Part shown: positions 1 to 64,000 of the stretch, in pieces
Layout of the letters: every line of letters starts with the position of its first letter
How positions within the stretch are numbered: the stretch's first letter is position 1
Assembly: GCA_050251055.1 (NCBI GenBank)
Contig: JBFWNL010000001.1
Location: forward strand, 331,825-395,824
Direction of reading: 5' to 3'
Length of the DNA stretch: 64,000 nt
Source of the DNA: Bacteriovoracia bacterium
GTDB lineage: Bacteria; Bdellovibrionota; UBA1018; JBFWNL01
Translations under genes and position numbers: made by a program
The notes under the pieces: model-generated
Told to the model about the DNA's origin: nothing
Seen by the model: the letters and a program-made list of their open reading frames with translations, nothing else
Databases searched by the model: none

Positions 1-117
1 CCCCTCTTTGCCGCGCTAATCGAATGCCTGGTTGCCAGGCGCCTGCCCTCCCACTACCTGTGGGGAGCCCTTCTCTTTTTCGGGGTGGGATTCGCCCTCA
101 TGCTTTAGCGATAGCTA

Positions 118-1074
118 CTACTTATCGATGAAGATCGGGCCCGCGGGAGTCGGCACATCGCGACGATCGAGCAGCAAGCCTTTGGCTTTACCGCGCGTGA
201 CGACGCCGAAGCGGCGCTCGTTCACCCCTCGCGCACGCTCGGCCTTCCAGGTATCCACGATCCAGTGGTGCCACTTGTCGGGATCCCAATAGAAAATCGC
301 GTGATGGGGTTCGTTCGCCCGCGCCCAGCGCGACGCCTTTAGCGGAAACAGCAGCTTCCCCGCGTCCACCGGATGATTCGTCCAAGGCCCCCCCAAGAGC
401 TCGTCTGGGAAGCGCACGTAGTTCGCCCACCCCTTTTGGAACTCCTCGGTCATCAGGCCAGCCACTTCGATGAAGCCAGCGCCGTAAGCGGTGCAGCCCG
501 CGCCCTCCCGGTAGAGCGGCCGGTTGGGCAACCCGTAGTGCAGGTCATAGCCTTGCTTTTTGTACTCGTCGTAGAACTCCAGCAGGCGCGCGCAAGTTTT
601 TTCGCTCACTTGGAAGGTGATGAAGCTCATGGTTCCGCGGCGCGCGCGATCCTTGAGTTGTGGCTCGATCTCTTCCGGCGTATCCTCTCGGCCACGGAAA
701 TCGTGCAGCAAAATACTGAAGCCATATTTTTTCTTGAAGAGCAGATCCCACTGCTCGCCACGACCATCGGACGTCATCCCGGTCAGCACCCGGCGGTCTC
801 CGCACTTAAGCTCCACTTCCAAATGCCCGATCCCGTGCAACGTATCCGGATTCTTAAGCGTCAGATGATTCCAAACGGCGCTCCAAGCCAGCTTCACCGG
901 CGAGCGCCAATCGATGCCTCTGGGCGATGGAAAGAGAAAAACAGTAAGCTCGGAGGGTGACGCCGAGGAAGACTCGGCACGAACAACTGGGGTCATGAAT
1001 ATACTCCCGCCGACCAACGCCCACATGAAGGTCCGCGCTACAATGCCATGTAAACCGGATCGCCGATTCCCCAT
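118..1074 (-). CDS. Secreted hypothetical protein
   Basis: 318-aa ORF with an N-terminal hydrophobic signal (VVRA/ES) and an RBS-like AAGGGG upstream; no family recognised. Confidence 0.7.
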   Translation of the reverse strand: MGNRRSGLHGIVARTFMWALVGGSIFMTPVVRAESSSASPSELTVFLFPSPRGIDWRSPVKLAWSAVWNHLTLKNPDTLHGIGHLEVELKCGDRRVLTGMTSDGRGEQWDLLFKKKYGFSILLHDFRGREDTPEEIEPQLKDRARRGTMSFITFQVSEKTCARLLEFYDEYKKQGYDLHYGLPNRPLYREGAGCTAYGAGFIEVAGLMTEEFQKGWANYVRFPDELLGGPWTNHPVDAGKLLFPLKASRWARANEPHHAIFYWDPDKWHHWIVDTWKAERARGVNERRFGVVTRGKAKGLLLDRRDVPTPAGPIFIDK

Positions 1075-1197
1075 TCACTACCCCTTCCTTGGGTGTCCAC
1101 TTCGTTTGCGACCTACTCTATAAAGGAGTGCCACCGGCACGGGCGAGTGTCAAGCCACCGACTTGCTGCAACGGCCAACCTATGCCAGCATGGCCGA

Positions 1198-3039
1198 ATG
1201 CATAATTCACTTCGTCCTTTCCTAGCCTGTGCGCTCATTCTCGTGGTTGCGGCCCCGAGCTGCGCCACTTCCCAAAAATCCGCGCCGTCCGCTCCGGCGG
1301 CGAGCCAAACCGTGGTCCCGCTCGATACGAGCGATTTAAAAAACTCTCGTTATCGTCCCGTGGCCGGCACCCGCGGCATGGTCGTCTCCGACGACCGCGT
1401 GGCTTCCGAATGGGGAGCCGAGATCCTGCGTCGCGGAGGCAATGCCATTGACGCCGCGGTGGCCACAGGCTTTGCGCTCGCGGTCACCCGCCCGCACTTT
1501 GGTTCGCTCGGAGGAGGCGGCTTCCTCCTCTACTGCCCTGCGCCCAAAAGCAGCCAAGCCCAGAAATGTCAGATCATCGATTACCGCGAGACCGCGCCGG
1601 CCGCGGCCTCGCCTGAGACCTACCGAAAGAACGGCAAGGCGGATCCCAGACTCGCGCAAGTCGGGGCGCTTGCTTCTGGCGTGCCCGGGGTCACCGCCGG
1701 ACTTCTCTCCGCGCTGGAGAAGTTTGGCTCGAAACCGCGGAAACAGCTGCTCGAGCGGCCGATCGCGCTCGCCCGACAGGGCGTGCTCGTGACTCATTAC
1801 ATGGAAAAGAATGCCGTGGAGAGCTGGGACGATTTTAACTCGGCCACTCAACGCATCTTGGGCTGCCCAGAAAAATCCGGACGCGGCAAGTCCGGAATCT
1901 TGAAACCCTGCGTGGCGGGCGAGAAAATCACGCAGCCGGATCTAGCCCGTACCCTAGAAGCGATTTCTGCCCGTGGGCGTGACGGCTTCTACCGGGGCGC
2001 CGTCGCCCGACAGTTGGTCCACGGGCTGAGTGAAGCCGGTGGCATCCTCACGACGGCCGATCTAGCAAATTACCAGCCTCAAGTGCGCGCTCCGATTACA
2101 ATGTCTTACGAAGGCCCTACGGGAAACTGGGAGATCGTCTCCATGCCTCCGCCTTCCAACGGAGGCACCGGCATCCTGCAGATGTTCAGCTACGCTACCC
2201 AAGCGGCACTTTCTGGTGAGTTTCGAGATGGCTACTGGAGCCCGCGCTCGCTCCACGCCCTCACGCACGGCATGTCGCTCGCCTTCGCGGATCGCGCCGC
2301 CTATTTCGGCGACCCGGGGTTCACGCCGGTCCCGATGGACCAACTCCTTTCGCGTGACTACCTGGCGCGCCGCTGGACGAGCACGTTCAAGTCCAGCCGC
2401 GCGAACATTCCCTCGGAAGGAGGGTTGGGCCCGGCTCCCGGCGCCCCTCCCGCCGGGCAGCACACCACTCACTTTAGCGTCATCGACGCCCAAGGAAATG
2501 CCGTCGCCGTCACGACGACTATCAACGGGGTCTACGGTTCTGGGTTCACACCTCCCGGAACCGGCGTCATTATGAACAACGAGATGGACGACTTCAGCCT
2601 TGAACCGGGCGTCGCCAACCAGTTCGGCTTGGTGGGTTCCCATGCCAATGCGGTAGCTCCAGGCAAGCGCCCGCTATCTTCGATGTCACCCACAATTGCC
2701 CGCGACGTTCAAGGGAACAACCGCGTGGTGATCGGCGCGGCCGGCGGCCCCCGCATTACTACCTCCGTGTTTCAAGCTCTCTTCAATCGCCTGTACTTTG
2801 GCCTGCCATTGCCAGAAGCCATGCACCTGCCGCGCATCCACCACCAATGGAAGCCCGCGCGCGTGCTCTTCGAGAAAGGGGCCTACCCCGCCTCGATTCG
2901 AGAGTCCCTGCGCGATATGGGGTATGCGGTGGAGGAATCCGCTGGCTCAGGGATTATTCACGCATTGGAGCGCCAACCCGGCGGGCGGGTTTGGGGCGTG
3001 CCCGAACCTCGTGGGGAAGGCGCCGCCGTTTCGGAGTAG
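1198..3039 (+). CDS. ggt: Gamma-glutamyltransferase (glutathione hydrolase), exported
   Basis: GGNAIDAAVA, SLGGGGF, IDYRETAP, autocleavage site HTTHFS, MNNEMDDF, PGKRPLSSMSP; ATG 1198 precedes a signal/lipobox-like segment. Confidence 0.95.
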   Translation: MHNSLRPFLACALILVVAAPSCATSQKSAPSAPAASQTVVPLDTSDLKNSRYRPVAGTRGMVVSDDRVASEWGAEILRRGGNAIDAAVATGFALAVTRPHFGSLGGGGFLLYCPAPKSSQAQKCQIIDYRETAPAAASPETYRKNGKADPRLAQVGALASGVPGVTAGLLSALEKFGSKPRKQLLERPIALARQGVLVTHYMEKNAVESWDDFNSATQRILGCPEKSGRGKSGILKPCVAGEKITQPDLARTLEAISARGRDGFYRGAVARQLVHGLSEAGGILTTADLANYQPQVRAPITMSYEGPTGNWEIVSMPPPSNGGTGILQMFSYATQAALSGEFRDGYWSPRSLHALTHGMSLAFADRAAYFGDPGFTPVPMDQLLSRDYLARRWTSTFKSSRANIPSEGGLGPAPGAPPAGQHTTHFSVIDAQGNAVAVTTTINGVYGSGFTPPGTGVIMNNEMDDFSLEPGVANQFGLVGSHANAVAPGKRPLSSMSPTIARDVQGNNRVVIGAAGGPRITTSVFQALFNRLYFGLPLPEAMHLPRIHHQWKPARVLFEKGAYPASIRESLRDMGYAVEESAGSGIIHALERQPGGRVWGVPEPRGEGAAVSE

Positions 3040-3258
3040 CCCGTGACCCCGGCGGGATGGCTGCCGCATAGGATATGCGAACTTAATTATGCCCTGCGCC
3101 GTCATGAGGGCAGAACTTCAAGGGTTAAGCTTTTCTTCGACAAAGCGACTTAAGCGCTTGGAGCAAAAGGCGAAACTCCCCGGCAGGCAACTCGTTGCCT
3201 TATAGGCGCCCGCCTACCGCAGCGATCCGGCCACGGAAATCGCCGCCCCTTCTGACGA

Positions 3259-3287
3259 TTGAATATTTGAAAACACTCTAATATCAT
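3259..3287 (+). promoter_or_regulatory. Sigma70-like promoter of the RRM gene
   Basis: TTGAAT-17 nt-TATCAT in an AT-rich intergenic patch ~130 nt before the AGGAGG/ATG. Confidence 0.55.
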
Positions 3288-3415
3288 TAAGAGTGTTCCG
3301 CTTTCAGATCTCTAGAGCATGCTCACGGTTCTCGTAGGCGGGTTGAGTAGAAGTACTGGTAGCCGTACGAATGCATTTGATCGATGTTAGCGCCTAAGCC
3401 TTCAGGAGGACTTCA

Positions 3416-3805
3416 ATGGGCAAGAAACTGTATGTCGGGAACCTACCCTTCTCGACGGATGATGCGTCACTTCAACAAATCTTTTCGGAATGCGGAACGG
3501 TCACGTCCGCGAAAGTGATTTCGGATCGCGAAACCGGCCGCTCCCGCGGCTTTGGTTTCGTGGAAATGTCCAGCGACCAGGAAGCGGCAGATGCCATTTC
3601 TAAGATGAACGGAAAAGAAGTCGATGGCCGGGCGCTGAAAGTCAGCGAAGCCAATGAGTCGCCCGGCGGTGGCGGTCGTGGCGGCGGTGGTGGTCGCGGC
3701 GGATTCGGTGGTGGTCGCGGAGGTGGCGGTGGCTACGGCGGCGGTCGCGGAGGTGGCGGCGGCTACGGCGGTGGTCGCGGAGGTGGCGGCGGAGGCCGTT
3801 ACTAA
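3416..3805 (+). CDS. RRM (RNP-1) RNA-binding protein with Gly-rich tail
   Basis: RNP2 LYVGNL, RNP1 RGFGFVEM, GGGRGGGGGY tail, strong AGGAGG RBS. Confidence 0.95.
   Translation: MGKKLYVGNLPFSTDDASLQQIFSECGTVTSAKVISDRETGRSRGFGFVEMSSDQEAADAISKMNGKEVDGRALKVSEANESPGGGGRGGGGGRGGFGGGRGGGGGYGGGRGGGGGYGGGRGGGGGGRY
3707..3793 (+). repeat. ~30-bp coding tandem repeat (GGGRGGGGGY, about 3 copies)
   Basis: ggYggYggtcgcggaggtggcggYggctac units within the RRM tail. Confidence 0.8.
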
Positions 3806-3830
3806 CCCACTGGCTATCTAAAAATTTTCG

Positions 3831-3868
3831 GCCCGAGGCTTCTTTGCGGAACCCTCGGGCTTTTTTTT
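3831..3868 (+). terminator. Rho-independent terminator after the RRM gene
   Basis: gcccgagg/cctcgggc stem followed by T8. Confidence 0.85.
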
Positions 3869-3909
3869 GTCCCGCTTTGCAAACTGTAGTCCTGTGATAC
3901 ACTAATCGG

Positions 3910-5043
3910 GTGGGGACTCGGCATGGAAGCCGTCAGCTGAAGTTTTGCTTGAGCGTATTGGCCGCCGCGGCGGCCATCACCGGCCTGATGCGGCTTCTCC
4001 CCGCACCCCTTCCCGCTCACCCACCTCTGGCTAAAACCTCGGTAGTGAAATCCCCTACGCAGCGTGTTCCCGCCGTGGCTGTGCGTCAGCCGACACCTGC
4101 AATAGGAGATGCGGAACGGACCTGTCGAGAACTTCGATCCAACACCCTGGACCATCGCCCTCTTCGCGAACTAGCCGAAACATTACTGGCCGCCCCCGAC
4201 CTACTCGCCCACACCGGCCAAGAAGACGAAGTCTTTGGGCGCCTACTGCGGGGGCTCACCGCAAGCGACGAATCGGAACTCCGGCAGGAACTAGACGACT
4301 CGCATCCGGCGCTCATCTTCATGCGGGCGCTGGCGGAGGGTAACGCGCTTTACGAAAACCCTCCGCTGTCCCCCAACCCCCGCGCGGCGATCGCAAGTCT
4401 CGAGGGACTGGTCGAAGACGATCCCCAGAACGCTGCCTATTCCCTACTCCTCGCGCACTTTCAAGATCAGGTCGGCACGCCGCCTGAACAACTCGCCTCG
4501 ACGATGGAGCGAGCGCTCAACTCCCAACGCTACGACACGCATATCCGCGCGCTTTTTCAACGCATTTACGAACGGGGCCTCAGTTCGATCGAAAACAGCG
4601 TGGTCGCCGCCCATCTCATTTCCCGCTTTCCGACGATCGACTACAGCCACCCCCATAGCTTGGTGAAACTCTTCGTCGGCCAAGGTGATCCTGCTTTGGA
4701 CGCCGCCGCGATGAGGTTGGGCCGGCTGCTGATGAAAGAAGGGAATGAACAAGGCTTCCGGCGTGAAACCGTTTACTGGTCCGCGACGGAGTATAACCTC
4801 GGCCTGAACTTATTCCAGCGCGGCTGGAAGGAGACCCACCCTGACGAGGAGCTCACTGCGGAAGCTCGCGACGGATACGGAAAGTTCTTCACGGAATCGC
4901 CCGCCACCCAAGCCCGTTACGCTATCTGGGCGCAGGCCGCCGACCAGAATGCCGCGTGCCCCGTCGACGCGATGACCGCCGACTACGCGCGAGAGTACGA
5001 AGACTTCCTTCAATACCAGCAAGCGCAAGCCGAACGCGACTAG
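3910..5043 (+). CDS. Hypothetical membrane-anchored helical protein
   Basis: 377-aa ORF with an N-terminal hydrophobic segment and a TPR-like stretch (DPQNAAYSLLLA). Confidence 0.65.
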   Translation: MGTRHGSRQLKFCLSVLAAAAAITGLMRLLPAPLPAHPPLAKTSVVKSPTQRVPAVAVRQPTPAIGDAERTCRELRSNTLDHRPLRELAETLLAAPDLLAHTGQEDEVFGRLLRGLTASDESELRQELDDSHPALIFMRALAEGNALYENPPLSPNPRAAIASLEGLVEDDPQNAAYSLLLAHFQDQVGTPPEQLASTMERALNSQRYDTHIRALFQRIYERGLSSIENSVVAAHLISRFPTIDYSHPHSLVKLFVGQGDPALDAAAMRLGRLLMKEGNEQGFRRETVYWSATEYNLGLNLFQRGWKETHPDEELTAEARDGYGKFFTESPATQARYAIWAQAADQNAACPVDAMTADYAREYEDFLQYQQAQAERD

Positions 5044-5516
5044 TGGTGGTGACCGCCCGGGCCGTGCACGTGTCCGTGCGACATCTCTTCCTTGGTGGCT
5101 TCGCGAATTTCCATCACTTCGATATCGAAGGTGAGGTCTTGTCCCGCCAACGGGTGATTCGCGTCTAGCGTCACTTGTTCCGGCGTGAGCGCCGTCACCG
5201 TGAGGAGCTGGGTTTCCCCGCCCTGGGTGTCGGCTTCGAACTGGTCGCCAACCGTGAGATCGCCGCTGTTCGGCAACTCGGCGCGAGACATGTTAATTAC
5301 CAAACGATCGTCGCGTTCGCCGTAAGCATCGGCCGCTTTCACTTGGATCACTTTTTTCTCGCCCTTTTTTAATGGCGAGAGCTGGCGCTCCAGACCCGGG
5401 ATGATTTGGCCTTGGCCCTCGAGGAAGCTCAGTGGCGCGCCGCCTTCGGACGAATCGAGGGTTTCCCCCTGGCTGTTGGTCAGCTTGTAATTAAAGGAAA
5501 TAACCCGAGTTTTCAT
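5040..5516 (-). CDS. slyD: FKBP-type peptidyl-prolyl isomerase SlyD
   Basis: GQIIPGLE, DANHPLAGQDLTF, His-rich C-terminus HGHVHGPGGHHH. Confidence 0.93.
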   Translation of the reverse strand: MKTRVISFNYKLTNSQGETLDSSEGGAPLSFLEGQGQIIPGLERQLSPLKKGEKKVIQVKAADAYGERDDRLVINMSRAELPNSGDLTVGDQFEADTQGGETQLLTVTALTPEQVTLDANHPLAGQDLTFDIEVMEIREATKEEMSHGHVHGPGGHHH

Positions 5517-5616
5517 CTATGGCCTCCTGCGCCGAAAATACGTTCCGCCCAGATCATCATACCCCTGCTAAAAATACCAGAGAAATGCTAAGGTGCGGCT
5601 ATAGGGTTTAGATACT

Positions 5617-6450
5617 ATGTTAAGTTCGCACGGAATTCCCGTATACCCCCTTTGGCTCGCCATCCCGCTGATGTTCTTCATCGTGGGTGTCCGCTACCTG
5701 ATTTTCGCCGGCGGCGCCTATCTCTACTTCTACGTATGGAAACGGGAAGCCCTCCATCGCTATAAAATCGATCCCGTCTTTCCGAACCCCAAGCTGCTCA
5801 AAGCCGAGTTCAAGTGGTCGGTGGTCACGTCCCTGCTTTTTGGCGTGGCGGGCGCCCTCGTTTCCGAAGCCTGGGAAGCCGGCTACACCCGTATCTACTG
5901 GGACATCGCCGAATACGGGTGGTTCTATCTTTTCTTCAGCGTGTTCCTGATGATGTTCATTCACGACACGTATTTTTACTTCACCCACGTCCTCATTCAT
6001 CACCCCAAACTCTTTAAGCGCGTGCACAAGGTCCACCACGATTCGGTGAACCCGTCGCCCTGGGCCGCGTTTTCGTTTCACCCCTGGGAAGGCTTGATCG
6101 AGGCAATCGCTTTACCGCTCATCATTTTCATCGTGCCAGTGCACCCTATCGCGTTCGTCAGCTTTCTGATGATCATGACCGTGCTCGGCGTGATCAACCA
6201 CATGGGGTATGAAGTCATGCCCAAGTGGTTCGCCACCCACTGGTTTGGAAAGTGGTTCATCACCGCGACCCACCACTTCCAACACCACCGTCTCGTGAAA
6301 TGCAACTACGGCCTTTACTTCACGTTTTGGGATCGGCTGCTCGGCACGGAACGGGCCGACTACCCAAAGTTTTATGCCCAAGTGAAAGCCAAGGGAGAGG
6401 CCCCCACGCCCGGGGGCGGCGCAACTCTCAATCCCCAAACGCTGCGGTAG
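5617..6450 (+). CDS. Sterol desaturase / fatty-acid hydroxylase family membrane protein
   Basis: His boxes HDTYFYFTHVLIH, HKVHH, NHMG, HHFQHH, and NYGLYFTFWDRL. Confidence 0.9.
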   Translation: MLSSHGIPVYPLWLAIPLMFFIVGVRYLIFAGGAYLYFYVWKREALHRYKIDPVFPNPKLLKAEFKWSVVTSLLFGVAGALVSEAWEAGYTRIYWDIAEYGWFYLFFSVFLMMFIHDTYFYFTHVLIHHPKLFKRVHKVHHDSVNPSPWAAFSFHPWEGLIEAIALPLIIFIVPVHPIAFVSFLMIMTVLGVINHMGYEVMPKWFATHWFGKWFITATHHFQHHRLVKCNYGLYFTFWDRLLGTERADYPKFYAQVKAKGEAPTPGGGATLNPQTLR

Positions 6451-6460
6451 TCGTTTCATC

Positions 6461-7330
6461 ATGGAAGTACTGAACGTCTCCGGATACCGCTTTACCCCCC
6501 TCGACGAGTTAAGGTCGAAGCGGGATCGCCTGCGTCGGGATACCCGCGCCCTAGGCCTGCGCGGCACGGTGCTACTAGCCGAAGAGGGAATTAATTGTTT
6601 TCTCGCGGGTTCGCGCGAGCAGATCGATGCCTTCCGTCAGGTGGCTTTTGGCGAGTTGGGGATCCCAGAAGTCACGTTTAAGGAAAGCTGGTCGCCGAAG
6701 CAGCCGTTCCGGCGCATGCTCGTGAAAATCAAGCGGGAGATCATCCCGCTCGGCCGCCCCGAAATCAATCCGGGCCGACGACCGGCTCCGTTCGTGGCCG
6801 CCCGCGAGTTGAAACGGTGGCTGGACGAGGGCCGCCCGGTCGTCCTGCTCGATACACGAAACGACTACGAGGTGAAAGTCGGCACCTTCCGGGGGGCCGT
6901 GGATCCGGACGTACGGACCTTTCGCAAGTTCCCCCAGGCGATCGCGGAACTCGAGAGGAACCTCCCCGATTTAAGGAACCGCACCGTCGTTACGTTTTGC
7001 ACGGGTGGGATCCGCTGCGAGAAAGCGGCGCCGTATCTCGCCCAGCAAGGGTTTCGTGACGTCTACCAGCTCGAAGGCGGAATCTTAAAGTATTTTGAAG
7101 AATGCGGCGACGCCCACTACGATGGAAACTGTTTCGTTTTCGACCAGCGCGTGGCGCTGAACGGGCGCCTCGAGACGGCCGAGTTCAAGCAGTGCTTTCG
7201 ATGCCGGGAGCCACTCAACCTCGAAGACCAGGCATCCCCTCACTATCGACTGAATGAAAGCTGTCCTTACTGTTTCGGTAAACAGATAGGGGCGGCATCT
7301 GATTTATCCGCCGATCCCCTGGAACCCTAG
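6461..7330 (+). CDS. trhO: Rhodanese-domain tRNA U34 hydroxylase (TrhO/YceA family)
   Basis: AEEGIN, DTRNDYEVKVGTF, FCTGGIRCEKA, QLEGGILKYFE, GNCFVFDQRV. Confidence 0.9.
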   Translation: MEVLNVSGYRFTPLDELRSKRDRLRRDTRALGLRGTVLLAEEGINCFLAGSREQIDAFRQVAFGELGIPEVTFKESWSPKQPFRRMLVKIKREIIPLGRPEINPGRRPAPFVAARELKRWLDEGRPVVLLDTRNDYEVKVGTFRGAVDPDVRTFRKFPQAIAELERNLPDLRNRTVVTFCTGGIRCEKAAPYLAQQGFRDVYQLEGGILKYFEECGDAHYDGNCFVFDQRVALNGRLETAEFKQCFRCREPLNLEDQASPHYRLNESCPYCFGKQIGAASDLSADPLEP

Positions 7331-7333
7331 CAT

Positions 7334-9007
7334 TTATTTCTTGGTGTATTTGCAGGCGGTCGGATTGGATGCCTTCAGGCGAAGGGCCACGAACCCCGGG
7401 CGGACCATCCGGCGTTGCGTGCGGGGGTCGCGTTGCGAAAGTACGAGATTCCGCTCGCGGACCGTGCCGGCGGTCTGGGACGCATCAATGAACTGGATCT
7501 CGTCGCGATGCGGATCATACTTTTTCACGAGCGCCACGTGGCCGATGACTTCTTTGGGATCGCGGTGCACGATGATGTCGCCGGTGGCGAGCGCCTCGCC
7601 GCGATAAATATCCACGGGAATAAAGCTCTCGGCCACCTTCTTTATCAAGCCCGCGCGCTCGCGCGGATAATGCGGCGGGGTCATGAACTTACCTTGCCGC
7701 TTGTATTTCCACATCTGGACGAAGTCGAGGGTCGTAAACCGGGTTTTACGGTCGTCGACCTCGAGCAGCGAGCCCACGAAGGAAGAGCAGTCGACGGCGT
7801 TTGTTTCATTTGCGCCCAAGATGTACCCGTTGTGCAGCAGTGGCAAGCTGATCGTGCCGCCGCCCGCGAGCTGAAGTTTGGGCTGGTAGAGCATACCGAG
7901 CTGGGGCGCGATCGCGGCCTGTCGAGCGGGCGCCAGACCGTGGAACATGACCGCACGATTCGTGAGCGCTTCTTCGGATACGGGCGATACGGGCGATACG
8001 GGTGAGGTCGCCGACCCTGCATTTCCGCCCCCTAACTTCGCCGGGCGGAATAGGCTCACGACTTCTTCAAGCTTCTCCGAAAGCTTCGGCAAAGCCCCCA
8101 CCGGGGGATTGAAAATGTTCAGCGGGAGCTTCATCATGGGCAAATCGGCCTTGGCCTTTTCTTCCTCGATGATGTCGGCGGCATAAGCGGCTTTGTCGGC
8201 GGCGTTCATATAGATATTACGAAAGCGCGCGTTCTCTCCCGAAGGCAATCCGTTCTGAACCCGATCCAGCTTCGCCACCGTTTCGTTGAGTTGGCGGGAC
8301 GCCTGTTTCAGCATCGTGGGATAGTCGGTCAGGCGCGTGTCTGTATAAGCTTCCGTCAGAATCTCCTGATCACGCTGGGCGGTGCTCAGGATCTCCCTTC
8401 GGCGGGCCATGGCCGCGTCGATGAGCTCCGTGCCGCGCGCATTTTCGGTGATGCGGATCGAGTCACGAATCAGACTCGTATCTTGATTGCCGACGAGGGT
8501 GCGAATCCAAGCGTCGTTGCTTCCTCCACCACTGGGTGCCCCCGATTCGACGATCGCCACGGAGGGCGACGAAGGCGGCGGCAGATTCGCCACCGTCGGA
8601 GGCTTGCCGGGCGCCGGCGGCACCACGGGAGTCGGGCTCACGCCTTCCGCGACCGTGGTCGACGGATTGGGAGCCGGCTCGCCGGACTGCCGCGGCGGAG
8701 AAAGGAGGAAACGGCCGACCTCTTCAAACGGGTTCGTGGCAGGGCAGGACTGGGGCTCCGAGGCGAGTCCCATGAAGCGCCCGTGGGCCTCGGAAGGCGC
8801 AGCCGCGCCCGCGCCCGTGCCCTCCACGTCGTCGGCGGCATCGCCTTGGCAACGCGTGAAGAAGCCCGGATCCCAGCCCAGTTTCCGACAGTCATCGGGA
8901 CCATCGGCCACGACATACAATCCGGCGGCCGCCAAGCACGCGGTCAAGCCCATCAGTTTTCTAGATAACGACGTTCTATCCAATTCACCCGCCTTACGTC
9001 CAAACAA
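7334..9007 (-). CDS. Exported protein with Pro-rich linker and C-terminal NlpC/P60-like domain
   Basis: N-terminal hydrophobic segment; C-terminal GYILG..DCSSFV...GDIIV...GHVALV...IDAS fits the NlpC/P60 Cys-His pattern. Confidence 0.6.
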   Translation of the reverse strand: MFGRKAGELDRTSLSRKLMGLTACLAAAGLYVVADGPDDCRKLGWDPGFFTRCQGDAADDVEGTGAGAAAPSEAHGRFMGLASEPQSCPATNPFEEVGRFLLSPPRQSGEPAPNPSTTVAEGVSPTPVVPPAPGKPPTVANLPPPSSPSVAIVESGAPSGGGSNDAWIRTLVGNQDTSLIRDSIRITENARGTELIDAAMARRREILSTAQRDQEILTEAYTDTRLTDYPTMLKQASRQLNETVAKLDRVQNGLPSGENARFRNIYMNAADKAAYAADIIEEEKAKADLPMMKLPLNIFNPPVGALPKLSEKLEEVVSLFRPAKLGGGNAGSATSPVSPVSPVSEEALTNRAVMFHGLAPARQAAIAPQLGMLYQPKLQLAGGGTISLPLLHNGYILGANETNAVDCSSFVGSLLEVDDRKTRFTTLDFVQMWKYKRQGKFMTPPHYPRERAGLIKKVAESFIPVDIYRGEALATGDIIVHRDPKEVIGHVALVKKYDPHRDEIQFIDASQTAGTVRERNLVLSQRDPRTQRRMVRPGFVALRLKASNPTACKYTKK

Positions 9008-9056
9008 CCCTACAACTCGACGGAAAAAATAACCCTAGTTTATAAAAGCCAAAACT

Positions 9057-9968
9057 TTATATCGCCACCTCGGCCGCCGCCCGGCCCGAGGCTTGCGACG
9101 GCGCGGACTCGCCCGTCGCCGGATCGGCGGGCTTCGTTTCGCGACGGTTACTGAGCGCCGTGGCGTCCGACGCCGCTGGACGGCGGTCGGCGATCCCGCC
9201 GGCCCGGATATCGGCGATCAAGGCCTGCGCGGCCTGCGTACCCCAGGCATCGCAGCCCAATACCGCTTGGTCGGCTTGCGCCAGATCGGCGGGCTTCGCG
9301 TGCTCCAATACGCAGTCTTTATGATCAGGACCGTGCGCGTGCTCGGCATCGTACGACGAGTCAGGCGAAGAATCATGGCCCGCGTGGCCAATGAGCTCAA
9401 AAAAGCGTACTTTCAAATTGGAGATCCAGGTACGGCCCAGGCGAGCGACCTCTAATCTCATCTTCTCGTTCAATGCCTCCGCGTGGCAGGCGTCCACGCG
9501 GGCGTCGTCGATCGTGCGCGTGAAACCCTGATTGTAGGCGGCCACGCATTGGGTACTGCCCGCCGGCGCGTTCGACTTGAGTTCGGTTAAAATTTTCGCG
9601 ACGGTATCGCCGTAGGCTTTTACGCAGCATTCGGCGAGCGGCTGACGGCCCCCCCGATCACACGCGGACTGGGCATCGCCAATGCGCAAGCCCGTGGCCG
9701 CAGCCACCCCGCGCTCAAAATCACGGCGACTCTCGCCGGTGCGGCAATTTTCCGGAATCGGGTTCGGAGACTTGGCATCCCCGCCGGCGTAGCGAGTGGC
9801 AAGACGTCCGGAGTAAGCCGCCGTATCGGCGAGCATTTGATCCAGCACTTGCTTCGCGCGGGCCTGCAGGACCATCAGCGCGGCAGGATTCATGGGAAAG
9901 GCATAAAGCTGACCGGCAAAGGTCACGGCCGTAAGCGCGATGCCCAAAGTCCAATACGTTTTCTTCAC
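9057..9968 (-). CDS. Secreted Cys-containing hypothetical protein
   Basis: Signal peptide MKKTYW...LYA/FP, GGAG RBS, 303 aa. Confidence 0.7.
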   Translation of the reverse strand: MKKTYWTLGIALTAVTFAGQLYAFPMNPAALMVLQARAKQVLDQMLADTAAYSGRLATRYAGGDAKSPNPIPENCRTGESRRDFERGVAAATGLRIGDAQSACDRGGRQPLAECCVKAYGDTVAKILTELKSNAPAGSTQCVAAYNQGFTRTIDDARVDACHAEALNEKMRLEVARLGRTWISNLKVRFFELIGHAGHDSSPDSSYDAEHAHGPDHKDCVLEHAKPADLAQADQAVLGCDAWGTQAAQALIADIRAGGIADRRPAASDATALSNRRETKPADPATGESAPSQASGRAAAEVAI

Positions 9969-10011
9969 GTTGCACTCTCCGCTTCTAAACTCTCTCAGTA
10001 CATGAATTTAG

Positions 10012-10028
10012 AGCAAGGGATGTGCCAA
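10012..10028 (-). promoter_or_regulatory. Sigma54 (-24/-12) promoter
   Basis: Minus strand TTGGCAC-ATCCC-TTGCT matches TGGCAC-N5-TTGC, ~45 nt before the 9968 start. Confidence 0.75.
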
Positions 10029-10148
10029 TAAAGAGCTTGAATTCCTTGGGTTTTCCCGGGGTCCGCAGCGGCAAAAATGTCGAGAAACTCCGCGCTGTCA
10101 ATAAGTTCGACAGGCGCGCAACCGTTCGTAGAAAACTCAGCGGAAAGC

Positions 10149-10778
10149 TCAGCGGCGAACGTGATTGGAGAGCTCGTTCCGGTCGTCGGCGGAAGGCGGG
10201 AAATGCTCGGCGAGCTTGGTGCCCATCTGCTCGATCGCCTCGCAAAGCGCGGGAGTCGCCCGGTTCGCATGAATACCTCGAACCACGTGTTGAACCTGGT
10301 CATTCCAGTAGCCGACCGGCGTTTTCGCGTAAATCCCCTTATCGGCCAAGATCTCCACCGTTTTTTCCAGCTCGGACACGTAGATCAGAATGCCCGTACG
10401 ATCCCGAGTTTCCGTGAGACCTTGCGCAATGAAACTCGCCATGCACTTCTCATGGACCGCGCGCCGCACGGACTCACTTCCTAACAAACGAGCCCGTATT
10501 CCGTCGAGTCGAGATGCCCACGCGCCAAGCCACACGCCGACGAGCTGCAGTCCCGCGAGACCCCAAAGCGGACAAACCCCAGCGCTCCGAAACTCCCAGG
10601 TCGCGACCGCTCCCGTGGCGAGGAGCCAACCCACGACGGCTCCCGCCACCGTCAATCCGAAATATTCCGAACTCGCGGGCACGACGAGCGCGACGATTTC
10701 GCCCGCGGTTTTTTGCTCCGCGCGCGCGATCGCCTCTTCGATCGAACGAAAATCGGCCGGACCAAATAACTTGCTCAT
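10149..10778 (-). CDS. TPM-domain membrane protein (lemA operon)
   Basis: AEQKTAGEI, TRDRTGILIY, EILADKGI, DRNELSN. Confidence 0.88.
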   Translation of the reverse strand: MSKLFGPADFRSIEEAIARAEQKTAGEIVALVVPASSEYFGLTVAGAVVGWLLATGAVATWEFRSAGVCPLWGLAGLQLVGVWLGAWASRLDGIRARLLGSESVRRAVHEKCMASFIAQGLTETRDRTGILIYVSELEKTVEILADKGIYAKTPVGYWNDQVQHVVRGIHANRATPALCEAIEQMGTKLAEHFPPSADDRNELSNHVRR

Positions 10779-10797
10779 AAGCTCCTACCTTGATTCG

Positions 10798-11595
10798 TCA
10801 CCATCGCGAGGACGCCCCACCGCCACCAAAACTCCCCCCGCCTCCCGAGTATGAGCTTCCACCGGAACCAAATCCACCGAACCCGCCGCCGCCGAAGCCG
10901 CCGCGCCGACCGCCGCCGCGATAGTAATGCCGCCGTCCCCCGCCCATTCGGTTCAAGGCGGACAATATAAGAAACAACGCCACGAGCGCGAACCAAAGCC
11001 CGGGGCCGCCGCCGTTTGCCGAGCGCGAGCGCTCGGGTTTCCGCGGTGGCGAAGCGCTCTCCGCCAGAGCGATCTCCACGTTCAGCTTCTTAGCGATCGC
11101 CTGCACGCCCGCCATCAGACCCATGCCAAACTGGGCCTTGCGGAAATAGGGAACCATCACGTCATCCAACACCTGTTTGCTAAAAGCGTCGGTGATGTCA
11201 CCCTCAAGACCGTAGCCTACCTCGAGCCTTGCCTGACCGTCCTTCGGCGCCAGCACCAGCAAAAGGCCCCGATCCGCCCCCTTGCGCCCCAGCTTCCACT
11301 TTTCCGCCACGGCCAGCGAATAAGACTCGATGTCGCGCCCTTCGAGCGATGGTGTGATCAGAATGCCGAGCTGGGCGTTCGCTCGCGAACCAAATTCGCG
11401 AATCATCCCTTCTAAGGCCGCCACCTCGGAAGGCGGAATGCTCTGGGTAAGATCGTGCACGGGCCGAGAAAGCTCGGGAATTTCGGGGGCAGCTCCCGAG
11501 GCCGCGGGGTCCGCCCCCGCGATAGGAGCCAGGCAGGCAAGTGCCCACGCTACCGTAGCCAACCGAAATGAAAAAAAACTTCGCTTAGAATTCAA
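10798..11595 (-). CDS. TPM-domain protein (YgcG-like)
   Basis: WKLGRKGADRGLLL, RLEVGYGLEG, Gly-rich tail SGGGGSFGGGGASSRW. Confidence 0.9.
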   Translation of the reverse strand: MNSKRSFFSFRLATVAWALACLAPIAGADPAASGAAPEIPELSRPVHDLTQSIPPSEVAALEGMIREFGSRANAQLGILITPSLEGRDIESYSLAVAEKWKLGRKGADRGLLLVLAPKDGQARLEVGYGLEGDITDAFSKQVLDDVMVPYFRKAQFGMGLMAGVQAIAKKLNVEIALAESASPPRKPERSRSANGGGPGLWFALVALFLILSALNRMGGGRRHYYRGGGRRGGFGGGGFGGFGSGGSSYSGGGGSFGGGGASSRW

Positions 11596-12169
11596 CCTTG
11601 GGAACCTCTTTTTGCTCCGCGGACGCCGTGAAGGTCTCGCGGGGTTTCATCCCGAGCAGGAATTTTGCCGTCAGATTCGTGGGAAAATGACGTACGCCCA
11701 GATTGAACTGGGCGACCTGGTCAATATACCGCTTCCGAGCCACGGCGATGCGATTCTCGGTCCCTTCCAGCTGGGCCTGCAGGTCACGAAACTGGGTGTT
11801 AGCCTTGAGATCGGGATACTTCTCCACAACGACCATTAGGCGCGAGAGGGCGCTGCTGAGTCCCGACTGCGCATTCTGGAAATTTTCGAACGACTTGGCA
11901 TCCGAGTCCACGTTCACCGTGGTCTGGGTGGCCTTGGCACGCGCCTCGACCACCGATTGGAGGGTTTGCGCTTCGTGCTTGGCGTATCCTTTCACCACAC
12001 TCACCAGATTCGGGATGAGTTCGTGGCGCCGGGTGTATTGGTTTTCCACTTCCGCCCAGGCCGCCTTCACCTGCTCGTCCGCCGTCTGAAGACTATTGTA
12101 CCCACAGCCATTGGCGGAAACGGCAATGAACGTCAAAAAAATGGCTCTTGAGACAAACGCTTTGGTCAT
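11585..12169 (-). CDS. lemA: LemA family lipoprotein
   Basis: GCGYN lipobox, RRHELIPNLV, EKYPDLKAN, LEGTENRIAVARKRY. Confidence 0.95.
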   Translation of the reverse strand: MTKAFVSRAIFLTFIAVSANGCGYNSLQTADEQVKAAWAEVENQYTRRHELIPNLVSVVKGYAKHEAQTLQSVVEARAKATQTTVNVDSDAKSFENFQNAQSGLSSALSRLMVVVEKYPDLKANTQFRDLQAQLEGTENRIAVARKRYIDQVAQFNLGVRHFPTNLTAKFLLGMKPRETFTASAEQKEVPKVEF

Positions 12170-12334
12170 AAATTCTATCCAGACTCCTTTTTCGCCAGTT
12201 TAGGAAACGAGAAGCACAGGGTCAAGCACGGAGCGATCTAGTCAACGACATGTAAATTTGCGCCAAAGTTTTTCTGGAAAGAATAATGTCAATTCCCCCC
12301 GCCCCCCGTCCGATGTTAAATTACGAGAATAGCT

Positions 12335-14416
12335 ATGAAAAACTCCCTACCGTTGGCGAAGCGACTCCTGAACCTGCTCCCGGGACTCCCGGCGATCGTG
12401 ATCTCACTCGCGCTCCTGGGGCCTGCGAGTGTACCGAGCTGGGGAGCGCTCACCTCCAACTCATCGCTACGCTGCGAGAATATCCCGCAACTCTTCAAAG
12501 CATTCCTAGTGCACCACGTGAAGTCCAAGGACATGAACGAGGACCTAAAGAAACGCACGGTCGATCTTTACATCAAGAGCATGGATCCGTCGAAGACGCG
12601 CATCCTGGAATCCGATCTCCCAAAAATGCGCGCGGACCTGTTGGCGCTTTTCGATTCTATGAATCGCGCCAATTGCGAAGTGCTCAGCACCCTTCACCAC
12701 GACATGGTGAAACGCGCGAAGGAGATCGAGGATTTCGTACGCAAGACCGTCACCGACAAAAACTACAAGCTCGACGAAACGGTTGAACTCGTCATCGATC
12801 CCGACAAGCGCGGCTACCCGAAGTCCGCGAAGGAACGCAGCGATCTCCTGCTCAAGCTGATTCACTTTCAAGTCACGAACTACCTGAGCGCGGGGACGAA
12901 GCTCGAAGACGCCAAAACCCAGCTCGTCCACCGCTACGAGCTCTTCACCAAGCGTACCGAGGAGGAAGACCTGGGCGATCTATTCTCGCTGCTCGTCGAC
13001 GCTTTCGCCAACGCGATGGATCCACACTCGAGTTATCTTTCACCCGAGGTGCTCGAGGATTTCCAGATCAGCATGGGACTGTCACTCGAAGGGATCGGCG
13101 TCTCGCTCACTTCCCGGGACGGCTACACCGTGGTCGAGGAGATCATCCCCGGCGGCGCGGCCCATAAGCTGCAAATCCTAAAACCCAAAGACAAGATCAT
13201 GTCCGTGAAGCAGGAAACCGGCGAGCCGGTGAATATCATGGACATGGCGTTGCGCGACGTCGTGCGCATGATCCGCGGAAAGAAGGGCACGAAGGTCACC
13301 TTGAGTATCCTCCGCCAAGGCGAGAAGACGGAGCGACTGAGCGCGACCATCACCCGCGACAAGATCGACCTCACCGAGCAAGCCGCGAACGTGAAGTTCG
13401 AGAAAAAGGCCATCAATGGCAAGAACTACAAGTTCGCCCTCGTGGACCTCCCTTCCTTTTACGGGGACAAGGATCCCGCGAAGCGCTCCTCGTATAAAGA
13501 CATGCTCGAGATCATGCGCAAGATCAAAAAAGAAAAGGTGGACGGTGTCGTGCTGGACCTTTCGCGCAATGGCGGTGGCCTCTTGACCGACGCCGTGAAG
13601 ATCTCCGGCCTGTTCGTGAAGACGGGCGGCGTGGTCGCGACCAAGGACTCCCAAAACCATGTCGAGGTCCTGACCGATACCGACGAGGATATTAACTACG
13701 CCGGCCCCCTCGTGGTGCTCGAGAGCCGCTTGAGCGCCTCGGCATCCGAGATCGTGGCGGGCGCCTTGAAGGATTACCGACGCGCGATCATCGTGGGCGA
13801 CGACCACACTTTCGGCAAGGGCACGGTGCAGTCCGTGCTTCCGCTCCCGAACGGGTTCGGCGCCCTGAAGGTGACGAGCGGCTTATTCTTCCGCCCGCAG
13901 GGCATGTCCACTCAGCACGAAGGCGTGCGCGCGGACATCGTCATCCCGTCGCTCTACAACATGGATGACCTGGGCGAAAAGTCGCTCGATTACTCCCTCC
14001 TTCCGGAAAAGATCCCGCCCTTCGTGAACCTGAGCGACGCGGCCCGCATCGGCTCGGACAAGTGGACGCCGCTCACCGACACCGTGATCGCGGATCTGGC
14101 GAAACGCTCGGAAGCCCGCGTGTCCCAGAGCAAGGAATTCAAGGAGCTCAAGGAAAAGCTCGAGAAAGCCAAACGCAATAAAGGCACGGTGAAGCTCTCG
14201 GACGTCCGCAAGGAGAGCGAAGAAGAAGAAAAGAAGACCGTGTGGAAGACCGGCCCTAAGAAGAACAAGGAAAAGACTTTACGCGAGCAGGCCGAGGAAG
14301 CACGCGCGCCTCAGATCAAGGAAGCGATGAACATCTTAGCCGACTACGTAGGCGCGCACCTCACCGCCCCGAAGCTCGTGCAGGGTGAAGGCGCCGCCGC
14401 CGGACGTAAAAACTAA
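12335..14416 (+). CDS. prc: Tail-specific (C-terminal processing) protease, S41 family
   Basis: DPHSSY, PDZ LEGIGVSL, LDLSRNGGG, SASASEIVAGAL, TFGKGTVQ. Confidence 0.92.
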   Translation: MKNSLPLAKRLLNLLPGLPAIVISLALLGPASVPSWGALTSNSSLRCENIPQLFKAFLVHHVKSKDMNEDLKKRTVDLYIKSMDPSKTRILESDLPKMRADLLALFDSMNRANCEVLSTLHHDMVKRAKEIEDFVRKTVTDKNYKLDETVELVIDPDKRGYPKSAKERSDLLLKLIHFQVTNYLSAGTKLEDAKTQLVHRYELFTKRTEEEDLGDLFSLLVDAFANAMDPHSSYLSPEVLEDFQISMGLSLEGIGVSLTSRDGYTVVEEIIPGGAAHKLQILKPKDKIMSVKQETGEPVNIMDMALRDVVRMIRGKKGTKVTLSILRQGEKTERLSATITRDKIDLTEQAANVKFEKKAINGKNYKFALVDLPSFYGDKDPAKRSSYKDMLEIMRKIKKEKVDGVVLDLSRNGGGLLTDAVKISGLFVKTGGVVATKDSQNHVEVLTDTDEDINYAGPLVVLESRLSASASEIVAGALKDYRRAIIVGDDHTFGKGTVQSVLPLPNGFGALKVTSGLFFRPQGMSTQHEGVRADIVIPSLYNMDDLGEKSLDYSLLPEKIPPFVNLSDAARIGSDKWTPLTDTVIADLAKRSEARVSQSKEFKELKEKLEKAKRNKGTVKLSDVRKESEEEEKKTVWKTGPKKNKEKTLREQAEEARAPQIKEAMNILADYVGAHLTAPKLVQGEGAAAGRKN

Positions 14417-14428
14417 GCTGCGTCCCGC

Positions 14429-14698
14429 CTAACCCGATTTGCGAGTGGCGAGTTTACGGACGGGAGCAGAAGGCGCCGGCGCTTGAGCGTTGGCTTCCGC
14501 GAAAATCTTCCTTACGGTTTGATTCAGCGACGTGATGAGCTTTTGATAGTCTTCCTTAATATCCTGCGACATCAAGGCGGTGGTTTCGTTCAAGTCGAGA
14601 AGCGCTTCCGGCAATACTTTAACCGGCGCGGCGACCGCCGGCAGCCCACAAACCCAAGACATACTCATAGCCACTAACGCGATCAGGATGGTCTTCAT
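14429..14698 (-). CDS. Small secreted hypothetical protein
   Basis: MKTILIALV signal peptide, GAGGGG RBS, 89 aa. Confidence 0.6.
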   Translation of the reverse strand: MKTILIALVAMSMSWVCGLPAVAAPVKVLPEALLDLNETTALMSQDIKEDYQKLITSLNQTVRKIFAEANAQAPAPSAPVRKLATRKSG

Positions 14699-14913
14699 GC
14701 TTGAATCCCCTCTGCATTCCCTGTTTCGGTGTCACATCATGTGACGACTCCGGTGGGCGAACTCGCGTAAACTTCAACTTCTGCGGCTTGAATAGGAGTA
14801 GGAACTGCGACCACTCCCCCCGGAAAGAAACGGTAACAGTGATCCCGAAGGCGGTCAAATTTCCCGCCCCAAAAAAAGAAATATTAAGCAATTTCTAGCG
14901 CTTGGCGCGCAGC

Positions 14914-16137
14914 CTAAAAGCTGAATCCGAGGCCTGCCCGCAGGCAATACGAGTTACTGGTGTTGGTGGAACCCGTCCGGACCGAGGCCAACAGCAGATC
15001 GCCGCCGACGAAGACGCGGTCGATGATGCCCACCAGGGGGCTACCAAAGCGGGCCCCGAGATTCATGGACAGTCCCCCCTGCGTCCCCTGCCCGCTCCAG
15101 ACCTGGAGCGTAGGCCCCAGCTCCACCAGTATGGGCGACAGAAACTGGAGACTGGCGAGAAACTTCAGGTCGATGCCATACACCGACGTCACCGGCAGAT
15201 CCGGCTTGCCGTAGAAAAACGAAATCCATCCCCGAAGCTCGAGCGAGTCCGGCATCACGCTGACCGTCGGATTCCAGCTCAAGCCAAAGCCGTTGTACTG
15301 AATCTCGGGCGTAGCTTGGCGAAAGTACGCGCGCTGCCAATAGGCCTGGAACGCGTTCATCCGGGTCGCGCCGGTGAATTCTTGCGCCGGGGCTGGATTA
15401 TTCTTGCCCGCATAACCCTTGGATGAGTCGATCGGCGGTGACGGATCGTCATTCTCGACCGGCGGCACGTCGCCCCCAACCGCGAAAAACTGATCGAGGT
15501 TTACCCCTTGCACCGGCAACTCCGCGCCCTGACCCGTAGTCGGCGAGGAAATGCCGCCCTTATCGACCTGGACCTGGAAGCCCGCGGCCACCGAAGTGCC
15601 CTGGCCCGAAAAAAGCACATTCTCCGTCTTCGCTACTTCGACCGCTCCGTCCACCACGAAAACCTGAGTGGCGACGTCCGCGCTCGTGACCTGAAGCTCC
15701 GTCCCCCGCACGCCGACCACGGCCTGCTTGGTCTTTATGACTAAACGAAAGGCGCGTCTGCGAGCACCCTCGTCCGTCCCTTCGGACTTCCTGCCAAGTA
15801 CGCGGAGGCGGCCCCTCTGAAGGCGGATCGCGTGGGAAACCTGGGACGTCTTGCCGAACTGAACCGCGGTATTTTCGTCGAGGATCAAAACGAAGCGATT
15901 GGAGAGCGTCAGCGTCAAGCGCTGACCCTTTCCCGAACTCATGCTATCGCCGGGATTGATCTCGTCACCACGGGTGAGCGACCGGGCAAAGCCCGCATTC
16001 TCAACCTCCAGCTTGGGATCGCCGCCATCCACGCCTTGCAGAACCGAATAGGGGTCCTGCGCGAAAGCACTTCCCAAGCTGGCCAGGGAAAGCTGGAAGA
16101 CGGAAGCAAAACTGAAGGCCAGTAAAGTTCGTTTCAT
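14914..16137 (-). CDS. FecR-domain protein with C-terminal beta-barrel-like region
   Basis: Signal peptide; FecR motif KTKQAVVGVRGTEL..VVDGAVEV; amphipathic strands ending LRAGLGFSF. Confidence 0.75.
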   Translation of the reverse strand: MKRTLLAFSFASVFQLSLASLGSAFAQDPYSVLQGVDGGDPKLEVENAGFARSLTRGDEINPGDSMSSGKGQRLTLTLSNRFVLILDENTAVQFGKTSQVSHAIRLQRGRLRVLGRKSEGTDEGARRRAFRLVIKTKQAVVGVRGTELQVTSADVATQVFVVDGAVEVAKTENVLFSGQGTSVAAGFQVQVDKGGISSPTTGQGAELPVQGVNLDQFFAVGGDVPPVENDDPSPPIDSSKGYAGKNNPAPAQEFTGATRMNAFQAYWQRAYFRQATPEIQYNGFGLSWNPTVSVMPDSLELRGWISFFYGKPDLPVTSVYGIDLKFLASLQFLSPILVELGPTLQVWSGQGTQGGLSMNLGARFGSPLVGIIDRVFVGGDLLLASVRTGSTNTSNSYCLRAGLGFSF

Positions 16138-16204
16138 GACGCGCCGATTCTCCCCTTGGATATAATTTCAGAAGTTACCAGCAAAACCATTATAATCAAA
16201 GGGA

Positions 16205-16924
16205 ATGTTCTCTTGGCTGAACCCCACCGGCGGGGCGCTTTATCACCTTCGAGCTTGGCGCTACCGCGAAACACTCTGGCGTGAGTTTCGAGAAACGCTC
16301 GCCGCTTGCTTAACCCAATGGCATCCCCCCGCATCGCGCCTGCTCCTGATCGGTCCCAGCGCGGGCTACTGCCTGGACGAAAATCTTCTTCGCCGCTTCG
16401 AGCAAATCGACGCGATCGAACCCGACCCGCTCGCGGGTTGGTTCTTGCGGCGCCGTTTCGCGCGGGTGCGCCCCATCCGGATCCACCGTACGAGCTTCTT
16501 CGAAGGCCCCGCACACGCCTACCGCACGCGACTCGCCGACTTTCCGGAGCACGCCGTGCTCTTTTGCAACGTGCTGGGCCAGCTCAAGTTCAGTCCCGAG
16601 TTCTGGGAAAACGACGCCGCGTTCGCGGGGTTTCGTAAAGCGCTAGCGCGGGATCTGAGCGCCCGGCACTGGGCGAGTTTTCACGACCTACTGTCTGGGC
16701 CCTCGCCCAAACGCGTGCCGCCGCCTTGGGAGCTTGAGCGCGCGCAGAGTAACCCGGAAATCGCCCGGCGCCTCTACACGAACCTTGAACCTGCGCCACG
16801 TACGCCGTCCGTCGAGCTAGTCGATCACTTCATGGAAGGGTTCTTTCCCGATCGCCCGCGCACGATATTACATTGGCCGCTCAAGCCGGGCACCTCGCAT
16901 TGGATCGAGTTCATTCAGTCTTGA
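16205..16924 (+). CDS. Hypothetical protein, possibly Rossmann/methyltransferase-like
   Basis: 239 aa; LLLIGPSAGY...IDAIEPD resembles a SAM-binding strand-loop. Confidence 0.6.
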   Translation: MFSWLNPTGGALYHLRAWRYRETLWREFRETLAACLTQWHPPASRLLLIGPSAGYCLDENLLRRFEQIDAIEPDPLAGWFLRRRFARVRPIRIHRTSFFEGPAHAYRTRLADFPEHAVLFCNVLGQLKFSPEFWENDAAFAGFRKALARDLSARHWASFHDLLSGPSPKRVPPPWELERAQSNPEIARRLYTNLEPAPRTPSVELVDHFMEGFFPDRPRTILHWPLKPGTSHWIEFIQS

Positions 16925-16926
16925 GC

Positions 16927-17712
16927 TCAAGTCTTGAGCTTATAGCCCTTGTGCACGAGCACGGCCGCCCAAGTCGCGAAAACCGTGGCAAGCGCTAGCG
17001 AAACCGTCACGGAAAGCAGGGGATCCGCCTCACGAATACCGAGCGTCCCGTACCGAAAGCCGTCGTTGAGATAGAATATGGGGTTCAGCCGCGAAAGGCT
17101 GCCCCATATTCCCGGCAGCACCGAAATCGGGTAAAAAACCCCACCCAGAAAAATCATCGGGAGGATCAGGAAGTTGTTCCAAACCGCAAGGTGATCCCAC
17201 GAGTTGGAGTAGATCGCGGCGACGATTCCCATTACCGAAAAGAGAAAGCTCGCCACCACGATCATCAACAGCGCGTATAGCGGGTGTGCCCAAGGCATGC
17301 CCGAGAAGGCGAGCGAGATTAACCAAACCGCCACGCCAACCAGCAATCCCCGCAGCATGGCCGCGATGGTGAACGCCAATATGAACTGATTCGCGGAAAC
17401 CGGCATCACGAGAAAATCGACGATATTACCGATATAGCGGGAGAAGAAAAGCGACGAGGACGTGTTGGCGAAGGAATTATTCACGACGCCCATCAGGATC
17501 AGGCCTGGAATAACAAATTGCAGGAAGGAAATCTCCACGCCTTCGACTTGAATCTGGCGCCCCATCCCAATCCCAAAAACGAACAGGTATAAGGAAGCGG
17601 TGATGGTCGGCGCGATTAGGGTCTGAACGGAAACCGCCCAGAAGCGCAGCACCTCTTTTTTGACGAGCGTCTGAAAAGGCAACCAGTTCGCCCTCGTCAC
17701 CCCGTTGATCAT
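16927..17712 (-). CDS. yadH: ABC-2 permease (YadH-like)
   Basis: KEVLRF..QTLIAP, FVIPGLILM..NSFANTSSS, GGVFYPI, NPIFYLNDGFRYG. Confidence 0.85.
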   Translation of the reverse strand: MINGVTRANWLPFQTLVKKEVLRFWAVSVQTLIAPTITASLYLFVFGIGMGRQIQVEGVEISFLQFVIPGLILMGVVNNSFANTSSSLFFSRYIGNIVDFLVMPVSANQFILAFTIAAMLRGLLVGVAVWLISLAFSGMPWAHPLYALLMIVVASFLFSVMGIVAAIYSNSWDHLAVWNNFLILPMIFLGGVFYPISVLPGIWGSLSRLNPIFYLNDGFRYGTLGIREADPLLSVTVSLALATVFATWAAVLVHKGYKLKT

Positions 17713-18653
17713 GGTCGGGCGGCCTCCGCACGAGCACGAGTTCCGGTGAGCTTCAGGAAGACGTCCTCTAGACTCACCTCTTCCGTGCGGATATCACTCA
17801 CGCCCACGCCGTGCTTTTGGCAAAGCTTTAGGAAATCCCCAATCAGCACGTCCTTGGGCAGCGTCACGTTCCAACGTTTGCCATCCGCCTCCACCGCCAC
17901 GGGATAGGCGCACCATTCGGGACGCGCGGCGATGGCGGATTCGAGGGTAAGCAAGAGCTTCTTTTCATTTAACTGGCGGATGAGATGCTCCGTACGCTCC
18001 AACGTGACCAGACGCCCATGATCCATGATGGCGATGCGACCACACATCTTCTCGGCCTCTTCCAGATAGTGGGTCGTCAGCAGCACCGTGGTTCCCTGCT
18101 GGTTCACTTCCCGCACGAACTCCCAAAGCGTGCGCCGAAGCTCCACGTCCACCCCCGCGGTTGGCTCGTCGAGGATCAAGAGCTTTGGGCGATGGATCAA
18201 CGCCTTAGCCACCATGAACCGTCGCCGCATCCCGCCCGAGAGCGCCAACATCTTTTTTTCCAAGTGCGGCCCAAGATCCAATCGATCAATCAAGAGCCCT
18301 CGCCACTTTGGATCGTCGGCTACGCCGTAGTACCCGGCGTGCATTTTCAGCGCGATTCCGATCGGAAAAAAATTGTCGACGACGATTTCCTGGTGCATCA
18401 CTCCGACGGCGCGGCGGGTGATGAGATAGTCCGTCACATTGTCGTGCCCGTAGACTTCGATCTTGCCCCCACCCAGACGGGTCACGCCGGAAATCATATT
18501 GATGATCGTGCTCTTGCCCGCGCCATTTGGGCCTAGCAAGCCGACAATCTCCCCGGGCGCGATATCGAGGTTCAAATCACTTACGACCGGCTGCAATACC
18601 CCGTTTTTTTTAAAGCTCTTGGAGAGATTCTGGATCTTCAGCGCCGACGTCAT
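17709..18653 (-). CDS. yadG: ABC ATP-binding protein (YadG-like)
   Basis: GPNGAGKST, LSGGMRRR, LILDEPTAGVDVELR, TTHYLEEAE. Confidence 0.88.
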   Translation of the reverse strand: MTSALKIQNLSKSFKKNGVLQPVVSDLNLDIAPGEIVGLLGPNGAGKSTIINMISGVTRLGGGKIEVYGHDNVTDYLITRRAVGVMHQEIVVDNFFPIGIALKMHAGYYGVADDPKWRGLLIDRLDLGPHLEKKMLALSGGMRRRFMVAKALIHRPKLLILDEPTAGVDVELRRTLWEFVREVNQQGTTVLLTTHYLEEAEKMCGRIAIMDHGRLVTLERTEHLIRQLNEKKLLLTLESAIAARPEWCAYPVAVEADGKRWNVTLPKDVLIGDFLKLCQKHGVGVSDIRTEEVSLEDVFLKLTGTRARAEAARP

Positions 18654-18700
18654 CCAAATGACTATAGCCCAGGGAAACCTGCGTGGTAAGATCATTCCAC

Positions 18701-19735
18701 ATGAAAGTCCTGATTGTCGCCGACCCCATCACGGGCCTCCTTCCCCGTTCCGACACCGGATTGATCCTCCTGCGAGAATCGCTCGCGCGCGGACACGAAA
18801 CCCATTGGGCGCAAGCCACGGACGTCGGTCTGGCCGGAACTCAGGTCATCGTGCGATCAAAACGGGTCCTCAGCTGCGCCGAAAACAAGAAACCCCTCCT
18901 AGATAAAGCCGGTGCGGTGCGACCTGTCGCTGAATTCAACTCCGTGTGGATCCGTAAGGATCCTCCGTTCGATGATAGTTACGTTTCCCTTTGCTGGTTA
19001 CTTCAACTCGCGGCGGCGCCGCCTCCGGATGGTCCTGAAGCGCGCGACGTGCGCTCCTCGTTACCCGTCATGGTAAACCACCCCGGATTGCTTTTGCGCT
19101 ATCACGAGAAGACCCTGCCTTTTCTCGCCCTGCGCACCGGGTACCTGCGCGAGGCCGATCTCGTGCCGACCTTGCTGAGTGGATCGATTCAAAGCGCAAA
19201 GGACCTCCCCCCTAGCGTGCGTACCACTTTTAGTGACGTGGAAATCGTGACCAAGCCCTGGCTCGGACACGGTGGAGGCGGCGTTCGACAACACCCCAAG
19301 CTCGAGACCGCGCTCAAACACGCGGCGAAAGCCGATCGAGGGGGCGACCGACAAATGATCCAGCCGCTCGTTTCGGAAGTCACGACCGCCGGAGACCGGC
19401 GCGCGTTTTTCCTTAACGGGCAATACCGCGGCGGCTTCATCCGGCTGCCGAAAAAAGGCGGCATTATTTCCAACCTCGCCGCCGGCGGATCGGCCGTGGA
19501 CAGGCCGCTCACCCCGCGCGAAAAGGAACTCTGCGACCGCCTCTCGCGTTTCTTCACCGAAATCGGCCGACCTCTAGGATTGTATTTCGCGGGCGTGGAC
19601 CTGCTCGCCGGGCGTGTTTCCGAGATCAACGTCACCGCACCCACGGGGCTCGCGAAGTTAAACGAGCTGACGGGAGCCGCATTGGCCCCCGCCTATCTCG
19701 ATTTCGTCGAACGGCTGGTCGCACGCCGTCCGTAA
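18701..19735 (+). CDS. gshB: Glutathione synthetase (ATP-grasp)
   Basis: IRKDPPFD, HEK, GHGGGGV, GDRR, SNLAAGG, GVD...SEINVTAPTG. Confidence 0.85.
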   Translation: MKVLIVADPITGLLPRSDTGLILLRESLARGHETHWAQATDVGLAGTQVIVRSKRVLSCAENKKPLLDKAGAVRPVAEFNSVWIRKDPPFDDSYVSLCWLLQLAAAPPPDGPEARDVRSSLPVMVNHPGLLLRYHEKTLPFLALRTGYLREADLVPTLLSGSIQSAKDLPPSVRTTFSDVEIVTKPWLGHGGGGVRQHPKLETALKHAAKADRGGDRQMIQPLVSEVTTAGDRRAFFLNGQYRGGFIRLPKKGGIISNLAAGGSAVDRPLTPREKELCDRLSRFFTEIGRPLGLYFAGVDLLAGRVSEINVTAPTGLAKLNELTGAALAPAYLDFVERLVARRP

Positions 19736-19752
19736 GACGCGTACGGATCCGG

Positions 19753-21141
19753 TTACTGAAAGCAAGCCGCGGTTTGAAATGGAAATCCTCCGGGCGATTC
19801 CGCGTTGACATCAAAGCAGCTGCCGGAATTCACGGTCAGGCTGAGCGAGAAATCACCCGTCCCCTCGAAGGTGACGGAACCCGAGTCCACTGCGATCGCA
19901 CCGTTCACGGGCGTGAGGATAGTCCCCGCCGCGGCCGAAATCTGGCGCGCACCGGTTTCGCCAAGCGCGTCTCCGTCGTCGTTGAACACTAACCCGACGC
20001 TTAGGTTCGATAGGACCTGCACCTGGGGTACGCCGCCGGGAATCACGATCTTCGCATCAAAGCCCGGAATACTCAGGGCCGCGGTCGATCCCGCAAACGC
20101 CAGGGTCAAGTCCGCTCCGCGCAAGCCGACTCCCGTAAATGAGATCTCACGCGCCAAATCGTCCAAGCGTATCTCACCCGCGAGGCCGGGCGCGATCCAA
20201 TGCGAAGGATGTCGGACATCGTTGCGATCGTACATCGGAAGCTCGAGCTCAACGCCAAAGACATCCAATGCTGCGGACACCTGTTTCAATGCCCGGTCTA
20301 AACGCACGACCACCATGGCCGGGGCAATCGCTACTTGAATATCCGCGTGATCGTCACCGGCTCCACCCGAAACATGCACCGCCTCCGCGACACCCACGGC
20401 AATGCTGCCTGATTGATCACTCTCCCTGGCTAAACGGAGCCGGACGCGCCCTTCCATAACGGAGGGCAATCCTTCTCCAGGCACGACGCCGGGGTCCGCC
20501 GACGCAATTTGGATGCCCAGCAAGGTTTGGCGTAGATCGGAGAGCGCGACGTCCATCGTAAACTCATTCTCCGCGTACGTGAGTACGAGCGGCGTATATC
20601 CGTCGAACCTTACGCTCAAACTTCCGGCGGTTTCCCCGCGAGGCGTCTGCGCGAGCGTGAAATGACCGACCACGCTTACACACGGTCCGGGATTATTTCC
20701 CGCGAGCTTTGCACAGATCGCCGAAGCATCGGGAGTATAACGAATCTCTCCCGTCGCGGAATCAAGGACGGGATTCGCAAGGAAGAGCCGCAGGAGAGAC
20801 TCCAAATCATCCGCCACTTCATCCAACGACGTCTCACGTGTGCGAAACGCTTGTCCCCTCACCACCCGCGTGTTTTCGTTATCCGCGTTCCCAGAAAAAT
20901 AGTCGCCCACCCCATGGAGAGTCTCGCCGTTAATGATCAGATCGCTCACGCCCCGAAGCAGGACGCTACCCGTGATACCTACGGACTTTTGAATCGCCTC
21001 GGCAGCCGTGCTGAGCTGCTCTTCCGCCGATTTCTTCGCACAGCCCCCAGCCAAGACGGCAAGCACTCCAACCCAAACCATTGCGTTCATTGTATTTTTC
21101 ATCCCCATTCCGTTGCTCCTTCCGGAAGATTCAGATTTCAC
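19753..21141 (-). CDS. Hypothetical beta-rich lipoprotein
   Basis: Lipobox LAGGC, 462-aa ORF; true start may be 10-17 codons downstream. Confidence 0.7.
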   Translation of the reverse strand: MKSESSGRSNGMGMKNTMNAMVWVGVLAVLAGGCAKKSAEEQLSTAAEAIQKSVGITGSVLLRGVSDLIINGETLHGVGDYFSGNADNENTRVVRGQAFRTRETSLDEVADDLESLLRLFLANPVLDSATGEIRYTPDASAICAKLAGNNPGPCVSVVGHFTLAQTPRGETAGSLSVRFDGYTPLVLTYAENEFTMDVALSDLRQTLLGIQIASADPGVVPGEGLPSVMEGRVRLRLARESDQSGSIAVGVAEAVHVSGGAGDDHADIQVAIAPAMVVVRLDRALKQVSAALDVFGVELELPMYDRNDVRHPSHWIAPGLAGEIRLDDLAREISFTGVGLRGADLTLAFAGSTAALSIPGFDAKIVIPGGVPQVQVLSNLSVGLVFNDDGDALGETGARQISAAAGTILTPVNGAIAVDSGSVTFEGTGDFSLSLTVNSGSCFDVNAESPGGFPFQTAACFQ

Positions 21142-21403
21142 TTTTGATGCCGAATTAACTATTTGAATTTAAAGCCTTTATCAGGCACTCGGCTGACCTG
21201 GCCTGGGTACACGGCGACCTCGCGTTGCGATCCTGACCCAGTACGCGTCCTCCCGGTTGTCTGTCTTTTTTTATCAAGTACTCTACCCAGAAGGTTTTTT
21301 GGCGTGGGGCTAGTCAGGCCGGTCGGATTCGTTTAAAAGCTTCCCATTGCGCCCTGCATACATATGGATTCGCGGCTGACGCGACGAAGGAGACGAGATC
21401 GAT

Positions 21404-23050
21404 ATGCGAAATGGAATTTCGAAGTTTTTCATTGGGGTAGCGGCCCTTGCGCTCATTACTGCCTGCACCAAAAAGGAAACCGCGGTTCAAAAAGGAACCC
21501 AGAATCAAGTATTCCACAAGGGTAACGGCACCGAGGTTCAAGAGCTCGATCCGCATATCGTGACGGGCGTGCCCGAGCACAACATTATATCCGCGCTTTT
21601 CGAAGGGCTCGTGGACGAGGATCCCGTCGATCTCCATCCGGTTCCCGGCATGGCGGAGAGCTGGACCATTTCTCCCGATAAAAAAACCTATACGTTCAAG
21701 ATCCGCAAGGGCGCCAAGTGGTCCAACGGCGACGCCTTCACCGCGCACGACTTCGTTTACGGATGGAAGCGTGTGCTCTCGCCCGCGCTCGCCGGCGAGT
21801 ACGCGTACATGCTTTTCTACGTGAAGAACGCGGAAGCCTATAACCAGAAAAAAATCACTGATTTCTCGCAAGTCGGCGTGAAAGCGCTCGACGACCACAC
21901 CTTGCAGGTCGTCCTTCATAGCCCGACGCCGTTCTTTCTCTCGCTTCTGCAACACTACTCGACCTTCCCGGCGCACCAGAAGACGATCGAGAAGTTTGGC
22001 GCCATCGATGCGCGCGGAACGAAGTGGACGCGCCCGGAGAACATGGTCAGCAATGGTCCGTTCACCCTCAAGACGTGGGAACTCAACAAGATCATCACCG
22101 TCGTGAAGAATCCCAACTACTGGGACGCCGCGGTGGTGAAGCTCAACGAGATCAACTTCTATCCGACCGAGCAGATCCAGACCGAAGAGCGCATGTTCCG
22201 CTCCGGCGATCTGCACGTCACCGAGCAGGTGCCGCTCAACAAGATCGAGGTCTACAAGAAGGATGAGCCGAACCTCATCCGCATCGATCCTTACCTCGGC
22301 ACTTACTATTACCGTTTCAACGTGACCAAGGCGCCGTTCGACAACGAAAAGGTGCGTCGCGCGTTCTCGATGTCGATTGACCGCAAGCTCATCGTGGAGA
22401 GGGTAACCAAGGGCGGCCAGATGCCGGCGAACGCTTTTGTTCCCCCGAACACCGCGGGCTATACTTCGCGGGCCCGGGTGCCGGACGACATCGAAGCGGC
22501 GAAAAAGCTCATGGCCGAAGCAGGCTACGCCGACGGCAAGAACTTCCCCAAGGCGGAAATCGTGTACAACACCAGCGAATCCCACAAGATTATCGCCGAG
22601 GCATTGCAGCAGATGTGGAAGAAAAACCTAGGCGTCGACGTACAACTCACCAACCAGGACTGGAAGGTGTACCTGAACTCGCAGAAGACGCTCGCCTATA
22701 ACCTTTCGCGCGCGGGCTGGATCGGCGACTACCCGGATCCGAATACGTTCATGGACATGTTCGTCACCAATGGTGGCAACAACCAGACCGGTTGGTCCAG
22801 CAAACAGTACGACGATTACATCCGGCAGGCCGGCCTGACGGACGACCAGGCCAAGCGCTACGAGATCTTCCAGAAGGCCGAGGAGCTCTTGATGAAGGAA
22901 TCCCCCATCCTCCCGATCTACACGTACACCAGCGTGTACTTGCTCTCTCCGGACGTGAAGGGCTGGAATCCTACGATCGTCAACCACCACCCGTGGAAAC
23001 ACGTGTACTTGGAAGCTTCGGAAAAAAACACGAAGCTCTCTAGCAACTAA
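21404..23050 (+). CDS. oppA: Oligopeptide ABC substrate-binding lipoprotein
   Basis: LITAC lipobox, LFEGLV, AKWSNGD..TAHDFVYGW, SNGPF, RAGWIGDYPDP. Confidence 0.95.
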   Translation: MRNGISKFFIGVAALALITACTKKETAVQKGTQNQVFHKGNGTEVQELDPHIVTGVPEHNIISALFEGLVDEDPVDLHPVPGMAESWTISPDKKTYTFKIRKGAKWSNGDAFTAHDFVYGWKRVLSPALAGEYAYMLFYVKNAEAYNQKKITDFSQVGVKALDDHTLQVVLHSPTPFFLSLLQHYSTFPAHQKTIEKFGAIDARGTKWTRPENMVSNGPFTLKTWELNKIITVVKNPNYWDAAVVKLNEINFYPTEQIQTEERMFRSGDLHVTEQVPLNKIEVYKKDEPNLIRIDPYLGTYYYRFNVTKAPFDNEKVRRAFSMSIDRKLIVERVTKGGQMPANAFVPPNTAGYTSRARVPDDIEAAKKLMAEAGYADGKNFPKAEIVYNTSESHKIIAEALQQMWKKNLGVDVQLTNQDWKVYLNSQKTLAYNLSRAGWIGDYPDPNTFMDMFVTNGGNNQTGWSSKQYDDYIRQAGLTDDQAKRYEIFQKAEELLMKESPILPIYTYTSVYLLSPDVKGWNPTIVNHHPWKHVYLEASEKNTKLSSN

Positions 23051-23079
23051 GCCGGGCCAGAAGTTGAGAGTGGGGGCCC

Positions 23080-24012
23080 ATGCTTAAGTACGCCATCAAA
23101 AAACTCCTGGAAGTCATCCCGGTGCTGTTCGCGGTAGCGACGATGACCTTCTTCATGTGCCGGTTCGCGCCGGGGGGGCCTTTTGATACGGACAAGCGCG
23201 TGCCCGACGAAATCCTCAAAAACCTAAACGAGAAATACCACCTGAACGATCCGCTCTATAAGCAGTACTTCGACTACATGACGGGACTGCTGCACGGCGA
23301 TTTTGGCCCCTCGTTCAAGTACCCCGGCAAGAGCGTGAGCGAGATTATCCTTACGGGATTGCCGGTGACGGCGGAGCTGGGCTTTTACGCCTTGATCGTC
23401 GCGTTGGTCATCGGATTAGCGGCGGGGGTAAACGCCGCGATCAAACCCAACTCGCTTAGGGATTACGCCCCAATGTCAGCGGCAATGATCGGCATCTGCA
23501 TGCCGGCGTTCTTGCTGGGCCCCACGCTCGTGCTTTTCTTTTCCATCTATCTCGGCTGGCTACCCGTCTCCGGCTGGGATTCGTTCGCGCATAAGATCCT
23601 ACCCTCGATCACGCTGGGCACGGCGTACGCGGCGTATATCGCCCGCCTGAGCCGCAGCGGCATGTTGGAAATCCTCTCGCAGGACTTTATTCGCACCGCC
23701 CGCGCCAAGGGCGTCTCGGAAGCAGTGGTGATCATCCGTCATGCTTTGCGCGGCGGCCTCACCCCCGTCGTTTCATTCCTGGGTCCCGCCATCACCGGAC
23801 TACTCTCCGGCTCGTTCGTCGTGGAAACCGTCTTCCAGATCCCGGGCCTGGGGCGCTTCTTCGTGCAAGGCGCGTTCAATCGCGACTATACGATGATCAT
23901 GGGCACGACTATCTTTCTCGCGGGCTTGATCCTGATCATGAACGCGGTCTCCGATGCCATGCTCGTCTGGATGAATCCCCGCCTGAGCTTCGGCGGCAAG
24001 GGGGGCAAGTGA
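23080..24012 (+). CDS. oppB: Oligopeptide ABC permease
   Basis: APGGPFD, GDFGPSF, DFIRTARAKG, ETVFQIPGLG, RDY. Confidence 0.95.
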   Translation: MLKYAIKKLLEVIPVLFAVATMTFFMCRFAPGGPFDTDKRVPDEILKNLNEKYHLNDPLYKQYFDYMTGLLHGDFGPSFKYPGKSVSEIILTGLPVTAELGFYALIVALVIGLAAGVNAAIKPNSLRDYAPMSAAMIGICMPAFLLGPTLVLFFSIYLGWLPVSGWDSFAHKILPSITLGTAYAAYIARLSRSGMLEILSQDFIRTARAKGVSEAVVIIRHALRGGLTPVVSFLGPAITGLLSGSFVVETVFQIPGLGRFFVQGAFNRDYTMIMGTTIFLAGLILIMNAVSDAMLVWMNPRLSFGGKGGK

Positions 24013-24929
24013 TTTCCACGAAGAGCGTAAGCCCCCTTACTAGCGAGCAAGTTCTAGCCGGTCCACCCAATGACGTGGAACAAGGGACCTCCCTTTGGGC
24101 GGACGCTTGGTTGCGGTTACGCAAGAACAAGCTCGCGGTCTTCGGGGCAGGCGTCATCATTTTCATGACCGCGATCGCGATCCTCACCCCGTGGATTGCT
24201 CCCTACGCTTACGACGCCCAGGATTTGCAGCTCGGCTACGCCGCCCCCAGCTGGGAGCACTGGATGGGAACCGACTCCCTCGGACGCGACTTGCTCACGC
24301 GCATCATGTACGGCGGGCGCATCTCGCTGATGGTTGGCTTCCTTGCGACTTTTGTATCGCTCGTGATCGGAGTGCTCTGGGGCACGATCGCGGGCTACCT
24401 GGGTGGACGCGTGGACGCATTGATGATGCGAATCGTGGATACGCTCTACGCCCTCCCTTTCATCATTTTCGTGATTCTGCTGATGGTATTCTTCGGCCGT
24501 AACCTAATCCTGCTCTTCATGGCGATTGGCGCGGTCGAGTGGCTCACCATGGCTCGTATCGTCCGTGGACAGGTTCTGTCGTTACGCCGTCAGGAATTCA
24601 TCGAGGCCACCGTCGCCATGGGCATCCCCCAGCGGCAGATCATCCTCAAGCACTTGATCCCGAACGCGCTCGGCCCCATCATCGTCTACACGACGCTGAC
24701 CATCCCAAGCGTGATGTTGCTCGAAGCGTTCCTGAGCTTCTTGGGCTTGGGTGTGCAGCCGCCCATGAGCTCCTGGGGTTTATTGGTCGCCGACGGAGCG
24801 GCTTTGATGGAAGAGGCCCCTTGGCTGCTCGTCTTCCCAGGCTCGGTACTTGCCGTAACCCTTTTCTCGTTGAACTTCCTGGGCGACGGATTGCGTGACG
24901 CCCTCGACCCAAAGGCGTCGAAGGATTGA
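24009..24929 (+). CDS. oppC: Oligopeptide ABC permease
   Basis: HWMGTDSLGRD, GGRISL, EAFLSFLGLG, GDGLRDALDP. Confidence 0.95.
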   Translation: MISTKSVSPLTSEQVLAGPPNDVEQGTSLWADAWLRLRKNKLAVFGAGVIIFMTAIAILTPWIAPYAYDAQDLQLGYAAPSWEHWMGTDSLGRDLLTRIMYGGRISLMVGFLATFVSLVIGVLWGTIAGYLGGRVDALMMRIVDTLYALPFIIFVILLMVFFGRNLILLFMAIGAVEWLTMARIVRGQVLSLRRQEFIEATVAMGIPQRQIILKHLIPNALGPIIVYTTLTIPSVMLLEAFLSFLGLGVQPPMSSWGLLVADGAALMEEAPWLLVFPGSVLAVTLFSLNFLGDGLRDALDPKASKD

Positions 24930-24942
24930 TGGGAGCGACGCG

Positions 24943-25920
24943 ATGGCACTTTTAAGCGTTCAAGACTTGCGTACATATTTTCATACCCGCAACGGGGTCG
25001 TGAAGGCCGTGGACGGCATTTCCTTCGACCTGGAAAGGGGCGAAACGCTTGGCATCGTGGGCGAGAGCGGCTCCGGCAAATCAGTTTCGAATTACTCGAT
25101 CTTGAGCCTGATCCCCATGCCGCCTGGCCGCATCGAATCGGGTTCGGCCGTGTTCGACGGAGTCGACTTACTGAAATGTTCGAAGGATCAGCTCCGCAAG
25201 ATCCGCGGCAACCGAATTTCCATGATTTTCCAGGATCCCATGACCTGCCTAAATCCCTACCTCAAAGTAGGCTTTCAGATCATGGAGCCCCTACTCCTGC
25301 ATAAGCAGATGAACAAATTCGATGCCAGCAAGAAGGTGGTCGAAGCGCTCCGCCAAGTTGGGATCCGGGATCCCGAGGCACGCATGAATCAATACCCGCA
25401 CCAGTTCTCGGGCGGGATGCGGCAGCGCGTGATGATTGCCATGGCCCTCATCACCGAACCCGAGCTTCTAATCGCCGACGAACCGACGACCGCGTTGGAT
25501 GTGACCGTCCAAGCGCAAATCCTCGACCTGATCCGCAAGCTCCAGCGCGAAAAGGGCACCGCCGTCATCTTCATCACCCACGACTTAGGCGTAATCGCGA
25601 GCATGGCCAAGCGGGTCCTGGTCATGTACGCCGGCCGGGTGGCCGAAGCCGGAACGACGATGGATATCTTTAAGCGCCCTAAACACCCCTATACCAAGGC
25701 TCTCATGGCCTCAATTCCCGCGACCCATGCGCGCGGCGAAGAACTTTATACTATTCCGGGCATGCCGCCGGACGTATCGAAGAAAATTAATGGCTGCGCT
25801 TTCGCCCCCCGCTGTTCGTTCGCGCTCGCGACCTGCCGGGAGCGCGACCCCCGCGCGCTCGAGGTTGAAACCGCGCATCTTTCGGCCTGCTTACGTGTCC
25901 AGGAAGGAGCGGTGCTATGA
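24943..25920 (+). CDS. oppD: Oligopeptide ABC ATP-binding protein
   Basis: [29 protein letters not shown]-terminal Cys motif. Confidence 0.95.
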
Positions 25921-26939
25921 GTATCCCTACGGACGGCACGGCCAATCCCAACTTCTTGCAGCTCAAAGACGTCAAGACCTACTTCCCGATTACCTCCGGA
26001 TTATTCGTCCAGAAAGTCCGCGCAACGGTCAGGGCCGTCGACGGGGTCAATTTGACCGTCGCCAAGGGTGAGGTTCTGGGTTTGGTCGGGGAAAGCGGCT
26101 GCGGTAAATCCACCCTGGGCCGCACGATCATGCAGCTCATCCCCCCAACTGCGGGCAACGTGGAACTGGCGGGCGTTACCCTGAACACCTTGCCGCCGGA
26201 GCGACTCCGCACCGAACGGCCGCGCTTCCAGATGATCTTCCAGGACCCCTACTCGTCGCTCAACCCGCGCATGACGGTTTTCGACATCCTGGCCGAACCG
26301 CTGCTTTACCACCGCCGCGCTACCTCGGCTAACATCGCCGAAAAGGTTTCCACGCTCATGACGGAAGTGGGCCTGGCCCCACGCTTCATGAAGAAATACC
26401 CGCACGAGTTTTCGGGCGGCCAGCGTCAACGCATCGCTATCGCGCGGGCATTGGCTTTGGAACCTGAAGTAATCGTTGCCGACGAACCTGTCTCCGCTCT
26501 TGATGTCTCGATTCAATCGCAAATCCTGAACCTGCTCGTGCAGCTGACGCGCAAGCGCAACCTCACGATGATTTTTATTTCCCACGACCTATCGGTGATT
26601 AAGCATATCTCCGACCGTGTGGCCGTAATGTACCTGGGCAAGATCGTGGAGCTTGGGCGCACCGAAGAGATCTTTGCGGCCCCCAAACACCCGTACACCC
26701 AGGCCCTGCTCTCGGCGATCTCGCTGCCGGACCCGGAGGCAGAATCCAAGCGTAAGCGGATTCTCTTAGAAGGCGACCCGCCGTCGCCGATCAACCCACC
26801 TTCAGGGTGCGCCTTCCATCCCCGCTGCCCGCACGCGCGCGATTTCTGCGCGAAGCAGACGCCGAAGCTTGAAAACTTCCCGGCGCCCACGCACCACGAA
26901 GTGTCGTGCCTGCGCGCGCACGAAATCAATCCAGCCTAA
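25917..26939 (+). CDS. oppF: Oligopeptide ABC ATP-binding protein
   Basis: GESGCGKS, YPHEFSGGQRQR, PSPINPPSGCAFHPRC. Confidence 0.95.
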   Translation: MSIPTDGTANPNFLQLKDVKTYFPITSGLFVQKVRATVRAVDGVNLTVAKGEVLGLVGESGCGKSTLGRTIMQLIPPTAGNVELAGVTLNTLPPERLRTERPRFQMIFQDPYSSLNPRMTVFDILAEPLLYHRRATSANIAEKVSTLMTEVGLAPRFMKKYPHEFSGGQRQRIAIARALALEPEVIVADEPVSALDVSIQSQILNLLVQLTRKRNLTMIFISHDLSVIKHISDRVAVMYLGKIVELGRTEEIFAAPKHPYTQALLSAISLPDPEAESKRKRILLEGDPPSPINPPSGCAFHPRCPHARDFCAKQTPKLENFPAPTHHEVSCLRAHEINPA

Positions 26940-26953
26940 TAACTCTCCGCTCA

Positions 26954-27013
26954 GACGGGGGACGCCCATCCGTGGGCTCAATTGTTCAGCGCCCTCGTGG
27001 CCCGTGGATGCCC
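26954..27013 (-). repeat. Dispersed GGA-hairpin element, copy C (core only, arms degenerate)
   Basis: Reverse complement gggcatccacgggccacgagggcgctgaacaattgagcccacggatgggcgtcccccgtc aligns with the cores at ~27325 and ~54714. Confidence 0.7.
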
Positions 27014-27093
27014 AAATAAGTCCGCTTTTAGAAAGGACGATAGCCCTATGTTTGGCTACGGTTTTTATGACTTCAGAGTCGTGCGCGACGTGA

Positions 27094-27238
27094 GCAATTG
27101 TGCAGATGGTTAGTGGAATGGGGTTTCCCAAGGCCACAAATATTTTGCTGCACTTGTGGCCGGCGTATAAGACGGCACTAGCCACTGAAAGCGAGATTAG
27201 AGAGACCGCTGAAAAGCGGTTTCTCTAATCTCAATTGC
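27094..27238 (+). ncRNA. Candidate multi-stem structured RNA of unknown family
   Basis: Nested stems, an 18-bp hairpin with a GAAA tetraloop and a possible pseudoknot; G-U pairs work only on the + strand. Confidence 0.5.
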
Positions 27239-27290
27239 AAGCCGAACCTGGACAGCATATCCGTCCACGCTTCACATAAATCTGGGTATG

Positions 27291-27413
27291 CAGGATTCCC
27301 TGCTTTAAAAACTCGGACCGGCGGGGGTGTCCGCGGGCCAGGACGGCGCTGAGCGGTCAAGCGCATGGAAGCGCGTCCCCCGTCGGTCCGAGTTTTTAAA
27401 GGAGGGAATCCTG
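27291..27413 (+). repeat. Dispersed GGA-hairpin element, copy A (37-bp inverted arms)
   Basis: caggattccctgctttaaaaactcggaccggcggggg pairs with cccccgtcggtccgagtttttaaaggagggaatcctg around gcc-AGGAC-ggc and gcgc-ATGGAA-gcgc. Confidence 0.85.
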
Positions 27414-27424
27414 TCCAGCTAGAT

Positions 27425-29206
27425 TCACGCGGGAAAGCGGCAGATAAAGACGCTCCCCTGACCGGGAGTGCTCTCGACGGAGATGCTCCCACCGTGCCGT
27501 TGCATGATATGCTTGACGATCGCGAGCCCCAGCCCCGTGCCTCCCATCTCGCGCGAGCGGGCCTTGTCGATGCGGTAAAACCGCTCGAACAGGCGCCCTT
27601 GGTGCTCGGCCGGGATGCCGGGTCCGGTGTCGGACACCTTTAGAACCACGTCGCCCCGGATGCCCTCTTCCCAGCTCACGGAAATTTTTCCGCCACGTGG
27701 GGTATACTTCTTGGCGTTATCCAGGAGATTCACCAGCACCTGCTCCAAGCGACCGGGATCGGCATGCACCGTGGCCACGGGAATGTTTACATGCACCTGC
27801 TGGGCTTTCTCGCTAAAGCCCCCGCGAAGTTGCTCTAACACCCGGGAGGTTACCTGCTCCGTACTGACTTCGGCGCGATTCAGCGCTTCCGAAGACTCTA
27901 ACGAGGAAAGGTCGAGCAAATCGTTAATTAATGTCATGAGGCGGGCAGAATTTCGCGCCACGGCCTTCAGGTGATCGGGATCCAACGGCCGCCCGTCGGC
28001 CAGATCCTGGTTCAAGGTGTCCGTATATCCTTTGATCGCCGTCAGCGGGGTGCGCAGCTCATGGGAAACGTTAGCCACGAAGTCGATACGCATCTGCTCG
28101 GCGCGCTTGAGTTCGGTCACGTCGTGGAAGACCCCGACGGCGCCGTATACCTCACCACGGGAGCGGCGGAGCGGGGAAATCGCCACCGAGAAATAAAGCG
28201 GGTCATCCCCGCGGGGGCCCCGATTAAAGAACATCGCTTGGATAATCTGCGGCTGCCCCAGCCGCAGCGCCGAACGGAACGCGTCCAGCACCGCGGGCTC
28301 GCGAAAAGTCTCCCAGATCCGCTTTCCTTCCGTGAGCCCGTTTTCAGCCAAGATCGCCATGCGGCTGTTATAGAAAAGCGGGTTGCCTTCGAGGTCGATG
28401 GCCAAAATCGCGTCCGAAATAGCGCTCATGAGGGTCGCTTGCTGCTCGCGCTCCAGACTCAAGGCCTCCACCTTGGTCTGCAGATCCTTGCGAATACTGT
28501 CGATGGAGGTCTCGAGATCCGCCCACTCCCCATAAACGTCCCGCCGGAACTCCCGTTCGACGCCTTCCGACGCCAAGCTAGGATCGGCTTTCAATATGCT
28601 TTGGACCTGGCTGAAAACGTTATTCAGCGGCAACACCCAGGCCCGTCCCGTCCAAATAGCAAAGCCAAACAACGCCAGCGCAACGGCGATCAGGAAAAAG
28701 AAAAGTGAGGTGTCGTATACCCGCAAGGTGGCATCCAGCCTCGTCAACGGCGCGGCGACGCGCAAGACGGAAAGCTCATTACGCGCCTGCCGTTGGGCGC
28801 TGTACATCATGGGAAGGCCCAGCGTCTGGCTCTCGCGTACGTCCTGTCCGTAGCCATCCGTGAGCGCAGCTTGCACCTCGGGACGAGTCCCGTGATTCTG
28901 CATCTGTTCCGCTTTCTCGTGAGAATCACAATATACGCGCCCGTCCACGCCGATAACCGTGACACGCAAACCGGTGCCCTGGGTGACCGTCGTGCACCAC
29001 TCCAACGGCAGTGGCCAAGGCATCTGGTTGGCCACTCCCTGCAAGGTATCTTTGAGTTGGCTCTGAAACTGAATCGTGAACTGTTTCTTAAAGAAATAAT
29101 GCGCCGCCAGCCCTGACGCTCCCAAAGCCAGGAGCACCATGAAGGTCTGGGTCAAAACGACGCGGGAAAAGACCCGCCAGGAGAGCAGGGAGACCGTGGA
29201 TTTCAT
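27425..29206 (-). CDS. phoR: Phosphate regulon sensor kinase
   Basis: Two TM segments, PAS, DFVANVSHELRTPLT, FERFYRIDKARSREMGGTGLGL; in the pst operon. Confidence 0.92.
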   Translation of the reverse strand: MKSTVSLLSWRVFSRVVLTQTFMVLLALGASGLAAHYFFKKQFTIQFQSQLKDTLQGVANQMPWPLPLEWCTTVTQGTGLRVTVIGVDGRVYCDSHEKAEQMQNHGTRPEVQAALTDGYGQDVRESQTLGLPMMYSAQRQARNELSVLRVAAPLTRLDATLRVYDTSLFFFLIAVALALFGFAIWTGRAWVLPLNNVFSQVQSILKADPSLASEGVEREFRRDVYGEWADLETSIDSIRKDLQTKVEALSLEREQQATLMSAISDAILAIDLEGNPLFYNSRMAILAENGLTEGKRIWETFREPAVLDAFRSALRLGQPQIIQAMFFNRGPRGDDPLYFSVAISPLRRSRGEVYGAVGVFHDVTELKRAEQMRIDFVANVSHELRTPLTAIKGYTDTLNQDLADGRPLDPDHLKAVARNSARLMTLINDLLDLSSLESSEALNRAEVSTEQVTSRVLEQLRGGFSEKAQQVHVNIPVATVHADPGRLEQVLVNLLDNAKKYTPRGGKISVSWEEGIRGDVVLKVSDTGPGIPAEHQGRLFERFYRIDKARSREMGGTGLGLAIVKHIMQRHGGSISVESTPGQGSVFICRFPA

Positions 29207-29883
29207 TCCAACTGAATACGATAGCCGACGCCGCGGATGGTTTCCACGAAATCCCCGCAGACTCCGAGTTTCTTACGCAAACCAAAGACGTGGGTGTCGA
29301 TGGCGCGATCGATGACTTTCACCCCCTCGCCCTGAACGCAGTCGATCAACTTTTCCCGCGAAAGGACCCGGCCTTGGTTTCGCAGTAAAGCCGTGAGCAG
29401 CTTGAATTCGGAGGGGGTCAGCTCGATTTTATCCTGGCCACAGGCCACTTCGTGACGCTCGATGTTCATTACGAGCTGCCGGTGCCGAAGCTCATTGGCG
29501 CTCTCGAGCGAATTCTCCGGACCTGTTCGCTCGCCGCGGCGTAACAGGGCGCGCACGCGCGCCAGGAACACCGGTATATCGAAAGGCTTGGTGATGTAAT
29601 CATCCGCGCCAGCTTCCAGGCCAACGATAATATCGGCCGAATCCGCGCGGGCCGTCACCATCAAGATCGGACAGCGGCCGCGGTATTTCTTGCAAAGTTC
29701 CAAGCCCGTCAATCCCGGCAACATCCAATCGAATATCGCTAGCTGAAACGTCCCTTCGGCGAAGGCGCGGACGGCGTTCTCGCCGTCCGAAACGGCCGTC
29801 ACGTCCAGCCCTTCCCGCTTCAGGTGTAACACCAATAAGTCCTGAACGTCTTTCTCGTCTTCGACGACCAGGACTTTCTTCAA
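29203..29883 (-). CDS. phoB: OmpR/PhoB response regulator
   Basis: Receiver (DWMLP, GADDYITKPF) plus winged helix (ETIRGVGY); between phoU and phoR. Confidence 0.88.
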   Translation of the reverse strand: MKKVLVVEDEKDVQDLLVLHLKREGLDVTAVSDGENAVRAFAEGTFQLAIFDWMLPGLTGLELCKKYRGRCPILMVTARADSADIIVGLEAGADDYITKPFDIPVFLARVRALLRRGERTGPENSLESANELRHRQLVMNIERHEVACGQDKIELTPSEFKLLTALLRNQGRVLSREKLIDCVQGEGVKVIDRAIDTHVFGLRKKLGVCGDFVETIRGVGYRIQLE

Positions 29884-30560
29884 GGCGAGGCCCCACTTCC
29901 ACCGACATCTTGGGCATGGCGGATGTCCCGGCCCGTTACCACGTAAATCACGTCCTCGGCGATGTTGGTGGCGTGATCGCCCAGACGTTCGAGATTGCGG
30001 GCGATCAGGATGAGCGCCAAACCCGCATCGATACCCGCGGGCTTCTGTTTCATGATCGCCACTACATCGTTAAACACCTTGCGTTTCAGCTCATCCACCT
30101 TATCATCACGCTTCAGCACTTCGCGGGCCTGGGCTTCGCTCGCGGTGACGAAAGAGTCGATCGCGACCCGGACCATGACCTTCACTTCTTCGAACATCTG
30201 CGCCAAATCGATCAAGGGCTTGAGCTCGGGCTGCTTGAGGTAAAATTCCGCATTGTGGGCAATGTTCACCGCCTGGTCACCCATACGCTCGAGGTCGGTA
30301 TTGATTTTAATCACCGATACGATGAGCCTCAGATCGATGGCCATCGGCTGGTGCAACGCCAAAAGCTTCACGCAAGCGTCGTCCACCGCAATATGATCCT
30401 GGTTCACCTTTTTTTCGATCTCAAAGACTTCTTGGATGACGGCTAGGTCGCGGGATTTCAAACCCCGGATCGCGGTATCGATGGCCCGCTCGACGTATCC
30501 CGCCATGCCCACTAAAAGCTCGCGCAGCTCTCGAATCGAGTGCTCGAAATGTCTTTCCAT
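29880..30560 (-). CDS. phoU: Phosphate signalling protein PhoU
   Basis: QPMAIDLR, DLERMGD, LERLGDHATNIAE. Confidence 0.95.
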   Translation of the reverse strand: MERHFEHSIRELRELLVGMAGYVERAIDTAIRGLKSRDLAVIQEVFEIEKKVNQDHIAVDDACVKLLALHQPMAIDLRLIVSVIKINTDLERMGDQAVNIAHNAEFYLKQPELKPLIDLAQMFEEVKVMVRVAIDSFVTASEAQAREVLKRDDKVDELKRKVFNDVVAIMKQKPAGIDAGLALILIARNLERLGDHATNIAEDVIYVVTGRDIRHAQDVGGSGASP

Positions 30561-30562
30561 GC

Positions 30563-31366
30563 TTAACCAAACCTCCCGGTAATGTACCGCTCCGTGCGGT
30601 CATCCTTGGGGTTCGTGAAGATCTGCGAAGTCTCGCCGAATTCGACCATTTCCCCCAGTAGGAAAAAGGCTGTCTTATCCGAAATTCGCGCGGCTTGCTG
30701 CATATTATGCGTGACGATGACGATCGTCACTTCTTTCTTCAGCTCCGAAATCAGCTCCTCCACCTTCGCCGTCGAGATAGGATCCAGCGCGCTCGTCGGC
30801 TCGTCCATGAGTAAGACGCGGGGCTCCACGGCCAAAGCCCGCGCGATACAAAGACGTTGCTGCTGGCCACCCGAAAGCGAGGTTCCCGGAGCGTTTAGCT
30901 TATCTTTTACCTCATCCCACAGGGCGGCCATCTTTAAGCTCTTCTCGGCCACATCCTTTAGCACCGAGCGCCGGCGAACCCCGGCGAGCCTTAAACCAAC
31001 AACCACATTGTCCATAACGGAAAGGGCCGGGAAGGGATTGGGCTTCTGAAAGACCATTCCGATTTTGCGTCGCAGCATAACCGGATCAATTTGGCGGCCG
31101 TAAATGTTCTCATTCTCAAGCAGAACCTCGCCCGCCGCGCGCCCCCCTGGAACTTCCTCGTGCATTCGGTTCAAGCATCGAATGAAAGTGGACTTTCCGC
31201 AGCCAGACGGGCCGATGATGGCGCAAGCCGTATTCGCCTGGATTTTTAAATGAATATCGCGGACCGCCCGCACGGTACCAAAGTACGCATCCAGGCCCTT
31301 GGCCTCGAGAATGATAGGTCGGGAGGAGCCAGTTGGGGGGGAAGGCGCTTGCGAAGTAGGGCTCAT
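30563..31366 (-). CDS. pstB: Phosphate ABC ATP-binding protein
   Basis: [45 protein letters not shown]. Confidence 0.96.
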
Positions 31367-31379
31367 AGTTTCCTCGTTC

Positions 31380-32255
31380 TCATCCTTCCGATATGCTGCC
31401 GGTCTGGCGGATCACTAGGCGCGTGAGCAGATTCAAGCTGAAAACCAGCGCCACCAAAACAAATGCGCCCGCCCAAGCTTGCCGATGCCAATCGTCAAAC
31501 GGACTAATCGCATAGTTGTAAATCTGCACCGGCAGAGAGGCGATCGGTTGATCCAGCCCCTGATGCCAAAACCGGTTACTGAGCGCCGTGAACAGCAGCG
31601 GCGCCGTCTCCCCCGCCACGCGCGCAAGCGATAACATGACGCCCGTGGTGATCGCGCCTACGCTTCCGCGCAGCACGATTCGCAAGATCACCTTCCAGCG
31701 CGGAAGCCCCAGCGCCAAACCCGCCTCGCGGATATGGACGGGAACCATCTTCAGGATTTCTTCCGTCGCGCGCGCCACGGTGGGAACCATCAGAATCCCC
31801 AACGCGAGCGCGCCGGCGAGCGCCGAGAAACGCTTCATCTGCACGACCACTAACGCGTACACGAAGAGACCAATGATAATGGAAGGAATACTGGCGAGCA
31901 TGTCGACGCTAAAACGCACGATCGTTCCGATACGGCCGCGGCCGTACTCCGAAAGGTAAATTCCGATCAACATTCCCCAGGGCACGCCCCAGGCCGCCGC
32001 GATCACGACGAGAATCGCCGACCCCACCAGCGCGTTCGCCATGCCTCCCCCGGCTTCGCCCACGGGTTTGGGAATTTCGGTGAAGAAACTCCAGTTCAAG
32101 GCGGGAAACCCCTCCTTTAAGACATAACCGAAAACATGGAAGAGCGGTACGATCGCGACGAGCGTCGCCAGTACCAAAGTCAAGAGCGCCAGCCAGTTGA
32201 TGAACTTGCGGAGCGGATATCCTTTGGCAACGAATTCGGAAAATCTCGTTTCCAT
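31380..32255 (-). CDS. pstA: Phosphate ABC permease
   Basis: [33 protein letters not shown]; ATG overlaps the pstC stop (TGATG). Confidence 0.93.
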
Positions 32256-33226
32256 CAGCGCGGGCTCCTTCCCAAGGTGCTGCGCCAAACAAAAAGACGA
32301 GCCAGCGCATTAATAATGAAAGTAACGGCGAAGAGCACGAGCCCAATCTCCATGAGCGCCGCCAGGTGGAAGTCGCTCGTGGCCTCAGCGTATTCGTTGG
32401 CCAGCACGCTCGACATGGTTTGCCCGGGAGCAAAGAGCGAAGCCGAGATCTGGGCGCGATTGCCGATGACCATGGTCACGGCCATGGTTTCGCCCAGGGC
32501 CCGCCCTAGGCCCAGAATGATCGCGCCAAACACGCCGGACTTCGCGCTTCCCAGAACCGACAGTCGCATCATCTCCCAGCGGGTGGCGCCGATGGCGAGC
32601 GCGGCTTCGCGCTGGGCCCGCGGGATGGAATTGAAAACTTCCCGGGAGAGCGAGCTAATCGTGGGGATGATCATGATCGCCAAAATCACCCCAGCCGCGA
32701 GCATGCCCACACCGTAGGCCGGCCCCTGGAAGAACGGCAAAAAACCCAGCGTTTTAGCAAGAAACGGTTCGACCGTCGTGCGCAGCCAGGGTGCCAGCAC
32801 GAAGATACCCCAGAGGCCGTAGACCACGCTGGGAATCGCCGCGAGCATCTCCACCAGAAACCCTAAGACCTTGGCCGCCGTACGCGGCAAAAGATCGGTC
32901 AAGGCGAGCGCGATCCCCACCCCGATCGGACCACCAATGCCGATGGCCAAGAGCGAAGACACAATCGTGCCGTAAATCACGGGGGCCGATCCGAAGATTT
33001 CCCGCACCGGGTCCCACACCGAGGAAGTGACGAACGCAAAGCCAAAACGCGTGATCGAGGGCCAGGCGGCCCGTAGCAAGAAAAGCGCAATCAGGATCAG
33101 TACCACCGGCAGCGCCAAGGCGAAGATCCGTAGGACGTTGGAAAAAATGACATCGCCGGGATGGATATCCCGGCGACGTTTTTCCGGAGCCGGTTTTTCC
33201 AGCGCCGCGACTGAGCTTTCGGGCAG
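32255..33226 (-). CDS. pstC: Phosphate ABC permease (probable CTG start at 33226; first near-canonical start is TTG 33118)
   Basis: LAAIPSVVYGLWG, GRALGETMAV, ANEYAEA; frame stays open and PstC-like (GDVIFSNVLRIFAL) upstream of 33118. Confidence 0.9.
   Translation of the reverse strand: MPESSVAALEKPAPEKRRRDIHPGDVIFSNVLRIFALALPVVLILIALFLLRAAWPSITRFGFAFVTSSVWDPVREIFGSAPVIYGTIVSSLLAIGIGGPIGVGIALALTDLLPRTAAKVLGFLVEMLAAIPSVVYGLWGIFVLAPWLRTTVEPFLAKTLGFLPFFQGPAYGVGMLAAGVILAIMIIPTISSLSREVFNSIPRAQREAALAIGATRWEMMRLSVLGSAKSGVFGAIILGLGRALGETMAVTMVIGNRAQISASLFAPGQTMSSVLANEYAEATSDFHLAALMEIGLVLFAVTFIINALARLFVWRSTLGRSPR
33142..33178 (-). terminator. Stem-loop/terminator-like structure after pstS
   Basis: 12-bp stem cgtcgccgggat/atcccggcgatg followed by tca and T6 on the minus strand. 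Confidence 0.6.
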
Positions 33227-33237
33227 TACGCTGACTG

Positions 33238-34278
33238 CTACTTCGTTTGAATCGATTTGATCTTGGTCTCAACTTTCTTGACCATCGCCTTGGGCAGAGG
33301 CGCGTAGTGCAAGGGTTCGGCGAACTTTTGGCCATCCTTGACGGCCCAATTCAAAAACTTGGTGATTTTTGAGCCCTTGGCCTTGTCCAGGGATTGGTAG
33401 ACCAAAAGGTAAGTAAAGCCGCTGATCGGATAGGAGTCCTTGCCGTCGGCGTCCGTGATGGACACACGAAAGTCCTCCGGCATCTTTTTCAACGCGCCCG
33501 CGGCGGCGGCCGAAACCGTTTTCAAATCCGGCGTGACAAAGGCCTTCGCCTTGTTTTGCACGGCGGCGTAGTTAAGGCCGTTATTCTTGGCATAAATCAA
33601 CTCCACGTAGCCGATGCTGCCGGGGGTTTGCTTTACAAGCCCCGTGACGCCTTCGTTACCCTTGCCGCCTAAGCCCGTCGGCCAATTGACCGCGGTGCCT
33701 TGGCCAACTTTGGATTTCCAATCGGCGCTCACCTTGCTGAGATAATCCGTGAAAATGCCGCTCGTGCCGCTGCCATCGGAACGGTGGACTACCATGACGG
33801 CGGAATCTGGGAGCTTCACGCCGGGGTTAGCGGCCGTGATCTTCGCGTCGTTCCACTTCGTGAGCTTGCCCAGGAAGATATCGGCGATCACTTCCGGGGT
33901 GAGCTTCAAAGCTTCTTTCACTTCGGGGAGGTTGTACGTCAACACGACCGCGCCGAGCACGGTGGGGATGTGCAGGACCGGAGTCGTGGACTTGGCGATT
34001 TGCTCATCGGTCATTGGAGCATCGGTGGCGCCGAAATCGACCGTTTTTTCCAGGAACTGGCGGATGCCGCCACCACTACCGATCGACTGGTAGTTAATCT
34101 GCACGCTCTCGTCCACTTTGCCGTATTCCGTGAACCACTTCGAATAAAGAGGATACGGGAAGGTGGCACCCGCGCCGTTGATCAGCACCGGGGTGTTCGC
34201 GGCCTGGGCGACGCCGAGCAATGCCCAGCCGCCTACGACCAATCCAACTCTCAACATGAGGGTGGGTTCAAATTTCAT
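33238..34278 (-). CDS. pstS: Phosphate ABC substrate-binding protein
   Basis: GAGATFPYPLY, YQSIGSGGG, HRSDGSGTS, YPISGFTY. Confidence 0.96.
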   Translation of the reverse strand: MKFEPTLMLRVGLVVGGWALLGVAQAANTPVLINGAGATFPYPLYSKWFTEYGKVDESVQINYQSIGSGGGIRQFLEKTVDFGATDAPMTDEQIAKSTTPVLHIPTVLGAVVLTYNLPEVKEALKLTPEVIADIFLGKLTKWNDAKITAANPGVKLPDSAVMVVHRSDGSGTSGIFTDYLSKVSADWKSKVGQGTAVNWPTGLGGKGNEGVTGLVKQTPGSIGYVELIYAKNNGLNYAAVQNKAKAFVTPDLKTVSAAAAGALKKMPEDFRVSITDADGKDSYPISGFTYLLVYQSLDKAKGSKITKFLNWAVKDGQKFAEPLHYAPLPKAMVKKVETKIKSIQTK

Positions 34279-34337
34279 TTTGTTTCTCCTGACTTTTCTT
34301 TGCTTCTTATTTTAGTGCGGAGAAAATAACTCCAAAG

Positions 34338-34367
34338 GTCAGGTTTGTTTGTCAGGATTTGGTTAGG
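34338..34367 (-). promoter_or_regulatory. Candidate Pho box
   Basis: Direct hexamers CCTAAC/CCTGAC/CCTGAC with 11- and 13-bp periods, 60-90 nt upstream of pstS. Confidence 0.5.
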
Positions 34368-34439
34368 AACCAGGAACCCTCACCCAACCCTATCATGCTG
34401 TTATTAAAGGAGATTTTTTCGGCGCCTAGGGTCTAACCC

Positions 34440-35861
34440 CTACTCGTCTATACGCTCGCCAGGGCGGCCCCCAAGGCGGATACCGTAGCGTTGGGCCTTG
34501 CGATACAGCGTAGCCCGGTCAATGCCCAGGATTTCGGAAGCTCTGGATTTATTGTACTTCACGTCCTCTAGTACCTTGAGGATATGGGCTCGCTCTACCT
34601 CCTCCAGTGACCGCTCGGGGCCCGTAACCGCTTCGGAGGGTTGCCCCACGAGGGTGCCGATCGACGCCCCCCCCTTTTTCTTGTCAAAGCCGCGGGAAAT
34701 CTCCGGGGGGAAATCTTCGGGAAACAACACGTTCGTCCGAGTCATCGCCACCGCGCGCTCCACCGCGTGCTCAAGCTCCCGCACGTTCCCCGGCCAGGGG
34801 TAGCGGTTCAACAGCTCGAGCGCATCTTCCGAGATATGGGAAACGCTCTTTTTGTTCTTCTCCGAATAGCGCGCCAGGAAAAAATTCAGGAGTTCCGGTA
34901 AGTCTTCCAATCGGCTGCGCAGCGGCGGCAGGTCGATGGCGATCACCTTCAGGCGATAGTACAAGTCTTCCCGAAACGCTTTCGTGCGGACCATCTCGTC
35001 CAGATCCCGGTGCGTGGCGGCGATCACCCGAACGTCCACTTTCCGCGTGCGGGTGTCCCCTACGGCCTTGATCTCGCCTTCCTGCAGCACACGCAAGAGC
35101 TTGATCTGCATGGCGGGGCTGATATCGCCGATCTCGTCAAGGAACAGGGTCCCATCGTTGGCCTCTTCGAAAAGTCCGACTTTGTCGTGGTTCGCCCCGG
35201 TGAACGCGCCCCGCAGATGCCCGAAGAGCTCGCTCTCGAGCAGCGTTTCGGCGAGCGCTCCGCAGTTGACGGCCACGAACTTCTTCAACTTGCGGGGGCT
35301 GTTGTCGTGGATGGCGCGCGCGATCAACTCCTTGCCCGTGCCGCTCTCACCGGTGATGAGCACGCTACTGTCGGAAATCGTCGCCCGCGCGAGGATCTTA
35401 TAGACTTCCACGATCTGCGGCGAGCGGCCAATGAAAACCTTGGTCGAAAAGGGCACCGCCGGAACCTTCGCCCCGCTCTTTGCCGGCGACATCACCGTCG
35501 ACCAGTGCTTGGCCGCGCGGGCGATCACGGCCTTGAGGTCCTCGATGCGAAACGGCTTGCTGACGTAGTCGAACGCACCCTTCTGAACCGCCTCGACCGC
35601 CGTTTCCATGCTCCCAAAACCCGTCATGAGCACCACGACGGAGCGATGCCCTTTCTGCTTCACCGCCGCGAGAAGCCCCATCCCGTCCAGTTCGAGCATG
35701 CGAATATCGGAAAGCACCAGGGGGAACTCCTGCTTGGCGATTTGCTTCAGGGCGGCCTCGCCGCTCACGGCGAGCGTGACCCGGTAGCCTTCCTTCAGAA
35801 AGACTTCCTGAAGCAGGTTCCGCGTCACTTCGTCGTCGTCGACTACCAAAATCTCCGTCAT
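34440..35861 (-). CDS. Sigma54-dependent NtrC-family response regulator
   Basis: Receiver, GESGTGKE, GAFTGA, FREDLYYRL, WPGNVREL, Fis-type HTH. Confidence 0.95.
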   Translation of the reverse strand: MTEILVVDDDEVTRNLLQEVFLKEGYRVTLAVSGEAALKQIAKQEFPLVLSDIRMLELDGMGLLAAVKQKGHRSVVVLMTGFGSMETAVEAVQKGAFDYVSKPFRIEDLKAVIARAAKHWSTVMSPAKSGAKVPAVPFSTKVFIGRSPQIVEVYKILARATISDSSVLITGESGTGKELIARAIHDNSPRKLKKFVAVNCGALAETLLESELFGHLRGAFTGANHDKVGLFEEANDGTLFLDEIGDISPAMQIKLLRVLQEGEIKAVGDTRTRKVDVRVIAATHRDLDEMVRTKAFREDLYYRLKVIAIDLPPLRSRLEDLPELLNFFLARYSEKNKKSVSHISEDALELLNRYPWPGNVRELEHAVERAVAMTRTNVLFPEDFPPEISRGFDKKKGGASIGTLVGQPSEAVTGPERSLEEVERAHILKVLEDVKYNKSRASEILGIDRATLYRKAQRYGIRLGGRPGERIDE

Positions 35862-37312
35862 GCCTTCTCACCGTAACCTTCGGCATAGGGTATGCGCACC
35901 GTCACCCGCGTCCACTTCCCTTCCCGAGATTCCACTTCCAGTCCCCCTCCATATTTTTTCACCAGCTCCTGGCAAATCGTCAATCCTAGACCCGTGCCCT
36001 CGCCTTTTTGTTTGGTCGTGAAAAAGGGCTTCAACACATTGCGTAGGTCCTCGCTCCGAATGCCCATGCCGGTGTCGTACACGATCACCTCGGCGAATTC
36101 CCGGCCCTGGTCGTGTTTCTTACCGGTCAAAATCTTGAGCGACATCTGCGGCATCGTGGGCGCGCGCGTACGCTTCGCCTTCAGACTGTCGATCGAGTTA
36201 TTCAAGAGATTGAGCATGATCTGCTCGATCTCCACGGGTACCGCCCGCAGCGGGCCCAATGCGAGGGTCGGGTGAACCTGCGTGTCGATCCGCAGAGCCT
36301 CGGTGCGCGGGCGCACAAGCGCGACCGTGCGCTGGACCACCTCGTTTAAGTCCACGAGCTGGCGCTGCGACTTTGGCTTGGCCGTGCTGTCGAGGAAGTC
36401 GCGCACGATCTGCGCGATCTTGCTGATCTGGCCGTTGATGATCTGGATGCGATCGCCGATGGAAGACTGGGCCGCCCCCCGGTCAGACTTCACCTCCTCA
36501 GCCAATAACTGCATATGTCCGCCGATGGAATTCAGCGGAGTGCCAATCTCGTGAGCAAAGCTCGCGGTAAGCTGGCCCATGACGGCGAGCTTCTCGGAGG
36601 TGAGCAGCCGGCGCTCGGCCTCGTGCAGCTGCTCGGAAAGCTGAAGATTGGCGGTCTGGGTCTGTCGCAGCAGGCGCTCGTTGGAGATGGCGATCCGTAA
36701 GAAATAACTCAGGGCTAAAATCAGCACGATCACCGAGAGCGCGGCCCCGCCCACGGTGATGCGGGAAAACGCGTTCAAGATATCTTCTACCGCCGTCGTC
36801 GCGATCGACAGCACGATCACCCCGGTCACCCGTCCCGACTTGCTTTTAATGGGTGCCCGAATATTGAAAATGGGAGGATCCTCGTTGGGTTCCTGATCCA
36901 CCTCGATCTGAGAAATCGGATGCAGCTTCGCCGTCAGCTCCGCCAAATCGTCGGTCGAGCCGTAAGACGCCATGTGCTTGTAGTTTTCTTTGGCGGGTTC
37001 CTTGGCTCCGGGCGATGGAGCTTCGACCTTGAACACGTGCACGCTTAAAATGTTGGGCTGCAGATAGACGATTTCGGAAATGGCGTCGGCGATCTGGGCT
37101 TCGGAATCGTTCTTACCAAAGAGCTGGTGACTGGAGATCTCGGTCGCGAGCGTCTTGGCGGAGGTCACCCCAACGTTCTTGAGCTCGTCTAGGAGGATGG
37201 GGCTAGCGACTTGGTTTTCGACCCAAGTCACCACCATAAAGGTGGGCAGGATCACGAAGACCAGGATGATGATGACCTTCGTTTGCAGGTCCAGGCGCTT
37301 GAGCCAGTTCAC
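35858..37312 (-). CDS. NtrB-type sensor histidine kinase
   Basis: Two TM segments, FAHEIGTPLN, PFFTTKQKGEGTGLGL. Confidence 0.92.
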   Translation of the reverse strand: MNWLKRLDLQTKVIIILVFVILPTFMVVTWVENQVASPILLDELKNVGVTSAKTLATEISSHQLFGKNDSEAQIADAISEIVYLQPNILSVHVFKVEAPSPGAKEPAKENYKHMASYGSTDDLAELTAKLHPISQIEVDQEPNEDPPIFNIRAPIKSKSGRVTGVIVLSIATTAVEDILNAFSRITVGGAALSVIVLILALSYFLRIAISNERLLRQTQTANLQLSEQLHEAERRLLTSEKLAVMGQLTASFAHEIGTPLNSIGGHMQLLAEEVKSDRGAAQSSIGDRIQIINGQISKIAQIVRDFLDSTAKPKSQRQLVDLNEVVQRTVALVRPRTEALRIDTQVHPTLALGPLRAVPVEIEQIMLNLLNNSIDSLKAKRTRAPTMPQMSLKILTGKKHDQGREFAEVIVYDTGMGIRSEDLRNVLKPFFTTKQKGEGTGLGLTICQELVKKYGGGLEVESREGKWTRVTVRIPYAEGYGEKA

Positions 37313-37327
37313 CCCGGGGGCCTTTGG

Positions 37328-37603
37328 CTAGTCGCCGCCGTTGCTGTAGCTGTCCGGCGGAGGGGGCGTGTAGCCGCCGGCGTCCGGAGGCGGAGCGGAG
37401 TACTGGCTCGGATCGTTATTGTAGTTTTGATTGTTGTAAGTATCCGCCGGCGGAGGGGGCGTCGAATTGGGGTAGCTATCGGCGTTGCTATAATCGTCCT
37501 CAGCCAACGCGCGGTTTCCTTCGGCTCCCGCGATCACGACAAGCGCGACGATCATTCCTACGCTTAAGCCCAACCAAAACCGCCCATGAAACCGATGCTT
37601 CAT
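37328..37603 (-). CDS. Small exported Pro/Asn/Tyr-rich protein
   Basis: GAGG RBS, signal peptide (ALA/ED), two TPPPPxD(T/S)Y units. Confidence 0.6.
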   Translation of the reverse strand: MKHRFHGRFWLGLSVGMIVALVVIAGAEGNRALAEDDYSNADSYPNSTPPPPADTYNNQNYNNDPSQYSAPPPDAGGYTPPPPDSYSNGGD

Positions 37604-37684
37604 ACTTACCTCTGCCCTCAAAATAGCACATCTCTGTGCGGCGTGCCAATCGGGATTTTTCCGCGAATTTTCACCGTTTTTTTC

Positions 37685-37718
37685 AAAAAAAAAGCCCCTT
37701 TCCGTTTAGGAAAGGGGC
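37685..37718 (-). terminator. Rho-independent terminator
   Basis: 10-bp stem gcccctttcc/ggaaaggggc followed by T9 on the minus strand. Confidence 0.85.
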
Positions 37719-37762
37719 CTCTTCGAACCGGGAAAAACCGGTTCAAACCAATTCAAAAAGAA

Positions 37763-37984
37763 TTAGTGGGAAGCGGCGGCTTTCTTCGCCTTCTTCGCCT
37801 TCTTGCCACCCTTCTTCATGGCCTTTTCAGCCTTCGGGGCTTCAGCGTGAGCAGCGTCGGCAGCGCCGGCGGCAGCTTCGGCGGCGTGTTCTTCACCCGT
37901 CGCAGCACCATGATCATCCGCGTGAACCACAGGCATCAAAGCCAAACCAAACAACACCGCAACCAAGCTAGCTACTTTCTTCAT
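37763..37984 (-). CDS. Small periplasmic Ala/Lys-rich protein (Asr-like composition)
   Basis: GGAG RBS, signal VHA/DD, acidic His-containing middle, KKAKKAKKA tail. Confidence 0.7.
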   Translation of the reverse strand: MKKVASLVAVLFGLALMPVVHADDHGAATGEEHAAEAAAGAADAAHAEAPKAEKAMKKGGKKAKKAKKAAASH

Positions 37985-38050
37985 CGTATTCTCCATATAG
38001 GAATGAGTTAACGTAAAACGACCGGTCACAAGACTAGTCCCCATGCATTC

Positions 38051-38066
38051 AGCAAATTCAATGCCA
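38051..38066 (-). promoter_or_regulatory. Sigma54 (-24/-12) promoter
   Basis: Minus strand TGGCAT-TGAAT-TTGCT upstream of 37984. Confidence 0.7.
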
Positions 38067-38242
38067 CCCTCAGCGCCGTTAAACCTTCGCTTTCGCCGCC
38101 TCCGAAGGAAACTTGCTGAAACCTGCGCCACGTTAAAGTTTTGGCGCTGCAACTTGCAACATGAACCGGCGGGTCATATAAACCGTCCCCCGGCAACCGG
38201 ATCGCTCGTCACCCCGCCCAAACCCGGGTACACTGGAGGGAT

Positions 38243-38959
38243 ATGCAGATGACCTTCCTCTTAAATGCGCTGCTACTCTTGATATTCAGCCCCTGCGCTT
38301 CTGCAAGCACGGACGGCGAAGTCACGGATTTCTCCAAAGCGAAGTGGGAGAAGCATAGCGACGACGACGGCGTGCGCGTAGACATCTGGGAAGTTCCGAA
38401 CAGCCCGACTTTCGCTTTTCGCGCCGAAGGCGAAATCGAAGCGCCGGTTGGCAAGGTAGCGAGCGTATTGATCGACCTGACCCGCCGCAAGGAGTGGAAC
38501 TCCGACGTCGGCGAGGCCCGTACCCTACGCCAGATTTCCGCGACCGAGCGCCTGGATTACTGGGTGATCGAGACCCCGTTCGTGATCAAAGACCGGGACT
38601 TCGTGCTGCACACGAAAGCCGAATTCGATGTTCCCAATAACACGCTGTTTTTGAAGTTCCACTCCACCGACGACCCGGCGATGCCGGAGACAAGCCGGGT
38701 GCGCGGCAAGATCCACAACAGCTATTACTCGCTCACCCCGTCCCCCGACGGCAAAAAAACCAAAGTCGTCTTTCTCGTTCACGTCGATCCGATGGGCAGC
38801 TGCCCGAAGTGGATCGTCAATATGTTCCAAAAGGGCTATCCGCATCGCAACCTCACCGCCTTGCGCAAACAGGTCATGAAGCCCGACATCGGAGAACACG
38901 CGCAGGTGAAAGCGCTCTTTGAGACGAAGCAGATCAACCGTCTCATCATGGGTAAGTAA
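38243..38959 (+). CDS. Secreted START-domain lipid-binding protein
   Basis: Signal peptide; RKEWN, TPFVIKDRDFV, HVDPMGSCPKWIVN. Confidence 0.85.
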   Translation: MQMTFLLNALLLLIFSPCASASTDGEVTDFSKAKWEKHSDDDGVRVDIWEVPNSPTFAFRAEGEIEAPVGKVASVLIDLTRRKEWNSDVGEARTLRQISATERLDYWVIETPFVIKDRDFVLHTKAEFDVPNNTLFLKFHSTDDPAMPETSRVRGKIHNSYYSLTPSPDGKKTKVVFLVHVDPMGSCPKWIVNMFQKGYPHRNLTALRKQVMKPDIGEHAQVKALFETKQINRLIMGK

Positions 38960-39519
38960 TGAGTAAAGCCTTCACTAAGGAATCCGACGGCGGCCTAGAC
39001 GACGACGGAGACACCGGGGAACCCAAGGACGATCTCCCCGCCGGCGCTAAGAACTACATCACGCCCGCCGGGGCCGCACGACTGCGTGAAGAACTCAAGC
39101 AGCTCATGAACGTGGAACGCCCGAAAGTGGTGACCACGGTTTCATGGGCCGCTTCCAACGGCGATCGCTCCGAAAACGGCGACTATATCTACGGCAAACG
39201 CAGGCTACGCGAGATCGATCGGCGCATCCGCTTCTTGAGCAAACGCCTGGAGATCGCCGAAATCATTGACCCTCTTACCCAAGCCAAAGACCGCGTGCTC
39301 TTTGGCGCGACCGTGACCGTCGAACACGAGAGCGGCGAGAAGCGAAAGTACCGCATCGTGGGCATGGACGAGACCGATGCGGCTAAGCGCTACATCAGTT
39401 GGACCTCCCCGATCGGGCGCGCCTTGCTGCAGGCTAAAAAAGGCGACACCATCCAGGTCAGAACCCCCAAGGGGGAAGAAGAGCTAGAAGTGCTCTTAAT
39501 TCAATATCAAACAGAATGA
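38959..39519 (+). CDS. greB: Transcription elongation factor GreB
   Basis: NYITPAG, ERPKVVTTVSWAASNGDRSENGDYIYGKRRLREIDRRIRFL. Confidence 0.96.
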   Translation: MSKAFTKESDGGLDDDGDTGEPKDDLPAGAKNYITPAGAARLREELKQLMNVERPKVVTTVSWAASNGDRSENGDYIYGKRRLREIDRRIRFLSKRLEIAEIIDPLTQAKDRVLFGATVTVEHESGEKRKYRIVGMDETDAAKRYISWTSPIGRALLQAKKGDTIQVRTPKGEEELEVLLIQYQTE

Positions 39520-39609
39520 CGCAATGAGCCGTCGGCGTGGCTTTCGACGCTAGGAAACTTGATGCAGTTTTCCATAAACTAATTCGTTTGATGAACCGAA
39601 AAGATCGAT

Positions 39610-39975
39610 ATGAAGATCAAAAATCTGCTGACTCTTTTCTATAGTGTCACCGCCATCGCGCTTGCGTTGTCGATAAGCGGCTGCGGTAAACAGCGGGACG
39701 CGGAAGCTCACGCCATGATCCAACAGCTCGCCGCCAAAATTCAGAAAGTCGAACAGGAGCATGAATCGGTCGCAGCCTATATTCGCGGCGTGGCCACCGA
39801 CCTCAACGGGCTGAAGCAACGGATCGCTCACCTCGAAGCCTCGAAAGTGAAAAGCCCGGAGCCCGCGCCGCCCAAGAAAGTCACTACGACGAAAAAACCG
39901 ACGGCTTCCATTAAGAGCAAGGCATCTCCCCCGAAGAGCACCAAGAAAGCTCCACCTAAGAAGAAAAAACGCTAA
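39610..39975 (+). CDS. Small lipoprotein with coiled coil and Lys/Pro-rich tail
   Basis: ISGC lipobox, heptad region, basic tail ending PPKKKKR. Confidence 0.7.
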   Translation: MKIKNLLTLFYSVTAIALALSISGCGKQRDAEAHAMIQQLAAKIQKVEQEHESVAAYIRGVATDLNGLKQRIAHLEASKVKSPEPAPPKKVTTTKKPTASIKSKASPPKSTKKAPPKKKKR

Positions 39976-40072
39976 GCCCCTGGAATCATTTTCTTTTCTC
40001 TATTTCGCTAACCGACTTCTGACTTGACCGGGCTTGCCATCCATTTTAGACCTCCTTCCACGAGGTATATTT

Positions 40073-41020
40073 ATGATGGTTGCTCGTTTTGCTTTTTTGC
40101 TGATCGTCTTGGGACTCTTCTCGCACTCCGCCAGTTACGGCGCCGAAAAGAAGAAGCTTTGGGTCTATACGTCGGTTTACAAAGAATACTCGACTCCGCT
40201 CGGCAAGGCTTTCGAAGCCAAGCACCCTGAATACCAAGCCGAGATCTTCCAAGGCGGTTCCGAGAAGCTCCAGGCCAAGGTAGAGGCCGAGATCCTAGGC
40301 GGCAAGCCCCAGGCCGACGTCGTCATGACGTCCGATCCCTTCTGGACGCGCGACTTCGAGAAGCGTGGACAGACGGCGGGCAATCCCCAGCTCAACTACT
40401 ATTCGCTGATGGTCATGGTTTGCCACCAGGGTTTGCCGGCGGACAAACGGCCGCAAACCTTCCAGGACCTGGCGAAGCCCGAATTCAAGAACCTCATCCA
40501 AATCGGCAGCCCCCTTGAATCCGGCACCCAGTTCATGGCGGTGGCTTATCTGAGCGATAAGTACGGCTGGGACTTCTACGAAAAGCTCCGGGCGAATAAC
40601 CTCGCCTCGAGCGGCGGCAACTCCACGGTGATCCAAAAAGTGGAATCGGGGGAAAAGAAGGTCGGTATCGTGCTGTTAGAAAATGCGATCGCCGCCCGCA
40701 AACGCGGCAGCCCAATCGAAATTATTTATCCCACCGATGGCAGTATTCCGCTGCCAAACATGCAGGTCATGGTGAAAGGTTCGCCAAACCCCGAAGGCGC
40801 CAAGATGTTCATGGACTTCGTGCTCTCCAAGGAAGGCCAGCAGATCCTGCTTGGCGGTTACATGTACACCCTCCACAAGCAGCTGCCGAACCCCGAAGGC
40901 GCCAAGCCCTTAAAGGAAGTCACGAAGAACTCGACGCCCTGGACGACGGCGCGCATCGAAAAATTCGCGGGCGCCGGGAAAGAGATCAAGAAAAAATTCA
41001 GCCAGCTCATCTTGGAATAA
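40073..41020 (+). CDS. Fe3+/thiamine/2-AEP-type ABC substrate-binding protein
   Basis: LWVYTS, PQADV, PLESGT, AKMFMDFVLSKEGQ. Confidence 0.85.
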   Translation: MMVARFAFLLIVLGLFSHSASYGAEKKKLWVYTSVYKEYSTPLGKAFEAKHPEYQAEIFQGGSEKLQAKVEAEILGGKPQADVVMTSDPFWTRDFEKRGQTAGNPQLNYYSLMVMVCHQGLPADKRPQTFQDLAKPEFKNLIQIGSPLESGTQFMAVAYLSDKYGWDFYEKLRANNLASSGGNSTVIQKVESGEKKVGIVLLENAIAARKRGSPIEIIYPTDGSIPLPNMQVMVKGSPNPEGAKMFMDFVLSKEGQQILLGGYMYTLHKQLPNPEGAKPLKEVTKNSTPWTTARIEKFAGAGKEIKKKFSQLILE

Positions 41021-41044
41021 GCTGGAGTCATCGCGATCCGATCG

Positions 41045-42694
41045 ATGCCAAGTGCTCGTCAGATAGCCAACAAAGCCTGGAGGTGGCTGCTGCTCGCGGG
41101 GCTAGCCGCCTTCGTGTTGCTGCCCATCCTGAGCCTGTTCGCCCAGGTGCGCACGACCGACCTCGAAGAAATAGCCGCCTCTACCGGTTTGGCCAAGGTC
41201 ATGCACGTGACATTGATCTCGGCGCTGGGTGGCAGCCTCATCTCGCTTTTTCTAGGCGTTATCTTCGCCCGGCAGTTCGGCATCTACCAGTGGCGGGGCA
41301 AGCGCTGGCAACGACTGATGCTCCTCATTCCGTACCTCGTACCAAATTTCATCCTGGCATCTGCATACGTCACGAGTTGGAATCCCGCGACGGGGCTGCT
41401 GAACCCCGTGACACGCTTTCCGTTTGGGCTTTATGGCGTCTGGGGCATGACTTTCCTTTTTGGCGTGACTCACGTTCCCGTCGCGTTTCTACTATTGGAA
41501 GACAAACTCAAGCGCATGGACATGTCCCTGCGCGAAGCGGCTCGCCTCTCGGGTGCCCGTTCATTTGCGATTCTCTGGCGCATTGATCTTCCGCTCCTGC
41601 GCCCGACTTTGCTCTCCGCGCTGGGACTTTGCTTCGCGCTGAACTTATCCGCGTTCGCGATTCCCGCCTGGATTGGTGCGCCGGAAAAGGCGTTTCCGCT
41701 CACCTACAAGATCTATCAGCAGATTCAGCTCGGTGGCGCGGAAGGCATCCCTTCGGCCGCCGCTTACTCGCTGATCCTCTTCTTGCTCACGCTCCCGCCG
41801 CTCGCGCTCAACGCCTGGGCCCAGCGCGACTCGAAAAAATACGCGCTCGTTTCAGGCAAGGCGGCGCGCGTCTCGGATCTCGTGCAAAAGCCCGGAAAAT
41901 TCGCCGCGTTCCAAGGTTTTTTTTGGATCTCGCAGCTCTTCATCTGGATTGGCCCCTTGTTCGCGCTCCTGGCTTCGACCCTCGTGAAACCCGGGTGCCT
42001 CCAGTCGTCGGGCCTGGCCTGCTTCGAGGAAGTCTCGTTGCGCTCCTACCACTACGTCCTCTTCGAACTCGCCGAAACCCGGGTCGCTTTCTACAATAGC
42101 CTGGTCTACGGAACGCTAGCGGCCGCCTGTATCCTGGCGATTTGTATCGCGGCGCTTTTCTTGTTCTCGCGCCTGCGCGGCGCCTCCCGCGCCGTTGAGT
42201 GGGTCTTCGGCATTCCCGTCGCTACGCCGGGGGCGATCATCGCCCTGGGGCTCATCGTGGTATATTCTGGCCAGTACGGAATCAATCTTTACAACACCCC
42301 TTGGATCGTGGTCGTGGCCCTGATCCTCAAGCATCTCAATCTCGCTTACCAGCCCCTACGCACGGGCATGGCAAACATTTCCCAGTCGCTCTTCGAAGCG
42401 GCCGAGCTCTCGGGCGCCCGCGGACTGCAGGTTTGGAGCCGGGTCGTACTACCGATCCTAAGACCCGAATGCGTGGGTGGATTCTTTCTCGTGCTCGTGC
42501 CCATCCTGGGCGAGCTGACGATGTCGATTTTTTTGGCGAGCCCCGGCTACCGGTCCATCGGCACGGTGCTCTTTGATCTTCAGGACTACGCCGACCAAGC
42601 TTCGGCCGGAGCGCTTTCGGTGCTGCTCGTGCTGATGATTTTGATCGTGAATGAACTCACGCGGTGGCTCAGCCGCGGAAAGCTGGGCTACTAA
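41045..42694 (+). CDS. FbpB-type fused ABC permease
   Basis: Two EAA loops (LREAARLSGA, LFEAAELSGA), about 12 TM segments. Confidence 0.88.
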   Translation: MPSARQIANKAWRWLLLAGLAAFVLLPILSLFAQVRTTDLEEIAASTGLAKVMHVTLISALGGSLISLFLGVIFARQFGIYQWRGKRWQRLMLLIPYLVPNFILASAYVTSWNPATGLLNPVTRFPFGLYGVWGMTFLFGVTHVPVAFLLLEDKLKRMDMSLREAARLSGARSFAILWRIDLPLLRPTLLSALGLCFALNLSAFAIPAWIGAPEKAFPLTYKIYQQIQLGGAEGIPSAAAYSLILFLLTLPPLALNAWAQRDSKKYALVSGKAARVSDLVQKPGKFAAFQGFFWISQLFIWIGPLFALLASTLVKPGCLQSSGLACFEEVSLRSYHYVLFELAETRVAFYNSLVYGTLAAACILAICIAALFLFSRLRGASRAVEWVFGIPVATPGAIIALGLIVVYSGQYGINLYNTPWIVVVALILKHLNLAYQPLRTGMANISQSLFEAAELSGARGLQVWSRVVLPILRPECVGGFFLVLVPILGELTMSIFLASPGYRSIGTVLFDLQDYADQASAGALSVLLVLMILIVNELTRWLSRGKLGY

Positions 42695-42700
42695 GAGGGG

Positions 42701-43663
42701 TTGCGTATGAAAATAGACAATCTGCAAAAAACCTACGGCGAAGCGAAGATTCTTAAGGGAATTTCCCTTGAGATCCAAAAAGGTCAGTTTATCTCGCTCT
42801 TAGGCGCTTCCGGTTCCGGCAAGACGACGATCCTCCGCTGCATCGCGGGCCTGGAAATGCCGGATGCCACAAGCGGCCGCATGGAACTGAACGGCCGGAT
42901 ATTTTCCGGGGAAGGCGCATCGTTCATGCCGCCCGAGCAGCGAAACCTCGGCATGGTATTCCAAAATTACGCCGTCTGGCCGCACCTGGACGTCTTTGAG
43001 AACGTGGCCTTCCCGCTTCGCATCCGCGTCCGCCAAGGAAAATTCGCGGCCGGCGAAGTCGCGCCGAAAGTGCAATGGGCGCTTGAGCTCGTGAAACTCA
43101 AGGGCTTCGAAAAGCGTTTCGCCCATCAGCTCTCCGGGGGCCAGCAGCAGCGCGTGGCCTTAGCGCGAGCGCTAGCGATGTCCCCCGACTTGCTCTTGCT
43201 TGACGAACCGCTCAGCAACCTCGACGCGCTTTTGCGCGAGGAGCTCGGTTCGGAAATCCGCCGCCTGCAGCGCAACCTCAACCTCACCACGATTCTCGTC
43301 ACCCATGATCAAAAGGAAGCTCTCTCGCTTTCGGATCGCATCATCTTGCTGAATCAGGGGCGGATCGAAGCTGACGGCACGCCGGAATCGCTATACGGAC
43401 AACCGCCTACCCCGTTTGTCGCGACTTTCCTCTCGGGCGCGCAAACCTTGAGCACGGGCAAGAACGAAATGAGAGCTTTTTTGCCTCGCCGCTGGAAGTG
43501 CGCGAGCCAGGCGAAGGGGGATTTCACCATCGTATCCCGCATCTATCTGGGGAACGAATACGAATACTGGGCGCAGAACGAAGGTTACTCGGAACCCGTC
43601 CGCTTCTTTAGCATTGAGCGCATGGAGATGGGCAGCCAGGTCGCTCTGACTTACCAGGGCTAA
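42701..43663 (+). CDS. FbpC/PotA-type ABC ATP-binding protein
   Basis: [43 protein letters not shown]. Confidence 0.9.
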   Translation: MRMKIDNLQKTYGEAKILKGISLEIQKGQFISLLGASGSGKTTILRCIAGLEMPDATSGRMELNGRIFSGEGASFMPPEQRNLGMVFQNYAVWPHLDVFENVAFPLRIRVRQGKFAAGEVAPKVQWALELVKLKGFEKRFAHQLSGGQQQRVALARALAMSPDLLLLDEPLSNLDALLREELGSEIRRLQRNLNLTTILVTHDQKEALSLSDRIILLNQGRIEADGTPESLYGQPPTPFVATFLSGAQTLSTGKNEMRAFLPRRWKCASQAKGDFTIVSRIYLGNEYEYWAQNEGYSEPVRFFSIERMEMGSQVALTYQG

Positions 43664-43666
43664 CCG

Positions 43667-43990
43667 TCAGCGCTTCTTGAGCCGAGGCGCTCCCGAGGCT
43701 TCCGCCGAAGCGTCCCGCGCGGCGTCGGCCATGCATTCGTCGTAGCCCGACTCACCCTTGGCGACCTTCTTGCCGGTGCTAGTCGTGCAACTCGTGCTCA
43801 CTTTCATGCGAATCTGCGAAGGCGGGGCCTCCATCGGCTTGGTCATTTTGAGCACGTCTTCTGCGCCGCCACCACCGATGCCGGTGTTCACCGGCACGCT
43901 CCCTCGATCCTCGGCCCGCGCCAGCCCGCTCCCGCTCAGGGAGCAAGTCAATCCCAAGGCCGCCGCCAACCCCCAGGTTGCTATAGACAT
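43667..43990 (-). CDS. Small secreted hypothetical protein with a Cys pair
   Basis: Signal ARA/ED; CTTSTG..GYDEC; start overlaps the upstream stop (TAATG). Confidence 0.6.
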   Translation of the reverse strand: MSIATWGLAAALGLTCSLSGSGLARAEDRGSVPVNTGIGGGGAEDVLKMTKPMEAPPSQIRMKVSTSCTTSTGKKVAKGESGYDECMADAARDASAEASGAPRLKKR

Positions 43991-46128
43991 TATCGGGCGC
44001 TCCGGCGGGAACGTAGGCGCTCCGACGAACCCGCCTTTTGGATGCCCAGCTTCTCCAAGAAGCGCTGGTTACTTGGCTCACGACCCAAAAAGGCCTTGAG
44101 GATATCCATCGCGTCTTTCATGTTGCCAGCCTCCAGGATATGGCGGCGATAAGCGGCGCCCAGCTCCGGATTCAGAAGCCCACCGGCTTCGAAAACCGAG
44201 AACATGTCCATCGCATAGACTTCCGACCACAGATAGCCGTAGTACCCGGCGTCGTAGCCGCCCATCATGTGCCCAAAACCCGCGACGAAACGGCCGCCGG
44301 CAAGGGGTTTCACGCCTAAAACCTCTTCGTAAAGGCGGTCATAATTCCGGGTGACATCGACCTTGCCCGAAGCCGTGTGCATAGTAAGATCGGTGAGTCC
44401 CAGCATGATCTGGCGGGAATAATGATATCCCTGGCCAAAGTCACGCACCGCGAGCATCTGCTTGAGCAGCTCGGCCGGGAGCTTCTCGCCCGTACGGTAG
44501 TGGCCGGAGAGCTTGGCCAGAATTTCCGGCGTCCACACCCAGTTTTCCAGCATCTGCGAGGGGGCTTCCACGAAATCGCGCGCGACCGACGAGCCCGCGA
44601 GGCTCGCGTACTTACCGCGGGTGAGCGTCTGGTGCATGATGTGCCCAAACTCGTGAAAAGTCGTCTCCACTTCGTCGTGGTTCATGAGCGAAGGCTTGCC
44701 GTCGGCGGGGGGATTGAAATTCGCCACGATCGAGGATACCGGCCGCGAGTAAACGCCGTCGCGCTCCCGTCCCTGGATGAGGGTAAAGGCCGCTGCATGG
44801 CCGTACTTCCCTTGGCGAGGGGTGAAATCCGTGTAGAAGTACGAAAGCGTTTGCTTCGTCGCCTTGTCCACGATGCGATAAAGCTTCACGTCTTTATACC
44901 AGACGATCGCGTCGGGCTCCTCGATGAACTCGACACCCAGCAGGGTCGAATAGGTCTCGAACATGCCCTTCATCACGACTTCCGCCGGGAAATACTCCCG
45001 AATCAGCTCGTCGTCCAACTGGAAGTCGCGCTTCTTCACCTGGTACATGAGATAGTTGATGTCCCAGGCTTCGACCTTTTTTGCGCGGGAGTCTTCCGTC
45101 TTCTTGAATGCAAGCAGCTGGGCGAGATCCTTCTTCAGGCGGGGCTGCACTTTCTTGCGCAGATCCTGCAGGAAATCGCGCACATTCTTCGCGCTCTTGG
45201 ACATGCGCTGGCTGGTGCGGTAGTCCGCCCAAGTCGCGTAGCCCATTACCTTCGCGATCTGCTGGCGCAGCAGGATCGCCTGCTCCAGGAGCTTCGTATT
45301 CACTTCGCCCTGACGGTTGCTATACGCCATGAGCATGCGCTTACGCGTCTCGGCCTGCTTTGCGTTTTCCATGACCTGGAGGTAATCGGTCGATTTCGTG
45401 GTCACGGTATATACGCCGGCGTCATCCTTCGGGAGCCGCTTGAGAAAACTCTCGGACACCCCCTCTAGCTCAGCGGCGGTGAAGGCGACCTTGGTCGCAT
45501 CATTGGTGAGGTTGGTGGAAAACTGGGTCTCGAGCTTTGAAAGCTCCTGCATGAGTTTCTTGACCTCGGCGAGCTTCTCGTCCGAGAGCTTCAAGCCGTT
45601 TTGCTCGAAGCTTTTTTTGGTTTCATTCAAGAGGCGCTGCTCGTCGGCGTCACGACCGCGCAAATCCTTGATCGCGAGATAGAGCGCCTTACGGGTGTAA
45701 ATGTCCACGCCGAACTCCCCAAGCTTAGCTTCGCAGGCGGTGGCTTCCTTGCGCATTTCGGCATCTTCCGAGACATACCCCATGAAAGTCAGCGGTGAGG
45801 TCAAATCACCGAGATCCGCTACCGCCGCCTCCAGTTTTTGAATCGTGTTGTCGTTCGTGCGCGCCTCCCCGGAGAGGCTACCGATTTCCTTGAGCGCCGT
45901 GTCCGTCTGCTGAATGGCCTGATCGCAAAGCTGGGTGATTTCCCCCTTGGCGTAGTCGGAGCGAATCAGGGCCGCTTCCGAAGCCGGCGGCTCGGGAATT
46001 TCACGGCTCGGCGCCCCGCCCGGAGGGGTGCCCGTGAGCGGCTTTTGCTTGGCTGGCAACCCGGTTCCGCAAGCCACCAACAACGTCACGAGCAGCATGG
46101 ATCCAGATATACGCGTGAATTTACCCAT
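43990..46128 (-). CDS. M3A metallopeptidase (thimet oligopeptidase-like) lipoprotein
   Basis: LVAC lipobox, FHEFGH, DFVEAPSQMLENW, GYDAGYYGYLWSEV. Confidence 0.93.
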   Translation of the reverse strand: MGKFTRISGSMLLVTLLVACGTGLPAKQKPLTGTPPGGAPSREIPEPPASEAALIRSDYAKGEITQLCDQAIQQTDTALKEIGSLSGEARTNDNTIQKLEAAVADLGDLTSPLTFMGYVSEDAEMRKEATACEAKLGEFGVDIYTRKALYLAIKDLRGRDADEQRLLNETKKSFEQNGLKLSDEKLAEVKKLMQELSKLETQFSTNLTNDATKVAFTAAELEGVSESFLKRLPKDDAGVYTVTTKSTDYLQVMENAKQAETRKRMLMAYSNRQGEVNTKLLEQAILLRQQIAKVMGYATWADYRTSQRMSKSAKNVRDFLQDLRKKVQPRLKKDLAQLLAFKKTEDSRAKKVEAWDINYLMYQVKKRDFQLDDELIREYFPAEVVMKGMFETYSTLLGVEFIEEPDAIVWYKDVKLYRIVDKATKQTLSYFYTDFTPRQGKYGHAAAFTLIQGRERDGVYSRPVSSIVANFNPPADGKPSLMNHDEVETTFHEFGHIMHQTLTRGKYASLAGSSVARDFVEAPSQMLENWVWTPEILAKLSGHYRTGEKLPAELLKQMLAVRDFGQGYHYSRQIMLGLTDLTMHTASGKVDVTRNYDRLYEEVLGVKPLAGGRFVAGFGHMMGGYDAGYYGYLWSEVYAMDMFSVFEAGGLLNPELGAAYRRHILEAGNMKDAMDILKAFLGREPSNQRFLEKLGIQKAGSSERLRSRRSAR

Positions 46129-46361
46129 TTCTATTCTCCCTCATCGGTAATTAGGTCAGCAGTCGATCAGCAATTAGCAAGCCACCCCTCAATCGACATC
46201 AAAAAAATCGCCTTTTCCCAAAAATGCTCGGGAAATTCAAAATTTTCACGACCTACCACCCTATGACGCGACAAGCTGTATAGGGAAATTTTTTCGTGCC
46301 TGGCCCCCTTCCGACACCTTCTAAGATTGACAAGCCTTCCTAAAATCCAGAGGCTATTGGT

Positions 46362-47798
46362 ATGGAATTAATCGACCTCCTGTGGCAGGCCGTTCTGCAA
46401 TTCATCGACGTCATCCTCCATCTCGATACTCACCTTCTACTTTGGGCGGGCTGGATGGGCCCCTGGATCTATGCTGTACTCTTCGCCATCATTTTTGCCG
46501 AAACGGGACTCGTCGTCTTTCCATTCTTGCCCGGCGACTCTCTGCTCTTTGCCCTAGGCGCACTCTGCGCGGCAAGTGGCGCTAACGCGGAAGACAACGT
46601 TCTTGTTTACCACTGGGTCGCAATCACGATCCTTAGCGCCGCCTTCTTGGGCGATATCACCAATTACAGCGTGGGCAAGCATATCGGAGTGAAAGCTTTC
46701 AACAGCCGCTTCCTCAATCAAAAGCACCTGAAGCGCACCGAGGAGTTCTACGCCAAGCACGGCGGCAAGACCGTGATCATGGCCCGGTTCGTTCCCATCG
46801 TGCGTACCTTCGCGCCGTTTGTCGCCGGAGTGGGCACCATGACCTTCCGCCGCTTCATCACCTTCTCCGTGGCGGGTACCGTCCTGTGGGTGCTCACCTT
46901 CCTAACGGCGGGTTACGTGTTCGGAAATATCCCGGCCGTGAAAGGCAATTTTCACTTCGTCATCTTCGGCATTATCGGCGTCTCGGTACTGCCCATGCTC
47001 CTGGAATACCTGAAGGCCCGCCGCGCCAGCGCCGCCGTGAGCGTGCTGCCCCTGCTCCTGGGTTTTGGCCTCGCGGTTTTACCGGCCCACGCCGAGGAGA
47101 TCACGGGAGCGGGCGCGCATTCGGAGGCGGACGCCGCCGCTGAATCCGACTGGAAGGCGCATCTGGAAGTTGGCCTCTATGGCAGCGTGTTCGGAGCTTA
47201 CAAGCAAGGCAATCTGGGAAACTGGTTTCGCGCCGTGGCCCAAAGCCCCGAAGCGTCTCTTCGCCCCGGTTCCGCGCCAGCCTATCAGCTTGAAGTGATG
47301 ATCTTGAATTCACCACCCTCGGATCGCACGCGCGTAGGCGGGGGCTTCGGACTGTATAAAAACATCGCGACCGGCATCCAAGGTACCCATGACGGAACCG
47401 AGCTAACCCTCGAACCGACGGTACTCTCGGCGTTCATTCCCCTGCAGATCGGCCTGGGGCCGGTTCGAAGATCGGGAAAACGTTCCGCGTTCTTTACCTT
47501 GGAAGGCGGACTGCTCATCGGCTGGGTCACGGGCCAACTCCAAGCCGGCGAGTTTCAGCGAACCCGCTTTCTCGCCTCGCCCGGCATGGGGCTATCGCTA
47601 GCTACGGGCTTCCAGTATTTTTTCACGGGAAATCTAGGCCTTTCCTTAAAGGCGGGTTATCGCGCCTTGAAGACTGATCTCACCTACAGCGACGAACTCA
47701 GTCCGACCGGCTTCTCCAAGCCCCAGGTTAACGGCGAAACGGTATCCGCCAATTTAGGCGGATTTTATGGCCTCGCCGGGATAGTGGCGCACCTGTAA
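46362..47798 (+). CDS. dedA: DedA family protein fused to a secreted beta-barrel-like domain
   Basis: FAETGL..FLPGDSLLF, ARFVPIVRTFAPFVAG; extra ~250 aa after an internal signal-like segment. Confidence 0.85.
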   Translation: MELIDLLWQAVLQFIDVILHLDTHLLLWAGWMGPWIYAVLFAIIFAETGLVVFPFLPGDSLLFALGALCAASGANAEDNVLVYHWVAITILSAAFLGDITNYSVGKHIGVKAFNSRFLNQKHLKRTEEFYAKHGGKTVIMARFVPIVRTFAPFVAGVGTMTFRRFITFSVAGTVLWVLTFLTAGYVFGNIPAVKGNFHFVIFGIIGVSVLPMLLEYLKARRASAAVSVLPLLLGFGLAVLPAHAEEITGAGAHSEADAAAESDWKAHLEVGLYGSVFGAYKQGNLGNWFRAVAQSPEASLRPGSAPAYQLEVMILNSPPSDRTRVGGGFGLYKNIATGIQGTHDGTELTLEPTVLSAFIPLQIGLGPVRRSGKRSAFFTLEGGLLIGWVTGQLQAGEFQRTRFLASPGMGLSLATGFQYFFTGNLGLSLKAGYRALKTDLTYSDELSPTGFSKPQVNGETVSANLGGFYGLAGIVAHL

Positions 47799-47820
47799 CC
47801 CTTTGTGGTAGCTAGTCCCT

Positions 47821-48201
47821 ATGTTCAAGCTTGTCTTCCGCACCCGGGATTCGGAAAACTCCGGGACTGCGGAAACCACCTTTGAAATCGATCCCGATCG
47901 GCGCCCCTCGAGTGAGATGGGAGAGCCGGGCAGCCTCCTGGATATGGCGTTGGCGTTGGGCGTGGAGATCGATCATGCCTGCGGCGGCGTCACGGCTTGC
48001 TCCACCTGTCACGTTTTCATTAAACAGGGGGGCCGCTCGTGCAAAGCCGCGAGTGAGGCCGAAGAAGACCAGCTCGACAATGCGCCCGCGGTATCGTTCG
48101 AGTCCCGCCTCGCGTGCCAAGCCGTGCCCGACGGCACGGAGGATATCGTCGCGGAAATTCCCGCTTGGAACCGGAATCTAGTAAAGGAAGGCCCGCACTA
48201 G
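47821..48201 (+). CDS. fdx: Adrenodoxin/ISC-type 2Fe-2S ferredoxin
   Basis: HACGGVTACSTCHV...SRLACQ. Confidence 0.9.
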   Translation: MFKLVFRTRDSENSGTAETTFEIDPDRRPSSEMGEPGSLLDMALALGVEIDHACGGVTACSTCHVFIKQGGRSCKAASEAEEDQLDNAPAVSFESRLACQAVPDGTEDIVAEIPAWNRNLVKEGPH

Positions 48202-48581
48202 GGCATGAGGTGCCGGAGCATGTCGCGCATCGAGAGGATGCCGACGATCTTGAACTCGTCCACCACCGGAAGGTGGCGGAACTTGCCGTTCATCATGAGC
48301 TGCGGGAGTTCGCCCAGCTCGTCGTGCATCTGCACGCAAACGAGTTCCTTGGTCATCGCCGCCGCCACCGGCTGATCGATGCTAACCTTCGCGGCGACCA
48401 CGCGCTTGAGGAGATCGCGTTCCGTGAAAATTCCCACGGGATGTTTCTTTTGATTCACGACGATCACGGCGCCGATGTTCTGCTTCGCCATCGTCTGCAC
48501 GACGGAGAGGATCGTTTCCGACTCGTCCACGGTCTTCACATCAGAAATCATCAAATCGCGCACGTACTTCGCTGATGCCAT
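48198..48581 (-). CDS. CBS-pair protein
   Basis: GIFTERDL, FRHLPVVD, GILSMRD. Confidence 0.9.
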   Translation of the reverse strand: MASAKYVRDLMISDVKTVDESETILSVVQTMAKQNIGAVIVVNQKKHPVGIFTERDLLKRVVAAKVSIDQPVAAAMTKELVCVQMHDELGELPQLMMNGKFRHLPVVDEFKIVGILSMRDMLRHLMP

Positions 48582-48690
48582 GAGCCATCCCCTCCTTAGG
48601 GTTTCATGAAGGTTTCTTCAATATATTTGACGAATTCGGTGAAAAACACAAGCTTGACGCAACAGGCAAAGCGGGCCCAAGCCCCCGCGC

Positions 48691-48969
48691 TTACACCCGC
48701 CGCTTTTTTACTTCAATGAAGCTGACGAACTCTCCGTATTTGGGCGTACTCACCACCAAGCTCCAGGTCGTCCCTCCACCCGAGTAGAACTGGATCTGCG
48801 TGGTTTTGTACTTCGATTTGCTCCTACGCTTGGTCGCCTTCACGGCGAGGGTCTTACCCCGGCCGGCGAGCACGATCTCCTGCGCCTGGCTGTTCACGCT
48901 GACGAGGTACTCCCCGGCGGGGATCTCCACCGTACCGCACTCGCCATCTCCGGAAAGGGTGATCTTCAT
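48691..48969 (-). CDS. Small hypothetical beta-rich protein
   Basis: 92 aa; ATGA overlap with the MetRS-like gene. Confidence 0.6.
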   Translation of the reverse strand: MKITLSGDGECGTVEIPAGEYLVSVNSQAQEIVLAGRGKTLAVKATKRRSKSKYKTTQIQFYSGGGTTWSLVVSTPKYGEFVSFIEVKKRRV

Positions 48970-50894
48970 GGGGCGGGAGGAAAGTAATTCCCTTTCGGAC
49001 CGATTTCGTGCCCAGCCGGGATCGGGGTCCCGAGCTCGTCCACGCGGAAGACATCGGTCGGCAGATTCAACGACTCGCGCAGGCGACCCATCGTCGCCGG
49101 CGCGAAAGGATACAGCATGATGAGCAGGTTTTTGAGCACGTAGAAGGCGCTGTAAAGCCCGTCGCGGCGTTGATCCTCCGGGAAGCGGTCATCGTGCGGT
49201 TTATATTGCGTGAAGATGCTGTTGATGGAGCGCGCGTAGTTCTCGATCGCGCCCAGAAGGCTCGCGTACTCGGCGCGGTCCATCGCCTTCACGTACCGGC
49301 GCACGATCTGCACCGTATCGGAGTGGATCTTATCGAGCAGCTTTCCTTCCGGTACCTTACCGCCGAATTTGGAGTGCACCGCGGAGATTGGTTTTTCAAA
49401 CGCCGCGTTCATGGGACCGGCAAGGAAGCGGTTGCGCTCATTCAAAGTTTCGATATCGAAATTCGAGGCTTTTTCCGCGAGGCTGAGCGTGGCCAGAAAA
49501 TAGCGAACCTGATCGGGATCGTAACCCTTTTCGTCGAGGAGCTGATCGCCGGTGTAAAAGTTTCCCTTGGACTTGCTCATCTTCTCGCCGTTCACCTGCA
49601 GATGGTAGACGCCGAAAATGTCCGTCAGCTGGTACTCGTTCTCGAGCGGCAACCGCAAAGGATCCGCCTGAGTGCCCAGCCACATCGCCCCCTGCATGAG
49701 GGTGTAGAAGAACACGTTGTCCTGGCCCAAGAATTGATAGACGCGCGCGCGGGGATTCTGCCAAAACTCGGCGTAGCGCGCGGGGTCGCGCCCACTCGCT
49801 TTAAGGGACACCTGCGAAAAGGAAATGGGGGCAATGAGCGAGTCCGGCCAAACGTAGAGCGTCTTGCCCTTCATGTCGGGATCCACGTCCTCGGGGATGG
49901 GAATTCCCCAGCTCACGTCACGCGTAATCGAGCGGTGTGCCCACTCGTTCACGAGCTCGGTCGGGATCTTCAGCTGCGTCTCCAGCTCGGCCCGGCCCTT
50001 CTCCATGTCTGCGCGCGTATCAAACTGCAGCGCGATTTTCTTGCCGGGCGCGTACCGAGGCTTGTGCTTCGGTAACGTCGCTTTCATCGCCTTGTAGGCG
50101 TCCTCATGTACGGCGTCGAAACGGAAAGCCGGGAGCAGGGTTCCCAACACTTCGGCCAGTACGGGCTTGCGCCAGGTGTTTTCCTTCGTTTGAATCCACT
50201 GGCGCAGCACCTCGGCGACCTTCCACATATCGAGCCAAAGGTGGGCGGTCTCCTTCATGACCGGTACGGCGTCGCTGATGGCGCTCTTGGGGTTCAGCAA
50301 CGAAGAGGACGGATATTGCATGCCGCAGCTATCGCACTCATCGCTGTAGGCGCCTTCGTTCGTGCACTTGGGATTCGGGCACCGGCCCTTCACGTAACGA
50401 TCCGGCAGAAAGCGGTTAAGCTTGGGATCAAACCACTGTTCCGTCACGCGTTTTTCAAGCATGCCGTTTCCGTGGAGCTTGCGAATGAAGTCCTGGGCGA
50501 TTTTTTCGTGGATGGGGTAGCACTCGGGACGGGAGGTGCCGGTGTAAAGCTCCACGCCGATCCCGTAACGCCGAAGCGTCGCCGCCTGCTTATCGTGCGT
50601 GCGGTCGATGAATTCGCGGATGGTAACGCCCGCCTGGATCGCCGCCACTTCGCTGGTCGACCCGTGATCGTCGGTGCCATTCACGAAGAGAACGTTTTCC
50701 CGTCCGATGAGCATGCCCATCCAGCGCGAGAAAATATCGGCCGGCACGTGCGCGCCCGCCAGATGCCCGATGTGCAGCGGCCCGTTGGCGTAGGGCATCC
50801 CCGCCGTCACGACGACGCGTTCGGGTCGATTGACCGTACGCAGCACGGATGGGACATCCGTGGGCGGTCCGCGATTTTCTCCGGGATTGCCCAT
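48966..50894 (-). CDS. metG: Divergent methionyl-tRNA synthetase homologue
   Basis: PYANGPLHIGH, Zn knuckles (CPNPKC, CDSC), ITRDVSWG, YVWPD, KMSKS; no C-terminal tRNA-binding domain. Confidence 0.85.
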   Translation of the reverse strand: MGNPGENRGPPTDVPSVLRTVNRPERVVVTAGMPYANGPLHIGHLAGAHVPADIFSRWMGMLIGRENVLFVNGTDDHGSTSEVAAIQAGVTIREFIDRTHDKQAATLRRYGIGVELYTGTSRPECYPIHEKIAQDFIRKLHGNGMLEKRVTEQWFDPKLNRFLPDRYVKGRCPNPKCTNEGAYSDECDSCGMQYPSSSLLNPKSAISDAVPVMKETAHLWLDMWKVAEVLRQWIQTKENTWRKPVLAEVLGTLLPAFRFDAVHEDAYKAMKATLPKHKPRYAPGKKIALQFDTRADMEKGRAELETQLKIPTELVNEWAHRSITRDVSWGIPIPEDVDPDMKGKTLYVWPDSLIAPISFSQVSLKASGRDPARYAEFWQNPRARVYQFLGQDNVFFYTLMQGAMWLGTQADPLRLPLENEYQLTDIFGVYHLQVNGEKMSKSKGNFYTGDQLLDEKGYDPDQVRYFLATLSLAEKASNFDIETLNERNRFLAGPMNAAFEKPISAVHSKFGGKVPEGKLLDKIHSDTVQIVRRYVKAMDRAEYASLLGAIENYARSINSIFTQYKPHDDRFPEDQRRDGLYSAFYVLKNLLIMLYPFAPATMGRLRESLNLPTDVFRVDELGTPIPAGHEIGPKGNYFPPAP

Positions 50895-50973
50895 AGTTAC
50901 CAAAACTCACTATAAACCTTGGTCCCCAGACGTGCCAGCCTCTTTTGCGCTAAAAATGCTATATAAAGGATGC

Positions 50974-52095
50974 ATGCCTTTACCGACGTGGCCCACGCCG
51001 TCCACTCTCCCCACGCGCAAAATTATCCACGTCGATATGGACGCCTTCTATGCCTCGGTGGAGCAGCACGATCATCCAAAATACCGCGGCAAGCCCATCA
51101 TCGTAGGAGGATCGCCAAAAAGCCGGGGTGTCGTCTGCGCCGCCAGCTACGAGGCCCGCAAATTCGGCGTACGCTCGGCCATGCCCTGTGCCCAAGCCGC
51201 TCGCCTGTGCCCCCAGGGGATCTTCGTTCCGCCGCGCTTCGAGCGTTACGTGGAGATCTCCCGCCAAGTACACGATATTTTTTGGGACTATTCCGGCCAA
51301 GTGGAGTCATTGGGACTGGATGAAGCTTACGTCGACGTCACGGAAAATCTGCGACGACTTCCCTCGGCAACGGCGACCGCAAACGAGATTCGCGCGCGAA
51401 TCTTCGAAACCACCGGCCTCACCGCTTCGGCCGGCGTGGCCGCGAACAAGATGCTCGCCAAGATCGCCTCCGACCTCAAGAAACCCAACGGTTTGACGGT
51501 GATCACGCCGACCCGAGCCGCGGTCGTACTGCGAGATCTGCCCGTACGAAAACTCCCAGGCGTGGGGCCCGTCACCGAAGAAAAGCTCATCAAAATGGGG
51601 TACGCCACGGCCGGGGCGTTAGCCCAGGCTTCCGAAGCGGAGCTGCACGGCGCTTTGGGCAAGATGGGCGGATGGCTCTACCGGGTCTCCCAGGGCCGAG
51701 ACGATCGCGAGGTAAGCTCGGAGCGCGAGCGAAAGTCCGTAGGCAGCGAGGACACTTTTTCCGTCGACTTACTGGACCTGCAAGACATGCACGCGGTGCT
51801 GGCTCGCCTGGCCCGGCAGGTGGCGGATCGGCTGGTGGCCAAGGATCTGCTCGCGCGCACGGTGACGCTGAAGGTGAAGTATGATGATTTCACGCAGAAC
51901 ACGCGCAGCCAAACGCTCTTGCATCCCGCCGCCGATGCGGAACTTTTTCGCGAGACCGCCTGCCAGCTTTTACAAGCCACCGAAGCCGGGCGAAGGCCCA
52001 TTCGCCTTTTGGGGATCGGGCTCTCGCAGCTAGGCGCGCCCGGAGAACCGCCCATTCGGCGTACGCCGATTCAGATGGAATTTGCATTTGTTTGA
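50974..52095 (+). CDS. dinB: DNA polymerase IV
   Basis: HVDMDAFYASVE, SYEARKFGV, LDEAY, KIASDLKKPNG. Confidence 0.96.
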   Translation: MPLPTWPTPSTLPTRKIIHVDMDAFYASVEQHDHPKYRGKPIIVGGSPKSRGVVCAASYEARKFGVRSAMPCAQAARLCPQGIFVPPRFERYVEISRQVHDIFWDYSGQVESLGLDEAYVDVTENLRRLPSATATANEIRARIFETTGLTASAGVAANKMLAKIASDLKKPNGLTVITPTRAAVVLRDLPVRKLPGVGPVTEEKLIKMGYATAGALAQASEAELHGALGKMGGWLYRVSQGRDDREVSSERERKSVGSEDTFSVDLLDLQDMHAVLARLARQVADRLVAKDLLARTVTLKVKYDDFTQNTRSQTLLHPAADAELFRETACQLLQATEAGRRPIRLLGIGLSQLGAPGEPPIRRTPIQMEFAFV

Positions 52096-52109
52096 TTTAT
52101 GATTCGGGA

Positions 52110-52559
52110 ATGCTGACTCCTGATTTCGTTTTTCAAATCGCCAGCAACCTCGCCCTGCCGGGTTGGCTAGCCCTCGCCTTCTGGCCGCACTCGCGCGCCA
52201 CCGAATGGCTGACCGGCAAGGCGCTACTACCCCTCGCGCTATCGGCGCTCTACTTCGCGGCGCTGGCGGTCGGAGTCACCGCTCCCGGAGGGGCCCAAGG
52301 CGGCTTTGATTCGCTAGCGAACGTGAAGCTGCTCTTTCAAAACGACTGGGCGCTGCTCGCGGGCTGGATCCACTATCTGGCGTTTGACCTGTTGATCGGC
52401 GACCGCATCGTCGGGGAGCTGGAGCGCGCGGGACGAAACCGCTGGTACTGGCGCGTGCCCCTGCTGTTTCTTACGTTGATGCTGGGCCCCGTGGGATTCC
52501 TGGTTTCGCGACCGGTAGTAAGGGCGACGCCTGGACCCATGCCCGGGCCCGTGCGATGA
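52110..52559 (+). CDS. ABA4-like (DUF4281) membrane protein
   Basis: LAGWIHYLAFDL, LMLGPVG. Confidence 0.88.
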   Translation: MLTPDFVFQIASNLALPGWLALAFWPHSRATEWLTGKALLPLALSALYFAALAVGVTAPGGAQGGFDSLANVKLLFQNDWALLAGWIHYLAFDLLIGDRIVGELERAGRNRWYWRVPLLFLTLMLGPVGFLVSRPVVRATPGPMPGPVR

Positions 52560-53332
52560 CAAGTTTCATCGCGGCCGTCCGCGAATCCAGTCGCGCGCTC
52601 TATTTGGCCATGCAAGGTCACGCGGTATTGGCCGTGCTCACCCTTCCCGGAATTTTTTTCGACTCACGCCAGGTGACCGGCCTCAATCCGTGGTTCAAGC
52701 CACTCAAGTTCGATCTCTCGATCTTGATCTATGCCGCAACGATGGCCTGGGTGATTCGTGGATTTTCGGAGCCCTGGCGCCGATCCGTGGGCCGGCAAAT
52801 CGCAGTGTGTATGTGGGTAGAGATCGTGTTGATCTATATCCAGGCCGCCCGGGGAGTAGGCTCGCACTTCAATGTTGCGCACCCCCTCGACGGCGCCGTA
52901 TTTACGGTGATGGGCCTCTTCATTCTCTACAATACTCTGCAAATCGCGCGCGTGGCGTGGGCCTGGTTTCGTCGACCTCCCGCCGCCCCGCCGATCTATC
53001 GCTTGGCCGTGCGCTGGGGACTTGTGTCCTTACTGATCGGCAGCGCTTTGGGGGGCTACATGTCGGCGCAGATGGGGCATACGGTGGGCGCGCCCGACGG
53101 GGGCCCAGGGCTTCCGTGGTTGAACTGGAGCACGCAGGCAGGCGATCTGCGGGTGGCACACTTCTTCGGGTTACACGGGATCCAAATTTTCTTGATCCTC
53201 GGCCTTTGGCTCACGCGCCGAAATCAGGCACGCGCCGGCTGGATTTTACACGCCGTCGGGGTGATTTTCGTGCTCGTGGTCGGATGGGCGTTCACGGAAG
53301 CGCGGGCGGGTCGGCCGCTGCTGCCGGGATAA
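52556..53332 (+). CDS. Membrane protein coupled to the ABA4-like gene
   Basis: WFKPLKF, QAARGVGSHFN, HTVGAPDGGPGLP..WS..GDLRVAHFFGLH; ATGA overlap. Confidence 0.8.
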   Translation: MTSFIAAVRESSRALYLAMQGHAVLAVLTLPGIFFDSRQVTGLNPWFKPLKFDLSILIYAATMAWVIRGFSEPWRRSVGRQIAVCMWVEIVLIYIQAARGVGSHFNVAHPLDGAVFTVMGLFILYNTLQIARVAWAWFRRPPAAPPIYRLAVRWGLVSLLIGSALGGYMSAQMGHTVGAPDGGPGLPWLNWSTQAGDLRVAHFFGLHGIQIFLILGLWLTRRNQARAGWILHAVGVIFVLVVGWAFTEARAGRPLLPG

Positions 53333-53639
53333 CCGGGGCCTTCGCGCAACTCACTTCGACCGTGTAGGGCGTGAAGATCCCGACGCTCACAACCGTCAGC
53401 AAAGTGGACGCTGCGGATTGCTCCGTTTTGTTCCTCGCCCATCGCCCCGGACACGGCCGGGAGAGATCCTCGGGCGCATGCATTTCATAAAGCGATAGTA
53501 AAATCACGTCGTGGGTGTTCGCGTAGCTCGCGACGAAGGGATTCGTCTCATCGATCTCGGGCAGAGGACCGTTACTAAAGTAGGTGGTGGAGCATCCCAT
53601 CGAGAATAATAGCGCCAGCGCGGAACCGAGCTTGGTCAT
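53292..53639 (-). CDS. Bor/Iss-like small lipoprotein
   Basis: MGC lipobox, Cys pair, GIFTPYTVEVSC. Confidence 0.7.
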   Translation of the reverse strand: MTKLGSALALLFSMGCSTTYFSNGPLPEIDETNPFVASYANTHDVILLSLYEMHAPEDLSRPCPGRWARNKTEQSAASTLLTVVSVGIFTPYTVEVSCAKAPVIPAAAADPPALP

Positions 53640-53968
53640 GTCCGATCCCCCACGCCGCACCAGACCTTCGCCGTCCGAGGAGAAAAAATCATCAGGGTAA
53701 AAATTCGGACCAACACATCCGAGGGAGTGAACTGGGTTTGCATCTGTAAGACGTCACGATTCCCGCACGCCCACTGGACGTCCACATGATGCTCGCCAAC
53801 GATCCCGCCCAAAAAAAACACGTGAGTGCGCTCCCAAGTGGGTGGACCCGCGATTTTTTCGGCGCCATCGGGGCGAAGGGTGACGGTGCCGCACCCAATC
53901 ACCGCGATGCCTAAGGTACCGACGAAAGTACCGCGGAGAATCCTCTTCAGCACTAAGACCGCTCTCAT
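53636..53968 (-). CDS. Bor/Iss-like small lipoprotein
   Basis: IGC lipobox, FFLGGIVG..VD...C, IFSPRTAKVWC. Confidence 0.75.
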   Translation of the reverse strand: MRAVLVLKRILRGTFVGTLGIAVIGCGTVTLRPDGAEKIAGPPTWERTHVFFLGGIVGEHHVDVQWACGNRDVLQMQTQFTPSDVLVRIFTLMIFSPRTAKVWCGVGDRT

Positions 53969-54194
53969 GCCCAAATGATAACGTGAATCGCCACCCAGCA
54001 CCACGCGGATGAGTATTTTCCTCAGAACCCGCAGAGCCCTATGACGCCCACTTTCGAAACGAGAGAATGTCGAAAAAAACCCTAAGTTGAATATTGACTT
54101 AGATTTCATCCTACTTTAAACCGTCGAAAGTCTGTCCTGAGAGTAGCGCTACTTCCTCGGCATCAAGTCAGCCTGATCCACCCAGGAGGTAAAC

Positions 54195-54647
54195 ATGTGC
54201 TTTTCCTTTTTGAATTTTTTCCCACTATTTGCTCTAACTTTCTCTTCGCTTTCAGCTTTCGCCGCTACTCCGTTCGAAGAATTTAAAGGCACCTACGAAA
54301 TCAAAAAAATAATCTCCGACAAGCGCCGCATTTCTCAATCCGATGTCGTAACCATAGATTCGGAAGATGATGACGCTTCGATCCTAGTGCGAGACCGCGC
54401 GTCGGCAGCCGTTCGCTATCAAATGGCATTGCGAGAATGGCGCATAGAAGGCGAAGGCCGATATAGCGTGGCCGAGTTTGAGTCTAAGGACGGGAAGGCT
54501 TCCTGGCGCTGGGTATCGAATTATTCCCGTCGTTCCGTGGAAATCTCTCCGCTGGAAGGGGATTTATTCTTCATCACGCTAACGAACCCTTCGGAGCAGT
54601 GGTTTGTAAAAGAAAGCTATAGCTTAGTGGTGAAACGTATACGATAG
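54195..54647 (+). CDS. Secreted hypothetical protein, lower GC than surroundings
   Basis: AGGAGGT RBS, signal AFA/AT, 150 aa. Confidence 0.7.
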   Translation: MCFSFLNFFPLFALTFSSLSAFAATPFEEFKGTYEIKKIISDKRRISQSDVVTIDSEDDDASILVRDRASAAVRYQMALREWRIEGEGRYSVAEFESKDGKASWRWVSNYSRRSVEISPLEGDLFFITLTNPSEQWFVKESYSLVVKRIR

Positions 54648-54673
54648 AGCGCTCCGCGTTCCATCGTCTTACT

Positions 54674-54806
54674 CCAGCCATCTCTCCGTTCTATTTTAAA
54701 ATCCGAGTCGCGGGGGTGTCCCGGCCCAGGATGGGAAAAAGGGTCAAGCCCATGGATGGGCGTCCCTCGTGAGTCGGATTTTAAAATAGAACGGAGAAAT
54801 GGCTGG
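54674..54806 (+). repeat. Dispersed GGA-hairpin element, copy B (43-bp inverted arms)
   Basis: ccagccatctctccgttctattttaaaatccgagtcgcggggg pairs with ccctcgtgagtcggattttaaaatagaacggagaaatggctgg around ccc-AGGAT-ggg and gccc-ATGGAT-gggc. Confidence 0.85.
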
Positions 54807-54873
54807 GGAACTAGGATTCGAACCTAGATAGCCAGAGTCAGAGTCTGGAGTCCTACCATTGGACGATTCCCCA
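54800..54873 (-). tRNA. tRNA-Gln (anticodon CTG)
   Basis: Minus strand TGGGGAATCGTCCAATGGTAGGACT-CCAGA-CTCTGAC-TCTGG-CTAT-CTAGGTTCGAATCCTAG-TTCCCCAGCCA; encoded CCA end. Confidence 0.97.
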
Positions 54874-54919
54874 ATACCGAAAGGAAAACCGCGTATTTAG
54901 CGTAAAGCGTCGGGGTTGT

Positions 54920-55456
54920 CTAGCCGCCGACGTGGATGGTGCTTAAGACCTGCAGACACGCCGGGGAAGGCGTGTTTTCCAGCACAAAGAGCGAGATAAA
55001 CGGCAGGACGGAGGCCTGCGGGTAGTGCGCGAGGCTGAAGCTGGGCGTTTGCGGTGAAGGCGCGCAGCTCAAGCGCCCCACGGCCGCGAGGCACTCCGAG
55101 ATCTCCGCCGGATTGGAGTACAAGACCCGATCGAGCTCCCGTTGATGGAGAGCGCCTACCGTGAACGGATCGCCGTTGGCGTCCGCGACGGGATAGCCCA
55201 GGACCGCCAGCAGGCCCGGATTGACTTCGGCCCGGAAGATCGAGCGATAGCAGAGCGGCGGATCCACCTGGTTGCATTCGCGCAGGTGCTCGCAAAAACC
55301 CGATACCAAGAGACTCATGGCCGTGCCCCCGGTCGGATTACCCGTGATGGTCCCGGTCTGGCTCGTGGGATTGCTTCCCGCGCAGCCCGTGATCCAGGCC
55401 AGCGCCAAGCCCACCACGACGGATCCCACTCTCATTTTCCCGAAGAGAGACTTCAT
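54920..55456 (-). CDS. Cys-rich lipoprotein with TxTGNP motif
   Basis: ITGC lipobox, GTITGNP, six further Cys. Confidence 0.75.
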   Translation of the reverse strand: MKSLFGKMRVGSVVVGLALAWITGCAGSNPTSQTGTITGNPTGGTAMSLLVSGFCEHLRECNQVDPPLCYRSIFRAEVNPGLLAVLGYPVADANGDPFTVGALHQRELDRVLYSNPAEISECLAAVGRLSCAPSPQTPSFSLAHYPQASVLPFISLFVLENTPSPACLQVLSTIHVGG

Positions 55457-55478
55457 TTCCTACCCTCGTGCTTAAAAA

Positions 55479-55853
55479 TCAGATCGCGCCGCGATCCAGC
55501 GGATCGAGCAAAATGTAACGACAGTTGCGGTCGTCAGAAGCGCGCTCGCGCACCCACACGTTGACGAATGCCGAGACGTCCTGCGGATCCACTACGCCAT
55601 TGCCGTCGAAGTCGGCGCGCGAAAGGCCGGCCTGAAATGCCGCATTCATCGCATCGATGTCCGCTGGGGTCAGCCGGCCATCTCGATCAAAGTCAGCGCA
55701 AAAGGCCGGCGAATAGAGAGATTCCGTACCCGGCGCATCGTTCCCACCGACGGAAACCGAAGACTGCTGCCCCGGTATCGATAGACCGCAGCCCATGCCC
55801 AGAAGTAGCATCGCCAGAAATCCGGCTAGTTGCCGAGTACTCTGTTTAATCAT
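55479..55853 (-). CDS. Lipoprotein with dockerin/EF-hand-like Ca-binding pair
   Basis: GMGC lipobox; CADFDRDGRLTPADI...ADFDGNGVVDPQDV. Confidence 0.75.
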   Translation of the reverse strand: MIKQSTRQLAGFLAMLLLGMGCGLSIPGQQSSVSVGGNDAPGTESLYSPAFCADFDRDGRLTPADIDAMNAAFQAGLSRADFDGNGVVDPQDVSAFVNVWVRERASDDRNCRYILLDPLDRGAI

Positions 55854-55928
55854 GAATGGCCCCCGTAATACTGTATTAATATAATACACTATAATGAAGG
55901 CGGGCGCTGGATTTCTAAGCCGGGTGGG

Positions 55929-57830
55929 TCACGCCGGACCCGCTAGGTAGGCATCCGCCAAGGTCTCGCACTCGTTAACGATTCCTTCGACGATGGCAAT
56001 GCTCTCTTCCCAAAACTTGGGCTTCGTCAAATCCACCTGCAGATGTCGAAGGGCGAGATCCTCGGCCGTGGCCCGGCCACAGTCAGCCAGTAACGAGCGA
56101 TAGGCGGTGAAGAACTCCTCCGCACGCGCGCCGCGCTTCCGACGTTGGGCGTACACGCCTACCGCGAAGAGATATCCGAAGACGTAGGGGAAGTTATAAA
56201 AGCGAACGTCCGTATAGTTGAAGTGCGGCTTACTCGCCCAAAACATGCGATCGACATCGGAGATGCTGTCCCCGTACGCCTCGCGCCAGGCGGCTTCCAT
56301 CGACTGCTTGAGATCGGCCGGAGAAAAATCCCGCGTTTTGATCCGTTCGTAGAAATCTTTCTCGAAAATATAGCGCGCGGGCAGGTTCAATAAAAACGTG
56401 CCGACGTTACCGAGCTCGATCCATCCGGCGCGTAGCCGATCCAGATCATTCTGGGCCGATCGGGAGAGAAAGTCGGCGAACAGATTCTCGCTGAAAATGC
56501 TCGCGGTCTCGGCGAGCGTCAGCGGATACGTGGACTCGACCAGGGTTTGATCACGCACGACCCATGCATGATAAGCGTGCCCCATTTCGTGGGCCAACGT
56601 CTTCACGTGGTACATCGACCCCATATAGGTCATAAAGATTCGCGGCTCGCCAGCGGCGGCAAAACGCGTGCAATAGGCACCCGACTTCCGGCTCGGCCCC
56701 ACCCCCGCCTCGATCCAATTCTCCTTCACCATGCGATCGACGAACGAACCCATCTCGGGACTCAGATCCTGATAGGCCGCGCGAATCATACGGATCGCTT
56801 CTGAAAAAACGTATTTTTCGGCCTTCTCCGGATTTTTCTCCGGAAACGGCGCCCCCCCGTCCCACGGGTCGAGGCAAGGCTTGCCCAAGAGCTTAGCCTT
56901 CAAGCGCAAAGCGCGCCGGCCCACGGGAAAACCCCGGTGCTTCACGGCTTCCATCATGGCGTCGAGCGAGGCGCGCGAAATGCGCCCGGCATGCACGGCA
57001 TCATCCAAAAAATGCACGGGATGCGTATGCGAACGACGAGCATCCACCTCGTGCCGCCAAAGCGCCAGATTCTTCAAGATCGCCGCGAAGGTTTCTTCCT
57101 GGGCCTCGAAAGCCCGCTGCACGGCGAAGAATGAAGACTTACGCACGCGATCCAAATGCGAGTTCGCGTAACCCAAGGCTTCGGCCACGCCCATCTGACG
57201 TACACCATCCCCGGTATCCACTTCGCACTGCAGGGAACCCGAAACGGCGTAGTACAGCCGCTCCCACGCCTGAAATCCCGGCAGCGCGAGCCCCGAAATC
57301 AAGCGCTCCTCCTTCAACGAGAGCAGGCTCGCTTTCTCTTTGCGCAGGTGGGAAATAAAAAACCGCTCATACTGCACGGCCGGATCTTGGAAGTACTCGT
57401 CGACGAGCGCGTCGGGGATGGAGATCAGGAACTGGTTTACCGGTTCGATCGCCTGCCCGTAGGCCGCCCACATTTTTTGGTATTCCGTGGTGAGCTCGCG
57501 CGCCCGCTGGTGCTTTGTATCCACGGAGGCGGCGCAGTTGACGAAAACTTCGAAGTCCCAGCACCCTCGAAAAACCGCTTCCCGCATCCGGGACGCTTCG
57601 CGCGCTTTCAGTAGATAGGGGCGTCCCTCCTCCAGGGTCATTTCCGGAGCGCGTCCGATCAGCGGCCCAGTGAACCCTTCCGAAAGCTTCGCCAGTTGCC
57701 GAATACGCGCCTCGTTCGCCTGAATGGCTTGCCGAAAACTAGCTGCCTCAAGCGAGGCATGAATCCGTGTGTTGTCCCAACGAGGGGCTCCCAAGGCGTC
57801 TAACTCCGAGGGGCTATGCTGTCCATCCAT
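55929..57830 (-). CDS. pepF: M3B oligoendopeptidase F
   Basis: KSGAYCT, TLAHEMGHAYH, LAETASIFSE, FYNFPYVFG. Confidence 0.9.
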   Translation of the reverse strand: MDGQHSPSELDALGAPRWDNTRIHASLEAASFRQAIQANEARIRQLAKLSEGFTGPLIGRAPEMTLEEGRPYLLKAREASRMREAVFRGCWDFEVFVNCAASVDTKHQRARELTTEYQKMWAAYGQAIEPVNQFLISIPDALVDEYFQDPAVQYERFFISHLRKEKASLLSLKEERLISGLALPGFQAWERLYYAVSGSLQCEVDTGDGVRQMGVAEALGYANSHLDRVRKSSFFAVQRAFEAQEETFAAILKNLALWRHEVDARRSHTHPVHFLDDAVHAGRISRASLDAMMEAVKHRGFPVGRRALRLKAKLLGKPCLDPWDGGAPFPEKNPEKAEKYVFSEAIRMIRAAYQDLSPEMGSFVDRMVKENWIEAGVGPSRKSGAYCTRFAAAGEPRIFMTYMGSMYHVKTLAHEMGHAYHAWVVRDQTLVESTYPLTLAETASIFSENLFADFLSRSAQNDLDRLRAGWIELGNVGTFLLNLPARYIFEKDFYERIKTRDFSPADLKQSMEAAWREAYGDSISDVDRMFWASKPHFNYTDVRFYNFPYVFGYLFAVGVYAQRRKRGARAEEFFTAYRSLLADCGRATAEDLALRHLQVDLTKPKFWEESIAIVEGIVNECETLADAYLAGPA

Positions 57831-57981
57831 GTAGTCTTAGCGTACCCCACCCGGCCGATCCTTACACATAGATTTTATCGCCTAATTCCCGCTACTTAAC
57901 CGAAGTAAAACGGAGGCCCGCAGATTGACTCCGGACCGGTTAGAGGGTACAACGCACCGCACCTTAATGGTGGAGATAAGC

Positions 57982-59880
57982 ATGAGAAATTCCTTCCGTT
58001 TTCTGGTCCATGGTTTGGCGCTCGCGACCACTTTCGGAGCGGGTCTCCCGGCGCTCGGGGCCACGGAGTTCCCCTCGCTCGCCACGAAGGTGGCGCAAGC
58101 CGAGATCACCAAACAAGTCCAGACTGCCCTTAAAAAGAGCGGACTTTCCCCCGCCGATCAAGGCGCGTGGACCCCGCGGCTCGTGGCCTACTTGAGCTTT
58201 CTAGGCGTGCCGAAAGCCGCCACCGCCGAGGTGCTGGGGCGTCTGATGAACTCCTCCACCCGATTCCTGCAATGCGAAGACCTCGAGGATTGGGGCTGCC
58301 TGGAAGGTGAACTCGAAATCAAGCCGAAGTACGCCTGGCGCCAAGACACCCAGAGTGGACTGGGAAAACCCGTGGATGCGGGCGCGCGGCTAGAGCTCGA
58401 GAGTTTCTTTACCGCGCGCTTCACTGACGGCCAACGGCCCGCCCGCCTGGCGAAGACGCTCGCGGATAAAATCCGCACCCTCGGAAAGCGCCGGGTACTC
58501 GGCGCTCTCTATGGGATCGACGATATTCAAGGCAGCATGAAGCCGGTTTACGACGCCATCGAAGCCTCCGTGAAAAATGGCACGGACGTGCGCATGGTCT
58601 TGGACTACTCCGAAGATGGCGGCAGCAACTCCTTCATGCGACTCTACGATGCCGATGTGAAGGGCGGCAGAGTGCAGCTCGCTCCCGCCAAGAGCATCGT
58701 CTTCTCGTACGTGGCCCCGCCGGAGAATCGGCGGGACGACTGGGTGTTTGGCCGCCCGGCGTGGATGGACGAACTGATCGCCTTAGGCGAAAACAACAAG
58801 ACTGCGCCCGATGTGGACGCCCCCGAAAACTTCAAGCACGAGATTGCGGACGCCCGGTGGTTTCTCAACTACCGCCGGCTGCCCTCCGATTCCAAGCTTG
58901 CGGCGAAGCTCGCCACCCGCGTGGCGTATCAATACGAGGGAAATAGCGAGCTGATCCGGCTACTCAACGCTGGCATCCGCCGCGAAGAAGACGCCCGGGC
59001 CCGCCTGGAGTGGCCAGCGGCCAAGATCATGCACAATAAATTCCTGGTCCTGGATTCCGGCGACGGCCCCCGCTCAGTTTGGACGGGCACGACCAACATC
59101 GCGAAGACCTGCATGGGCGAAGAATCCAACGCGAACATGGCGGTGCTGATCCGCAACGAAGCCGTCGCGGAGGCTTTCGCGCAAGAATTCAACGAAATGT
59201 ACGCGTTCGATCCGGAGGTAAAAACCAACTTCGACGACATTCTCGTGGATGGCAAGGGAGGGCGCGACTTCAACGTCGGACGTTTCCACACCCAGAAGCG
59301 GCCGAACACGGCGCGCTACTTCACGTTCCGCGATGGCACCGAAGCCCGCGTACATTTCTCGCCGACGGATGACGGCGAGCACCGGGCCATCCTGCCCCTA
59401 CTTTTGTCGGCGCGCGCCGGAGACCATATCCGCGTGGCCATGTTCGGCGATGGTGGCATCGAGTACGTGCGCGCGTTCCAGTACGCGGCCGCCAAGGGCG
59501 CGCGGGTGCAGATTTTGCTCGACGCCATGACGGGCGTGCTCGCGGGCTCCTGGGTAAATAACCCGCTGGCCAAGATTCAAGGATCAAACCCTTACCAAAG
59601 TCTCGTCAAGGGCGGGGCGGGCGGCAGCATCGAGGTGCTGCGCGACGACTGGAGCGGGATGAACCATCATAAAACGGCCACCCTCACCCGCAAGCAACGC
59701 GGTAAGGAAATCGCCGAAGTCCTAGTGGTCGGTTCCCAGAATTGGTCCGCCGGCGGCAATGACGATAACGACGAGAACATGATCACGGTGCGAAATCGCA
59801 AGGGCTTACCCGCCGCGGAGGCATTTAATCAGCACTTCGACACTGAGCTGTGGACCGCGGCCAAGCCCCTCGCCAAATAA
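57982..59880 (+). CDS. Secreted phospholipase D / PLD-nuclease superfamily protein
   Basis: Signal peptide; MHNKFLVLD..WTGTTN and NHHKTA..VGSQNWS..NDEN. Confidence 0.85.
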   Translation: MRNSFRFLVHGLALATTFGAGLPALGATEFPSLATKVAQAEITKQVQTALKKSGLSPADQGAWTPRLVAYLSFLGVPKAATAEVLGRLMNSSTRFLQCEDLEDWGCLEGELEIKPKYAWRQDTQSGLGKPVDAGARLELESFFTARFTDGQRPARLAKTLADKIRTLGKRRVLGALYGIDDIQGSMKPVYDAIEASVKNGTDVRMVLDYSEDGGSNSFMRLYDADVKGGRVQLAPAKSIVFSYVAPPENRRDDWVFGRPAWMDELIALGENNKTAPDVDAPENFKHEIADARWFLNYRRLPSDSKLAAKLATRVAYQYEGNSELIRLLNAGIRREEDARARLEWPAAKIMHNKFLVLDSGDGPRSVWTGTTNIAKTCMGEESNANMAVLIRNEAVAEAFAQEFNEMYAFDPEVKTNFDDILVDGKGGRDFNVGRFHTQKRPNTARYFTFRDGTEARVHFSPTDDGEHRAILPLLLSARAGDHIRVAMFGDGGIEYVRAFQYAAAKGARVQILLDAMTGVLAGSWVNNPLAKIQGSNPYQSLVKGGAGGSIEVLRDDWSGMNHHKTATLTRKQRGKEIAEVLVVGSQNWSAGGNDDNDENMITVRNRKGLPAAEAFNQHFDTELWTAAKPLAK

Positions 59881-59888
59881 GAATCCCC

Positions 59889-60557
59889 ATGAACGACGGG
59901 TATCTCGCTAGGGTATGGCGCCCCCTTTTCTTCATCCGGCTTGGGTTGCTCACGCTGCTACTGTCGGCCGGGATCGCGGGGGCCAAACCGCTTTCCGATT
60001 CCGTCAGCACGGGGATCACGGTCTCCGCGAAGCCGGGCATGCTCGAGATCACCGGCCAGCAAAATCTCTACCCCCGCTTCGGGCTCCTCGTGGGTTTTCA
60101 GCGCATGGCCTATGGCCCGGACCCGTACGCGGGCTGGGAGTTTGGGGGAAATGTACTGTTGTTTCGTGCGCTGGGAGAATGGTGGCAGGCCAACGGAGTA
60201 CTAGGCGCCGGCTTTGCCGGGATGTCGGGACCCGATCACGGACATTCGGCGCTTTGGACGCGTCTGGATCTAGACTGGGAAACTCGGAGGGTGCTCGTCG
60301 CCTGGGAGGGGTACTTACAGCGTGGAAACCGCATGCCTAACGTGGATGCGAGCCAGGCCCGTTTAGGGTATGCTTTCACCGCCGCCGAAATGACCGGGGT
60401 CCAGCCCTGGCTGATCGCCGGTCATTATAGTCGTTCGGGAGTGGAGGGCTTTCCAGTTTTTGGCGCCATGCGGTTCATGACCGCCGAGTGGTGGCTGGAG
60501 GCAGGGGCATCACTCCGAGGCGATTGGATCTTCTTAGGAGCTTCGATATCGTTATGA
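59889..60557 (+). CDS. Secreted beta-barrel-like hypothetical protein
   Basis: Signal peptide, alternating aromatic strands, LDWETRR. Confidence 0.65.
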   Translation: MNDGYLARVWRPLFFIRLGLLTLLLSAGIAGAKPLSDSVSTGITVSAKPGMLEITGQQNLYPRFGLLVGFQRMAYGPDPYAGWEFGGNVLLFRALGEWWQANGVLGAGFAGMSGPDHGHSALWTRLDLDWETRRVLVAWEGYLQRGNRMPNVDASQARLGYAFTAAEMTGVQPWLIAGHYSRSGVEGFPVFGAMRFMTAEWWLEAGASLRGDWIFLGASISL

Positions 60558-60916
60558 AAAAAAATCTCGCTCTTTGCTTGCTCGGCTTAACTTTGCTTTC
60601 CCTTCCGATCAGTGGAGAAGCTTCGCCGACCCCGAAGGCGGTCGCGCCGGCGGCCGAGTCGGCACCGGGATCCCTAACCGTCGAGCTCGACGGCCTGGTT
60701 TGCTCGTTTTGCGCGCAGGGACTGAGCAAGATCCTAAAGAAGCAGGCCGAGCTAGCAAAGTTCGATATCCAGCTCTCGGCGGGCAAGCTCGTGCTCTGGC
60801 CAAAAAATCCGGCTAAACCTCCGGAGTCCGCCGCCATTCACCAGTGGGTGGAAAAGGCTGGCTTGAAAGTCCGAAGTATCGGTTCGCTGAGTGGCTCGGG
60901 CACCACCTCGCAGTAG
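60554..60916 (+). CDS. Exported heavy-metal-associated (HMA) domain protein
   Basis: Signal peptide; GLVCSFCAQG; VEKAG; ATGA overlap. Confidence 0.8.
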   Translation: MKKNLALCLLGLTLLSLPISGEASPTPKAVAPAAESAPGSLTVELDGLVCSFCAQGLSKILKKQAELAKFDIQLSAGKLVLWPKNPAKPPESAAIHQWVEKAGLKVRSIGSLSGSGTTSQ

Positions 60917-60926
60917 ACCGGCCTAG

Positions 60927-61802
60927 CTACGCCACGGCCACCACCGACGGATTTTCCGCCAGCTGAGAAAGCGGAAAGAGCTGGAAGCAGACCTGGTAAA
61001 CCCGGCCCGCTTCTCCACTTTTACGCGCGCCCATGTCCAGCGCCTGGTGCTTCACCGTACGTAGTAATTCGCGCAATGCTTTCACCTGCTCGTCCGTGAG
61101 ATACAGCGTCGCGCCCGAAACTTCACGCTCGCGCTTCGGCACGCGCGAGATGGACTCGCCGGCCAGCCGGATCATCTGACGATGGAATCCCGCGAGCAGC
61201 ACCGACGTGACGTCGTCGCCCGCCGAGATCACCGCCTCGATTTGCTCGAGGCGGCCCGTCTCCGGATTTCGTCGGATCATCTCAAGCTGCATGAGGTGCT
61301 GCAGCGCTTGTTCGGCTTCGGCCGGAGAAATGCGGGGCACGAGCTGATTGGCGATCCAACCCGGATCCTCCTGGAAACCGGCGGAACCAATGAGCTCGCG
61401 GATGACGGCATAATACCAGCGCGAATAGTAATTGATCTGGGTGTCCTTCACCACGTAGATGCCGTTCACGTCGGCCTGCTGGATCAGGCTCTTGGCGAAT
61501 TTCTCGCGCTGGTCGAGCGTCTTTGCCTGATTGAGATGAACGAGATCACGGAAAAAATTTTTTTCCTTCTGATTGAGCTGCAGCGCCTTGAGCACGCCGG
61601 CCAGGCTGTCGGCCGTGAGATTGCGCTCGCCATCGACGACCATCTTGATGAAGCTTGCCGATTTAAAACCACCCAAGCGCGCCATCGAGCGCAGCGAGAA
61701 GCGAGGTTTGGTCTGGCGCATATGCTCGAGGTAGTCCTTTAGAAACGCGCGGTAGTCGGTATAGTTGAAAACCAGCGGACGATTATCTTGCGTCATATTC
61801 AT
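60927..61802 (-). CDS. TIGR02147 (DUF4423) family protein with N-terminal HTH
   Basis: FNYTDYRAFL, FSLRSMARLGGFKS, GERNLT, WYYAVIREL, REVSG, VYQVCFQLFPL. Confidence 0.85.
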   Translation of the reverse strand: MNMTQDNRPLVFNYTDYRAFLKDYLEHMRQTKPRFSLRSMARLGGFKSASFIKMVVDGERNLTADSLAGVLKALQLNQKEKNFFRDLVHLNQAKTLDQREKFAKSLIQQADVNGIYVVKDTQINYYSRWYYAVIRELIGSAGFQEDPGWIANQLVPRISPAEAEQALQHLMQLEMIRRNPETGRLEQIEAVISAGDDVTSVLLAGFHRQMIRLAGESISRVPKREREVSGATLYLTDEQVKALRELLRTVKHQALDMGARKSGEAGRVYQVCFQLFPLSQLAENPSVVAVA

Positions 61803-61824
61803 GATTTTGCCCCTCTTAATATTT

Positions 61825-62388
61825 TTAGTTTAAAGCCGTGCTCGGGGCCGAGTAGACGCCCTGGCAAGCCGCTGCCACCGAAGCCTTCTGCTTGAAAATT
61901 TCGAAGAACTGCTCCAGTCCCGCGAAGGGATCCTCCGCCTTGGGGTTGTAGGTGTTGCGCACGAACGGGTGCGAGCACTTGAAATCGACCGTATAGAGCA
62001 CGGCGTTTACGCATTGGCGAGCGACCGCGTGGCTGCCCACGATCAACTCCTGGATCTCGCGGTAACCCAAATCCACTAAGCGCTCGCTATAGATAGGACT
62101 GAAGTACTGGCTCACTTTCGGATAGAGCATGATCGCAAAAAGGAAGTCTTCCATCACCAACCCGCGCCCCGCGTGGCAACGCAAGAGAAACTCGGCAAAC
62201 GGCTCGCCCAAACCGTCGTGTGCGACGGTTCCCCGCAAACCGTTCAGCGTGTGTTCTGGATTTCCGCTATCCGTGCTCGTGCGGCCGCCGCCCGACGAGG
62301 CGCTCGAGCCTCCCACCGAAACCCCGCCGCAGCCCGTAGCCGCGAGCATGATCGAACCCCAAACCATTGCCCTCAAAGTCGTCCCCAT
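61825..62388 (-). CDS. Lipoprotein with TDSGNP motif
   Basis: ATGC lipobox, Ser/Gly linker, TSTDSGNP. Confidence 0.7.
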   Translation of the reverse strand: MGTTLRAMVWGSIMLAATGCGGVSVGGSSASSGGGRTSTDSGNPEHTLNGLRGTVAHDGLGEPFAEFLLRCHAGRGLVMEDFLFAIMLYPKVSQYFSPIYSERLVDLGYREIQELIVGSHAVARQCVNAVLYTVDFKCSHPFVRNTYNPKAEDPFAGLEQFFEIFKQKASVAAACQGVYSAPSTALN

Positions 62389-62554
62389 GCTCACGATTCT
62401 AGGGATACGCGTCCCCTTTCGGCAGTTGCGTCCCCGATGACCACAAGCGGGAAAACCCGCCAAACATTCGGATTAAATAGGGAAAATGGTATACGTGAGA
62501 GGAAGTTTGTGTACACAGCTGTACACTAGGCCCGATTTTACGCGGGCTCGCGCG

Positions 62555-63376
62555 CTAGAGCTGAAGACCGACGACCCCGCCTAGGGACATCCCGCCGAGC
62601 TTGGTCTCACTCATCGAGCCAGTCACCAGCGCAAGCTCAAGCCGGATAAAAAGCGCCTCGGCACTATATTGGTGTCCGAGCGCGATACCCAGCTGGGACG
62701 CGCTGGCGCTCACGCCGCCAGCCGTGCTCGTGGCCGTAGTCGGGACCGCCGCCGTCACGTTATCCCGAGCCGCCGTCTGGGAAACGCCACTGACGGTACC
62801 GAAGGTGTAAAACGCGGCCAGGCTCGTGAGGTGGTTCTCGCTAATTCGGTAGCCCCCGAGCACCGCAAAGTTCCCCGCGATGATCCGGGTCGAATTGTCC
62901 CCCTCCCGGCCCAGCATGAGGCCGGGGGCGACGAGAACAGCCGCAGAAATGTTGCCCTCCTTGGCCAGTGATTCGGGCTCACCCGCAAACTGATACTTCA
63001 TGCGGATAAACATCGGCGCCGAAGGAGAAAAGCGCACGCCCAGATCCATCTCGTGCATCACCTTGGCGACGAAGCCCACGAACGGCGTAAATCCGCGTTG
63101 GGCATGGTACTCGGCGGTCGCCCCCGCCTCTTCATCCGCCGGTAAATACCCCGGCTCATCGATGAGGTTCGTACTGGTCGACAGGCCCGCGAGTTCTAGG
63201 CGGCCCACCTCGCCCTCCCCACGAACCTCCGGGGTTTCCAGTTGGTTGATAGGTAGGTAGTAGTGGGCGCAACCCGCGCCGAGAAAAAAAAACGGTACGG
63301 TCCCGGACGCGGCGAACCCACGTGCGCCCATTCCCATCATGCGAAACAAACTCGCGAACACTTTCCCATTTTCCAC
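62555..63376 (-). CDS. Hypothetical lipoprotein / beta-barrel-like protein
   Basis: GAGC lipobox, amphipathic strands ending VVGLQL; start uncertain. Confidence 0.6.
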   Translation of the reverse strand: MENGKVFASLFRMMGMGARGFAASGTVPFFFLGAGCAHYYLPINQLETPEVRGEGEVGRLELAGLSTSTNLIDEPGYLPADEEAGATAEYHAQRGFTPFVGFVAKVMHEMDLGVRFSPSAPMFIRMKYQFAGEPESLAKEGNISAAVLVAPGLMLGREGDNSTRIIAGNFAVLGGYRISENHLTSLAAFYTFGTVSGVSQTAARDNVTAAVPTTATSTAGGVSASASQLGIALGHQYSAEALFIRLELALVTGSMSETKLGGMSLGGVVGLQL

Positions 63377-63421
63377 TTTTTGTTTTCAGTTTTCAGTTTA
63401 ATTCCGATAAGATAATTCAGG

Positions 63422-64000
63422 ATGCGAAACCGCCGCTTCGTCATAATTTTGTCGCTCATTGCCGCCGTAACCACGCTCGTCGGCTGGCGCCAGGGCTGGC
63501 ACGCCTCCCTCTTCCACCGCGCCCCGCTGGTCACGCGCGATCTGATCGCCGCGACCATCGGTACCGCCATCGATTCCAACGAGTATCCGTCGGTGGTGGA
63601 GCTTCAAGTGGGCGACGAGCTCAAGAGCGCGGCCGTGGAATATTCGCTCGATCATCACGCACAAGCCGACATGGAAAAACTTTTCAAGCAGTATCGCCCC
63701 GACTACGGCTCGGTGGTGGCGATGGACGCGACATCCGGACGCGTGCTCGCGATGGTCAATTTCGTGAAGAACGAGCGAGCCCGTGAAGAGCTGGGCAACC
63801 TCGCGCTGCGCGCGACGTTTCCTTCCGCATCCGTCTTCAAAGTCGTGACGGCGGCCGCGGCCATCGACCAAAAGCGGGCGCTTCCGGAAACGGTCATCCC
63901 CTTCAACGGCGCTTCGCACACCCTCTACCGCAAGAACGTGATTCACACGCAGATGAACCGCTGGACCCGACACATGACCCTGCGGGAAGCTTTCGCCAAG
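63422..64000 (+). CDS. Penicillin-binding transpeptidase-domain protein (runs off the window)
   Basis: Manual translation MRNRRFVIIL...VVAMDATSGRVLAM...FPSASVFKVVTAAAA contains an SxxK motif. Confidence 0.85.
   Translation, partial: MRNRRFVIILSLIAAVTTLVGWRQGWHASLFHRAPLVTRDLIAATIGTAIDSNEYPSVVELQVGDELKSAAVEYSLDHHAQADMEKLFKQYRPDYGSVVAMDATSGRVLAMVNFVKNERAREELGNLALRATFPSASVFKVVTAAAAIDQKRALPETVIPFNGASHTLYRKNVIHTQMNRWTRHMTLREAFAK

Follow-up and report, generated by a model that had tools for sequence, protein, structure and literature searches.

A 145-nt folded segment between converging oppF-like and PhoR/PnpS-like genes looks more like the middle of a terminator zone than a proven RNA gene

The window analyzed, a 64,000-nt stretch of the genome of a Bacteriovoracia bacterium, contains a 485-nt gap (26940-27424) that, according to the list of open reading frames (ORFs), separates two converging genes. 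On the left, the last gene of an opp-like operon encodes an OppF/DppF-type ABC ATPase (25917-26939), which scored 419.8 bits against the NCBIfam model of OppF (cut-off 540) and 398.8 bits against that of the dipeptide ATPase (cut-off 408). On the right, a PhoR/PnpS-like sensor histidine kinase (27425-29206) scored 319.2 bits (PnpS; cut-off 400) and 278.9 bits (PhoR; cut-off 334.2). As both flanking genes remained below the curated NCBIfam cut-offs, 'oppF' and 'phoR' are approximate names, so that the location between oppF and phoR given by an earlier reading of the letters alone (the sequence-only reading) is right as to the types of gene and loose as to their names. Since the flanking genes converge, no downstream gene, on either strand, is open to cis regulation. 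Upstream of the kinase gene, two overlapping 226-aa ORFs occurred (29203-30560, -), the one next to the kinase gene (29203-29883, -) scoring as an OmpR/PhoB-type response regulator below the curated cut-offs and the second one extending over 29880-30560 (-). The lower-GC patch described for this region was found indeed, with a GC content of 0.47-0.51 over 27000-27300 versus about 0.6-0.67 in the flanks. The genome assembly counted 3.77 Mb in 21 contigs and was 93.5% complete. Two DNA runs of a landfill metagenome, possibly the source of the stretch, contained it in one identical contig each, with zero variants inside 26948-27443; a third run gave no cover there. Among the sequencing runs listed as containing the stretch, none was of RNA. 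The features of the gap and its surroundings are the following:

25917-26939 (+): gene for the OppF/DppF-type ABC ATPase, last gene of the opp-like operon (NCBIfam, ORF list)
26954-27013 (-): repeat core copy A, about 15 nt past the oppF-like stop codon (blastn, nhmmer, model R2)
27041-27066 (+): weak hairpin of 5 bp with a T5 run behind it (terminator scan)
27094-27100 / 27232-27238 (+): 7-bp closing stem (MFE fold of 145 nt)
27100-27105 (+): possible pseudoknot arm, 6-nt complement of 27148-27153 in a 14-nt loop (read from the sequence)
27107-27184 (+): multibranch domain, in which a 9-bp stem (27107-27115/27176-27184) encloses three hairpins (MFE fold, alone and in 287-nt context)
27119-27130, 27132-27161 and 27164-27174 (+): inner hairpins of the multibranch domain, the last one of 3 bp (MFE fold)
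27193-27232 (+): 18-bp hairpin with GAAA loop, 17 Watson-Crick pairs and one G-U pair on the + strand (MFE fold)
27279-27425 (+): giant hairpin tipped by repeat core copy B (about 27322-27381) (fold, model R2)
27425-29206 (-): gene for the PhoR/PnpS-like sensor histidine kinase, oriented towards the oppF-like gene (NCBIfam)
about 54695-54785 (+): third repeat copy of the window, belonging to a subfamily whose first hairpin is A-rich; a tRNA gene (54803-54873, -) lies about 20-30 nt away

On the + strand, the MFE fold of the candidate segment (27094-27238) reached -67.8 kcal/mol (z -8.54; none of 200 shuffles was as good) and comprised 51 pairs, including two G-U pairs (27110-27181 and 27204-27221). 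This fold is identical to the one drawn by the sequence-only reading, every stem of which was retrieved at its coordinates, and the 6-nt complement between 27100-27105 and 27148-27153, proposed as a possible pseudoknot, is present in the sequence as well. The - strand folded well too (-59.9 kcal/mol, z -7.34), so that the assignment to the + strand depends solely on the two imperfect pairs, both of which are G-U on that strand. Taken alone, the 18-bp hairpin (27193-27232) had a z of -9.27 on the + strand and -7.46 on the - strand, versus -2.75 and -3.40, respectively, for the multibranch part (27100-27190). Among 330 random 91-nt windows taken from ORF-free stretches of five contigs of the same genome, 30 (9.1%) had a z of -2.75 or lower and 19 had a z of -3.4 or lower, the shuffler used for this calibration scoring the candidate at -2.56. 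The term highly structured, used for the whole segment before, thus suits the hairpin and not the multibranch remainder; similarly, the 145 nt as a whole do fold better than their shuffles, but nearly all of this signal comes from the hairpin. The sequence-only reading had held that its proposal would fall if, among other things, the folding energy did not surpass that of shuffles or only the long hairpin were conserved as a simple terminator, and with a remainder equalled by about 9% of the intergenic windows the candidate comes close to that situation: only the long hairpin is beyond what is routine for the intergenic DNA of this genome. Within the multibranch domain, the 3-bp hairpin cgt/acg (27164-27174) did not fold when taken alone. 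Both halves of the closing stem contain the self-complementary hexamer CAATTG, and in the fold of 287 nt (27014-27300) this 7-bp stem and the gca/tgc stem gave way to other pairings; the 9-bp stem with the hairpins that it encloses persisted, as did the 18-bp hairpin.

A genome-wide search (3.77 Mb) for hairpins with a stem of at least 14 bp, at most one mismatch and a loop of 3-8 nt retrieved 44 of them, among which the hairpin of the candidate ranked sixth in length. Of these hairpins, 12 had a T4 run at one foot and 11 had one at each foot (23 together), and the remaining 21 had none. The hairpin at 27193-27232 has no T4 run at either foot and belongs to the latter group; for that reason, it is not a canonical intrinsic terminator. 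It does form a GC-rich stem-loop downstream of a gene, as intrinsic terminators do, but no U run follows the stem, and the terminator scan did not list it. Following the GC core, its 3' arm is U/C-rich on the + strand (UUUCUCU), its 5' arm being purine-rich, and it is located 254 nt past the oppF-like stop codon and 193 nt past the kinase stop codon. GNRA loops, on one strand or the other, occurred in six of the 16 tetraloop hairpins of the genome-wide list. They are thus common on long hairpins here, and the GAAA loop, previously taken as a pointer to the + strand, is no mark of a special RNA. Between the oppF-like stop codon and the candidate, the only terminator-like site on the + strand found by the terminator scan was the weak hairpin at 27041-27066, the T-run of which pairs with upstream bases in the 287-nt fold. 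The longest hairpin of the genome (G000:C1:208365-208436) is located outside the window; it combines a stem of 32 bp with a loop of 8 nt. The inner part of this stem, together with the loop, looks similar to the 3' end of the repeat core described below, so that the hairpin possibly represents a copy that has collapsed or become palindromised.

The candidate segment is flanked by two copies, inverted relative to each other, of a dispersed repeat, the GC-rich core of which counts about 60 nt and does not occur in Rfam. With nhmmer, 24 matches were obtained at E<=1e-3, and 21 full or near-full copies were retained, namely three in the window and 18 further in the genome (G000; loci L136-L153). 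The folds of the 21 copies show, for at least 15 of them (own count), a core carried by arms of about 30-45 bp that pair nearly perfectly and differ wholly between copies, so that armed copies make up hairpins of about 150 nt (about -82 to -111 kcal/mol). Copy B is a case in point, as its giant hairpin (27279-27425; -100.1 kcal/mol, z -11.2; 104.1 bits with R2) has arms that include an A5/T5-flanked stem and extend to the kinase stop codon. Copy A lacks the usual long flanking arms and reached only -50.4 kcal/mol when folded with its flanks; its left arm would fall within the oppF-like coding sequence, nearly all other copies having arms. When 17 copies and their 15-nt flanks were aligned, a three-way junction emerged, in which double-sided changes preserve the pairing in 24 of the 32 pairs, including four inside the conserved core. 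The covariance model R2, built from this alignment, matched 24 of 116 genomes of the same order at E<=0.001, including the genome of the window, and most of the 14 matches folded from other genomes turned out to be long and perfect hairpins that are specific to the copy and bear a related core at the tip. In addition, four MAG records of Bdellovibrionaceae/Bdellovibrionales contained a 22-letter motif taken from the second core hairpin, in three of them as giant hairpins; its occurrence in one Actinomycetota MAG, where it lacks the hairpin, was considered a chance match. According to a crude ORF map, 13 of the 21 copies are located between converging ORFs. Neither a Y1 (RAYT) transposase (PF01797) nor a reverse transcriptase (PF00078) gave any match in the genome, and a literature search on palindromic or intergenic repeats and small RNAs of Bdellovibrio found nothing relevant among the papers listed. 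Similarity to the repeat core was absent from 27030-27290 (nhmmer --max at E<=100), and R2 did not match the candidate. The earlier suggestion of an element-borne RNA is borne out in part, and unexpectedly, by the position between two inverted copies, but the segment is single-copy and unrelated to the repeat that flanks it.

As to known RNA families, searching the whole window against Rfam at the gathering thresholds returned nothing but the tRNA at 54803-54873, and ARAGORN found neither a tRNA nor a tmRNA in the candidate region, in agreement with the sequence-only reading, which could not match the segment to tRNA, 6S, SRP, tmRNA or common riboswitches and ribozymes. When the gap was searched at E<=10, the sole lead for the candidate was ar35 (RF02346), which remained below threshold (29.3 bits versus a gathering score of 45) and covered the full length of the model (positions 1-144), with an E value of 0.0012-0.0005 for the small region searched (0.0012 for the search of 581 nt). 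Many pairs of the first hairpin were non-canonical in this alignment. After removal of the 3' arm of the long hairpin (27060-27200), no ar35 match was left at E<=10, indicating that the score stems from the A-rich/U-rich hairpin; elsewhere in the genome of the window, the best score of the ar35 model was 18.5 bits. The accessible text of the description of ar35 reports eight members, all from Rhizobiales, in which hairpins 2 and 3 are conserved at the level of primary sequence (PMC3346310). Matches at E<=10 to the snaR-A, mir and VA models were hairpin-driven chance matches on the neighbouring giant hairpin. Ribozyme families were absent from the Rfam matches in the gap, even at E<=10.

Concerning gene signals, a promoter scan of 26800-27500 found no sigma-70-like sites. 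A 42-aa ORF (27100-27228, +) is open within the candidate, for which Pfam gave noise only and 1.84 billion protein representatives gave no match; no Shine-Dalgarno-like sequence was seen before either of its start codons. The other ORFs in the gap yielded nothing but Pfam noise.

The segment 27041-27278 is single-copy in the genome, and relatives were sought at several levels. The 485-nt gap had no blastn match in the nearest 40 genomes beyond the genome of the window itself. A covariance model made from the single candidate sequence and its MFE structure (R1) recovered its own locus only among 151 genomes of the phylum (own included) and, among 116 genomes of the same order (own included), its own locus besides a hairpin-only partial match (E 0.09). 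Among 80 metagenome loci that were fetched with the OppF-like protein (best identity 68%), the best R1 match scored 17.5 bits (E 0.061); this match and the one at E 0.09 were taken as chance. Phage and plasmid collections gave no blastn match to the candidate, and the exact 22-nt loop pattern had no matches in genome_contigs and viral_contigs. In 19 loci of kinase orthologues (at most 58% identity), examined with 1.5-kb flanks, the oppF-like gene was never alongside, indicating that the junction of the kinase and oppF-like genes is lineage-specific. The homologue search proposed for detecting covariation thus came out empty, with no relative in 115 same-order genomes, 150 genomes of the phylum and 80 metagenome loci. 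Because the nearest 40 genomes belong to the same order only, the set containing no relative of the same genus or family, and because the kinase orthologues are at most 58% identical, this absence of conservation is uninformative on function. It is a limit of the available genomes and not evidence against a function.

The reading that we tentatively prefer, with a confidence slightly short of even, is that the candidate represents folded sequence at the 3' end of the opp-like operon, in the zone between the converging genes. The 145-nt segment looks more like the middle of a 485-nt terminator zone than like a proven RNA gene, and if any element in it is functional, this would be the 18-bp GAAA hairpin. 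REP-type hairpins and non-canonical terminator hairpins block 3' exonucleases and/or slow RNA polymerase. We infer that transcription from the opp-like operon continues through the hairpin; read-through transcripts on the + strand would then fold it at their 3' end, where it may act as a barrier or stabiliser by blocking 3' exonucleases and/or slowing down RNA polymerase. The neighbouring giant hairpin with its A5/T5 feet may terminate the kinase transcript, and the multibranch fold would be 3'-UTR sequence with a predicted structure within the normal range of the intergenic DNA of this genome, in a terminator zone that would also have received two copies of the dispersed hairpin-tip repeat. 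The convergence of the genes, the concentration of the energy signal in the hairpin (z -9.27 versus -2.75 for the rest), the lack of promoter-like sites in 26800-27500, and the U/C-rich 3' arm together with the two G-U pairs on the + strand are all consistent with this. The same holds for the regular occurrence of long hairpins, GNRA-looped ones among them, in this genome (44 with stems of at least 14 bp; 23 with T-runs) and for the gap being a landing site of hairpin elements that prefer gene ends (13 of the 21 copies, on the crude ORF map). Against it count the lack of a T4 run at the feet of the hairpin, the distance of 254 nt from the oppF-like stop codon, which is far for a terminator, and the fact that transcription across the hairpin is an assumption. 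In addition, a 9-bp stem with hairpins and a 6-nt loop complement exceed the needs of a plain spacer, a z of -2.75 still being in the top 9%. A first alternative is a lineage-specific small RNA (sRNA) on the + strand, transcribed on its own or cut from the opp-like 3' UTR, with the multibranch domain as its functional body and the 18-bp hairpin as its 3' end, as the sequence-only reading saw it. This alternative is conceivable but rather unlikely. The MFE fold equals the model drawn before (z -8.5), both the multibranch domain and the hairpin survive in the 287-nt context, and the 6-nt loop complement could form a pseudoknot, but the fold of the body is unexceptional (30 of the 330 intergenic windows equal it). 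On the + strand, the two imperfect pairs are both G-U, although two such pairs fall on one strand by chance in about 1 in 4 cases (own estimate). The full-length, sub-threshold match to the sRNA model ar35 (E 0.0012, 581-nt search) depends on the hairpin, and the absence of coding support for the 42-aa ORF (0 of 1.84 billion representatives; Pfam noise) has to be set against the lack of both a promoter-like site and a U-tail and of any homologue in 115 same-order genomes, 150 genomes of the phylum and 80 metagenome loci. For the wider proposal of an uncharacterised non-coding RNA (ncRNA), ribozyme or element-borne RNA, which was put forward from the letters alone, the sole support found was the fold itself, and the proposal may or may not hold. 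A more elaborate version, namely a lineage-restricted, independently folding ncRNA that would consist of a pseudoknotted three-hairpin body and the 18-bp GNRA hairpin and would be unique cargo between the inverted repeat copies, being either a 3'UTR-derived opp regulator or an RNA tied to the repeat, is decidedly improbable.

Alternatively, the segment may be a DNA-level feature without RNA function, either a palindrome or a hairpin element's remnant or empty site, located in a decaying low-GC spacer, which we regard as unlikely. As a palindrome, it would have been made or perfected by the same process that is behind the copy-specific arms in this genome, for instance template switching. The near-perfect, copy-specific arms of about 30-45 bp, seen in 15 or more of the 21 repeat copies, show that long palindromes come into being or are maintained at the gene ends of this genome, and the candidate is located between two inverted copies, folds well on both strands, has the GC dip mentioned (0.47-0.51 versus about 0.6-0.67) and carries one of the 21 of 44 long hairpins that lack T-runs. 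However, no similarity to the repeat core was detectable in it (nhmmer --max at E<=100; R2), it is single-copy, and no mobility enzyme accompanies it, with no matches for PF01797 and PF00078 in the 93.5%-complete genome. A small protein gene and a retron-type or ribozyme RNA, taken together, have a very low probability. The 42-codon frame (27100-27228, +) is open, but the protein search, Pfam and the missing Shine-Dalgarno-like sequence argue against its being a gene. Retron ncRNAs combine a closing stem and short hairpins with a long hairpin, an anatomy that the candidate loosely recalls; yet the gene downstream is the converging kinase gene and the whole 93.5%-complete genome has no match for the reverse transcriptase PF00078. 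A ribozyme is disfavoured by the absence of Rfam ribozyme families from the gap even at E<=10. Finally, distant membership in ar35 (RF02346), an sRNA family of alphaproteobacteria, can practically be dismissed. The full-length model match of the candidate (1-144; 29.3 bits; E 0.0012-0.0005) falls below the gathering score of 45, disappears at E<=10 in the absence of the long hairpin's 3' arm and contains many non-canonical pairs in the first hairpin; moreover, the eight members in the accessible text of PMC3346310 are all from Rhizobiales, and the host of the candidate belongs to the Bdellovibrionota, a different phylum. Such a sub-threshold, hairpin-dependent match in the wrong phylum effectively refutes membership. 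A small remainder of the probability goes to explanations other than those given here.

The candidate serves as a caution for now, as a very low folding z can come from one long hairpin, and such gene-end hairpins are routine in this genome. If RNA data were to reveal a discrete transcript, it would be a first sRNA candidate for an uncultured lineage of Bdellovibrionota, which would be of modest interest. The flanking giant-hairpin family is worth more attention than the candidate. It combines a conserved three-way tip with locus-specific arms, occurs in many genomes of the order and comes with no recognisable transposase or reverse transcriptase here, and it raises the testable question how locus-specific palindromes arise and what reads the conserved tip.

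Among the known systems, ar35 resembles the candidate in length (about 140 nt) and in having a 3' hairpin with a U-rich arm that pairs to an upstream A-rich arm; it differs in that the candidate lacks a promoter-like site and a U-tail, scores 29.3 bits in a hairpin-dependent way and belongs to another phylum. The giant-hairpin repeat shares the intergenic zone, the strong hairpins and the location at gene ends with the candidate, but has arms of about 30-45 bp and a 60-nt core, versus an 18-bp stem and a 4-nt loop in the candidate, which is single-copy. REP/REPIN elements with a RAYT were rejected, the candidate being single-copy and PF01797 having no matches in the genome. Compared with non-canonical terminator hairpins and REP-like stabilising hairpins, the hairpin of the candidate differs by its lack of a U-run, its distance of 254 nt from the stop codon and, unlike REP, its single copy, its function being putative. 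It resembles them as a long, GC-cored hairpin between converging genes, with a purine-rich 5' arm and a U/C-rich 3' arm, and it shares its GNRA loop with other long hairpins of this genome.

Follow-up and report, generated by a model that had tools for sequence, protein, structure and literature searches.

The palindrome at positions 27291 to 27413 of a 64,000-nucleotide stretch of Bacteriovoracia DNA (the window, by which we mean the whole stretch analysed) raises the question of what kind of repeat it represents and which of its strands, if either, is meant to be read. The initial annotation regarded it as one of three copies of a mobile, MITE/REP-like 3'-UTR element whose hairpins present GGA loops in sense orientation behind genes, perhaps as a distributed sponge for CsrA.

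The three homologous cores claimed for the window were borne out, copies A and B being alike on the + strand and copy C aligning as their reverse complement. Copy A (27291..27413) is a palindrome with arms at 27291-27327 and 27377-27413 and a 57-nt core at 27325-27381, and fainter pairing extends outward to 27279-27425. Its UCC-loop strand is the minus strand, the same as that of a PAS-HisKA-HATPase histidine kinase gene (27425..29206, minus strand; the 'phoR' of the initial annotation) whose stop codon it directly adjoins, and its GGA loops lie on the + strand. Copy C (26945..27025; core 26957-27013), with UCC-type loops on the + strand, has no paired arms and starts 6 nt past the stop codon of an oppF-like ABC ATPase gene (25917..26939, + strand; Pfam ABC_tran and oligo_HPY). 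Copies A and C have 82 nt in common at 71% identity and are inverted, forming a divergent doublet in GGA orientation. Between them lies a separate hairpin with 25-nt arms and a 4-nt loop (27186..27239) that is not a family member. Copy B (54670..54810, minus strand; arms 54670-54709 and 54771-54810, core 54714-54768) begins within the 3' end of a tRNA-Gln(CTG) gene (54800..54873, minus strand). Its tRNA-proximal arm overlaps the final 11 nt of the tRNA (54800-54810), and its far arm carries an inverted copy of the final 7 nt. An ORF near copy B (54195-54647) has no Pfam match and no relative among 60 same-order genomes, and it was dropped on these grounds as the gene in front of B.

The hairpins that the initial annotation lists for C have those sequences only on the minus strand. 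The arms, given there as 37 and 43 bp, are indeed near-perfect within each locus and unrelated between loci, but they measure 37 nt in A and 40 nt in B. Metagenome contigs from two samples of one study, one of which may be the source of the window, span A and C with 0 differences, so these palindromes are no assembly artefact. Comparison of two DNA runs at A and C gave identity only and no variant.

The window copies belong to a larger family. Iterated nhmmer returned 24 matches at E<1e-3 in the 3.77-Mb, 21-contig genome (93.5% complete), and a covariance model (R1) built from 20 copies of this genome returned 26 matches genome-wide at E<=0.1, 20 of them its own training copies; a search for further copies had been proposed by the initial annotation. 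The core is a three-way junction of ~57 nt in which a basal helix (G5/C5) that continues the arms carries two short hairpins. Hairpin 1 is a helix of 6-7 bp with a conserved A-A (or T-T) mismatch, enclosing a 3-bp hairpin with a 5-nt loop, while hairpin 2 has a 4-bp stem and a 6-nt loop and is adjoined by an invariant GACG/CGTC. Two core subtypes were distinguished, one with a TCAGC linker and one (type 2, including copy B) with a T-run linker.

The compensatory stem changes noted earlier from three copies were confirmed, with covariation in both small hairpins and in the third helix. RNAalifold on a MAFFT alignment of 20 copies gave double changes at 18 of 27 pairs, and all five core helices include pairs changed on both sides. 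In the 4-bp stem, 10 copies have C-G as the middle pair and the other 10 have G-C; the long core helix takes at least five paired forms among the aligned copies. In a model-aligned set of 37 sequences from this genome and its relatives, 92.5% of 967 cells pair, as against 60.4% after shuffling and 38-48% with slid partners, a figure that is favoured by the fitting of this alignment to the model. The GGA loops, described as largely kept, are kept in hairpin 2 (20/20 aligned copies; strict AYGGAY on the GGA strand in 11, AUGGAA in 6 and other sequences in 3) but in only 14 of the 20 copies in hairpin 1, where CGA occurs in five and another sequence in one.

Genome-wide, every copy lies at the centre of a palindrome of its own, whose arms of 22-63 nt contain few mismatches, copy C of the window being without paired arms. 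The arms are unrelated between loci, so that near-identical cores lie inside unrelated arms. The genome holds 55 palindromes with arms of at least 22 nt, 27 of which are at loci with an R1 match. A T-run (at least 4 T within 30 nt past the modelled arm) accompanies 17 of the 26 copies and is absent from the other nine; a mirrored A-run accompanies 16. An A-run and a T-run placed around an inner stem in this way is the build predicted for an intrinsic terminator that works in both directions and whose loop is very large.

G-U pairs in A and B had been taken as a sign that the + strand is the one read, which fails genome-wide. The 58 arm mismatches comprise 10 that are G-U on the GGA strand, 7 that are G-U on the other strand and 41 that are non-wobble; in the core helices there are 7 G-U pairs on the GGA strand versus 17 on the UCC strand, with 4 of the 17 from the decayed copy C. 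We dropped any strand call from G-U pairs, the signal being inconsistent between arms and core. Since the arm mismatches are mostly non-wobble, the arms look homogenised at the DNA level and not selected as RNA. Truncated cores occur in two otherwise perfect palindromes, suggesting deletions by which a palindrome is 'perfected'. Core-less palindromes that include the tRNA CCA end were also seen at tRNA-Arg CCU (C1:208357-208444; 40-nt arms, 8-nt loop) and at tRNA-Arg UCG (C7:150149; 13-nt arms, 4-nt loop), and may be empty or collapsed sites.

The element has a counterpart in Rfam. The TwoAYGGAY model (RF01731) scored 28.5 bits with one copy of this genome and 22 bits with another, both on the GGA strand and both R1 matches, compared with a gathering cut-off of 43 bits; none of the window copies reached the gathering score, and A and B gave no match at E<=10. 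In the class, two of 127 genomes gave matches above the cut-off (49.1 and 43.5 bits), and 13 gave matches at E<=0.01. These class loci have the same 40-45-bp copy-specific stems, and one of them lies antisense behind tRNA-Val. At gathering score, Rfam reported only the tRNA-Gln across the window, and E-value scans of 8, 6, 7 and 9 loci returned hairpin-like microRNA noise besides the two weak TwoAYGGAY matches. On this comparison, the core is best classed as a divergent, lineage-specific branch of the known TwoAYGGAY family. The initial annotation had named a match to an already described repeat family as something that would speak against its proposal, and the element is TwoAYGGAY-like.

TwoAYGGAY is described as two sequential hairpins on a common basal stem with AYGGAY loops, with a median copy number of 11-23 in most Pseudomonas groups and frequent divergent doublets at a median spacing of 249 bp, and is proposed to comprise Csr/Rsm sponges that expand like a mobile element (bioRxiv 10.64898/2026.09.22.753630). 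The match to the CsrA site was proposed by Gardner and Eldai (2015). The table of Weinberg et al. 2010 (PMC2864571) assigns the motif to human gut, gamma-Proteobacteria and Clostridiales, this phylum being absent from that table. The CsrA-decoy and mobile-repeat readings are thus already published for TwoAYGGAY. The main text of bioRxiv 10.64898/2026.09.22.753630 holds nothing on tRNA or terminators in connection with the motif, and our literature search found nothing relevant on palindromic repeats linked to tRNAs in Bdellovibrio-like bacteria or on elements that insert into the loops of terminators. As read from sequence, what is new here is the linkage to tRNA 3' ends, the one fixed polarity, the antisense position of the GGA loops and the copies of tRNA ends in the arms.

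Sixteen of the 26 copies start 26-66 nt past a tRNA gene (16 of the 45 tRNA genes of the genome). At all 16, the UCC strand is co-directional with the tRNA and the GGA loops are antisense to it, the strand that continues the tRNA having loops of the forms (A/T)TCC(A)T and NTC(C/G)T. One further copy is a second unit behind tRNA-Gln(UUG). Among the relatives, a tRNA lies upstream at 10 of 30 loci examined, with the same polarity in 10 and the opposite in 0. At C2:198282-198350, the 3' 57 nt of a 5'-truncated, tRNA-Ser-like sequence precedes a full element, and neither ARAGORN nor Rfam reported an intact tRNA there.

Behind protein-coding genes the arrangement is largely the same. The UCC strands of copies A and C run with the gene in front, and their GGA strands are antisense to the kinase and oppF-like genes, respectively, so the sense orientation once assigned to each copy fails for both; for copy B, ORF 54195-54647 alone has the same sense as the GGA strand, which runs antisense to tRNA-Gln. 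Because A and C point towards each other, each behind one of two convergent genes, polarity tracks the local gene and does not follow replication. By mechanical ORF calls, most of the other copies away from tRNAs share this polarity, with one clear exception at C7:23146, where the GGA strand is co-directional with both flanking ORFs. Most copies lie between convergent genes, and at least four lie in tandem gene arrangements without a convergent gene. The earlier view of a dispersed, structured, covarying repeat family positioned 3' of genes is supported.

The same evidence bears directly on the CsrA question. The genome encodes csrA, as the initial annotation suggested checking, in a single gene at the C14:54210-57368 locus, between a flagellin-N-domain gene and fliW and also near an adjoining flagellar rod/hook-family gene; a csrA next to fliW belongs to the type that the FliW protein antagonises. 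As csrA is near-universal in the class (119 of 127 genomes), its presence does not discriminate. On the GGA strand, the loops match the CsrA-site pattern, which agrees with the earlier claim for one strand. The co-transcribed 3'-UTR sponge that was built upon this claim has the wrong polarity, since at all 16 tRNA-linked copies, and at A and C, transcription from the gene in front would yield the UCC loops.

A decoy could instead be made as GGA-strand RNA from a promoter beyond the far arm, or by convergent read-through, in which case the two GGA-loop hairpins ~27 nt apart would hold one CsrA dimer and some 26 copies would titrate CsrA. We consider this unlikely. In its favour, GGA is present in all 20 hairpin 2 loops and in 14 of 20 hairpin 1 loops, the loop contexts fit the CsrA-site pattern, this reading is the published one for TwoAYGGAY, the gene for CsrA is at hand both here and across the class, and the position of most copies between convergent genes would permit some antisense read-through. 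A decoy placed on abundant transcripts, however, would have the opposite polarity to that found next to tRNAs (16/16 here and 10/10 in relatives), and convergent read-through has no source at the copies, at least four, in tandem gene arrangements. Hairpin 1 is without GGA in 6 of 20 copies, no sigma-70-like promoter was found beside A, and the single 9-of-12 promoter match inside B is on the UCC strand. The neighbourhood of fliW and the near-universality of csrA, which makes its presence uninformative, further weaken the case.

The tRNA loci have additional structure that concerns the origin of the palindromes. The far arm usually closes with an inverted tRNA 3' end, CCA included, as an exact match of 9-22 nt at 9 of the 16 core-bearing tRNA loci and a shorter one at others (7 nt at copy B). 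Further on, 252-315 nt downstream, three of the 16 also have a direct repeat of the tRNA 3' end from T-loop to CCA (21 nt at Gln-UUG, 12 nt at Phe and 11 nt at Lys), and direct repeats of 19-21 nt occur at three tRNA genes with other palindrome tips (Arg-ACG, Pro-GGG and Cys). In its complete form, seen at few loci, the layout runs from tRNA end and trailer through the core to the inverted trailer and tRNA end, then a second tip, then the tRNA end again. Written as A - core - inverted A - Z - A, it is found at tRNA-Gln(UUG) and also at tRNA-Arg(ACG), where the first tip is other than this core. Such composite units are ~250-340 nt long, and AGGAU- or GAGGA-loop hairpins lie further downstream in them on the UCC strand.

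Several other modules were observed at these loci. Z is a conserved, GC-rich structured module of ~90 nt between the inverted and direct T-loop-to-CCA tRNA copies; it occurs at C8:133968-134800, behind tRNA-His, tRNA-Gln(UUG) and tRNA-Val(UAC), and at C3:91326, and has no match in Rfam. At tRNA-Arg(ACG), a 165-nt block is repeated at 100% identity with a period of 255 nt. On the far side of at least eight tRNA loci (e.g. C8:96580-96601 and C1:68162-68183), a module of ~37 nt splits the inverted tRNA 3' end at the same place; in it, an AT-rich box resembling TATAAT precedes a GAAACGCG-N3-CGTTTCG hairpin, and the module could be a promoter or a terminator. Other conserved tips sit in like palindromes behind tRNA-Pro (GGG and UGG; C6:135573-135708 and C2:~456000-456200), at C3:91390-91531 and behind tRNA-Asp (C3:92340-92543). 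One alternative tip is common to both tRNA-Pro genes, and another has CGCGTC-AGGAT-GACGCG and GGGC-AGGA-GCCC hairpins.

Mobility was assessed in relatives. In the class, R1 detected related cores in 23 of 126 other genomes, at 1-7 per genome versus 25 here, all with long copy-specific arms and both loop motifs. In the empty-site comparison that had been called for, an element follows the tRNA-Ala of G046, and 16 nt of the tRNA 3' end recur in direct orientation ~255 nt on; in the congeners G045 and G043, the 290 nt behind the syntenic tRNA-Ala are free of the element. Two species of another genus share a 172-nt block at ~98% identity, made up of the core, both arms and an inverted piece of tRNA-Arg, but neither of its flanks can be aligned; the block contains three substitutions, two of which form a paired change that preserves arm complementarity. 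Filled versus empty sites, together with one element in differing flanks of sister species, point to mobility.

No enzyme was found that would account for such movement. Y1 (RAYT/IS200-type) transposases, for which the initial annotation suggested a check, gave 0 matches in this 93.5% complete genome, reverse transcriptases likewise gave 0, and none of the eight tyrosine recombinase genes adjoins a copy. For the MITE/REP-like mobile element first proposed, there are footprints of insertion, but the arms are unlike MITE ends and no RAYT was found. The core pattern had 0 matches in viral contigs and 25 in genome contigs; the majority lack the build of the element and look like chance matches in GC-rich DNA. 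The build is visible by eye at three loci of one Bdellovibrionaceae MAG and in one 'delta proteobacterium' MAG, and exact matches to the pattern occur in Bdellovibrionaceae and Bdellovibrionales MAGs. Two Selenomonas loci have a TTTC-ATCCAT-GAAA hairpin followed by a GGGACGCCC-ATCCAT-GGGC hairpin, which is TwoAYGGAY-like on the other strand, yet without an RF01731 match at E<=1.

These footprints invite a reading at the level of DNA, in which an enzyme of recombination or replication would recognise the three-way junction in folded DNA, either single-stranded or cruciform. The element would be a mobile DNA, fold-back or hairpin-ended or else a small rod-like circle, with the T-loop-to-CCA part of tRNA genes as its point of entry. 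The layout at tRNA-Gln(UUG) and tRNA-Arg(ACG) with its direct T-loop-to-CCA repeats, the presence of other tip families in like palindromes behind two tRNA-Pro genes and tRNA-Asp, and the 41 of 58 arm mismatches that are non-wobble, as suits DNA homogenisation and not selection for RNA pairing, all agree with it. We nevertheless hold it to be quite improbable: hairpin transfer predicts that the core should flip, which it never does, the full layout is confined to few loci, viral contigs are devoid of the core pattern and the candidate enzyme (Y1 transposase, reverse transcriptase or adjacent recombinase) was not found.

Our preferred reading, in which we have moderate confidence, is that of an insertional, mobile-like repeat of the TwoAYGGAY class at gene 3' ends, with fixed polarity and a hairpin terminator in most copies. 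The element would be non-autonomous and would land at gene 3' ends, above all those of tRNA genes, in one polarity. RNA that continues from the gene in front would then present (A/U)UCC(A)U loops, and the GGA (AYGGAY) loops would occur only in RNA off the other strand. In about two-thirds of copies, the A-run and T-run of the arms around a stem of ~12-16 bp would end and protect the upstream transcript as a two-way hairpin terminator. We infer the terminator role from this build, and movement presumably proceeds by fold-back copying or by integration at the tRNA T-loop.

Several findings stand against this terminator-bearing insertional repeat. No Y1 transposase, reverse transcriptase or adjoining tyrosine recombinase was found that could mobilise it, and its arms vary by copy, whereas ordinary miniature transposons have conserved ends. 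Direct tRNA-end repeats are confined to 3 of 16 core-bearing tRNA loci, the T-run is missing in 9 of 26 copies, and the polarity is reversed at C7:23146 by mechanical ORF calls. The class-wide conservation of both loop sequences is, moreover, left unexplained by a putative pure terminator or selfish role.

A further reading is a sense-strand RNA module, in which the UCC-loop hairpins would act in the tail of the upstream tRNA or mRNA, either as a protein site for 3' processing or stability or as anti-GGA loops, with GGA-loop hairpins or sequences of Shine-Dalgarno type as their pairing partners. The fixed polarity, the close abutment to 3' ends (6 nt past the oppF-like stop, right at the kinase stop and 26-66 nt past tRNAs) and the AGGAU- and GAGGA-loop hairpins on the same strand of composite units fit such a module. 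We nonetheless judge it very unlikely. The excess of core-helix G-U pairs on the UCC strand (17 versus 7) favours it, but 4 of the 17 come from decayed copy C and the arm mismatches have no strand bias. We know of no partner for UCC loops, and none surfaced in searches that were not aimed at one. A precedent for the strand question is Bacillaceae-1, in which the CsrA-site match is on the reverse complement of the annotated strand, the discoverers having been unsure of the strand (Gardner and Eldai 2015); the Bacillaceae-1 model (RF01690), however, gave one unrelated 22-bit match in our searches and did not match the elements, and it was set aside.

A broader idea, which we regard as speculative and unlikely, is that TwoAYGGAY-type tips would not be CsrA decoys but folded ends that act in cis for a fold-back DNA element of an undescribed class, one that has no enzyme of its own and is mobilised in trans. 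If true, its entry into the T-loop-to-CCA part of tRNA genes would yield inverted triplications (tRNA end - tip - inverted end - second tip - tRNA end), and these would account for the perfect copy-specific arms and for the fixed polarity. TwoAYGGAY is a widespread multicopy motif whose sole proposed role, CsrA titration, presumes that the GGA strand is the RNA. If the antisense polarity holds in other phyla, both the strand assignment and the decoy model would need testing before they are used in annotation, and the family would be a tractable case of palindromic repeats that arise and spread without an obvious transposase.

The element can be compared with several known systems. Like sRNAs of the CsrB/RsmY/RsmZ type, it has GGA in hairpin loops on one strand; unlike them, it has two sites per unit that are antisense to its neighbours, and no promoter of its own was found beside A or B. 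With REP/BIME sequences and CGTC-tagged REPs (Di Nocera et al. 2013, PMC3733652) it has in common that it is a short structured extragenic sequence downstream of genes or between convergent ones. CGTC REPs are single stems of 8-9 bp with 4-5-nt loops (Di Nocera et al. 2013, PMC3733652), whereas a three-way junction with 3-4-bp stems is seen here and no RAYT was found in the genome; membership of the CGTC REPs was dropped because the structure differs despite the GACG/CGTC. MITEs have conserved terminal inverted repeats and target duplications, whereas the arms here are unrelated and the centre is the conserved part. Integrative elements that use tRNA 3' ends are flanked by a direct repeat of the tRNA sequence between the T-loop or T-stem and the CCA, leave the tRNA intact and can form tandem units at one tRNA. 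The intact tRNA and the piled-up tandem units are alike here, and a direct repeat to CCA is seen at 3 of 16 core-bearing tRNA loci, at three tRNA loci with other tips and in G046, but the units are only ~250-340 nt long, encode no integrase, sit at many different tRNAs and carry an extra inverted tRNA end. TwoAYGGAY itself differs in hairpin 1, which has a 5-nt AGGAN or ACGAN loop here, and in the best score of 28.5 versus 43 bits. It is alike in its two hairpins on one basal stem, in A(Y)GGA(Y) loops (here strict AYGGAY in 11 of 20 copies at hairpin 2), in a multicopy habit with copy numbers that vary widely by genome, in divergent doublets a few hundred nucleotides apart, as in copies A and C, and in a basal stem that is elongated in some lineages.

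Follow-up and report, generated by a model that had tools for sequence, protein, structure and literature searches.

A candidate glutaminyl-tRNA synthetase derived from methionyl-tRNA synthetase in Bdellovibrionota

Results and discussion

The locus and the fold of its product

The window, which is the whole 64,000-nucleotide stretch of DNA analysed here (contig JBFWNL010000001.1 of a Bacteriovoracia bacterium), contains on its minus strand an intact open reading frame encoding a paralogue of methionyl-tRNA synthetase (MetRS). Two start codons are possible, TTG at position 50903 and ATG at position 50894, which give proteins of 645 and 642 residues, respectively. The sequence motifs have been re-mapped on the translated reading frame, and the coordinates proposed for them previously were right to within a few bases. 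Equivalences to residues of E. coli MetRS are derived from sequence alignment (MAFFT, HMMER) and not from the superposition of coordinates.

48966–50903, minus strand: coding sequence of the MetRS-derived paralogue (intact open reading frame and translation)
50763–50801, minus strand: GMPYANGPLHIGH, first half of the active site, with HIGH intact, Y15 kept, and L13M and A12G substituted (alignment)
50781–50801, minus strand: GMPYANG (mapped motif)
50763–50774, minus strand: HIGH (mapped motif)
50661–50675, minus strand: TDDHG with the D52 equivalent (D75 is an invariant column in the 100- and 29-sequence alignments)
50325–50381, minus strand: Zn knuckle CPNPKC...CDSC of the connective peptide, C172/C177/C187/C190 (invariant in the 100- and 29-sequence family alignments)
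49941–50156, minus strand: clade-specific insertion of about 60–70 amino acids (HMMER gap relative to P. abyssi MetRS; AF2 secondary structure)
49917–49934, minus strand: RSITRD with the R233 equivalent (alignment)
49827–49856, minus strand: YVWPDSLIAP, with W253 and D255 kept and L254P, A256S, P257L, G259A and Y260P substituted (HMMER and MAFFT)
49692–49727, minus strand: GQDNVFFYTLMQ, with D296 kept and K295Q, H301Y and W305Q substituted (HMMER and MAFFT)
49569–49583, minus strand: KMSKS loop, intact (found in 14 of 15 unbiased orthologous loci)
49392–49409, minus strand: NAAFEK helix of the anticodon-binding domain, N391A and R395K (HMMER and MAFFT)
49185–49202, minus strand: KPHDDR in place of the canonical (K/Q)PW stacking motif, W461H (family-invariant; 15 of 15 unbiased orthologous loci)
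54800–54873, minus strand: tRNA-Gln(CUG), 3.9 kb upstream of the coding sequence on the same strand (tRNA scan)

The encoded protein is matched by the Pfam family PF09334 (tRNA-synt_1g, class I MetRS) at 2.2e-92. Its AF2 model has a pLDDT of 96 and a pTM of 0.94, and the best match to it in a Foldseek search of the PDB is MetRS from P. abyssi (1rqg; E 3e-40, 28% identity, TM 0.76–0.80), with the top rows all being MetRS. The fold of the paralogue is that of MetRS. Nevertheless, the protein misses every NCBIfam MetRS equivalog cut-off, including those of NF001100 (score 362.8, cut-off 587) and TIGR00398 (score 282.9, cut-off 336.35). A Pfam scan of the protein identified no cupin or other fused domain. 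In databases, its relatives are named 'methionine--tRNA ligase' or 'class I tRNA ligase family protein'.

The methionine pocket and the anticodon-binding domain

The paralogue was aligned using MAFFT with MetRS of E. coli K-12 (translated from NC_000913) and 17 homologues. Residues Y15, D52, R233, W253 and D296, together with HIGH and KMSKS, are unchanged; D52 and R233 bind the α-amino group and the α-carboxylate of the amino acid in MetRS. The original prediction was that HIGH, KMSKS and the Zn knuckle are intact, that the amino-acid pocket carries L13M, A256S, P257L, Y260P and H301Y, and that the anticodon domain carries N391A, R395K and W461H. The alignment bears all of these assignments out, and the pocket and anticodon residues are changed, not conserved. 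It also adds A12G, L254P, G259A, K295Q, W305Q and P306G to the list of substitutions. We take L13, Y260 and H301 to be the positions that are altered when MetRS is reprogrammed for non-canonical amino acids, and N391, R395 and W461 to be the readers of the CAU anticodon in the E. coli enzyme. Titles of PDB entries echo these roles only partly ('mutant ... with modified specificity' for 3h97 and 'mutant L13M,I297C' for 8bru).

Substitutions L13M, A256S, P257L, Y260P, H301Y and W305Q, as well as N391A and W461H, are present in all nine aligned members of the family, three of which are only 40–45% identical. Across the family, the sequence alignment has alanine at position 391, lysine or arginine at position 395 and histidine at position 461. 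In the canonical MetRS aligned, E. coli included, Y260, H301 and R395 are kept in eight of eight sequences and N391 in seven of eight. The pocket residues L13, A256, P257 and W305 (or F305) are likewise retained in the canonical sequences of this alignment. Because the substitutions recur in nine of nine family members, they mark the clade and are not the product of chance drift.

An insertion of about 60 residues before RSITRD and the lack of a C-terminal tRNA-binding domain had also been predicted, and both are present in the protein as described. In the HMMER alignment to P. abyssi MetRS, the match jumps from query residue 246 and target residue 213 to query residue 319 and target residue 225, which corresponds to about 61 inserted residues. 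The AF2 models show the insertion as a small β-α-β-β-α (ferredoxin-like) module, and the family alignment identifies an invariant LPxHK loop within it (50061–50075). A model of the insertion alone (88 residues) has a pLDDT of 85 and gave no PDB match at E ≤ 0.001 in Foldseek. Its weak rows were the C2 domain of MetNI, PII-like proteins and RRMs, which are generic ferredoxin-like folds. The protein stops after the anticodon-binding domain without a Trbp111-like part, and E. coli MetRS has 677 residues compared with the 642–645 residues here.

Coexistence with a canonical MetRS

The genome that holds the window encodes a second MetRS of 536 residues (G000:C1, about 142.9–144.5 kb), which passes TIGR00398 with 411.3 bits (cut-off 336.35) and keeps the equivalents of Y260, H301, W305 and W461. 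The search for a second, canonical metG that the original prediction had called for has thus located one in the same genome. A canonical metG is also present in 19 of the 20 other family-bearing genomes checked. It was found in nine of ten relatives from the same order, with the copy in G002 being a weak partial match only, in five of five complete genomes with the paralogue, and in four further genomes (four and not five, because G311 is the same record as G148). The paralogue was not found as the sole MetRS in any of the 20 other genomes examined.

In a quick IQ-TREE phylogeny, the family and a sister group without KMSKS form one split with 100% SH-aLRT, which stands apart from all 24 canonical MetRS. 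Branches within the family have lengths of 0.1–0.3 changes per site, compared with 0.6–1.7 for canonical MetRS. The range of the family is narrow and patchy: it occurs mainly in Bdellovibrionota and sporadically in Myxococcota, Planctomycetota-labelled and other metagenome-assembled genomes. Bdellovibrio sp. HCB290 and Pseudobdellovibrio sp. HCB154 are among its cultured carriers.

Distribution relative to GlnRS and GatCAB

The pathway census covered MetRS, glutaminyl-tRNA synthetase (GlnRS), AsnRS, GatA and GatB. In the phylum sample, 301 Bdellovibrionota genomes with a completeness of at least 90% were searched separately for the paralogue, GlnRS and GatB; calls of absence depend on the E-value thresholds (≤ 1e-90 for GlnRS, ≤ 1e-60 for GatB) and on the completeness of the assemblies (90–100%). 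The paralogue is present in 101 of the 301 genomes (103 were matched, and two with only 40–41% partial matches were dropped), and GlnRS (TIGR00440) in 65. No genome contains both, whereas 21.8 would be expected to do so by chance. The Fisher p for this exclusion is 8e-14, a value that overstates independence because the genomes are related. The firm minimum for independent exclusion is four genera (g101, g61, g62 and g36) that hold both states, never in one genome.

GatB is present in 225 of the 301 genomes. The 76 that lack it comprise 54 with the paralogue, 19 with GlnRS and three with neither, so that the paralogue is carried by 54 of the 57 genomes that encode neither GatB nor GlnRS. Within family f21, the paralogue (54 genomes), GlnRS (17) and GatB (8) account for 79 of 79 genomes with zero overlap. 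Four near-complete genomes (G127, G079, G197 and G251) encode the paralogue and AsnRS, contain no GatA at E ≤ 0.001 and are absent from the complete lists of GatB and GlnRS matches. Where GlnRS and GatCAB are absent, the paralogue is the only candidate route to Gln-tRNA-Gln. GatB is kept in 47 of the 101 paralogue genomes, including the one that holds the window, and the paralogue is therefore not strictly needed there. That genome also encodes GatA and AsnRS but no GlnRS: its only TIGR00440 match (C1:399639–399998) scores 83.5 bits against a cut-off of 425.8 and belongs to another gene.

Seven of nine paralogue-bearing genomes from outside Bdellovibrionota are without GlnRS. However, the giant myxobacterial genomes of Labilithrix luteola (G308) and Sorangium sp. 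(G309) encode a canonical GlnRS together with the paralogue, so the exclusivity is not absolute. The family occurs in only 2 of 201 genomes of a Myxococcota sample, too few carriers for a test, and Myxococcota therefore do not provide an independent replicate.

Gene neighbourhood and tRNAs

Four related loci (L053–L056) have a tRNA-Gln(CUG) identical to the one upstream of the gene in the window, but located directly downstream of the orthologue at a distance of about 80 nucleotides. The gltX gene lies directly upstream of the orthologue in three loci (L010, L012 and L013), and in another (L075) the order is asnS, paralogue, gltX. The initiator tRNA-Met gene immediately precedes the orthologue in three Bdellovibrio strains that belong to a single genus, an arrangement that would suit a methionine function. 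An all-against-all BLASTP comparison of 802 crudely called open reading frames from 80 loci identified no recurrent neighbour family that could be a conserved operon partner. The largest non-self neighbour clusters in these loci are antisense artefacts. When 11 loci were scanned for riboswitches or leaders using the Rfam gathering thresholds, only two tRNAs were matched.

ARAGORN identified 45 standard tRNAs in the genome that holds the window, and its three CAU tRNAs are the usual set of initiator, elongator Met and Ile2-type. An orthogonal or dedicated tRNA for the paralogue was considered and rejected because the tRNA set is standard. The discriminator base of tRNA-Gln does not co-vary with the enzyme among the genomes compared. 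Of those with the paralogue only, G127 has A73, and G197 and G251 have G73. A73 also occurs in G203, which has GatB only, and G73 in two genomes with GlnRS only (G047 and G105) and in the genome of the window.

Proposed function and its alternatives

The phyletic patterns, together with the substituted sequence, suggest that the paralogue probably forms Gln-tRNA-Gln directly and is a non-homologous replacement of GlnRS. It would be an active class Ia aminoacyl-tRNA synthetase descended from a MetRS of the Zn-knuckle (archaeal or E. coli) type, for which methionine is no longer a substrate and which activates L-glutamine and charges tRNA-Gln. The carboxamide of glutamine, a side chain of about the length of methionine, may be bound by the polar residues S256, Y301 and Q305 (S352, Y397 and Q401 in the numbering of the paralogue) beside N297, a view of the pocket chemistry that is argued from what is known of E. 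coli MetRS. YUG instead of CAU may be read by the rebuilt anticodon surface (A391, K/R395 and H461 followed by DDR), in which H567, D568, D569 and R570 would be the candidates for contacting U35 and G36, and the ferredoxin-like insertion may help in the binding of tRNA. In the genome of the window, direct charging would fall to the paralogue, and GatCAB may have another purpose, for example the tRNA-dependent synthesis of Asn that has been proposed for B. bacteriovorus (PMC4206432).

Of the two readings offered in the original prediction, the one thus favoured is a paralogue whose amino acid, tRNA or function differs from that of MetRS, since a second MetRS is present, the equivalog cut-offs are missed and the protein behaves as an alternative to GlnRS. 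The other, in which the protein would be the sole MetRS of its lineage and have a different recognition code or resistance to inhibitors, is not supported, as none of the 20 other genomes examined has the paralogue as its only MetRS. A related possibility is that the cell has two genuine MetRS, of which this one recognises methionine and CAU in a different manner and serves initiator tRNA, stress or inhibitor resistance. Second copies of MetRS occur in other bacteria, the paralogue has the fold and the catalytic motifs of MetRS, and the hydroxyl of Y301 could replace the lost one of Y260 while H461 could stack on C34; the initiator tRNA gene directly upstream in the three Bdellovibrio strains fits as well. 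MetRS1 and MetRS2 are mentioned in PMC8165550. However, such a role leaves unexplained both the 0 of 301 co-occurrence with GlnRS and the filling of 54 of 57 gaps, and all the methionine side-chain and CAU residues that are universal in canonical MetRS are replaced in the MAFFT alignment. Inhibitor resistance in particular is disfavoured because the methionine determinants should still be present in a copy that confers resistance. We therefore regard a second MetRS, which would accompany a canonical one in the genomes examined, as unlikely.

A tRNA-Gln-specific enzyme resembling GluRS2, whose Glu-tRNA-Gln product would be turned into Gln-tRNA-Gln by an amidotransferase, would also account for the connection with the Gln-tRNA pathway and for gltX and tRNA-Gln as neighbours. 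This would fit the co-occurrence of GatB with the paralogue in 47 genomes, that of the window among them, and there is a precedent for glutamate binding by a MetRS-like fold in PDB entry 9l8v, titled 'PyrN C-terminal domain in complex with L-glutamyl-sulfamoyl-adenosine'. It is nevertheless quite improbable, since exclusion with GlnRS would not be expected and 54 paralogue genomes are without GatB; in the four of them that were also tested for GatA and lack it, no known enzyme would complete the conversion. Slightly less credible still is a synthetase-like protein with a non-translational role, such as the aminoacylation of a metabolite, a protein or a tRNA base, that tracks GatCAB and GlnRS only indirectly. 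Many aminoacyl-tRNA synthetase paralogues have such roles, with GluQRS, EpmA and the hydrazine synthetases as models, and the insertion without a significant structural match could be seen in this light. MetRS-like domains act in N-N bond formation (PMC12376268 and PMC8664883). By contrast, the anticodon-binding domain of the paralogue is complete and highly conserved, and the Zn knuckle and KMSKS are retained. The paralogue has neither a fused cupin or other domain nor conserved biosynthetic neighbours in the 80 loci, and the genomes without GlnRS and GatCAB would be left with no source of Gln-tRNA-Gln.

Comparison with known synthetases

Zn-knuckle MetRS (1rqg; 1qqt and 1f4l from E. coli) have the same Rossmann fold, connective peptide, KMSKS and stem-contact region, and helical anticodon domain in the same order. 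The paralogue shares with them HIGH, KMSKS and the equivalents of D52, R233, W253 and D296. It differs from them in the replacement of L13, A256, P257, Y260, H301, W305, N391 and W461, in the ferredoxin-like insertion, in the lack of the C-terminal dimerisation and tRNA-binding domain, and in its coexistence with a true MetRS. The proposed product is the same as that of GlnRS (class Ib, TIGR00440), and either enzyme accompanies the loss of GatCAB. Yet the paralogue has no specific homology to GlnRS; its family matches are MetRS and other class Ia enzymes. GlnRS is derived from GluRS and has β-barrel anticodon-binding domains, whereas the anticodon-binding domain of the paralogue is helical. 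Enzymes of the GlnRS kind require tRNA to activate their amino acid. A comparable case is provided by class I and class II LysRS, two unrelated synthetases for one amino acid with a largely complementary distribution among genomes. The LysRS pair is ancient and spans both classes of synthetases, whereas GlnRS and the paralogue are both class I. In the hydrazine synthetases, which combine a cupin with a MetRS-like domain (for example PyrN, 9l8v), the MetRS catalytic domain has been re-specified for other amino acids, including glutamate (PMC12376268 and the title of PDB entry 9l8v). Unlike these enzymes, which have a fused cupin and are encoded in biosynthetic clusters, the paralogue has no cupin, keeps its tRNA-binding domains and lacks a conserved cluster.

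Implications for glutamine decoding

The set of aminoacyl-tRNA synthetase families has, to our knowledge, been almost closed for decades, with class I LysRS, PylRS and SepRS as the last additions. It appears reasonably likely that the paralogue represents an unrecognised family, a class Ia MetRS-derived GlnRS that provides a recent third route to Gln-tRNA-Gln and allows the loss of GatCAB. No description of the family, or of a MetRS-derived GlnRS, was found in the literature searched, which lay outside subscription journals. If the assignment is correct, the route would stand beside GluRS-derived GlnRS and transamidation by GatCAB or GatDE, and glutamine specificity would have been invented a second time, independently and recently. 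It would have made the loss of GatCAB possible throughout one or more families of predatory bacteria, and would explain how glutamine codons are translated in dozens of genomes apparently without a route to Gln-tRNA-Gln. The annotations 'methionine--tRNA ligase' and 'class I tRNA ligase family protein' would need correcting, and synthetic biology would gain a natural Gln-specific enzyme with the architecture of MetRS.

The re-assignment of amino-acid and anticodon specificity together would be a natural and recent event, of which the 40–45% identical members and the KMSKS-less sister clade would be living intermediates. The sister clade (P0137 from Ruminococcus champanellensis, P0138, P0141, P0149 and P0155), whose hosts are named Bacillota, shares with the family M13, P254, S256, L257, A259, P260, Y301, Q/E305 and the insertion. 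It differs in having KASSS for KMSKS and D or F in place of W461, and the overall identity is 29%. Its members are annotated 'class I tRNA ligase family protein'.

The paralogue and the canonical MetRS

The window encodes a protein derived from methionyl-tRNA synthetase (MetRS), referred to here as the paralogue, and a tRNA-Gln; a second MetRS gene is located on contig C1 outside the window.

Window 48966..50903, - strand: CDS of the MetRS-derived paralogue, a single unbroken ORF, 645 aa long if it starts at TTG and 642 aa if it starts at ATG 50894
Window 54800-54873, - strand: tRNA-Gln(CUG)
C1 ~142.9-144.5 kb (142901-144511; L001:1006-2616), outside the window: second MetRS, 536 aa

The paralogue matches Pfam PF09334 (tRNA-synt_1g) at 2.2e-92, yet none of the curated NCBIfam equivalog models for MetRS scores it above cut-off (NF001100, 362.8 against 587; TIGR00398, 282.9 against 336.35). 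Its closest solved relative by sequence is the MetRS of P. abyssi (1rqg, 9.7e-71), followed by that of E. coli (~1e-49). The AlphaFold2 model, calculated from a 100-sequence alignment, has a mean pLDDT of 96.0 and a pTM of 0.94, and all its Foldseek matches are MetRS structures (1rqg: E 3e-40, TM 0.76/0.80). The stop codon of the gene is overlapped by the ATG of a 92-aa ORF (48691-48969, - strand), which has no Pfam match and does not recur beside orthologues in other loci. Divergent from it is a gene for a DinB-type DNA polymerase IV (IMS, IMS_C; 50830-52095, + strand); the longest ORF of this gene and the synthetase ORF overlap, on opposite strands, at the 5' end of the latter, and both starts are putative.

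The original prediction proposed looking for a second canonical metG, and the genome of the window (G000; 3.77 Mb, 21 contigs, 93.5% complete) contains one. Its product exceeds the TIGR00398 cut-off (411.3 bits) and keeps YVWFDALINY, GKDISRFHCVFWPAML and KPW, which include the equivalents of Y260, H301, W305 and W461 (E. coli MetRS numbering). A full-length canonical-type MetRS ORF with HxGH and KMSKS is present in nine of ten carriers from the same order, the tenth (G002) having only a weak partial match. Canonical metG above the cut-off accompanies the paralogue in all five complete genomes of the phylum, and also occurs with it in Labilithrix luteola, Sorangium sp. So ce1000 (two copies), and two MAGs, one of them of 9.3 Mb. 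The paralogue was the only MetRS in none of the genomes examined, which does not support the alternative suggestion of a lineage-specific MetRS with another recognition code.

Extent of the family

Of 8000 candidates scored in a homologue search, 3637 proteins matched at E<=0.001, canonical MetRS among them. The best 120 clusters of these matches, 66-100% identical to the query, go by the names 'methionine--tRNA ligase' or 'class I tRNA ligase family protein'; the MAGs that they derive from carry the labels Bdellovibrionales, Oligoflexia, Myxococcota, Riflebacteria, and Alphaproteobacteria. In a 50%-identity library, a family member at 62% identity scores 920 bits and ordinary MetRS ~250 bits, with three members of 40-45% identity in between. 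A motif-seeded scan of species genomes confirmed at least 568 loci, among them loci of cultured Bdellovibrio, Pseudobdellovibrio, Labilithrix, and Sorangium.

In a quick IQ-TREE analysis of 41 sequences, rooted for drawing only and with the careful tree search unfinished, a branch with 100% SH-aLRT support separates all 24 canonical MetRS from the family with its distant members and a group that lacks KMSKS. This KMSKS-less sister clade (P0137, P0138, P0141, P0149, P0150, P0155; ~660-720 aa) shares with the family both its rewired pocket and its insertion; however, it has KASSS in place of KMSKS and other anticodon residues. Its members are named 'class I tRNA ligase family protein' (e.g. Ruminococcus champanellensis WP_303161905).

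Residues kept and replaced

The paralogue was aligned by MAFFT with eight further family members, nine other homologues, and the E. coli K-12 metG product (NC_000913); residue equivalences to the E. coli enzyme are those of this sequence alignment, not of superposed coordinates. The family keeps T10, Y15, H21 and H24 (HIGH), D52, R233, Y251, W253, D296, F300, and K332-S336 (KMSKS), and the four Zn-knuckle cysteines are invariant in both the mixed and the family alignment. By contrast, A12G, L13M, L254P, A256S, P257L, G259A, Y260P, H301Y, W305Q, and W461H are present in all nine family members. N391 is also replaced in all nine, by alanine or, in one, serine; further changes are K295Q/I/V, P306G/S/N, and R395K (three members keep R). 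The seven canonical MetRS other than that of E. coli all retain Y260, H301, and R395, and six retain N391. We take the E. coli residues to have the methionine-pocket, α-amino-acid-binding, and CAU-reading roles assigned to them.

The anticodon surface has residues invariant in the family (query numbering): N496, E500, P502, Y553, R555, N558, K565, P566, H567, D568, D569, and R570. In 15 orthologous loci that were not motif-seeded, GMPY..HxGH, R..RD, the FY..Q motif, KPHDDR, and LPxHK occur in 15/15, and KMSKS and YVWP(D/E)SLIAP each in 14/15. The original prediction, whose motif coordinates agree with those recomputed, is borne out on the intact HIGH, KMSKS, and Zn knuckle, on L13M, A256S, P257L, Y260P, and H301Y in the pocket, and on N391A, R395K, and W461H in the anticodon domain. 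The insertion before RSITRD that it put at ~60 aa measures ~61 aa relative to P. abyssi MetRS, and the C-terminal tRNA-binding domain is indeed missing after the anticodon domain. The alignments show that the class I adenylate-forming site, with its binders for an α-amino acid, is intact, that the side-chain pocket is rebuilt, and that the anticodon surface is rebuilt yet strongly conserved.

Distribution relative to GlnRS and GatCAB

A single sample of the Bdellovibrionota (301 genomes, completeness of >=90% requested) was searched for the paralogue (E<=1e-40), GlnRS (TIGR00440, E<=1e-90), and GatB (TIGR00133, E<=1e-60). The paralogue was matched in 103 genomes, reduced to 101 by the removal of G103 and G134, which have 40-41% partial matches in frames of 581-589 aa; in five of the 101 (G296, G152, G061, G096, G230) the gene is split or truncated. 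GlnRS was found in 65 genomes (64 above the curated cut-off) and GatB in 225. No genome contains both the paralogue and GlnRS, whereas independent distributions would predict 21.8; the Fisher p value of 8e-14 is an overstatement, given that the genomes are related to one another. Genera g101, g61, g62, and g36 include genomes with the paralogue and genomes with GlnRS, never both in one genome.

Distribution of the paralogue and GlnRS by presence of GatB
GatB absent (76 genomes): paralogue 54, GlnRS 19, neither 3
GatB present (225 genomes): paralogue 47, GlnRS 46, neither 132

In one Bdellovibrionota family (f21), the paralogue (54 genomes), GlnRS (17), and GatB (8) account for all 79 genomes without overlap. 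The near-complete f21 paralogue genomes G127 (assembled as one contig), G079, G197, and G251 contain AsnRS and have no match to GatA at E<=0.001; the single GluRS/GlnRS-family match in G127 is weak, in a 496-aa frame. Since these genomes have no GatB, GlnRS, or GatA match, they show no known route to Gln-tRNA-Gln apart from the paralogue.

Outside the phylum, GlnRS is absent from seven of nine paralogue carriers; the other two, Labilithrix luteola (G308) and Sorangium sp. So ce1000 (G309), with genomes of 12-13 Mb, are the only co-occurrences seen. The genome of the window has GatA, GatB, and AsnRS, and no GlnRS was found in it. PMC4206432 gives B. bacteriovorus as having GlnRS, AsnRS, and GatCAB, a combination that the genome of the window, with the paralogue, GatA, GatB, and AsnRS, resembles.

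Proposed function

Of the two possibilities in the original prediction, the evidence supports a paralogue with another amino acid, tRNA or function, and narrows it: the paralogue is probably a synthetase for glutamine and tRNA-Gln. An enzyme that charges tRNA-Gln specifically with glutamate fails as an explanation in the 54 paralogue genomes without GatB. The idea of a second true MetRS explains neither the pattern of GlnRS and GatCAB nor why every Met/CAU determinant has been lost. The complete tRNA-binding architecture makes a non-translational role unlikely, and such a role would leave the gap in Gln-tRNA-Gln supply unfilled.

As a glutamine enzyme, the paralogue may hold its substrate, which is near methionine in length, via S352, Y397, and Q401 beside N393, and may read YUG anticodons by the H-D-D-R motif and K501. 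The ferredoxin-like insertion, for which no significant structural match was found, would contact tRNA with its invariant LPxHK loop. Structure 9l8v, by its title a MetRS-like domain bound to a Glu-adenylate analogue, shows that the scaffold can accept such side chains. The paralogue is rated as a putative aminoacyl-tRNA synthetase that has switched its specificity for both amino acid and tRNA; should assays bear this out, it would represent a new family of these enzymes. No description of the paralogue family or of a MetRS-derived GlnRS was found in the literature searched, which excluded most subscription journals.

Genomic neighbourhood and tRNA genes

The neighbourhood of the paralogue is not conserved overall; some arrangements recur. 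In three loci from the order to which the window belongs, gltX immediately precedes the paralogue, a tRNA-Gln(CUG) identical to that of the window lies ~80 nt downstream in four loci, and asnS, the paralogue, and gltX adjoin in one Myxococcota-like MAG. Counting against a glutamine context, an initiator tRNA gene is directly upstream of the paralogue in three Bdellovibrio strains of one genus, which may be chance because they represent one lineage. These initiator-type tRNA(CAU) genes, in strains HCB290, HCB274, and HCB2-146, are on the same strand as the paralogue (L082:5737-5813, ~190 nt away; L087:5766-5842, ~160 nt; L089:5237-5313, ~690 nt). The tRNA-Gln(UUG) of f21 genomes G127 and G203 (L133, L134) has the discriminator base A73, whereas that of another four f21 genomes has G73, as does the tRNA-Gln(CUG) of the window; the base does not follow the Gln-tRNA route of the genome.

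Signature of the canonical MetRS

In the canonical MetRS of the window's genome, HVGW replaces the HIGH signature (YPNSRVHVGWGWE). HVGW also occurs in the canonical MetRS of G006 and G028, and HVGF in that of G007; when these three genomes were searched with the paralogue, no further frame of MetRS size was found. To our knowledge, loss of the second HIGH histidine is unusual for a class I enzyme that appears to be essential.
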